24,000 nt of DNA from Pirellula sp. (lineage in GTDB: Bacteria > Planctomycetota > Planctomycetia > Pirellulales > Lacipirellulaceae): positions 39,549-63,548 of the forward strand of contig PNKX01000006.1 in NCBI GenBank assembly GCA_013822725.1, written 5' to 3'. The translations under genes and the position numbers were made by a program. Under the pieces are notes generated by a model. The model worked only from the letters and a program-made list of their open reading frames with translations. It had not been told where the DNA came from and did not search any database. Shown piece after piece: positions 1 to 24,000 of the stretch (positions are counted from its first letter, which is position 1; each line of letters starts with the position of its first letter).

Positions 1-219
1 GTAAATGTCTCGCAGCCCGGTTTCCTCGCTCAGTTCGCGTCGTGCCGCGTCATCCAGCGTTTCCTCGACGCGCACGAATCCGCCTGGCAGCGCCCACGCT
101 CCTTCGTACGGCGGCAAGTCGCGCTGAATCAGCATCACCTTAAGATCGTCTTCATCCAGCGCAAAAACGACGACGTCGACGGTGAGGGCAGGGCGGGCAA
201 ATTCGTAGGTATGGCTCAT
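1..219 (-). CDS. Nudix hydrolase, N-terminal 73 codons (NrtR-family regulator or ADP-ribose pyrophosphatase candidate); C-terminus lies beyond the window start
   Basis: Hand translation of the reverse strand from the ATG at 219 gives [73 protein letters not shown], open to position 1. The Nudix box GX5EX7REUXEEXGU is intact ([16 protein letters not shown]). GAGGGA lies 6 nt upstream of the ATG. The gene sits directly after nadE in a NAD-salvage cluster. It is absent from the ORF track because it is truncated by the window edge. Confidence 0.8.
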
Positions 220-258
220 GGTCGTCCCTCGCTATCACCTTATTGTCGTATCGACACT

Positions 259-287
259 ATTTTGGTGTTTTGTTTACACTAAGTCAA
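259..287 (-). promoter_or_regulatory. Candidate sigma70-type promoter for the Nudix gene (TTGACT-N17-CAAAAT on the minus strand)
   Basis: The reverse complement of 259-287 reads TTGACT TAGTGTAAACAAAACAC CAAAAT. The -35 is good, the spacer is 17 nt and the -10 is weak. It lies about 40 nt upstream of the ATG at 219. Confidence 0.3.
263..281. promoter_or_regulatory. Palindromic operator candidate, TGGTGTTTTGTTTACACTA (GTGT-N7-ACAC), proposed NrtR-type site
   Basis: Same architecture and arm sequence as the palindrome at 4787-4809 upstream of pncB (TAGTGTTTTTATAACACTA). It overlaps the spacer of the putative Nudix-gene promoter. Confidence 0.4.
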
Positions 288-375
288 GAGGGCCAATCAG
301 TTCGGCAGGTTCAGGGCGATCGACGGGAGTTACGAGAGATTGGCGACAAGGAAACGTCCGCCCACCTGCCGCCAC

Positions 376-2361
376 CTACTCCCCGGCATCGAGCTCGCGA
401 AGTTCGCGGCGAAATCCGCCCGAAAGAATCGGAAACCGACACCAGGTTTTTGGGTCGAGATTCTTATCATCGACGTGGAACGACGGCGCGTATCGTTCCC
501 GCTTCCACTGGTTGCGGCACCACAGCTCAAAGAATCGCCGAATCCAGGTCACCAGCTGCGGCTTGGCATATTGTGGAAACTCCGCTGCGACGAACGCCAG
601 CACTTCGGCCGGCGAGCGCTTTTCGCCGATCGCTTGATGCTCGATGGCGTCGAGCAAATCGTACGGCATCAGGTCGGTTTCGTCGGTTTGCGACTCTTCG
701 GCGGGGCGAAGTTCCGCCGTCGGCTGGAGCGCGTTGACGACCGCTAGTTCAGGAATCGGGCCGATCCCCACGGGGCCTTGCACCTCCAGCCAACGAAGCC
801 AGCGCCGCAGGAACGCCTTATCGATGCCGGCGATCGGACTGATGCCGCCGCACGTATCGCCGTCCATCGTGGCGTAGCCGACAGCCGCCTCCGAGCGGTT
901 GCTCGTCGCCAGCAACAGAGCGTTGTTCACGTTGGCCAGCATCCACACCGACGGGCCTCGTGCGCGGGCCTGAATGTTCTGCAGCGTGACGTCGTCGGTA
1001 TTCCACTCGAGCGGCCGACCGAGCGCCGCTTCCACTTTCGAACGGTAACTGTGGCAGACGTCGTCGACGTCGAGCTCATAGTGCGTGGCCCCGATCGCCT
1101 GGGCGACCGTGGCTGCCGCTGCGCGCGTAGTCGCAGAACTTTGTCGCGTCGATTGATAGGCGGTCGTCAGCAACCGCGCCACAATCGCGGCGGCGTCAAT
1201 CTCTTCACAGATTTGACGTTTATCTAAACCAAGTAACGTCGCAAAACACTCAACCCCAAACTCCTCGACTCCCAACTTCACCATGATCGCTACCAGCGCC
1301 GTCACAGCCGCCGAATCGGCCCCGCCGCTAAGCGAGACGACAAATCCCTTGGCCCGGCTCTTGCGCAGATAGTCGAATAGCCCCAGCGCGATCGCGCGGG
1401 TGAACTCCTCTTCCTGCTCCGACTCCGCCGCCTCCCACGCGGCCGCCATATTCGCACGCACCTCCGGCGTCGCGTTGCGGAACGAGAAATCAACGGCGAC
1501 CGCTGGCTCGGCGTTCAATTCGACCGTCGGCTGAAAGCTCGCCGATTGCGCACGTCGCATCCGAATCGCGTCGACGTCGACGACGGCGTCGATCACGCTC
1601 ACCGGCGCCATCGTCAACCGCGGCCCGCTGGCAAGCAACTCGCCGCTGGCGGCGATGAGCGTATGCCCGTCGTAGATGACGCGCCCCGCTTCGTTGCCCG
1701 CCAAGTTGCTGTAAACGTAGCCGACGCCGAACGTGCGCGACGACTCGACCACCAACTGCCGCCGCGTGGCGTGCTTGCCAAAGGCAAAGTGGCTCGCGCT
1801 CGGATTGAGAATCAAATCAACGCCGCGCCGCATCAAATGATCGGCGGGGCGATCAGCGACCCAGGCGTCTTCACAAATTTCAAAGCCGATGCGAACGCCG
1901 TCGACTTCGAACAACATCTCGCCCACGCGGCACTCCTCGCCCGCGAGACGAACCGTCACCGATTGCCCCGCCGGCCACGGCTTGAACCACCGCGGCTCGT
2001 AGTGCAACCCGTCGCCGGCAAGTCGCTGCTTCGCGGCAACGCCGACCAAGCGGCCATCGACCACTAACGCGGAGCCATTGAACAAGGCCCCGCCGTAGAG
2101 CAACGGCAAGCCCATCGACACGGCCATCCCGCGAGTCTCACCCAGCAGCTCGCTCAACACCTGCTCGGCCATCCCCACGACAGCGTGCGAAAAGAAGGCG
2201 TCCTCGCAGCCGTAGCCAGTAATGCACAGCTCCGGCAAGCAGAGGATCTGCACTTCACGCTCTCTAGCGGCGGCAATCGCGCGACGAATGTTGTCGGCAT
2301 TGCCATCCCAATCGAGCGGCGTCTGATTGAGCGCCGCGGCGGCGACGCGCAGCAGTTTCAT
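376..2361 (-). CDS. nadE: Glutamine-dependent NAD+ synthetase (N-terminal CN-hydrolase/glutaminase domain plus C-terminal NAD synthetase domain)
   Basis: 661 aa ORF. N-terminal nitrilase-like region (LCLPELCITGY..., FEICEDAW). C-terminal PP-loop SLSGGADSAAV typical of NadE. The ATG overlaps the prs stop (ATGA). Confidence 0.93.
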   Translation of the reverse strand: MKLLRVAAAALNQTPLDWDGNADNIRRAIAAAREREVQILCLPELCITGYGCEDAFFSHAVVGMAEQVLSELLGETRGMAVSMGLPLLYGGALFNGSALVVDGRLVGVAAKQRLAGDGLHYEPRWFKPWPAGQSVTVRLAGEECRVGEMLFEVDGVRIGFEICEDAWVADRPADHLMRRGVDLILNPSASHFAFGKHATRRQLVVESSRTFGVGYVYSNLAGNEAGRVIYDGHTLIAASGELLASGPRLTMAPVSVIDAVVDVDAIRMRRAQSASFQPTVELNAEPAVAVDFSFRNATPEVRANMAAAWEAAESEQEEEFTRAIALGLFDYLRKSRAKGFVVSLSGGADSAAVTALVAIMVKLGVEEFGVECFATLLGLDKRQICEEIDAAAIVARLLTTAYQSTRQSSATTRAAAATVAQAIGATHYELDVDDVCHSYRSKVEAALGRPLEWNTDDVTLQNIQARARGPSVWMLANVNNALLLATSNRSEAAVGYATMDGDTCGGISPIAGIDKAFLRRWLRWLEVQGPVGIGPIPELAVVNALQPTAELRPAEESQTDETDLMPYDLLDAIEHQAIGEKRSPAEVLAFVAAEFPQYAKPQLVTWIRRFFELWCRNQWKRERYAPSFHVDDKNLDPKTWCRFPILSGGFRRELRELDAGE

Positions 2362-3293
2362 CGTTCGCCTCCATCGACATGCCGCAGCGGCGTTGCGAAT
2401 TCGCCGGCAATCGAACGCACCGTGAGCAACGCCGGATTCGCCCGCGCGAGCTCAGCCGCCCGCGGATGGCTGTTCGTGGCGATAACGTGCGTAATGACGC
2501 CGCTGCTACGAATCTCCGCCAGTGCATCGCCCGAAAACAGACCATGCGTCGTCACGCAGGCCACGCCGCTCGCGCCGGCGCGATGGTACGCCTCCGCCGC
2601 GATCAGCAGCGACCGCCCCGAACGAATCATGTCGTCGTAGATGACGACTTGCCGCCCCGCCACGTCGGCGTTCATCGCGGTGACAACCGGCTGGCCGTCG
2701 GCAAGCCGCTTCTTAAACACAAAACTCGCCGGCACGCCGATCTCGTTCGCCAGCGATTCGACCCACTTCGCACGGCCGGCGTCGGTGCTCGCCAGGACAA
2801 AGCGTTCGCCGCCGAGCTGCTTGATCGCCGCCGTCACCGTCGGCTTGCCGTACACATGCACCGCCCGCAGGCCGTTCTCGAAGTAATACTGAATCCCCTC
2901 GGCATGAAGATCCAACAACAGCAAACGATTCCCCGCACACGCCCGCGGAATCGAAGACAGCAGCTGGGCCCGCGTCTTGGCCTTCACGATCTCGCCGGGG
3001 CGGACGGCGCGATCCATCGTCGCGTAGCCGTAGTAAGGCGCCACGATCGTCAGCGAACGCGCCCCCTCATGCACGAGCCCCGACGCCAGGTCGAACAGTT
3101 CCAACGTCTCCGTTTCCGAAATCGTCCCGCCGACCAGCACGACGTTCCGGTCGCACACGTCCGACGCGATGCGATGATAGAACTCGCCATCGTCGAACGT
3201 CTTCCGTTCGATGGCGCCAAGCTCGCCGCCCGTGATCGCCGCCAACTCGTCACGGAAGTATTCGTAGCTGGCCGTTGCGAAGAGTTGCATCAT
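2358..3293 (-). CDS. prs: Ribose-phosphate pyrophosphokinase (PRPP synthetase) family protein of the type found in NAD-salvage clusters
   Basis: 311 aa. Two PRTase-type halves with a PRPP-binding loop ([14 protein letters not shown]). ATGA overlaps at both ends, with the pncB stop and the nadE start. Confidence 0.8.
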
Positions 3294-4786
3294 CCCTCCG
3301 GAGTTGCGGCAGCCTGCGGATCGCGGGCCGCTTGAATCATGGCGTCGCGCCGCTCATGCAGGCCGACGTCGAGCCCCACCGGGTACTCATGCGGATTCAT
3401 GAACCGGCGAATCGTCGGGTGGAGCCGCTGCAGTTCGCCGCGAGCCCGCTCGCGAACGACTTCCAGCGGCTCGCTCTCCCGGACGACCCGGCCGCCCCGA
3501 ATCACTGGCTTCAGCAAATCTCGCGCATCAACCGTCGCCGGCATCGACTTCCGCCGCGTCGGATCCTTCGCATCGACGACGATCTGCCGCGGATCGACGC
3601 CGCCAAGTTCGTCGTAAATCATATCGCCAAGCATGCCGTCCGCCGTTTCGTAACGCCGCACCTGCAGAATCCCCGGAATGCTCGTCTTCACCGCCTGCTC
3701 CGAAAGCTTCAGCCGCGGCGCCCACTCGCCCTGTTCGTTCTGCACGGCGCCAAGCTTGTACACGCCGCCGAGCGCCGGTTGATCGTACGCGGTCGCCAGC
3801 TTGGTGCCGACGCCCCAGACCGAAATCTTCGCCCCTTGCGCCTTCAAGTTCTCGATGATCCGCTCGTCGAGATCGTTCGACGCCAAGATCTGCGCGTTGG
3901 GAAATCCCCCCGCATCGAGAATCTTGCGGGCTTCAATGCTCAAATAAGCGAGGTCGCCCGAATCGAGCCGCACGCCCACGAGCTCGTGCCCTTCGCTTCG
4001 CAGCTTGGCGCCGATTTCAACCGCACGCCGCACGCCGTCGAGCGTGTCGTAGGTATCAACGAGAAACACGCAGTTGTTCGGCATGGCCTCCGCGTAGCTG
4101 GCGAACGCCTCCGCCTCGGTATCGAACGACATCACCCAGCTGTGGGCGTGCGTCCCCTTCACCGGAATGCCGTACAACTTGCCGGCCAGCACGTTCGAGG
4201 TCGCCGCGCAGCCGCCGATGTAGGCGGCGCGACTGGCCGACAGTCCGCCATCGATTCCCTGCGCCCGCCGCAGCCCGAACTCGACCACCGGATCGCCCGC
4301 CGCCGCTTGGCAAACCCGCGCCGCCTTCGTGGCGATCAGCGTTTGGAAGTTAACGATGTTCAGCAGCGCCGTCTCCAGCAGCTGGCACTGCAAGATCGGC
4401 CCCCTCACGCGCAGCAGCGGCTCTTGCCCGAACGCGACCGTTCCCTCAGGCATCGCGTCGACGTCGCACGCCAAACGGAGCTCGGCCAGGTAGTCGTAAA
4501 ACGCCTGCTCGAACAACGGCTGGCCATCGTTGCCGACCAAGGTGGCGAGATAGGCAATGTCGTCCGGCTCAAAGCGAAACGCCGAGAGATAGTCGATCGC
4601 CGGCGCCAACCCCGCGGCAATGGCATACCCCCCCTGAAACGGCGGCTTCCGAAAGAACAAATGAAACACCGCCGGCTGGTCCGCCCGCCCCTGCTTCCAA
4701 TACCCGTAGGCCATGGTGAGCTGATAGAGGTCGGTCAGCAGGGCTAACGAGGGTCGCGGGAGGTTTTGAATGGTAGCGTCGCTCAT
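3290..4786 (-). CDS. pncB: Nicotinate phosphoribosyltransferase
   Basis: 498 aa. N-terminal [15 protein letters not shown] signature of NAPRTases and a central GTHAHSWV motif. First gene of the coupled pncB-prs-nadE set. Confidence 0.88.
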
Positions 4787-4809
4787 GATAGTGTTTTTAT
4801 AACACTATC
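4787..4809. promoter_or_regulatory. Perfect 9+9 bp palindrome GATAGTGTT-TTTAT-AACACTATC abutting the pncB start codon; NrtR-type operator candidate, with an embedded TATAAA on the minus strand
   Basis: Read directly: arms at 4787-4795 and 4801-4809 are exact reverse complements. The core GTGT-N7-ACAC is shared with the site at 263-281. Confidence 0.45.
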
Positions 4810-4814
4810 TATCG

Positions 4815-4846
4815 ACATGGCAAGAGCGATTTCTTGAGCCCCATGT
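4815..4846 (-). terminator. Interrupted hairpin between the rtcA stop and the pncB promoter region (ACATGG-CAAGA-GCGATT-TCTTG-AGCC-CCATGT)
   Basis: A 6-bp outer stem and a 5-bp inner stem are visible. There is no U-tract on the minus strand, so terminator function is uncertain. Confidence 0.2.
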
Positions 4847-4904
4847 TAGCCGTTTGCTGCACTGCGAACGCCGATCGTCCCCTACAGCCGCTGCCGCTAT
4901 TTAC

Positions 4905-5945
4905 CTATCTACCAACCGTGACGCGACAACACTCCCCCTCGCGTTCGACTTCGATCGGAATCTCAAGAAAGCTGCGCAACAGATCGACATGCGTCTGCGA
5001 ATGCCGGGTGAGCGGCTGCGTCGCGAAAGAACCGCCCCGGCCCGTCTGCCAGGCGGCGATTCCCAGCGGCAACAGCAGTTGATCGGCCAAGTACGGACCA
5101 ACCGGGACGCCTGCCGCCAGATAGCTGCGGGCCTCCTTCACCGCCTCGCCGGCGACACGCTCCGCCGTAGCGCCAAGGCGGCCGAAGCCGGTGAAGACCT
5201 CGCGCACATGCTCCGAGTGGATCTCGATAAGGAAGACGTTTCCCGGTCCGGCCGACTCAATGCTCGCGTCGACATGAAACATCGAGTCGGGCCAGCTGAG
5301 CTTTTCAGCGGCTGCTTCGACTTCACGTCGACCGATCCTCGACGAAAGGTTCGCCACCAGAGCAGTAGCGGAACGCTGGAGGATCTCGCCTCGTTCCAGC
5401 AGATCGAAACCCGCCAGCTGCGGCGTCGGTTCGATTGCCACGCTGAAGCGCCCGCCGCCGGCTGGATAGAATCCATGCCGCTCCAGCCCAGCCGAAATGC
5501 GCGGGCCCATGCGGTTGATTAGCGGAAAGAAGGCTTGGGCGAGAAAGTCGTACGGCGGCGCCCAGGGGTTGTGCGTGCCGCCTTCGAGGACGATCTCCGA
5601 TGGACCGTCGGCAATCAACAGCGCCGGCAGAATCGTTTGCAGCACCAGCGTTGCGCTGCCGGCGGTGCCGACCGAGAAGGTGTGCTGACCCGGACGGATA
5701 GCCGTTGGGCGAAAGGAGAGCGTTTGCGAGCCAATCTCGTCTTCCTCGACTTCCGCGGCGCCGATTTCGACGGCGGCGCGCACCGCCGTGAGATGCTGCC
5801 GCATGAGGCCGGGCTTGTCGCGTCCGGCGCGGATGTTTTCTAGACGAACCGGGCGGCCGGTTACGAGTGCCAGCGCGAGCGACGAGCGGAGAATCTGTCC
5901 GCCGCCCTCGCCTTGCGAGCCATCGATGGTGAAGTTATTTGACAC
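4905..5945 (-). CDS. rtcA: RNA 3'-terminal phosphate cyclase
   Basis: 346 aa. The N-terminus IDGSQGEGGGQILRSSLALALVTGRPVRLENIRAGRDKPGL is the RtcA signature. GTG start at 5945, sharing one nt with the upstream TAG (TAGTG). Confidence 0.92.
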   Translation of the reverse strand: MSNNFTIDGSQGEGGGQILRSSLALALVTGRPVRLENIRAGRDKPGLMRQHLTAVRAAVEIGAAEVEEDEIGSQTLSFRPTAIRPGQHTFSVGTAGSATLVLQTILPALLIADGPSEIVLEGGTHNPWAPPYDFLAQAFFPLINRMGPRISAGLERHGFYPAGGGRFSVAIEPTPQLAGFDLLERGEILQRSATALVANLSSRIGRREVEAAAEKLSWPDSMFHVDASIESAGPGNVFLIEIHSEHVREVFTGFGRLGATAERVAGEAVKEARSYLAAGVPVGPYLADQLLLPLGIAAWQTGRGGSFATQPLTRHSQTHVDLLRSFLEIPIEVEREGECCRVTVGR

Positions 5946-6541
5946 TAGCGGTTTTCTTCCATCATATGGATCGCTTCGTTAATCCCGATTAGCGAACCGG
6001 ACAATTGCTGGAAGCATTCGTTGCAGACGATCGAGAAACCCACCACGCTCGTATGGCGAGGGACTTTCTCGAGGTTACGCTTTCCATCCGAAGATAGCCA
6101 ATAACGAAAGGCGTCTCCCTTCGGATCTACATCATGCAGATCGATAACTACCGAGTCGATGGGCTGAGCCGCCTCATCGTTAAAGATACCAATCTCAATT
6201 AACAATTGCCGGCAGGTTCTCCACAGTGCGTCTAAATCGTGTCCCCATACAATCCGTTCGTTAAATGTACGACCAAGATAGACGTGAGTGCTCGCGATCA
6301 ACTCTTTGGTAATAAGCTCGATCGCATGGCGATGAAGAAAACCAACTGGCCACATTGCCTGGTCGCCGTGATATGAGATCTCTCTTCGGTTCTCAGTGAT
6401 GATCATGGCCGCCTTGTTGTAGGCATTAGCCATGAACTCGGGCGTGTGTTCTCGATACCAATCAGGTATAAAATTGTCGCTTCGTCCCCCGCCTTTGCTC
6501 GTAAACAAAGCATCATTGCGATCTTCACGTTTCTCAGTCAT
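5945..6541 (-). CDS. Orphan helical protein (about 198 aa), possibly HEPN-like, inserted between rtcB and rtcA
   Basis: The ORF fills the whole rtcB-rtcA gap. The track ORF runs to 6568, but the ATG at 6541 (MTEKRED...) overlaps the rtcB stop as ATGACTGA. It contains the Rx4H strings REISYH and RIVWGH(DLDALW). GC is about 49 percent in the first 100 nt counted from 5945, clearly below the flanks. No family was recognised with certainty. Confidence 0.7.
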   Translation of the reverse strand: MTEKREDRNDALFTSKGGGRSDNFIPDWYREHTPEFMANAYNKAAMIITENRREISYHGDQAMWPVGFLHRHAIELITKELIASTHVYLGRTFNERIVWGHDLDALWRTCRQLLIEIGIFNDEAAQPIDSVVIDLHDVDPKGDAFRYWLSSDGKRNLEKVPRHTSVVGFSIVCNECFQQLSGSLIGINEAIHMMEENR

Positions 6542-8051
6542 CCGCCTGATCTCCATCCTTGATGACAAACTTCGCCTTCAACCGCGCCACTTCGCTTGCT
6601 AGTCCCGCGCTCTTTACCGACCGCAGCACTTCGTCGAAATCCTTATACGCGGCAGGCGCCTCGTCGATCGGGTACGCACGGCAATTGGTGAGGATGTCGG
6701 CTTCGTCGAACGAGCGGTCGACTTCCTTTTGATCGAGCGCTCGTTTGGCCGCCTTCCGCCCCAACTGTCGGCCCGCGCCGTGGTTGACGCTGTAGCAACT
6801 GACCGAGGCGCCGGCGTCGGCGGCCATCACGACCGAACCTGCCTGTGGATTGCCGGGGAGCAAAATCGGGTGGCCCGTTTCCGCGAACGGCGTATCGCGC
6901 AGCGCGTGGTGGCCGGCCGGGAAGGCCCGCGTCGCCCCCTTACGGTGTACCCAGGCGATGTTGTTGTTCACCACTTCCTTGCGGGCGATGTTGTGGCTGA
7001 TGAAATAGACCAACTGGCCAGTGACTCCCGGCAGCACCTCTTGGAACGCTTCCAGCACGAGCGCATTGATCAACAGGTGATTGACGGTCGCGAAGTTAGC
7101 GCCGAGCGACATGTCGTCGATATACGCGTCGGCCTCGGGAGTGCCGAGCGGAGCGTAAACGAGCTCGCGGTCGTTGCCGGGAAGCGGGATGTCCCACTGG
7201 GCGAACTTGCCTTGCAAGGCTTTGAATTGGCCCGACGCTAACTGGTGCCCGATGCCGCGCGAACCGCAGTGCGATAGGAACGCCACGCCGCCGTCAACGA
7301 GTCCGAAGACCCGCGCCGCTTCGCGAGCACGGTCGTTGGCTTCGACATGCACCACTTCGCATTCGCCAAAATGGTTGCCGCCGCCGTAGGAACCGAGCTG
7401 CGTCATTTTCAAGTCGAAGCGGTGCATCTGCGGCAGGAGTTGCTCCAGTCGCAGCGCCAGGGCGCCGGTGGAATCGTCGTGGCCCACGTGCGTGGAATCT
7501 TCGCAGCGCGCAGCCCACTCGGGCGGGATGCCGAGTTCTTCGCAAACGCCGCGCGAGGCTCCTTCCACGAGAACGCGCTTGCCGAGGGCTTCGCCAACAT
7601 GGCGCGACTTCGGCGCATTGCGCTGGCCGCGGCCAGCGCCGGTCGGGGTTCGTTCGCAGATCGCGTTGATGAGCGCGCGCCGGGTCGGCCGATCGAGGAT
7701 CGCGTCGGCCGGTAGGCTCGTTTGCAGCAGGCTCATCGAGCATTTGATGTCGACGCCGACCGGGCCGGGGTAAATGTGCGTCGGCGAAACCATGACGCAG
7801 CCGACTGGCGCCCCGTAGCCGCAATGGGCGTCTGGGTTCAGCACCAGATCGGTGACGCCGGGCGCTAGCCGCGAGTTGATCGCCTGCTGCAGGCAGAGGT
7901 CGTCGAAAGTGGCGCGGATCGCCTCAGTGCCGATGACGGTGATCGGCTTTTGCTTCCCGCCGGTTGGCAAGATGGCGGTCGCTTCGCCGTCGGCGATCAT
8001 CTGGAACTTGCCCGACGCAGCGTTCACTTCACTTTTAATGTCAATGCTCAT
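6534..8051 (-). CDS. rtcB: RNA-splicing ligase RtcB (3'-phosphate/5'-hydroxyl RNA ligase), long 505-aa form
   Basis: Motifs LVLNPDAHCGYGAPVG, GGGNHFGE, SHCGSRGIGH and NHGAGR are metal- and GTP-binding signatures of RtcB. Confidence 0.95.
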   Translation of the reverse strand: MSIDIKSEVNAASGKFQMIADGEATAILPTGGKQKPITVIGTEAIRATFDDLCLQQAINSRLAPGVTDLVLNPDAHCGYGAPVGCVMVSPTHIYPGPVGVDIKCSMSLLQTSLPADAILDRPTRRALINAICERTPTGAGRGQRNAPKSRHVGEALGKRVLVEGASRGVCEELGIPPEWAARCEDSTHVGHDDSTGALALRLEQLLPQMHRFDLKMTQLGSYGGGNHFGECEVVHVEANDRAREAARVFGLVDGGVAFLSHCGSRGIGHQLASGQFKALQGKFAQWDIPLPGNDRELVYAPLGTPEADAYIDDMSLGANFATVNHLLINALVLEAFQEVLPGVTGQLVYFISHNIARKEVVNNNIAWVHRKGATRAFPAGHHALRDTPFAETGHPILLPGNPQAGSVVMAADAGASVSCYSVNHGAGRQLGRKAAKRALDQKEVDRSFDEADILTNCRAYPIDEAPAAYKDFDEVLRSVKSAGLASEVARLKAKFVIKDGDQADD

Positions 8052-8074
8052 AGTTCAGTTCACAAGAGTAAAGG

Positions 8075-8212
8075 GCGGCGACAAGGAGTCGAAGAAACAA
8101 GCCTGACGATCTAACCCGTTGATCTACGGCGTCTCGCGACAAGTCACGCGACGCCGGCGGGGCTCGAACCCGCTCCCTTCAGGTTCCATGTAGTTCCTTC
8201 CGCATTCGCCGC
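8075..8212 (-). ncRNA. Y-RNA-like module 5 (YrlA-like, with a permuted tRNA-like domain)
   Basis: Minus strand: closing stem GCGGCGA/UCGCCGC. The 5' strand GAAUGCGGAAGGAACUACAUGG pairs with the 3' strand GUUUCUUCGACUCCUUGUCGCC (GAAGGAAC with GUUUCUUC, using one G-U). T-arm GCGGG-UUCGAGC-CCCGC. Loop-closed acceptor-like stem GGCGUC...GACGCC. D-arm-like GUAGAUCAACGGGUUAGAUCG. The module ends about 24 nt before the rtcB ATG. Confidence 0.75.
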
Positions 8213-8234
8213 TGGCTGAGGGTGTTTAGTAAGT

Positions 8235-8381
8235 TTCGAATAAGAATGACGACAAAGGACGAAGAAACAGTCTGATGCTCTAACCAACTGAGCTACGGCC
8301 GCCGCGTGAGCGACTGCACCGGTGGGACTCGAACCCACGCCCGTCAGGGTGATGTAGTTCCTTCTGCATTCGCCATTCGAA
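8235..8381 (-). ncRNA. Y-RNA-like module 4 (YrlA-like, with a permuted tRNA-like domain)
   Basis: Closing stem UUCGAAU/AUUCGAA. 5' strand GGCGAAUGCAGAAGGAACUACAU, 3' strand GUUUCUUCGUCCUUUGUCGUCAUUC. T-arm GUGGG-UUCGAGU-CCCAC. Loop-closed acceptor stem. Canonical D-arm GUAGCUCAGUUGGUUAGAGC. Confidence 0.8.
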
Positions 8382-8410
8382 GCAGCAACATTCTAGTTAA
8401 GTGGAAGAAT

Positions 8411-8582
8411 CAAAAGCGAAAGGCATGACGACAAAATTGATGAAACGCATACGCGCTCTGCCAGACTGAGCTACGGCCCCGTTGTTGTACCAAACGAGTG
8501 GAGCCGGTGGGATTCGAACCCACGACCTCGGGTTCCTAAGACCATGTAGTTCCATCCGCATTCGTCACGTTTTTCGCCTTTG
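8411..8582 (-). ncRNA. Y-RNA-like module 3 (YrlA-like, with a permuted tRNA-like domain)
   Basis: Long closing stem CAAAGGCGAAA...UUUCGCUUUUG. 5' strand GACGAAUGCGGAUGGAACUACAUGG, 3' strand UUUUGUCGUCAUG. T-arm GUGGG-UUCGAAU-CCCAC. Acceptor stem CGGCUCC/GGGGCCG closed by a 19-nt loop. D-arm GCUC-AGUCUGGCA-GAGC. Confidence 0.8.
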
Positions 8583-8605
8583 GTTAGAAGTGGTTGGTTG
8601 AAAAC

Positions 8606-8716
8606 ATCTCTTGCGACAACAGGGGCGAGACGTCCCGGCCAGCTTCGTTGAAGCCGGTCGAGGCGGGATTCGAACCCGCTTGCGACCATGTAGTCTCGCT
8701 GGCATTCGGAAGAGAT
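8606..8716 (-). ncRNA. Y-RNA-like module 2 (T-arm only, no D-arm)
   Basis: Closing stem AUCUCUU/AAGAGAU. 5' strand CCGAAUGCCAGCGAGACUACAUGG. GCGAGAC pairs with GUCUCGC. 3' motif CUGUUGUCGC. T-arm GCGGG-UUCGAAU-CCCGC, followed by a short hairpin in place of the acceptor and D elements. Confidence 0.7.
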
Positions 8717-8767
8717 TGATCTCGATGTATGGAAGGGAATTGGAAAACGCCGGTCACAGCGACAACA

Positions 8768-8830
8768 GAATCGACAAGGGTTCGTAGAGACGGTCACATG
8801 GGTAAATGTAGTCTCGAAGGCATTCGATTC
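8768..8830 (-). ncRNA. Y-RNA-like module 1 (short, YrlB-like, no tRNA-like domain)
   Basis: Closing stem GAAUCGA/UCGAUUC. Shares AAUGCC..CGAGACUACAU on the 5' strand and GUCUCUACGAA..CCCUUGUCG on the 3' strand with the other modules. 63 nt. Confidence 0.6.
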
Positions 8831-8855
8831 AGTTGTCGCCAGAAGTCCGCCGTCG

Positions 8856-8889
8856 GGGAGGGAGGGCGCCCGCAACGTCCCTCCCTCCC
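8856..8889 (-). other. Perfect 11-bp GGGAGGGAGGG/CCCUCCCUCCC hairpin with a 12-nt loop, between the rsr stop and the first Y-RNA-like module
   Basis: Arms at 8856-8866 and 8879-8889 are exact reverse complements. No U-tract follows on the minus strand, so it is more likely a processing or stability element than a terminator. Confidence 0.5.
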
Positions 8890-8900
8890 GCACTTGCTCG

Positions 8901-10478
8901 TTACAATCGCACCGCTTCGATCACGCGGACCCAGTGATCGCCGGCGAACTGGCCGCTCGCCACGTTGGCGAGCAACTCGAACACCTGATCGCTGAAGCCG
9001 CCGACGTTGATGATGTCGTCTCGCTCCTTGGCTTGCACCGTGCCTGACGGTTGAATGTCGATGCAGACCATTCGCGCCCGCGGATTGCGGGCTTTGAAGG
9101 CAGACCATTCATTCATCGTCGCGGTTCGGCCTCCGCCAAAACGACCGTAGCCGGGCGTATCGATCCACGACTCGTTATCCGAGACGAAGACCACCAAGTC
9201 GCCCACGGCGCGTCGCTGGTTGAGCGTTCGCAACGGGGCGCTGCAGTTCGTACCCGCAGGCGGCAACGACGAAAGCTTCTGGGCGTTCGTCATCACGCTG
9301 TTGCGCGGGTTCAGCCGAACGTTGACTGTTTGGTCGTTGAACGGCAGCACCTCCGCCTCCGGATTTTGTCGCAGCACCGCCGCCGCGACGAGCGCCGCCA
9401 CGTCGATGCAACGAACCGCAGTCGTCGCGCCGTGGCGATGGCCAGTGACAGGCGAGTGCATCGACCCCGACACGTCAGGGCAGATGAACGCCTTTCCCGC
9501 CACGCGGGGCACGTTCTTCAACGATAGTTCCATCGCGTCTTGCAGCGACTCGCGCACCGCCGTCGGCACGCGAGCGTCGGCGTTCGCGTATGCCGTCATC
9601 AACTGGTACGGGAAGACTCGCGCCTTCTCCACCAGCCGAGGATCGCGCAGCCGGTTGGCAATGAGCGTCGTCATTTCAGCATCCTCGAACACTTCGTGCC
9701 GCAGGAACGTGTTGAGATTCATCCGCGTCATTTGCCAAGGCGCCGTCCGCGCAATCTGCCGCCAATCTTTCTTCGTCAACGGCAACGCCGTCAACAGTTG
9801 GAACGGCACGTCGGGCACGGCGACCTTTCCCGGATTGGTGTTGCGCTTGAACTTTTCGTACTGCTTCACCAATTCCGGCAAGGCCTCGGCGTTGTGCTGA
9901 CGACCGATCAAGTAGCCGTACAACGCTTCCCGGGTTGGGTTCGCCGGCTTCGGGTGGACCAGTCGCAGCACGTCGGCCAGCGACGGAGCGTTGCCGACCG
10001 AACCAGTGAAGACCTGCGCGTCGCTCCGCGATTCAAGCCATTGAACGATTAACCGCTTCGGCAGCGTGCCCAAGCTCTTGCGACCCACTACGCCCGATCG
10101 CATGATTTGCACGAAGTTGCGGAGCATCTTCGGCGAGTCGATGACGCGATCGAAGGCCTCGGCTAGCAACCCCGGCGAGCGAACCGACAACACCGCCAAG
10201 AGCAGCGCCGGCATGTCTTTTATGTGGCCACGCTCACGAGCGTAGATGGCGGTACGAGCGATAAACTCCGGCTCAACGGCGTTGCACAGCATGAGAACCG
10301 CTTCGAGCTGCTCCTCTGCGGAGGCGTAAAAGGCCGCGCCCAGGCAACCAGTCGCCGCGTATTGGGCGAGGGCTTGCTTGTCGCTGCGCTGGTAGGCGAG
10401 GCCGCCCGCTTCGTTAACGGCGTCGGCCTTCGGGGTCAGGACGCCGCGGAGTGACTGGAAAAGTGATTTGTTCGCCAT
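8901..10478 (-). CDS. rsr: Ro60 ortholog (TROVE domain plus vWA domain) ribonucleoprotein Rsr
   Basis: 525 aa. N-terminal TROVE-like HEAT-repeat region. C-terminal vWA domain with the MIDAS motif DVSGSM. Located between the sigma54 promoter and the Y-RNA-like array, as in the described rsr-yrl-rtcBA operons. Confidence 0.88.
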   Translation of the reverse strand: MANKSLFQSLRGVLTPKADAVNEAGGLAYQRSDKQALAQYAATGCLGAAFYASAEEQLEAVLMLCNAVEPEFIARTAIYARERGHIKDMPALLLAVLSVRSPGLLAEAFDRVIDSPKMLRNFVQIMRSGVVGRKSLGTLPKRLIVQWLESRSDAQVFTGSVGNAPSLADVLRLVHPKPANPTREALYGYLIGRQHNAEALPELVKQYEKFKRNTNPGKVAVPDVPFQLLTALPLTKKDWRQIARTAPWQMTRMNLNTFLRHEVFEDAEMTTLIANRLRDPRLVEKARVFPYQLMTAYANADARVPTAVRESLQDAMELSLKNVPRVAGKAFICPDVSGSMHSPVTGHRHGATTAVRCIDVAALVAAAVLRQNPEAEVLPFNDQTVNVRLNPRNSVMTNAQKLSSLPPAGTNCSAPLRTLNQRRAVGDLVVFVSDNESWIDTPGYGRFGGGRTATMNEWSAFKARNPRARMVCIDIQPSGTVQAKERDDIINVGGFSDQVFELLANVASGQFAGDHWVRVIEAVRL

Positions 10479-10538
10479 GATTGGGTTCCTTCGATTCGCC
10501 CAAGTTCGTTACATGCCAGTTTCGATGGGATCACTTAA

Positions 10539-10554
10539 TGCAGGGAGCGTGCCA
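10539..10554 (-). promoter_or_regulatory. Sigma54 (-24/-12) promoter for the rsr / Y-RNA / rtcB / orphan / rtcA operon
   Basis: The minus strand reads TGGCAC-GCTCC-CTGCA with exact GG-N10-GC spacing. It lies about 60 nt upstream of the rsr ATG (10478) and is divergent from rtcR, which encodes a sigma54 activator. Confidence 0.75.
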
Positions 10555-10724
10555 CTACAGCCAGACCTGGGCAAGTAAATTTCATAAGTACTTTTACTGC
10601 AATGTGTTGCGAAACGTTCCGACCACTTGCTCGACCGAGTTTTCTGTAGCCACATAGCAATTTCTGTGATATTTTTAGATAGTCATTTATATGGCTGTAT
10701 ACGGCTGATCTTGGATCGGAACTC

Positions 10725-12305
<1,581 letters not shown>

Positions 12306-12419
12306 GCCAACCGCCGGGTAGAGAATCTATAGATTGAAGAACCAGTTGCTAAGCGTGGAGCATCTAGGGACCATGTTGGCGGTGCTGACGCAATGCAGGC
12401 AAGCTTCAACGCCAGTGTT

Positions 12420-12438
12420 AGCTTGACCAAGCTTTTTT
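12420..12438 (+). terminator. Weak intrinsic terminator candidate downstream of rtcR (AGCTT-GACC-AAGCT plus T6)
   Basis: A 5-bp stem followed by TTTTTT, 115 nt after the rtcR stop. The stem is short. Confidence 0.3.
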
Positions 12439-12623
12439 CGCTGTAAGACTTTGCAGCACATTCAAATTGCACTTGCGGTGTAAGCGACGCCGCGCCCTAT
12501 CCGACTCATAATCCATTGCTCGCAACTTTGCCCAACGGCAGCTTTTTCGATGCCTAGCGGAAAGCACGAAGTGGCGTCATGTGGGCTTATTGAATGAAAG
12601 CCTCTCGCATGCCTCCTTGCTCT

Positions 12624-12794
12624 CAGGGTTTTAATAATTGTTGCTAAGGTTCGATGAAACTTGGTACCCCTTGCAAGGGTGCAAAGGGGGAATTAAAAAA
12701 TCATAAAGTTCGGCAAGAGAAGAGGTTGTGCAAATCGCTAGATTAGCCTCATAATCTCGAGGTCGTCGGTTCGAATCCGGACCCGCCACTTTCA
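12624..12794 (+). ncRNA. Unclassified structured element, copy 1, ending in a tRNA-like variable-loop/T-arm/acceptor-3' segment
   Basis: Homologous to 15594-15765. Conserved blocks: GGGWTTTAAT, TCGAYRAAACTTGG, the hairpin CCCTTGCA-AGGR-TGCAAAGRGGG, AATTA, TAAAGTTCRGCAAGAG, the hairpin AATC-N4-GATT, AGCYTCA, the hairpin AYAAYC-TCGA-GGTYGT, then CGGTTCGAATCCGG and CCGCCACTTTCA. The T-loop TTCGAAT reads in sense only on the plus strand. Confidence 0.5.
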
Positions 12795-13111
12795 TTAATC
12801 TAAACCCTTTAAGGGCTTAGCATTCTTATCTTGAGCAGTGCCTCATCGTCTCCTACGGGGAAGTAACGTTGCTGCGTTGTTCCTCGTTAATGGCACTTTC
12901 ATTTGCCGCGGATCTTCTTGCTGGGTCTAAGATGTCGGCAACATTAAGATTTAGCTCGATGCTGGAGAGCGCGTCGAATTCGGCCAAGGGTTCACGCTCT
13001 AGGCGATGATGCCGCCGTGGCGGCAGGGGCGGGGGGGGCGATGCGGCGCGCTCCGCTGGCGCGTCACGGCTAAACGGCGGGGGGGGTGGCGGCGCGGGGA
13101 CTGCGGCCCTT

Positions 13112-13153
13112 GCTGACGCTTCGGGAAAGGGTTGTTCCTCGCTGACGCTTCGG
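13112..13153. repeat. Direct repeat GCTGACGCTTCGG x2 (13112-13124 and 13141-13153), each preceded by CCTY
   Basis: Read directly. It lies in the 3' flank of the cytochrome gene, next to two G8 tracts (13031-13038 and 13079-13086). Confidence 0.6.
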
Positions 13154-13219
13154 ATTGGTACTTACCTACTAGGCGCGCGCTGCGTAAGCGAGGGTAGCCG
13201 CGTTTAGGGCTCGCCCTTG

Positions 13220-15340
13220 CTAGCGCGGCGGGCGCCCAAGTGACGGGGATTGTTGTCGCAGTGGGTGGTCGTCCCACCAGCGCTGTACCGATTCGACCTT
13301 AGGCGGGTTAAGCTCGAGCATGCGCTCATACTCCCGCTGAGCATCACCAAACCGCCCGGCGACGAGCTGGCTTTCGATGAGCAACTGCCGGGCGCCGAAG
13401 CTATCGGGGAAGCGCTCAACCGCCTCTATGCAGGTTGCGGCGCAATCGCTCCAGCGGCCCAACTGCGCGTAGCACCGGGCCAACTCGTACCAATACCGCG
13501 CGATCCAGGGGTTGAGCTTGCGGGCGCGATCCCACCGTTCGGCGGCCGCCGACCATTGGCCAGCGCTGGCCAGCATCGACGCCGTGGCCGCCAGCGTGGT
13601 TTCTCGTCGCGGCTGGCGTTGGAGCACGTCTTCGAGATGTCGCAGGGCGGGCGAGAAGTCTCGGCTTCGCTCCAGCGCAAATGCCAGAGACTCGCGCGCG
13701 GGGGCGTCGGAGGGATCGTGCTCGACGGCCTGCCGCAGCAAGCCAATCGTCTGCGGTAGCAAGCTTCGATCAGCCACTTTCGGATGCCGGGACATGGCCA
13801 TCATGAGCGCAATGGCAATATTGCGAGACTGGTCCGGATCATTGGCGGCCGGCGCGGAACTGGGGTCTTGGGTTAGCGAAAACGCATCGAATGCGATCAG
13901 CGGCGACCACGTCGGCGACGGAACAGTCGTCCGGCGTGGCGGCGGCGCGGTCGGCGACCGCGGGATCCGGTGGTCGGTCGCCGCCGCGTGTTGAATCCGA
14001 GTGCTCGCGCGGGGCATGTGGCAAGCGATGCACGAGTCGTCGGCCTGCTGGGCGCGGCGCTCGTCCTGCGGCAACTGGCAATCCGCCTCGCCATGACAGT
14101 CGAGACAGCGGCGGCGATAGTACTCCGCCTTGGCAGCTTCCTCGGGCAATTGATGCGGGTCGTGGCACGAAATGCAGCCAAGCTTTCCCATGCTTCCCGT
14201 GTAGCAGCCGCTCTGGTGCATTTGCTCCACATGGCCGACGAAGCGATCGGCTGGCTCGCCGGCGGGCGCGTCGCTGGCCGCCGGCGTCGAGTCGGTCGAT
14301 GCCGCCGGGAGGAAAACAGCTTCGACGGCCGACCAGGGCAACCCCGGCCGAAAATCCTCGCGCTGGCGGCCGCGCGTTTCGACGCGCACCAGGCCGCCGA
14401 GGTGGCACTGCTGACAGACGGACTCGCGCAACGGCGGCTCCAGGTGCGCAGGATTGACGATAGTGAAGTCGGGTCCGGCGGCGACGGCTTCGTCGCCGCC
14501 GCCGTTTTCACGCGCGGCGACGTGCAGCTCGCCCGGGCCGTGACAGCGCTGGCAGCCAATCGCGTGGCCGGCAAAGATCGGCGGTTCGTACTGGTTGGCC
14601 GTCCCCTCGACGTGCAGTGCGCGATTGGCATGACAAAACAGGCACTCTGCAACCACCGGACGATTGAAATGCGAGTCATTCACCTCGTATCCGGGCGATA
14701 GGTCCCAGCCGTGATCGGCATACCACGTCATCGGCGACATAAATAAATGTCCGTCGCGCTCGATGAGATAGCTCCGGCCGGTGCGTCCGGAGCCGACGGC
14801 GTAGACGGCTTCGAACTCGGTGACCAACGCTTCCTTTCCGGTTGGCGAGAGGCGCGTCTCGCGATGGAACTGGCGGTCGCCGTCGCGGCGCACCTGGTAG
14901 GCATGGCCATCGAGCGTCAGCGGAAGGCGTCCTTCGGCCGTAAAGTTCTCGATAATCTCGGCGACGCCAACCGGGCTGAGGGAACGACCCATCGGGTGCT
15001 TGGCATAGGATGCGGCGATGTCGCTGTGGCACTCGGCGCACGAGGCGTCGCTGACGTAGGCGACGTCAGGGTGAACATTGCGATAAGGGGACGCTTGGAC
15101 GAGCGATGACCAGTCGCCGGGTTTGGCGATGGTTGCCGTGCGCGCAACCTGTGGGTTCGATAGGGTGGATTCACCCTGCCGGGGCGGATTCGTCCGCATC
15201 CAAATTAAATAGGCGAAGCCGCACGCGAACAAGATTCCCAGGCCGATTGACGCGATCCGGACCGGAATGCGACGTTTCCCCGGATTCGCGGCGGGCGGCA
15301 TGGAATGCGACATGAAACCATTGTTTCCACCGCGATGCAT
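13220..15340 (-). CDS. Membrane-anchored multiheme cytochrome c (7 CXXCH) fused to C-terminal TPR repeats
   Basis: 706 aa. N-terminal hydrophobic anchor IASIGLGILFACGFAYLIW. Heme motifs CAECH, CLFCH, CQRCH, CQQCH, CISCH, CLDCH and CIACH. The C-terminal 200 aa have TPR-like periodicity (WYELARCYAQLGRW...). The start could be a downstream ATG (15313 or 15301). Confidence 0.85.
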   Translation of the reverse strand: MHRGGNNGFMSHSMPPAANPGKRRIPVRIASIGLGILFACGFAYLIWMRTNPPRQGESTLSNPQVARTATIAKPGDWSSLVQASPYRNVHPDVAYVSDASCAECHSDIAASYAKHPMGRSLSPVGVAEIIENFTAEGRLPLTLDGHAYQVRRDGDRQFHRETRLSPTGKEALVTEFEAVYAVGSGRTGRSYLIERDGHLFMSPMTWYADHGWDLSPGYEVNDSHFNRPVVAECLFCHANRALHVEGTANQYEPPIFAGHAIGCQRCHGPGELHVAARENGGGDEAVAAGPDFTIVNPAHLEPPLRESVCQQCHLGGLVRVETRGRQREDFRPGLPWSAVEAVFLPAASTDSTPAASDAPAGEPADRFVGHVEQMHQSGCYTGSMGKLGCISCHDPHQLPEEAAKAEYYRRRCLDCHGEADCQLPQDERRAQQADDSCIACHMPRASTRIQHAAATDHRIPRSPTAPPPRRTTVPSPTWSPLIAFDAFSLTQDPSSAPAANDPDQSRNIAIALMMAMSRHPKVADRSLLPQTIGLLRQAVEHDPSDAPARESLAFALERSRDFSPALRHLEDVLQRQPRRETTLAATASMLASAGQWSAAAERWDRARKLNPWIARYWYELARCYAQLGRWSDCAATCIEAVERFPDSFGARQLLIESQLVAGRFGDAQREYERMLELNPPKVESVQRWWDDHPLRQQSPSLGRPPR

Positions 15341-15593
15341 AACAGCAAGGGTGCGCGAGAAGAAAGCAATTCACGGCGGCTAGGCCAACGGCGAACGTCT
15401 CGCCGCCGCGGAAGGTGATGCGGCCGTGAACGGAAACGTCGGCGAAAAAGCCTTTCTTCGTCCCCACGGGACTCCGCTTTGTTATGGAACCATAGCGGTT
15501 CCCGCGCACTGCTTTTCCTTTTACCCGTCGTACCTGCAGAGCACCAGTTTGCTGGGAGTGAATGGCACCCGCCTTACATCCCTTTTTGGGGCT

Positions 15594-15765
15594 GGGGATT
15601 TAATGGTCAATTGAGGAGGCTCGACAAAACTTGGCGCCCCTTGCAAGGATGCAAAGAGGGAATTAGAAGTCGTAAAGTTCAGCAAGAGTTGATGTTATGA
15701 GAATCACAAGATTAGCTTCACAACCTCGAGGTTGTCGGTTCGAATCCGGCCCTCCGCCACTTTCA
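15594..15765 (+). ncRNA. Unclassified structured element, copy 2, ending in a tRNA-like T-arm (paralog of 12624-12794)
   Basis: Over a 45-nt 5' block, 39 positions are identical to copy 1. Over the 3' 56 nt, about 49 are identical, with a 2-nt indel. T-arm GTCGG-TTCGAAT-CCGGC is fully paired. The perfect hairpin ACAACC-TCGA-GGTTGT shows compensatory changes relative to copy 1. A strong plus-strand terminator lies at 15825-15853. Confidence 0.5.
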
Positions 15766-15790
15766 GACCACTCGTTTTTCAGACCACTCG
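15761..15790 (+). repeat. Tandem duplication TTTCAGACCACTCG-TT-TTTCAGACCACTCG starting at the 3' end of element copy 2
   Basis: Exact 14-nt units at 15761-15774 and 15777-15790. Copy 1 shares only the first TTTCA. Confidence 0.8.
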
Positions 15791-15824
15791 ATGCAACTAT
15801 TCGCACGTTGTGGACCAAACGCTC

Positions 15825-15853
15825 AAAGCCCAGGCTTCACGCCTGGGCTTTTT
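15825..15853. terminator. Intrinsic terminator (AAAGCCCAGGC-TTCAC-GCCTGGGCTTT plus T-run), strongest on the plus strand and also placed 33 nt after the DUF1501 gene stop
   Basis: A perfect 11-bp GC-rich stem with a 5-nt loop. TTTTT follows on the plus strand and UUUG on the minus strand. Confidence 0.7.
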
Positions 15854-15885
15854 CGTTCCGCGGTTTGGCGTCGGCTGCAAAGTGC

Positions 15886-17304
15886 TCACGCCAGCACTTC
15901 GCGCACTACCCGCCCATGGACGTCGGTCAGCCGGCGGTTGGCCCCGTTACTGCGCACGGTGAGTCGTTCATGATCGATGCCCAGCAGGTACAGCACGGTC
16001 GCGTGGAAATCGTACGTCGTCGTCACATCGGTCTGGGCTTTCCAACTCCAGGGATCGCTCTCGCCGTACGAGACGCCCCCCTTGACGCCGGCGCCGCACA
16101 TCCAGCCGGCGAAGACGCCGCCGTTGTGGTCGCGGCCGGCGCCGCTTTGCGAGAAGGGCATCCGCCCGAACTCGGTATTCCAGAGCACGAGCGTGTCGTC
16201 GAGCAGGCCCCGCTGCTTCAGGTCGATCAGCAGCCCGGCGATCGGCTTGTCGGTCGCGGCGCACATCGGAGGGAGTTCGGTTTGGATGTTCGCGTGATTG
16301 TCCCAGTTGTTCGTCGGCCCGCCGGCGCCGCTCCAGACTTGGACGAACCGCACGCCCCGTTCGACCATCCGGCGCGCGACTAGGCAGCGCCGACCGAAGT
16401 CTTGCGTCACGTCCTCGTCGAGCCCGTACAGCGCGTGCATCCCCTGCGACTCGCGACTTAGATCAAACACTTCCGGCGCGCTGAGTTGCATCTTCGCAGC
16501 AAGTTCATAGGCGGCGATTCTCGCTTCCAGACGCGTGTCGCCGCCGACCGACTGGGCATGCCGCTCGTTCAATTGCTCTAGCAACGCGAGGCCGTCCCGT
16601 TCCGCTTGCGGCGTCGCGAACGTCGCGCTCGCCGGCGGCGCGAGATGGGCCATCGGCTCGGCGGCCGCCATGTTCACCGTCGTCCCCTGGTGCTGCACTG
16701 GTAGGAAGCCGGCGCTGAAGTTCCCCTTCTGGTTGTAGGGCAAGCCGCGAGCATCGGGCAGTACGACGAACGTCGGCAGATTGTCCGCCAGAGTCCCTAA
16801 GGCGTAACTCACCCACGAGCCCATTGATGGAAACCCAGGGAGCAGGAATCCCGTGTTCATCAGATAGCTGCCGGGACCATGGACGTTGGTACGGCTTTGC
16901 ATCGCCATGAAGAAGGCCAAGTCATCGACGTACTTTGCCAGATGCGGCAGCTGATCGCTCACCCAACGCCCCGATTGGCCATGTTGCCGCAGCGGGAACG
17001 GCGGCTTCAGCACATTGCCCGGGGCGCTGGTGGCAGCCTCGACGCGCACGCCGGCGCCCGGATCGAACGTCTGGCCGTGCAACTTCTCCAGCAGCGGCTT
17101 GTGATCGAACAGATCGACCTGACTCGCGCCGCCGTTCATGAAGAGTTGAATCACCCGCCGGACGCGCGCCGGATGATGCACGCCGCCGTAGAGCCCAAAA
17201 CCCGCGGCCGCGGGGATCGACTCGCCATGCGCGAGCAAGTCCGCGAGCGCTACGGCGCCGAAGCCGCCTCCCAGCGTTTGCAAGAATTCTCGTCGCGTCG
17301 TCAT
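15886..17304 (-). CDS. DUF1501 family (sulfatase-like) protein with a twin-arginine signal
   Basis: The ORF runs to 17394, but the ATG at 17304 gives MTTRREFLQTLGGGFGAVALA, a TAT signal. Typical partner gene of DUF1553 proteins in Planctomycetes. Conserved C-terminal GRDHN..GG motif. Confidence 0.88.
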   Translation of the reverse strand: MTTRREFLQTLGGGFGAVALADLLAHGESIPAAAGFGLYGGVHHPARVRRVIQLFMNGGASQVDLFDHKPLLEKLHGQTFDPGAGVRVEAATSAPGNVLKPPFPLRQHGQSGRWVSDQLPHLAKYVDDLAFFMAMQSRTNVHGPGSYLMNTGFLLPGFPSMGSWVSYALGTLADNLPTFVVLPDARGLPYNQKGNFSAGFLPVQHQGTTVNMAAAEPMAHLAPPASATFATPQAERDGLALLEQLNERHAQSVGGDTRLEARIAAYELAAKMQLSAPEVFDLSRESQGMHALYGLDEDVTQDFGRRCLVARRMVERGVRFVQVWSGAGGPTNNWDNHANIQTELPPMCAATDKPIAGLLIDLKQRGLLDDTLVLWNTEFGRMPFSQSGAGRDHNGGVFAGWMCGAGVKGGVSYGESDPWSWKAQTDVTTTYDFHATVLYLLGIDHERLTVRSNGANRRLTDVHGRVVREVLA

Positions 17305-17332
17305 GGTTGCTTCATTTTGCGTGGCGTCAAAC

Positions 17333-20300
17333 TCAATCGATAAAGACAAACTCATTGGCGTTGAACAACAGCCGGCACATGTTGGCCATGCCATGCTTTT
17401 CCGCGTAGGCGGCCAAACTTTGACGTTCTTCTGCGGTGGCGGGGCGGCCCAGCGTCAGTTCCACGGCGAGGTCAATTTGCTCAGCCGTCGTCGTCTCATC
17501 GCCGGCAAGGCGAGCAGCTAAGTGCTCGGCCTGTCGCAAGACGAACGCATTGTTCCAGAGCGCGAGCGCCTGCTGCACCGTCACCGAATTGCCGCGGGCC
17601 GGGGTGATCTGATCGCCCGACGGGCAATCGAGCGCGTCCTGGAACGGATCAGGCAGCGTCCGAAACAAGAAACGATAAACGCTGCGGCGTCGTGCGGCGT
17701 CGCTGTCGACGTCGAATTCGCGGTAGTCGATGATCGGCGTCACATGATGACCGGGCGTCAGCGCGAACTGCCGATCCGACGGGCCTCCCATACGTAAATC
17801 GAGTCGATCAGTCGCCGCCAGGAGAGCGTCATGAACGCACTCCGCATCGAGCCGCGTCCGATTCATCCGCCAGAGCAGCCGATTCTCAACGTCGATTGCG
17901 GCCGCTTGCGACGCAACCTTTGCATCGAGCGCCGAAGTCCGCGACGTCTGGCAATAGGTCTCGCTGGTCACCATCAACCGATGGAGGTCTTTGAGCGATT
18001 GGTTGCCGTCGCGGAACTGTACGGCGAGCCAATCGAGAAGTTCGGGGTGCGACGCCGTCCCTCCCATGTGGCCGAAATCGTTAAGCGTCGTCACAATCCC
18101 GGCGCCGAAGTGATGATGCCACGCTCGGTTGACGATCGACCGCCAAGTGAGCGGGTTCTTCTGGTTAGTCAGCCACTGGGCGAGCGCCGCGCGCCGTACC
18201 GATTCGTCGCTCCCCTCCGGCACTTCAAACGCCGCCGGAAGTTCGATCACGCACGCGAGCGCTCCGGGCGCCACGAGTTCCAGCGGTTTGCCAATCTCAC
18301 CCCGCTGCAGCAAGTGAATCGGTCGCGGCCCGGGCGGCGGCTTCAATCCGCCGTCAGGTTCGAACTGGCTGGCCGCCGCATAAGTCAGCAGCGGCGGCGG
18401 CAATGTCGCCAACTCGCGGGTCGCCTGTTCGAGGAAGTAATGCCGTGCGAGCGCCAGCCGTTGCGATTCGCTCCGCTCCTGTGGCGGCGTTTCGAGAATC
18501 GCGATCACTTCCGTCGGCAACACGTCGATTCCGACCGGCAGCGCCGCGTCGGTGACCGAGAGTCGCACGCGACCAATCAGGTGGCTGCCGCCGTGGAGTT
18601 GCTTCAGTAAGATTTTTAGATCGGCGCCGTCGGCCTCGAACGCTTCCCGGAATTCGAACGCCGCCTCATGGCTGGCGCCAACTTGCGGGTAGATGCCCCA
18701 CGCCGTCTGAGGGACGCCGTCGATCGCACGGGCGATGCCCCAGTCCGCTTGATCGAAGTCGGCAATAGCGCCGGCGATGGGGACCGGCGTCGATTGGTCG
18801 ACGCCCGCAAATACCTCCAACTCCGACAGATGCAGGTTGCCGTTATCCTGTCGCCCCGGCCCGCGCTGCGGCAGCCGATCGTCGGCCAGCACTTCAATCC
18901 GTAAGGCAGTTACGCGCTGCAGCGGGTTGCGAGCAACGATCGTGTAGACGTCAGTCTCGGGTCGCTCGCCTGCGGAGAGCAGCGAACCGTCAGGTTGCTT
19001 GGTGAGCGTCGCGCCGTTAGCGGAAGCGGCATTGGTCACGTCGAGCGTGGTCCAACGTACTCGCTGTCGAGCTAGGCTTTGCTCCCAAGCGTCGACTTCC
19101 GCTTGCGACCGGGCTTCGCTTAACAGCTTCGCGACAAACTCCGGATCCTTTTCCAAGGAGAGTTTGCGGGCCGTTAAATGGCGCCGCCGTTCTCCAATCT
19201 CCGCGGAAACGTCGACCGTGCGATTGGCCCGCTCGACGCCCGCGAAGACCGCCTGCAGTTGGTAATACTCCTGCTGCGAAATAGCGTCGAACTTGTGGTC
19301 GTGACAACGGGCGCACTGCACCGTCAGGCTGACGACGTTGTTCATCACCGTCGAGAGCATGTCGTCGCGATCGAGATAGCGGGCGATCTGCCGGTCGACC
19401 GTGTCGTCGAGGATATCGCGGAGCGAGCTTTCATCCCACGGCCCCGCCGCCAAGAAACCAAGCGCTACGATCGCCTGCGGATTGTCTGGAAACAGCGCAT
19501 CGCCGGCGACTTGTTCTTGGATGAAGTGGGCGTACGGTTTGTCGGCGTTGAACGATTCAATCAGGTAGTCGCGGTAGCGCCACGCATGTTCGCGAATGCG
19601 ATCCTGATCATGCCCATGCGTCTCCGCGAAATGGGCGGCGTCCATCCAGTGCCGCGCCCAACGCTCGCCGTAGCGCGGCGAAGCTAACAGCCGATCGACC
19701 AAGCGCTCGTACGCGAGCGGATCATCGTCGGCGACGAACGCGGCGATTTCCTGCGGCGTCGGCGGCAAGCCGACGAGATCGAAATAGAGGCGGCGGATCA
19801 GAGTTCGTCGATCGGCGCGGGGCGCTTGGGCCAAGCCTTGTCGCTGCAACTTGGCCACGATGAACTGATCAATCGCGTTGGCAATGCGAGCCGGCTGTGC
19901 GCCTGGAGGGGACGCAGGAATTTCAGGTTGTCGGAGAGGCTGCCACGCCCACCAGTCGGCTTTGTCGGTTGCCTTACCAGCGACTTCGTCGGGCCACTTG
20001 GCGCCTTGCTCGATCCACGCCCGAATCGTTGCGATCTCTTCCGCCGAGAGTCGCGGGCCCTCCGGCGGCATTTCTAAGGCGCCCCCCTCGACGATGAACT
20101 CCAGCAGATGGCTCGCCGCGGCGTCGCCTGGAACGATGTTCGGCGCGAACAACTCGCCGCCGTCGAACGCTTCGCTCCGCACGTCGAGGCGATAGTCGCT
20201 TCGCTGCTTCTCAGGGCCGTGACAGCCGTAACACGCTTTGACAAAAATCGGCTGCACGTCGGCGACGAAGTCGACTGCTGGAACGCTGGCGTGGGAATCG

Positions 20301-20401
20301 GAGGCAAGCTCAGCTGCACGACAACGCCACGCTGCGGCAAACGTCGCCAACGCCACGAGGGCGGTTAACGCAGCGTCGGCATGATGGGGTCGTTGACGCA
20401 T
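17333..20401 (-). CDS. Planctomycete cytochrome-c domain protein (PSCyt1, DUF1549/PSCyt2, DUF1553/PSD1)
   Basis: 1022 aa. Signal peptide, then the heme motif CYGCHGPEKQRSDYRLD. DUF1549-like RRLYFDLVGLPPT. A second CARCHDHKFD motif. C-terminal PSD1-like region. 28 nt upstream of the DUF1501 gene. Confidence 0.9.
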   Translation of the reverse strand: MRQRPHHADAALTALVALATFAAAWRCRAAELASDSHASVPAVDFVADVQPIFVKACYGCHGPEKQRSDYRLDVRSEAFDGGELFAPNIVPGDAAASHLLEFIVEGGALEMPPEGPRLSAEEIATIRAWIEQGAKWPDEVAGKATDKADWWAWQPLRQPEIPASPPGAQPARIANAIDQFIVAKLQRQGLAQAPRADRRTLIRRLYFDLVGLPPTPQEIAAFVADDDPLAYERLVDRLLASPRYGERWARHWMDAAHFAETHGHDQDRIREHAWRYRDYLIESFNADKPYAHFIQEQVAGDALFPDNPQAIVALGFLAAGPWDESSLRDILDDTVDRQIARYLDRDDMLSTVMNNVVSLTVQCARCHDHKFDAISQQEYYQLQAVFAGVERANRTVDVSAEIGERRRHLTARKLSLEKDPEFVAKLLSEARSQAEVDAWEQSLARQRVRWTTLDVTNAASANGATLTKQPDGSLLSAGERPETDVYTIVARNPLQRVTALRIEVLADDRLPQRGPGRQDNGNLHLSELEVFAGVDQSTPVPIAGAIADFDQADWGIARAIDGVPQTAWGIYPQVGASHEAAFEFREAFEADGADLKILLKQLHGGSHLIGRVRLSVTDAALPVGIDVLPTEVIAILETPPQERSESQRLALARHYFLEQATRELATLPPPLLTYAAASQFEPDGGLKPPPGPRPIHLLQRGEIGKPLELVAPGALACVIELPAAFEVPEGSDESVRRAALAQWLTNQKNPLTWRSIVNRAWHHHFGAGIVTTLNDFGHMGGTASHPELLDWLAVQFRDGNQSLKDLHRLMVTSETYCQTSRTSALDAKVASQAAAIDVENRLLWRMNRTRLDAECVHDALLAATDRLDLRMGGPSDRQFALTPGHHVTPIIDYREFDVDSDAARRRSVYRFLFRTLPDPFQDALDCPSGDQITPARGNSVTVQQALALWNNAFVLRQAEHLAARLAGDETTTAEQIDLAVELTLGRPATAEERQSLAAYAEKHGMANMCRLLFNANEFVFID

Positions 20402-20793
20402 TTCGCGTGCAAGCGAGACAATGAAAAAAGATTGTCAAGTACGATTGAATAGTGAAATGTCTTGTGACCGGCCCTGGCGAGCCAATTCCAAGTCAAATTG
20501 TGGCTGGGAAGGAATTTGCGGGCGCAGGCGTTCATTCTACCCGAGGGTCGACGGCGACGTGTTGTAAAAGGTGCTCAAATCGGTGCGATCGGTGATGCGA
20601 TCCTACCCGTCGCAATTCCCCTCCATTCTCGACGGCGCCGCCCGGCCCACCGGAAATCCCTGCCAAACCGGTAGGAGACGATCAGTCGTCAATTTCTCCA
20701 ACGGCAAACCGCAGACCCGCCCTTTTTGACATATGCTTACTTATGTTCCCGTGGAAATGCCCTGCCGGAAATCCGTAACACCGCACTAGCGAG

Positions 20794-21441
20794 TTGCTAC
20801 CGATGGTACAGGACTCGGTCGTCGACGAAGGCTATGCCGATTCGTCGGCCGCCGTTTGCGAACTCGATGATGCGATCGAGCGTTGCGGCAGTTGCTGCAC
20901 GCCGGTGATGCTGCGTCGGCCAAATTCTTCCTCGCCGGCGAGCGCGTGGCTCTGCCGTCGTTGCGGGTCGGTCTTCTTCGCTCGTCCGCAAGAGCAGGAC
21001 GGCAAGCTGGTGCGCGGCGTCGCCAAGCCTGTCTCCTATCACGAGGTGATGAAGGAACTGAATATCCATCTCGCTTCGGCGTCGCAGACGGTCAGCCGGC
21101 GTGATGTGATGCGGCTGGTCGAGTGCTTCGCCAATCGCAAGTTCATGGGGACCGACACGCGCTGCCAGCAGCGGCACATCGTGGCGGCCCCCGTCACCGT
21201 GGTCCCTTTGGGCGGCGACCTCCGTATCGCCGCGCCGGCGGAACGGGTGCTGACGCTAAACGTTTCCGGCGGCGGCGCGGCGCTATTCCACACGCGCCGT
21301 ATTCCGCAGCCTTACTTGGCGATCGACTTTACCTACGCCGGCGTCAACCTGCTGCCGGTCATCCTGGAAACCACGCGGGTGCGGCAGGTCGGCAACTCGT
21401 TCGAAATCGCTGGTCGCTTTGTCAGCCGTATCACGCCCTAA
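20794..21441 (+). CDS. PilZ-domain protein with an N-terminal CxxC...CxxC zinc-ribbon-like segment
   Basis: N-terminal CGSC..(22 aa)..CRRCGS. The C-terminal QQRH...NVSGGGAAL matches the PilZ RxxxR / (D/N)xSxxG layout. The track start is TTG at 20794; the ATG at 20803 (MVQDS...) is an equally good start. Confidence 0.65.
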   Translation: MLPMVQDSVVDEGYADSSAAVCELDDAIERCGSCCTPVMLRRPNSSSPASAWLCRRCGSVFFARPQEQDGKLVRGVAKPVSYHEVMKELNIHLASASQTVSRRDVMRLVECFANRKFMGTDTRCQQRHIVAAPVTVVPLGGDLRIAAPAERVLTLNVSGGGAALFHTRRIPQPYLAIDFTYAGVNLLPVILETTRVRQVGNSFEIAGRFVSRITP

Positions 21442-21557
21442 ATTCGCAAACTCGAACAGTTAGGGCGGTTTCAAGCTGCTAGTGGTCGGGTTTCTCGCGG
21501 CACGACGTTTGCCCATTAAGTCGCCTTGGCACCCCACCGGTCACAGGCGGCTTCACC

Positions 21558-22517
21558 ATGACGTCGACGTTTCTCCCCTCACGCCCGCTGCGGCAACTTC
21601 CGCGCGTCCTGCGCGGCGCGTTCTTCGAATGGAACGAAGACAAAGTCCCGCGGATGGCGGCGGCGATCGCGTTCTACGCGGTCTTCTCGCTGACCCCGAT
21701 CGTCGTGATCGCGTTCAAGATTGCTGAGCGGAGTTTTGGGACGGAGGTCGCCCTGCGTGAGATTCTGGCGCAAGCGGCGTTCCTGATCGGCAACGACGGC
21801 GCCGCGGCGATCGAAACGCTGATCGCGAACGCCCAGCCGCGCGCCGCGACCCCGTGGGCGACCGGTCTCGGCATCGCCGCGATGATCTTCGCCGCTACCG
21901 GCGTCTTCACTGAACTCAAGGATTCGCTCAACACCATTTGGGAAGTGCAGCCGAAGCCAGGCCTCGGCATCATCCAGATGATCGTCGACCGTTTCTTTGC
22001 CTTCGCGATGGTACTGGTGATCTGGTTTCTCATGCTCATTTCGCTCATGTCTAGCGCAGTGATGAGCGCCGCCGTCCGCGTCGCGTCGCCGTACGTCGTC
22101 GGCGTGCAATTCTTCGAGTCGTTTCTGTCGCTCGGTCTCATTACCTTCCTGTTCGCTCTGATTTATCGCATCCTTCCCGACGTGCGAGTCGCGTGGCGCG
22201 ACGTCTGGCTCGGCGCGTTCGTGACCGCCGGGCTGTTCGTCATCGGCAAGTCGCTGTTTGGGCTCTACCTCGGCCACAGTTCGCTCGGCTCCAGTTACGG
22301 CGCGGCGGGATCGCTGGTGATTGTCATTTTATGGGTTTACTACTCCTGCTTGATTCTGCTGTTTGGCGCCGAGATGACGCAGGTGCAGGCGCGGATCCAT
22401 CACACGCCGCTGGAGCCGACGGAGAAGGCGGTGCATGTGACCGAACATGCCCGCGCGCAGCAGGGGATACCGCGGACGGCCGATGTGGCGGAAGCGGTGC
22501 GGGCGGAGGGGGAGTGA
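21558..22517 (+). CDS. YihY/BrkB (virulence factor BrkB / RNase BN-like) family integral membrane protein
   Basis: 319 aa. The N-terminal FEWNEDKVPRMAAAIAFYAVFSLTPIVVI signature and about 6 hydrophobic helices. Confidence 0.85.
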   Translation: MTSTFLPSRPLRQLPRVLRGAFFEWNEDKVPRMAAAIAFYAVFSLTPIVVIAFKIAERSFGTEVALREILAQAAFLIGNDGAAAIETLIANAQPRAATPWATGLGIAAMIFAATGVFTELKDSLNTIWEVQPKPGLGIIQMIVDRFFAFAMVLVIWFLMLISLMSSAVMSAAVRVASPYVVGVQFFESFLSLGLITFLFALIYRILPDVRVAWRDVWLGAFVTAGLFVIGKSLFGLYLGHSSLGSSYGAAGSLVIVILWVYYSCLILLFGAEMTQVQARIHHTPLEPTEKAVHVTEHARAQQGIPRTADVAEAVRAEGE

Positions 22518-22530
22518 GTCGTGCGGGTGA

Positions 22531-22581
22531 ATTCTGTCGCCTGGCGAATTGTGTCGCGGAGCGACGTTTTGGCGACAGAAT
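22531..22581. repeat. Hairpin repeat unit 1: perfect 11-bp arms ATTCTGTCGCC / GGCGACAGAAT around an inner GTCGC-GGA-GCGAC hairpin
   Basis: Read directly. It starts 14 nt after the yihY-family stop. It shares the GGCGACAGAA 3' arm with units 2 and 3. Confidence 0.7.
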
Positions 22582-22761
22582 GGCACCAGCGAGTGCGCGG
22601 GTGGCCCGAGTTGGCGTACTCGCCTACCCGGGCGGCGACGCCGTGAGAGGCAGTCGCCGACTTGTGCTGGCGAGCCCCTGCTTTGAATTGCCCCTTGCGG
22701 CTGCGCCGCCCCGGTAGCCGCATGAGGCGGCAACCGGGGCTACCCGTTGTCGTGAGTCGCG

Positions 22762-22793
22762 TTTTGTCGCGGAACGCGTTTTTGGCGACAGAA
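22762..22793. repeat. Hairpin repeat unit 2: TTTTGTCGC-N14-GCGACAGAA
   Basis: 6-bp DNA arms TGTCGC/GCGACA, extendable to 9 bp as RNA with one G-U. Same 3' arm, GGCGACAGAA. Confidence 0.6.
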
Positions 22794-22825
22794 GTCGTAA
22801 GTGGGCTGCTGCAGGGGAGTTGGAG

Positions 22826-22866
22826 CTGTCGCGAGACGCCCTGAGGGCGAGGGTGGGGCGACAGAA
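22826..22866. repeat. Hairpin repeat unit 3: CTGTCGC-N25-GCGACAG(AA) with an inner CGCCC-TGA-GGGCG hairpin
   Basis: 7-bp arms. Same 3' arm, GGCGACAGAA. Confidence 0.6.
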
Positions 22867-23450
22867 CTCGCGCGGCGATCAATGGGTAGGGAGTCCCGGA
22901 ACGGCGCGCACGATGGCCGTTGGCGTCACCGCGACGGATTTTGTTAGTGCGCAGCATGAGAGGTTCCGCTGGAGTGAACTCGGATGAGCTTGCGGTTGAT
23001 GAGTGAATTTTTGTTCACTATAGCGATCTGGGTGGCCAATTTCAAGATGGCAGTCAGGGAGTGATCGCAGAAAACTTAATGCTTTAGTTGGGCGCCTCTC
23101 GCCACGGCGAGGGAGAAGCACCGAGCGAGTGCCCGCTTCAGCACTGGCGGGATGCCAGTGACGCCCGGGGTGATCGCCCAAGCAGTTCAGAGAATTCAAG
23201 AAGCCTCGGTCGGGCGACCTACGCGCGTAAGCTGCATCGGCCAGACACACATGTCACGCCCACCTGAGCGCCCCCGGACGCGGCCGATTCAAAGCTTCGG
23301 TCGTGAAGACGTCGATGTGAGCGATGCACGCAATCGATGGATCCGCCAACGCAGGATTGAATCGGCCGGTTGCGCACTCAGAACGCACGCTCGTGACGCA
23401 GTCGCGACGATGATTCCCTACCTTAAGGGGATTCTCACTGAGACGGTCGA

Positions 23451-24000
23451 CTACGGCTTCGCCGCCTTTTCTGCTTCCTGTTTCTTACGGAATTCTTGGA
23501 ACCGCTGTTCGTTTTCCTCGAAGACGGTCGGGCTTTGATATTCAAGGGTCGCCTGCGTCTTTCCGCCGCGGGTTTCGACCTTCAATTGCGCCAGCGCCTG
23601 TTCCGCGTTGCGGTAGATTTGGAACGCGTCATTCTCGTTCTCGATCAGGTTCTCGGTCGTCGGCTTCCAGCCCAGGCGAGGCAACTCGGCTTGATAGAAC
23701 TTGGCGACTTCGTTCCAATCGCCGGGGTGTTCGAAGTTCAACTCGACCGGGCGGTGGCTGAAACGTACGCCTTCAGCGTTCGGCGGGATCGGCAGATCGA
23801 CCGGCAGTAGTTGCGGCGAGAGTTGCATCATCGTTTTACCCCCCTGGGCTGGCGCCGAGCTTATCGAGACCTGCACCGTCTGCGGTCCGCGCCGGTAAGT
23901 CGTGGAACCGGGCGAGCTTTCGTAGACGCTCCATCCAGCGGCGGTCATGGCGTCGCCGAACGCTTTCGCCGTTTCATCGAGGGCGAGCGTCGTGACGTAG
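23451..24000 (-). CDS. Hypothetical protein, C-terminal part (the frame stays open to the window end, so the N-terminus may lie outside)
   Basis: The track ORF starts at the ATG at 23948. Hand translation upstream (..YVTTLALDETAKAFGDA-M..) shows no stop before position 24000. Composition is non-repetitive and looks like a real protein. No family was recognised. Confidence 0.55.
   Translation of the reverse strand, partial: YVTTLALDETAKAFGDAMTAAGWSVYESSPGSTTYRRGPQTVQVSISSAPAQGGKTMMQLSPQLLPVDLPIPPNAEGVRFSHRPVELNFEHPGDWNEVAKFYQAELPRLGWKPTTENLIENENDAFQIYRNAEQALAQLKVETRGGKTQATLEYQSPTVFEENEQRFQEFRKKQEAEKAAKP

Follow-up and report, generated by a model that had tools for sequence, protein, structure and literature searches.

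A tandem array of five predicted Y RNAs of three conserved classes between rsr and rtcB in Pirellula sp., with an alanine identity set on one acceptor stem

Gene content of the rsr-rtcB-rtcA locus

The stretch of Pirellula sp. DNA analysed here (24 kb, hereafter the window) contains an rtcR / rsr-Y-rtcB-rtcA locus. Its Y RNA genes are of the YrlA/YrlB kind, as an earlier sequence-only reading had concluded and as Pfam and Rfam matches bear out. All five minus-strand modules which that reading had placed between rsr and rtcB are present. The features of the locus are as follows.

10725–12305, plus strand: rtcR, sigma-54-dependent activator, divergent from the operon (Pfam RtcR 1.8e-79, Sigma54_activat 1.8e-49)
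10539–10554, minus strand: sigma-54-type promoter TGGCAC-N5-CTGCA upstream of rsr, read by eye in the sequence
8901–10478, minus strand: rsr, Ro60 ortholog, 525 aa (Pfam vWA_Ro60 2.3e-13, TROVE 8.9e-08)
8856–8889, minus strand: G+C-rich hairpin GGGAGGGAGGG / CCCUCCCUCCC, directly 3′ of the rsr stop codon
8768–8830, minus strand: M1, class H, YrlB-like (model R2 53.7 bits, E 2.1e-12)
8607–8712, minus strand: M2, class T (model R3 63.4 bits, E 1.4e-15)
8422–8568, minus strand: M3, YrlA-like, subclass Fa (Rfam YrlA 65.6 bits, E 1.6e-14)
8243–8376, minus strand: M4, YrlA-like, subclass Fb (Rfam YrlA 67.3 bits, E 5.3e-15)
8072–8212, minus strand: M5, YrlA-like, subclass Fb, paralog of M4 (Rfam YrlA 58.1 bits, E 2.4e-12)
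6534–8051, minus strand: rtcB RNA ligase (Pfam RtcB 1.2e-101)
5948–6556, minus strand: orphan ORF, 203 aa, between rtcB and rtcA
4905–5945, minus strand: rtcA RNA 3′-phosphate cyclase (Pfam RTC 2.9e-74)

The rsr product is 82–93% identical to planctomycete TROVE proteins and matches NCBIfam RNA-bind_Rsr at 2.9e-20, under that model's cut-off. The array (8072–8839) lies on the same strand as rsr (8901–10478) and less than 4 kb from it, which is the placement used as a criterion for YrlA-type Y RNAs (Chen et al. 2014). The sigma-54 promoter consensus is TGGCAC-N5-TTGC, and the GG and GC elements at 10539–10554 have its spacing, as judged by reading the sequence and not by a promoter tool for sigma-54. 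A promoter scan of the interval between rsr and rtcB found no sigma-70-like promoter, and the single terminator match on the operon strand of that interval lies inside M3 and is no better than shuffles. The hairpin that follows rsr is kept with compensatory changes in three related loci (L001, L003 and L005), and inspection of the sequence found no T-run 3′ of its stem. Most likely, an RtcR-activated sigma-54 promoter would drive one transcript that carries rsr, the five Y RNAs, rtcB and rtcA.

The sole homolog of the orphan ORF is a hypothetical protein of the same sequence, encoded in a Pirellula sp. MAG. It has no match in Pfam, NCBIfam or PADLOC and is absent from all 80 related loci that we compared; it is probably not part of the Y RNA system.

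Identification of the Y RNA modules

The five modules share motifs that are rare by chance. The common 5′ motif CGAATGC-N5-RRACTACAT has five matches in the 24-kb window, all on the minus strand between 8188 and 8826 (0.00 expected from shuffles), and the T-loop motif GGGTTCGARNCCC has four, in M2–M5, against 0.01 expected. As had been proposed, each module closes on its own terminal stem in its minimum-free-energy fold. The 3′ strand UUGUCG(Y)C, said to be common to all modules, is found in M3–M5 but not in M2 (UUGUCGCA) or in the core of M1 (UUGUCGAU). An anticodon arm is found in none of the five, and the Y stem takes its position, as had been suggested for M3–M5. The grading across M1–M5, from no tRNA-like part through a T-arm only to a full tRNA-like domain, is likewise real. 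Folding energy relative to shuffles is significant for M1 only (z = −6.6), and since z is only −0.3 to −1.4 for M2–M5, the support for these four comes from covariance models and covariation and not from thermodynamics.

M3–M5 make up the full tRNA-like class (F). They match the Rfam YrlA model (RF02553) at 58–67 bits, none of them reaching the gathering cut-off of 69 bits, which is a curators' threshold rather than a biological feature. All three align across model positions 1–114, confirming the permuted tRNA mimicry ascribed to them, and each has a variable region opened by YUAY, a T-arm, an acceptor stem-loop and a D-arm, set on a stem formed by the 5′ and 3′ ends. Chen et al. 2014 described GNCGAAN0-1G as the Rsr motif, the presumed Rsr contact, and YUAY as opening the variable loop (PMC4201824). 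The former is present near the 5′ end as GACGAAUG in M3 and as GGCGAAUG in M4 and M5. The parts of the three modules, all on the minus strand, are as follows.

M3: T-arm 8507–8523; acceptor 3′ strand CGGCUCC 8500–8506; A73 8499; loop 8481–8499 (A73 included); acceptor 5′ strand GGGGCCG 8474–8480; D-arm 8455–8471
M4: T-arm 8322–8338; interrupted acceptor stem-loop 8296–8321; D-arm 8277–8293
M5: T-arm 8157–8173; acceptor CGGCGUC 8150–8156 / GACGCCG 8127–8133; D-arm 8108–8124

The D-arm sequence reported for M4, GUAGCUCAGUUGGUUAGAGC, is present. A 7-bp acceptor stem had been described for all three modules; it holds for M3 (GGGGCCG/CGGCUCC) and for M5, where the helix runs on past 7 bp through 8134–8149, but the M4 stem consists of 4 bp, a bulge and 5 bp.

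The features of these modules also bear on whether the region could be a cluster of tRNA genes or pseudogenes, the chance of which we consider negligible. An Rfam tRNA match at 8149–8302 does score 38.8 bits, above the cut-off of 29, but it is pieced together from the M4 D-arm and the M5 T-arm, which an 83-nt insert separates, and has four non-standard acceptor pairs, and ARAGORN found no tRNA or tmRNA in the 24-kb window. The match is thus an M4/M5 chimera, and the anatomy of the modules, none with an anticodon arm, rules out a tRNA identity. For annotation it matters that tandem YrlA genes give rise to tRNA calls that pass the Rfam threshold but are false, while the true YrlA matches fall slightly short of theirs. 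A tmRNA identity was also rejected; ARAGORN called none, and the Rfam matches of 29.9 bits (tmRNA_permuted, 8472–8523) and 19.1 bits compare with a cut-off of 47.

M1 belongs to the hairpin class (H). Its core is 63 nt long (8768–8830), as had been noted, and folds into a plain hairpin with no tRNA-like part, composed of the stem GAAUCGA/UCGAUUC, CGAAUGC, ACUACAU and a small pyrimidine-rich loop, UUUACCC; in this fold it has the form that defines a hairpin Y RNA of the YrlB / Yrn2 type. An outer helix, GCGACAAC/GUUGUCGC, pairs 8832–8839 with 8759–8766 in this genome only and extends M1 to 8759–8839. The class signature is CCGAAUGC...GGGACUACAU, and the R2 model that M1 matches was built from 38 hairpin-class orthologs with the window left out.

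M2 belongs to the T-arm-only class (T), with the signature GGGAGUACAU...CUCUCAC, and matches model R3, built from 21 T-class orthologs, again leaving out the window; against Rfam YrlA it scores 26.5 bits (cut-off 69). It consists of a Y stem, a T-arm (8663–8679) and a 12-bp hairpin (8634–8662), without a D-arm. The sequence-only reading was correct that M2 has a T-arm and no D-arm, but "T-arm only" overlooks the 12-bp hairpin, which is acceptor-like and stacked behind the T-arm in the fold. In both M1 (AUCGAAUG) and M2 (UCCGAAUG) an A or U replaces the first G of the published Rsr motif.

Conservation and evolution of the module classes

For comparison we used 80 related loci from Planctomycetota, Acidobacteriota and Verrucomicrobiota. 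The full-module model gave 278 full-length same-strand matches in these, 1–6 per locus, a count that misses many short hairpins. Five copies had been thought an unusual expansion, but among the 80 loci an array usually has between two and seven modules. H-T-F-F, H-x-T-F-F-F and similar arrays of up to seven modules are common, the commonest orders being HTF and HTFF and the general form H-T-F(n); locus L003, of Adhaeretor mobilis HG15A2, is of the H-T-F-F type. Class F occurs in 78 of the 80 loci, class T in 50 and class H in about 55, and both H and T are found in all three phyla, mostly as an adjacent H-T pair.

Covariation supports each of the classes. When 150 full modules are aligned, pairing holds in 98.3% of cells, against 36–59% in slid controls, and 25 of 28 pairs show compensatory changes; M3–M5 among themselves have compensatory changes in 9 pairs. 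The corresponding figures are 11 of 15 predicted pairs for class H and 18 of 20 for class T. M3 is 92% identical to its orthologs in L001 and L002. L001 and L003 each have just one second full module, and this is the closest match of both M4 and M5: M4 has 82% identity to each of the two, and M5 has 84% to that of L001 and 77% to M4. Alone among the five, M4 and M5 look like a lineage-specific duplication.

The array had also been read as a record of module duplication and decay, in which one YrlA gene expanded recently and locally, its copies then losing the D-arm and finally the whole tRNA-like domain, with M1 and M2 as relics. The common stem motifs in all five modules would fit such a history, as would the resemblance of M4 and M5 to a recent duplication and the stem of M1, GAAUCGA, which departs from the class consensus GGGCCGA. 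However, H and T have signatures of their own in three phyla and are usually adjacent, most of their pairs show compensatory changes, and M1 (E 2e-12) and M2 (E 1e-15) match class models built from other genomes only. Decay is largely refuted by this conservation, and we consider it very improbable. H, T and F are anciently separate conserved classes in a preferred order, not stages of decay. In many rsr loci three or four conserved classes stand in order, in place of one YrlA plus an idiosyncratic YrlB, a pattern implying that the RNA heads have several distinct roles under selection. Family alignments now exist for the short Y RNA classes that were formerly orphans.

Predicted expression of the array and its relation to rtcB

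We consider it very likely that 8072–8839 encodes five separate Y RNAs of three old classes, which are predicted to bind Rsr and to be cut from a shared transcript. Y RNAs come from processed polycistronic precursors in the species where this has been studied (PMC4201824), and here individual Y RNAs would be excised from the polycistronic transcript in the same way. The 5′ and 3′ ends of each would form the conserved Y stem (CGAAUGC ... CUUGUCG) bearing the Rsr-binding motif. By analogy with Y RNAs already characterised, the differing heads would tether Rsr to differing partners, or gate it differently, in the RNA-damage response that activates RtcR. To our knowledge, the functions of bacterial Y RNAs are largely open apart from Rsr-PNPase tethering in Deinococcus.

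The position of M5 raises a different explanation. The sequence-only reading put the last module about 24 nt before rtcB, and indeed the rtcB ATG at 8051 follows the end of the M5 stem (8075) by 23 nt and the end of the model match by 20 nt. The junction is 19–24 nt in the four nearest relatives. It is possible to picture the array as mainly a cis-acting structured leader controlling rtcB translation or mRNA stability, whose stems might, for example, bind Rsr, tRNA-binding proteins or damaged-RNA signals, and the interval's want of a promoter or convincing terminator agrees with this. Across loci, though, the junction is at most 40 nt in 20 of 36 and 44–1023 nt in the other 16; several arrays lie upstream of rsr (L037, L039, L056, L066 and L080), others have no rtcB within 6 kb (L011, L035 and L042), and in characterised species homologous RNAs accumulate free and Rsr-bound (PMC4201824). 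We regard a mainly cis-acting role as improbable. The tight junction is a matter of anatomy and not evidence that Y RNA processing and rtcB translation are coupled, and separate Y RNAs remain our preferred reading of the array.

An alanine identity set on M3 and its subclass

In bacteria the alanine identity set comprises A73, G2-C71, G3·U70, G4-C69 and G20, with G1-C72 conserved (PMC9976931). The acceptor of M3 has G1-C72, G2-C71, G3·U70 and G4-C69 together with A73, on a 7-bp helix stacked on the T-arm; the set is absent from M4 and M5. Position 20 of the M3 D-loop (AGUCUGGCA) is C in our own numbering, and the minor determinant G20 is therefore missing. G1-C72, G2-C71, G3·U70 and A73 are kept in M3 and 41 other full modules, found in 37 of 78 loci, and these 42 modules have 12 different stem sequences in which pairs 4–7 covary. 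Counts of G·U at acceptor pairs 1–7 are 6, 5, 48, 8, 4, 1 and 4, and A73 accompanies G3·U70 in 45 of 48 modules, compared to 17 of 63 others (Fisher p = 3e-13). The acceptor helix ends at 7 bp in 32 of the 42 alanine-set modules and in only 16 of the 69 others. In the alanine-set modules the acceptor loop varies from 7 to 69 nt and its sequence is unconserved, as a discarded spacer would look; in M3 a loop of 19 nt, ACUCGUUUGGUACAACAAC, closes the stem as encoded.

Together, the conserved alanine set, the covariation of pairs 4–7 and the stop at 7 bp suggest, at the level of sequence, that RNAs of the M3 subclass may be opened by RNase P, completed with CCA and alanylated by AlaRS. For M3 the likeliest course would be that RNase P opens its acceptor stem of exactly 7 bp, as happens in M. 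smegmatis YrlA, and that the RNA is then trimmed at its 3′ end, completed with CCA and recognised by AlaRS. AlaRS requires the acceptor helix only, so that charging of the opened M3 could take place with Ro60/Rsr still held by the Y stem. CCA is not encoded in M3, which has A-C-U, nor in most members of the subclass. Bacterial RNase P prefers U at N-1, and in the alanine-type acceptors this position is mostly C. Chen et al. considered aminoacylation unlikely as a general property of Y RNAs (PMC4201824). The YrlA acceptor of mycobacteriophage ET08 is different and not alanine-like, so the experimentally cleaved YrlA of M. smegmatis may not be alanine-like either. YrlA model searches of Myxococcus phage Mx1 and Streptomyces phage Patelgo gave no match, and the YrlA match in a Gordonia phage (L084, 5727–5826, 52.1 bits) overlaps an annotated tRNA-Leu (5687–5775). 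Full-text literature searches found no mention of an alanine identity set in YrlA-type RNAs.

It is also possible, if somewhat unlikely, that the acceptor of the M3 subclass stays closed and uncharged, and serves as a decoy or site for AlaRS, a trans-editing factor or an acceptor-stem tRNase toxin, or is simply inherited from tRNA-Ala. The acceptor stem probably remains closed in most YrlA RNAs (bioRxiv 10.1101/312249), Hughes et al. proposed that YrlA could competitively inhibit a tRNA nuclease (PMC7790460), and most members do not encode CCA. Inheritance would leave unexplained why the G·U wobble and A73 are invariant in three phyla while pairs 4–7 covary. A closed decoy fits poorly with a loop so variable in length and sequence, and with the helix stop at 7 bp, which sets the subclass apart from other F modules; in M. 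smegmatis YrlA, a substrate of RNase P and of the CCA-adding enzyme, the 7-bp acceptor stem is the reported determinant of cleavage (PMC4201824).

That the Fa subclass, represented by M3 and present in about half of the sampled rsr loci and in three phyla, is a two-piece alanine-accepting tRNA mimic is a tentative proposal that we hold to be rather unlikely. If true, it would be a Ro60-tethered counterpart of the tRNA-like domain of tmRNA, and could bring Rsr, with exoribonucleases or RtcB, to EF-Tu or ribosomes in an RNA-damage response. An alanine set on a tRNA-length acceptor turns the question of Y RNA aminoacylation into a simple biochemical test.

Comparison with known systems

The array is of the known YrlA/YrlB kind of Y RNA, and what is new here is the alanine identity set in M3 and the 41 other full modules. 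The crystal structure of the tRNA-like domain of Salmonella YrlA has reportedly been solved by Wang et al. in 2018. YrlA-type Y RNAs are further marked by binding to Rsr, which stabilises them, and by tRNA modifications that TruB and DusA introduce. Like YrlA, the modules are neighbours of rsr and share its strand; they form part of an rsr-Y-rtcBA operon under RtcR, an arrangement also found in Salmonella. M3–M5 align with YrlA from end to end, sharing the stem with GNCGAAN0-1G, the YUAY sequence and the order of T-arm, closed acceptor stem-loop and D-arm. They differ in that there are three paralogs instead of one, with Rfam scores slightly below the cut-off, and in having the M3 subclass with its exactly 7-bp acceptor and alanine identity set; the host phylum is Planctomycetota. 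M3 resembles M. smegmatis YrlA in its 7-bp acceptor stem and the C after N73, and RNase P cleavage of M3 is predicted.

A second, shorter Rsr-bound Y RNA beside YrlA, from a common precursor, is also seen in YrlB of Salmonella and M. smegmatis and in Yrn2 of D. radiodurans. YrlB of M. smegmatis has a T-arm (PMC4201824), as does M2, a comparison made from the published description. Homologs of Salmonella YrlB could not be detected beyond S. enterica (PMC4201824), whereas the H and T modules described here are conserved in three phyla, hold fixed positions in the array and form families of their own.

The rsr locus of D. radiodurans encodes five small RNAs, a, b, c (Yrn1), d and e (Yrn2) (PMC4201824). 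As in the present array, these are clustered beside rsr, some have T-arms and they come from polycistronic precursors. They belong to a separate lineage in which the arms are arranged differently, and three of them are left out of the Y RNAs proper, whereas all five modules here are built on one stem architecture.

Finally, tmRNA, especially the two-piece form encoded by circularly permuted genes, has a tRNA-like domain that lacks an anticodon arm and an acceptor with G1-C72, G2-C71, G3·U70 and A73, all of which M3 shares, along with the permuted order in which the acceptor 3′ strand precedes the 5′ strand with a spacer between them. Several M3 orthologs have the acceptor GGGGCUG/CAGCUCC-A, which we take to be that of E. 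coli tmRNA. The likeness is confined to the acceptor/T part. Unlike tmRNA, the modules have neither a tag reading frame nor pseudoknots, and a stem of the Ro60-binding type forms the body of each RNA.

Gene Context of the Module Array

The locus has rsr, encoding a Ro60 ortholog, followed by five minus-strand modules (M1-M5) and rtcBA, with rtcR on the opposite strand.

Features of the rsr-rtcB locus
10725-12305, +, rtcR, divergent from the operon (Pfam)
10554-10539, -, predicted sigma-54-type promoter TGGCAC-N5-CTGCA upstream of rsr
8901-10478, -, rsr (Pfam)
8768-8830, -, M1 (outer helix extends to 8759-8839)
8607-8712, -, M2
8422-8568, -, M3
8243-8376, -, M4
8072-8212, -, M5
6534-8051, -, rtcB (Pfam)
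5948-6556, -, orphan ORF of 203 aa between rtcB and rtcA, overlapping the rtcB end; no family match
4905-5945, -, rtcA (Pfam)

This rsr-Y-rtcBA layout is as described for Salmonella (PMC7790460), and the nearest Rsr proteins are from Planctomycetota (93% identity for a Planctomycetaceae MAG and 82% for a Lacipirellula MAG). Using Rsr protein alignment, we fetched 80 related loci (L001, L002, etc.), most of which keep the rtcR / rsr-array-rtcB(-rtcA) arrangement. They come from species-representative genomes, mainly of Planctomycetota, Acidobacteriota and Verrucomicrobiota, with a few from elsewhere. For the orphan ORF the sole homolog, identical in sequence, is encoded by a Pirellula sp. MAG. 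In L003 the same position is taken by an orphan ORF of 237 aa that is unrelated to it, several relatives have rtcB-rtcA gaps of 0.6-1.3 kb, and this junction appears to accommodate variable cargo. Between rsr and rtcB no sigma-70-like promoter was found, and the single operon-strand terminator match lies inside M3 and does not exceed shuffles, in a scan that may not suit planctomycetes. Immediately 3′ of the rsr stop codon is a strong G+C-rich hairpin with no T-run (GGGAGGGAGGG...CCCUCCCUCCC, 8856-8889, minus strand). L001, L003 and L005 keep this hairpin and show compensatory changes in it, and it may shield the rsr mRNA at its 3′ end once the Y RNAs are cut off.

Identification of Five Y RNA Modules

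The sequence-only reading described five Y RNAs with graded tRNA mimicry between rsr and rtcB, and the count, the identity and the grading held up; the modules occupy an interval of 850 nt. CGAATGC-N5-RRACTACAT occurs five times, all in the array and nowhere else in the window (expected 0.00), the T-loop motif is found four times where 0.01 would be expected, and in the folds every module is closed by a terminal stem of its own. Folding energy was better than shuffles for M1 (z = -6.6) and not for M2-M5 (z -0.3 to -1.4), for which thermodynamics was discounted as evidence. M1 is also surrounded by an extra 8-bp helix (GCGACAAC/GUUGUCGC, 8759-8766 with 8832-8839, minus strand) whose 3′ strand repeats the stem motif UUGUCGC; this helix is absent from L001, L002, L003 and L005.

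Published YrlA features are GNCGAAN0-1G, YUAY, a T-arm, a closed acceptor stem-loop and a D-arm (PMC4201824). The first is complete in M3-M5 but without the leading G in M1 and M2, YUAY is present as CUAC in all five modules, and M3-M5 have the T-arm, closed acceptor stem-loop and D-arm. At permissive thresholds the Rfam YrlA model matched M4, M3 and M5 end to end (67.3, 65.6 and 58.1 bits; E 5e-15 to 2e-12), just under its gathering score of 69 bits, marking these three as YrlA-like, though M2 reached 26.5 bits and M1 gave no match even at these thresholds. The sole Rfam match at gathering thresholds was a "tRNA" at 8149-8302 on the minus strand (38.8 bits vs a cut-off of 29), which we rejected as a chimera, its D-arm coming from M4 and its T-arm from M5 with 83 nt inserted between them; ARAGORN found no tRNA or tmRNA in the window. 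Tandem YrlA genes can yield false tRNA annotations, with the true YrlA matches falling just below their own cut-off.

The predicted stems are supported by covariation. M3-M5 show compensatory changes in 9 pairs among themselves, and a covariance model built from them gave 299 matches in 81 sources, 278 being full-length on the rsr strand with 1-6 per locus. Among the best 150 full-module matches, 25 of 28 pairs had compensatory changes and 98.3% of cells held standard pairs, compared to 36-59% when the partner was shifted by 1-3 columns, a very large margin for an alignment that was fitted to the model and so favours its structure.

Conserved Classes and Array Order

The modules belong to a hairpin class (H, M1), a T-arm-only class (T, M2) and a full tRNA-like class (F, M3-M5), a gradation previously taken for duplication followed by decay. 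Forty H modules of ~63 nt align with M1 (consensus GGGCCGAAUGC.G..GGGACUACAU ... GUCUC..C ... CUUGUCGGCC) and have compensatory changes in 11 of 15 pairs, and 40 T modules of ~100 nt, drawn from many loci, align to M2 (UGGCGAAUGCCGGUGGGAGUACAU ... GGGUUCGAA.CCCGCC, a variable hairpin, then CUCUCACC ... CUUGUCGCC), with such changes in 18 of 20 predicted pairs. Against independent class models that left out the window sequences, M1 scored 53.7 bits with H (E 2e-12) and M2 63.4 bits with T (E 1e-15). The grades are conserved classes, which does not support a decay series.

H is found in ~55 of the 80 loci, T in 50 (E <= 1e-10) and F in 78. Downstream of rsr, H-T-F (7 loci) and H-T-F-F (5 loci) are the orders seen most often, and H and T stay adjacent even with F modules ahead (L020, L021, L023, L028). 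Given this census and conserved order, the H-T-F-F-F array of the window is typical of an architecture that is widespread. The suggestion of an unusual expansion is not supported, as arrays reach seven modules (e.g., L053) and loci carry from one to six F matches. Y RNAs as such are already known, and the multi-class, ordered arrays are a variant of this known kind.

A further ~125-nt module type, with a low full-module-model score and no recognisable T-loop, lies between H and T in Verrucomicrobiota and some Phycisphaerae, where arrays then read H-x-T-F-F-F (L036 7732-7859, L054 3819-3945, L061 2220-2344, L067 2082-2207, L050 7735-7861, L040 7746-7901); it is absent from the window. In Acidobacteriota loci L037, L039, L056, L066, L071, L077 and L080 the array is rearranged around rsr, with F modules upstream and T downstream, joined in L037, L071 and L077 by a downstream H in reversed order (T then H). 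The nearby RtcB-like gene in these loci is only 26-28% identical.

Judged by sequence identity, two or more old subclasses exist among the F modules, with M3 in Fa and M4 and M5 in Fb. M3 shares 92% identity with the first F module of L001 and L002, above the Rsr identities to these loci (82% and 78%). Between M4 and M5 the identity is 77%, and each is nearest (82-84%) to the same lone second F module of L001 and L003, pointing to one lineage-specific duplication of that module.

Proposed Mechanism

The analysis establishes the gene context, a promoter-like site, the motifs, class membership, covariation and a conserved order; the scheme that follows is drawn by analogy with characterised systems. 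We propose that RtcR activation leads to co-transcription of the array with rsr and rtcBA. The modules would be cut out at the 30-55 nt spacers, which are A/U-rich and pyrimidine-rich, and each would bind Rsr via its CGAAUGC / CUUGUCG stem, with the differing heads possibly providing differing partners or gates for Rsr. A purely cis-acting role for the array is unlikely, since arrays are also found upstream of rsr or in loci without rtcB. In the proposed scheme of excised, Rsr-binding modules, rtcB would be left with a very short leader after processing, as the last module ends 20-23 nt from rtcB in the window and 19-24 nt from it in L001, L002, L003 and L005; the distance is <=40 nt in 20 of 36 loci.

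Alanine-Type Acceptor Stem

The acceptor strands of M3, GGGGCCG / CGGCUCC followed by A (8474-8506, minus strand), give G1-C72, G2-C71, G3.U70, G4-C69 and A73. For bacteria the alanine identity elements are listed as A73, G2-C71, G3.U70, G4-C69 and G20, and G1-C72, G2-C71, G3.U70 and A73 are conserved in every known non-mitochondrial tRNA-Ala (PMC9976931). Seven standard acceptor pairs are present in 111 of the best 150 full modules, from which the G.U counts at pairs 1-7 are 6, 5, 48, 8, 4, 1 and 4. Of the 48 modules with G3.U70, 45 also have A73, compared to 17 of the 63 others (Fisher p = 3e-13). The whole set (G1-C72, G2-C71, G3.U70, A73) is carried by 42 modules, M3 and 41 in loci L001-L076, at 37 of 78 loci with 12 distinct stem sequences, in which pairs 4-7 covary and pairs 1-3 and N73 are constant. 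The helix ends at exactly 7 bp in 32 of these 42 and runs on past 7 bp in 53 of 69 other full modules. The loop from A73 to G1 is 7-69 nt and not conserved, and two members encode ACCA (L053 8146-8274, L036 7989-8123). Selection is very likely acting on this identity set.

Actual alanylation is rather unlikely, by our estimate about one chance in four. Against it, M3 encodes no CCA, C occupies position 20 and predominates at N-1, and the YrlA of mycobacteriophage ET08 is not alanine-like. AlaRS charges acceptor/T minihelices that have no anticodon, and tmRNA uses alanine identity though it is anticodon-less. Recognition by AlaRS is described in PMC6451123 as chiefly via the G3.U70 acceptor pair, and alanine is thus the one identity open to a mimic that lacks an anticodon. 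RNase P cleaves the M. smegmatis YrlA, whose acceptor stem has 7 bp, and this RNA also has CCA added, with both halves staying Rsr-bound after the cut; the same study left Y RNA aminoacylation open and thought its general occurrence unlikely (Chen et al. 2014, PMC4201824). No link between YrlA and alanine appeared in Chen 2014, Wang 2018 or any other paper of the library searched, and an alanine identity set on one Y RNA class is unreported in the literature searched and testable. In Gordonia phage BlueNGold (L084, 2962-7532) a tmRNA gene and a long run of tRNAs come after the Ro60-like gene, placing Ro60 next to a translation-rescue RNA in a phage. The alanine set of the M3 subclass is one common to tRNA-Ala and tmRNA.
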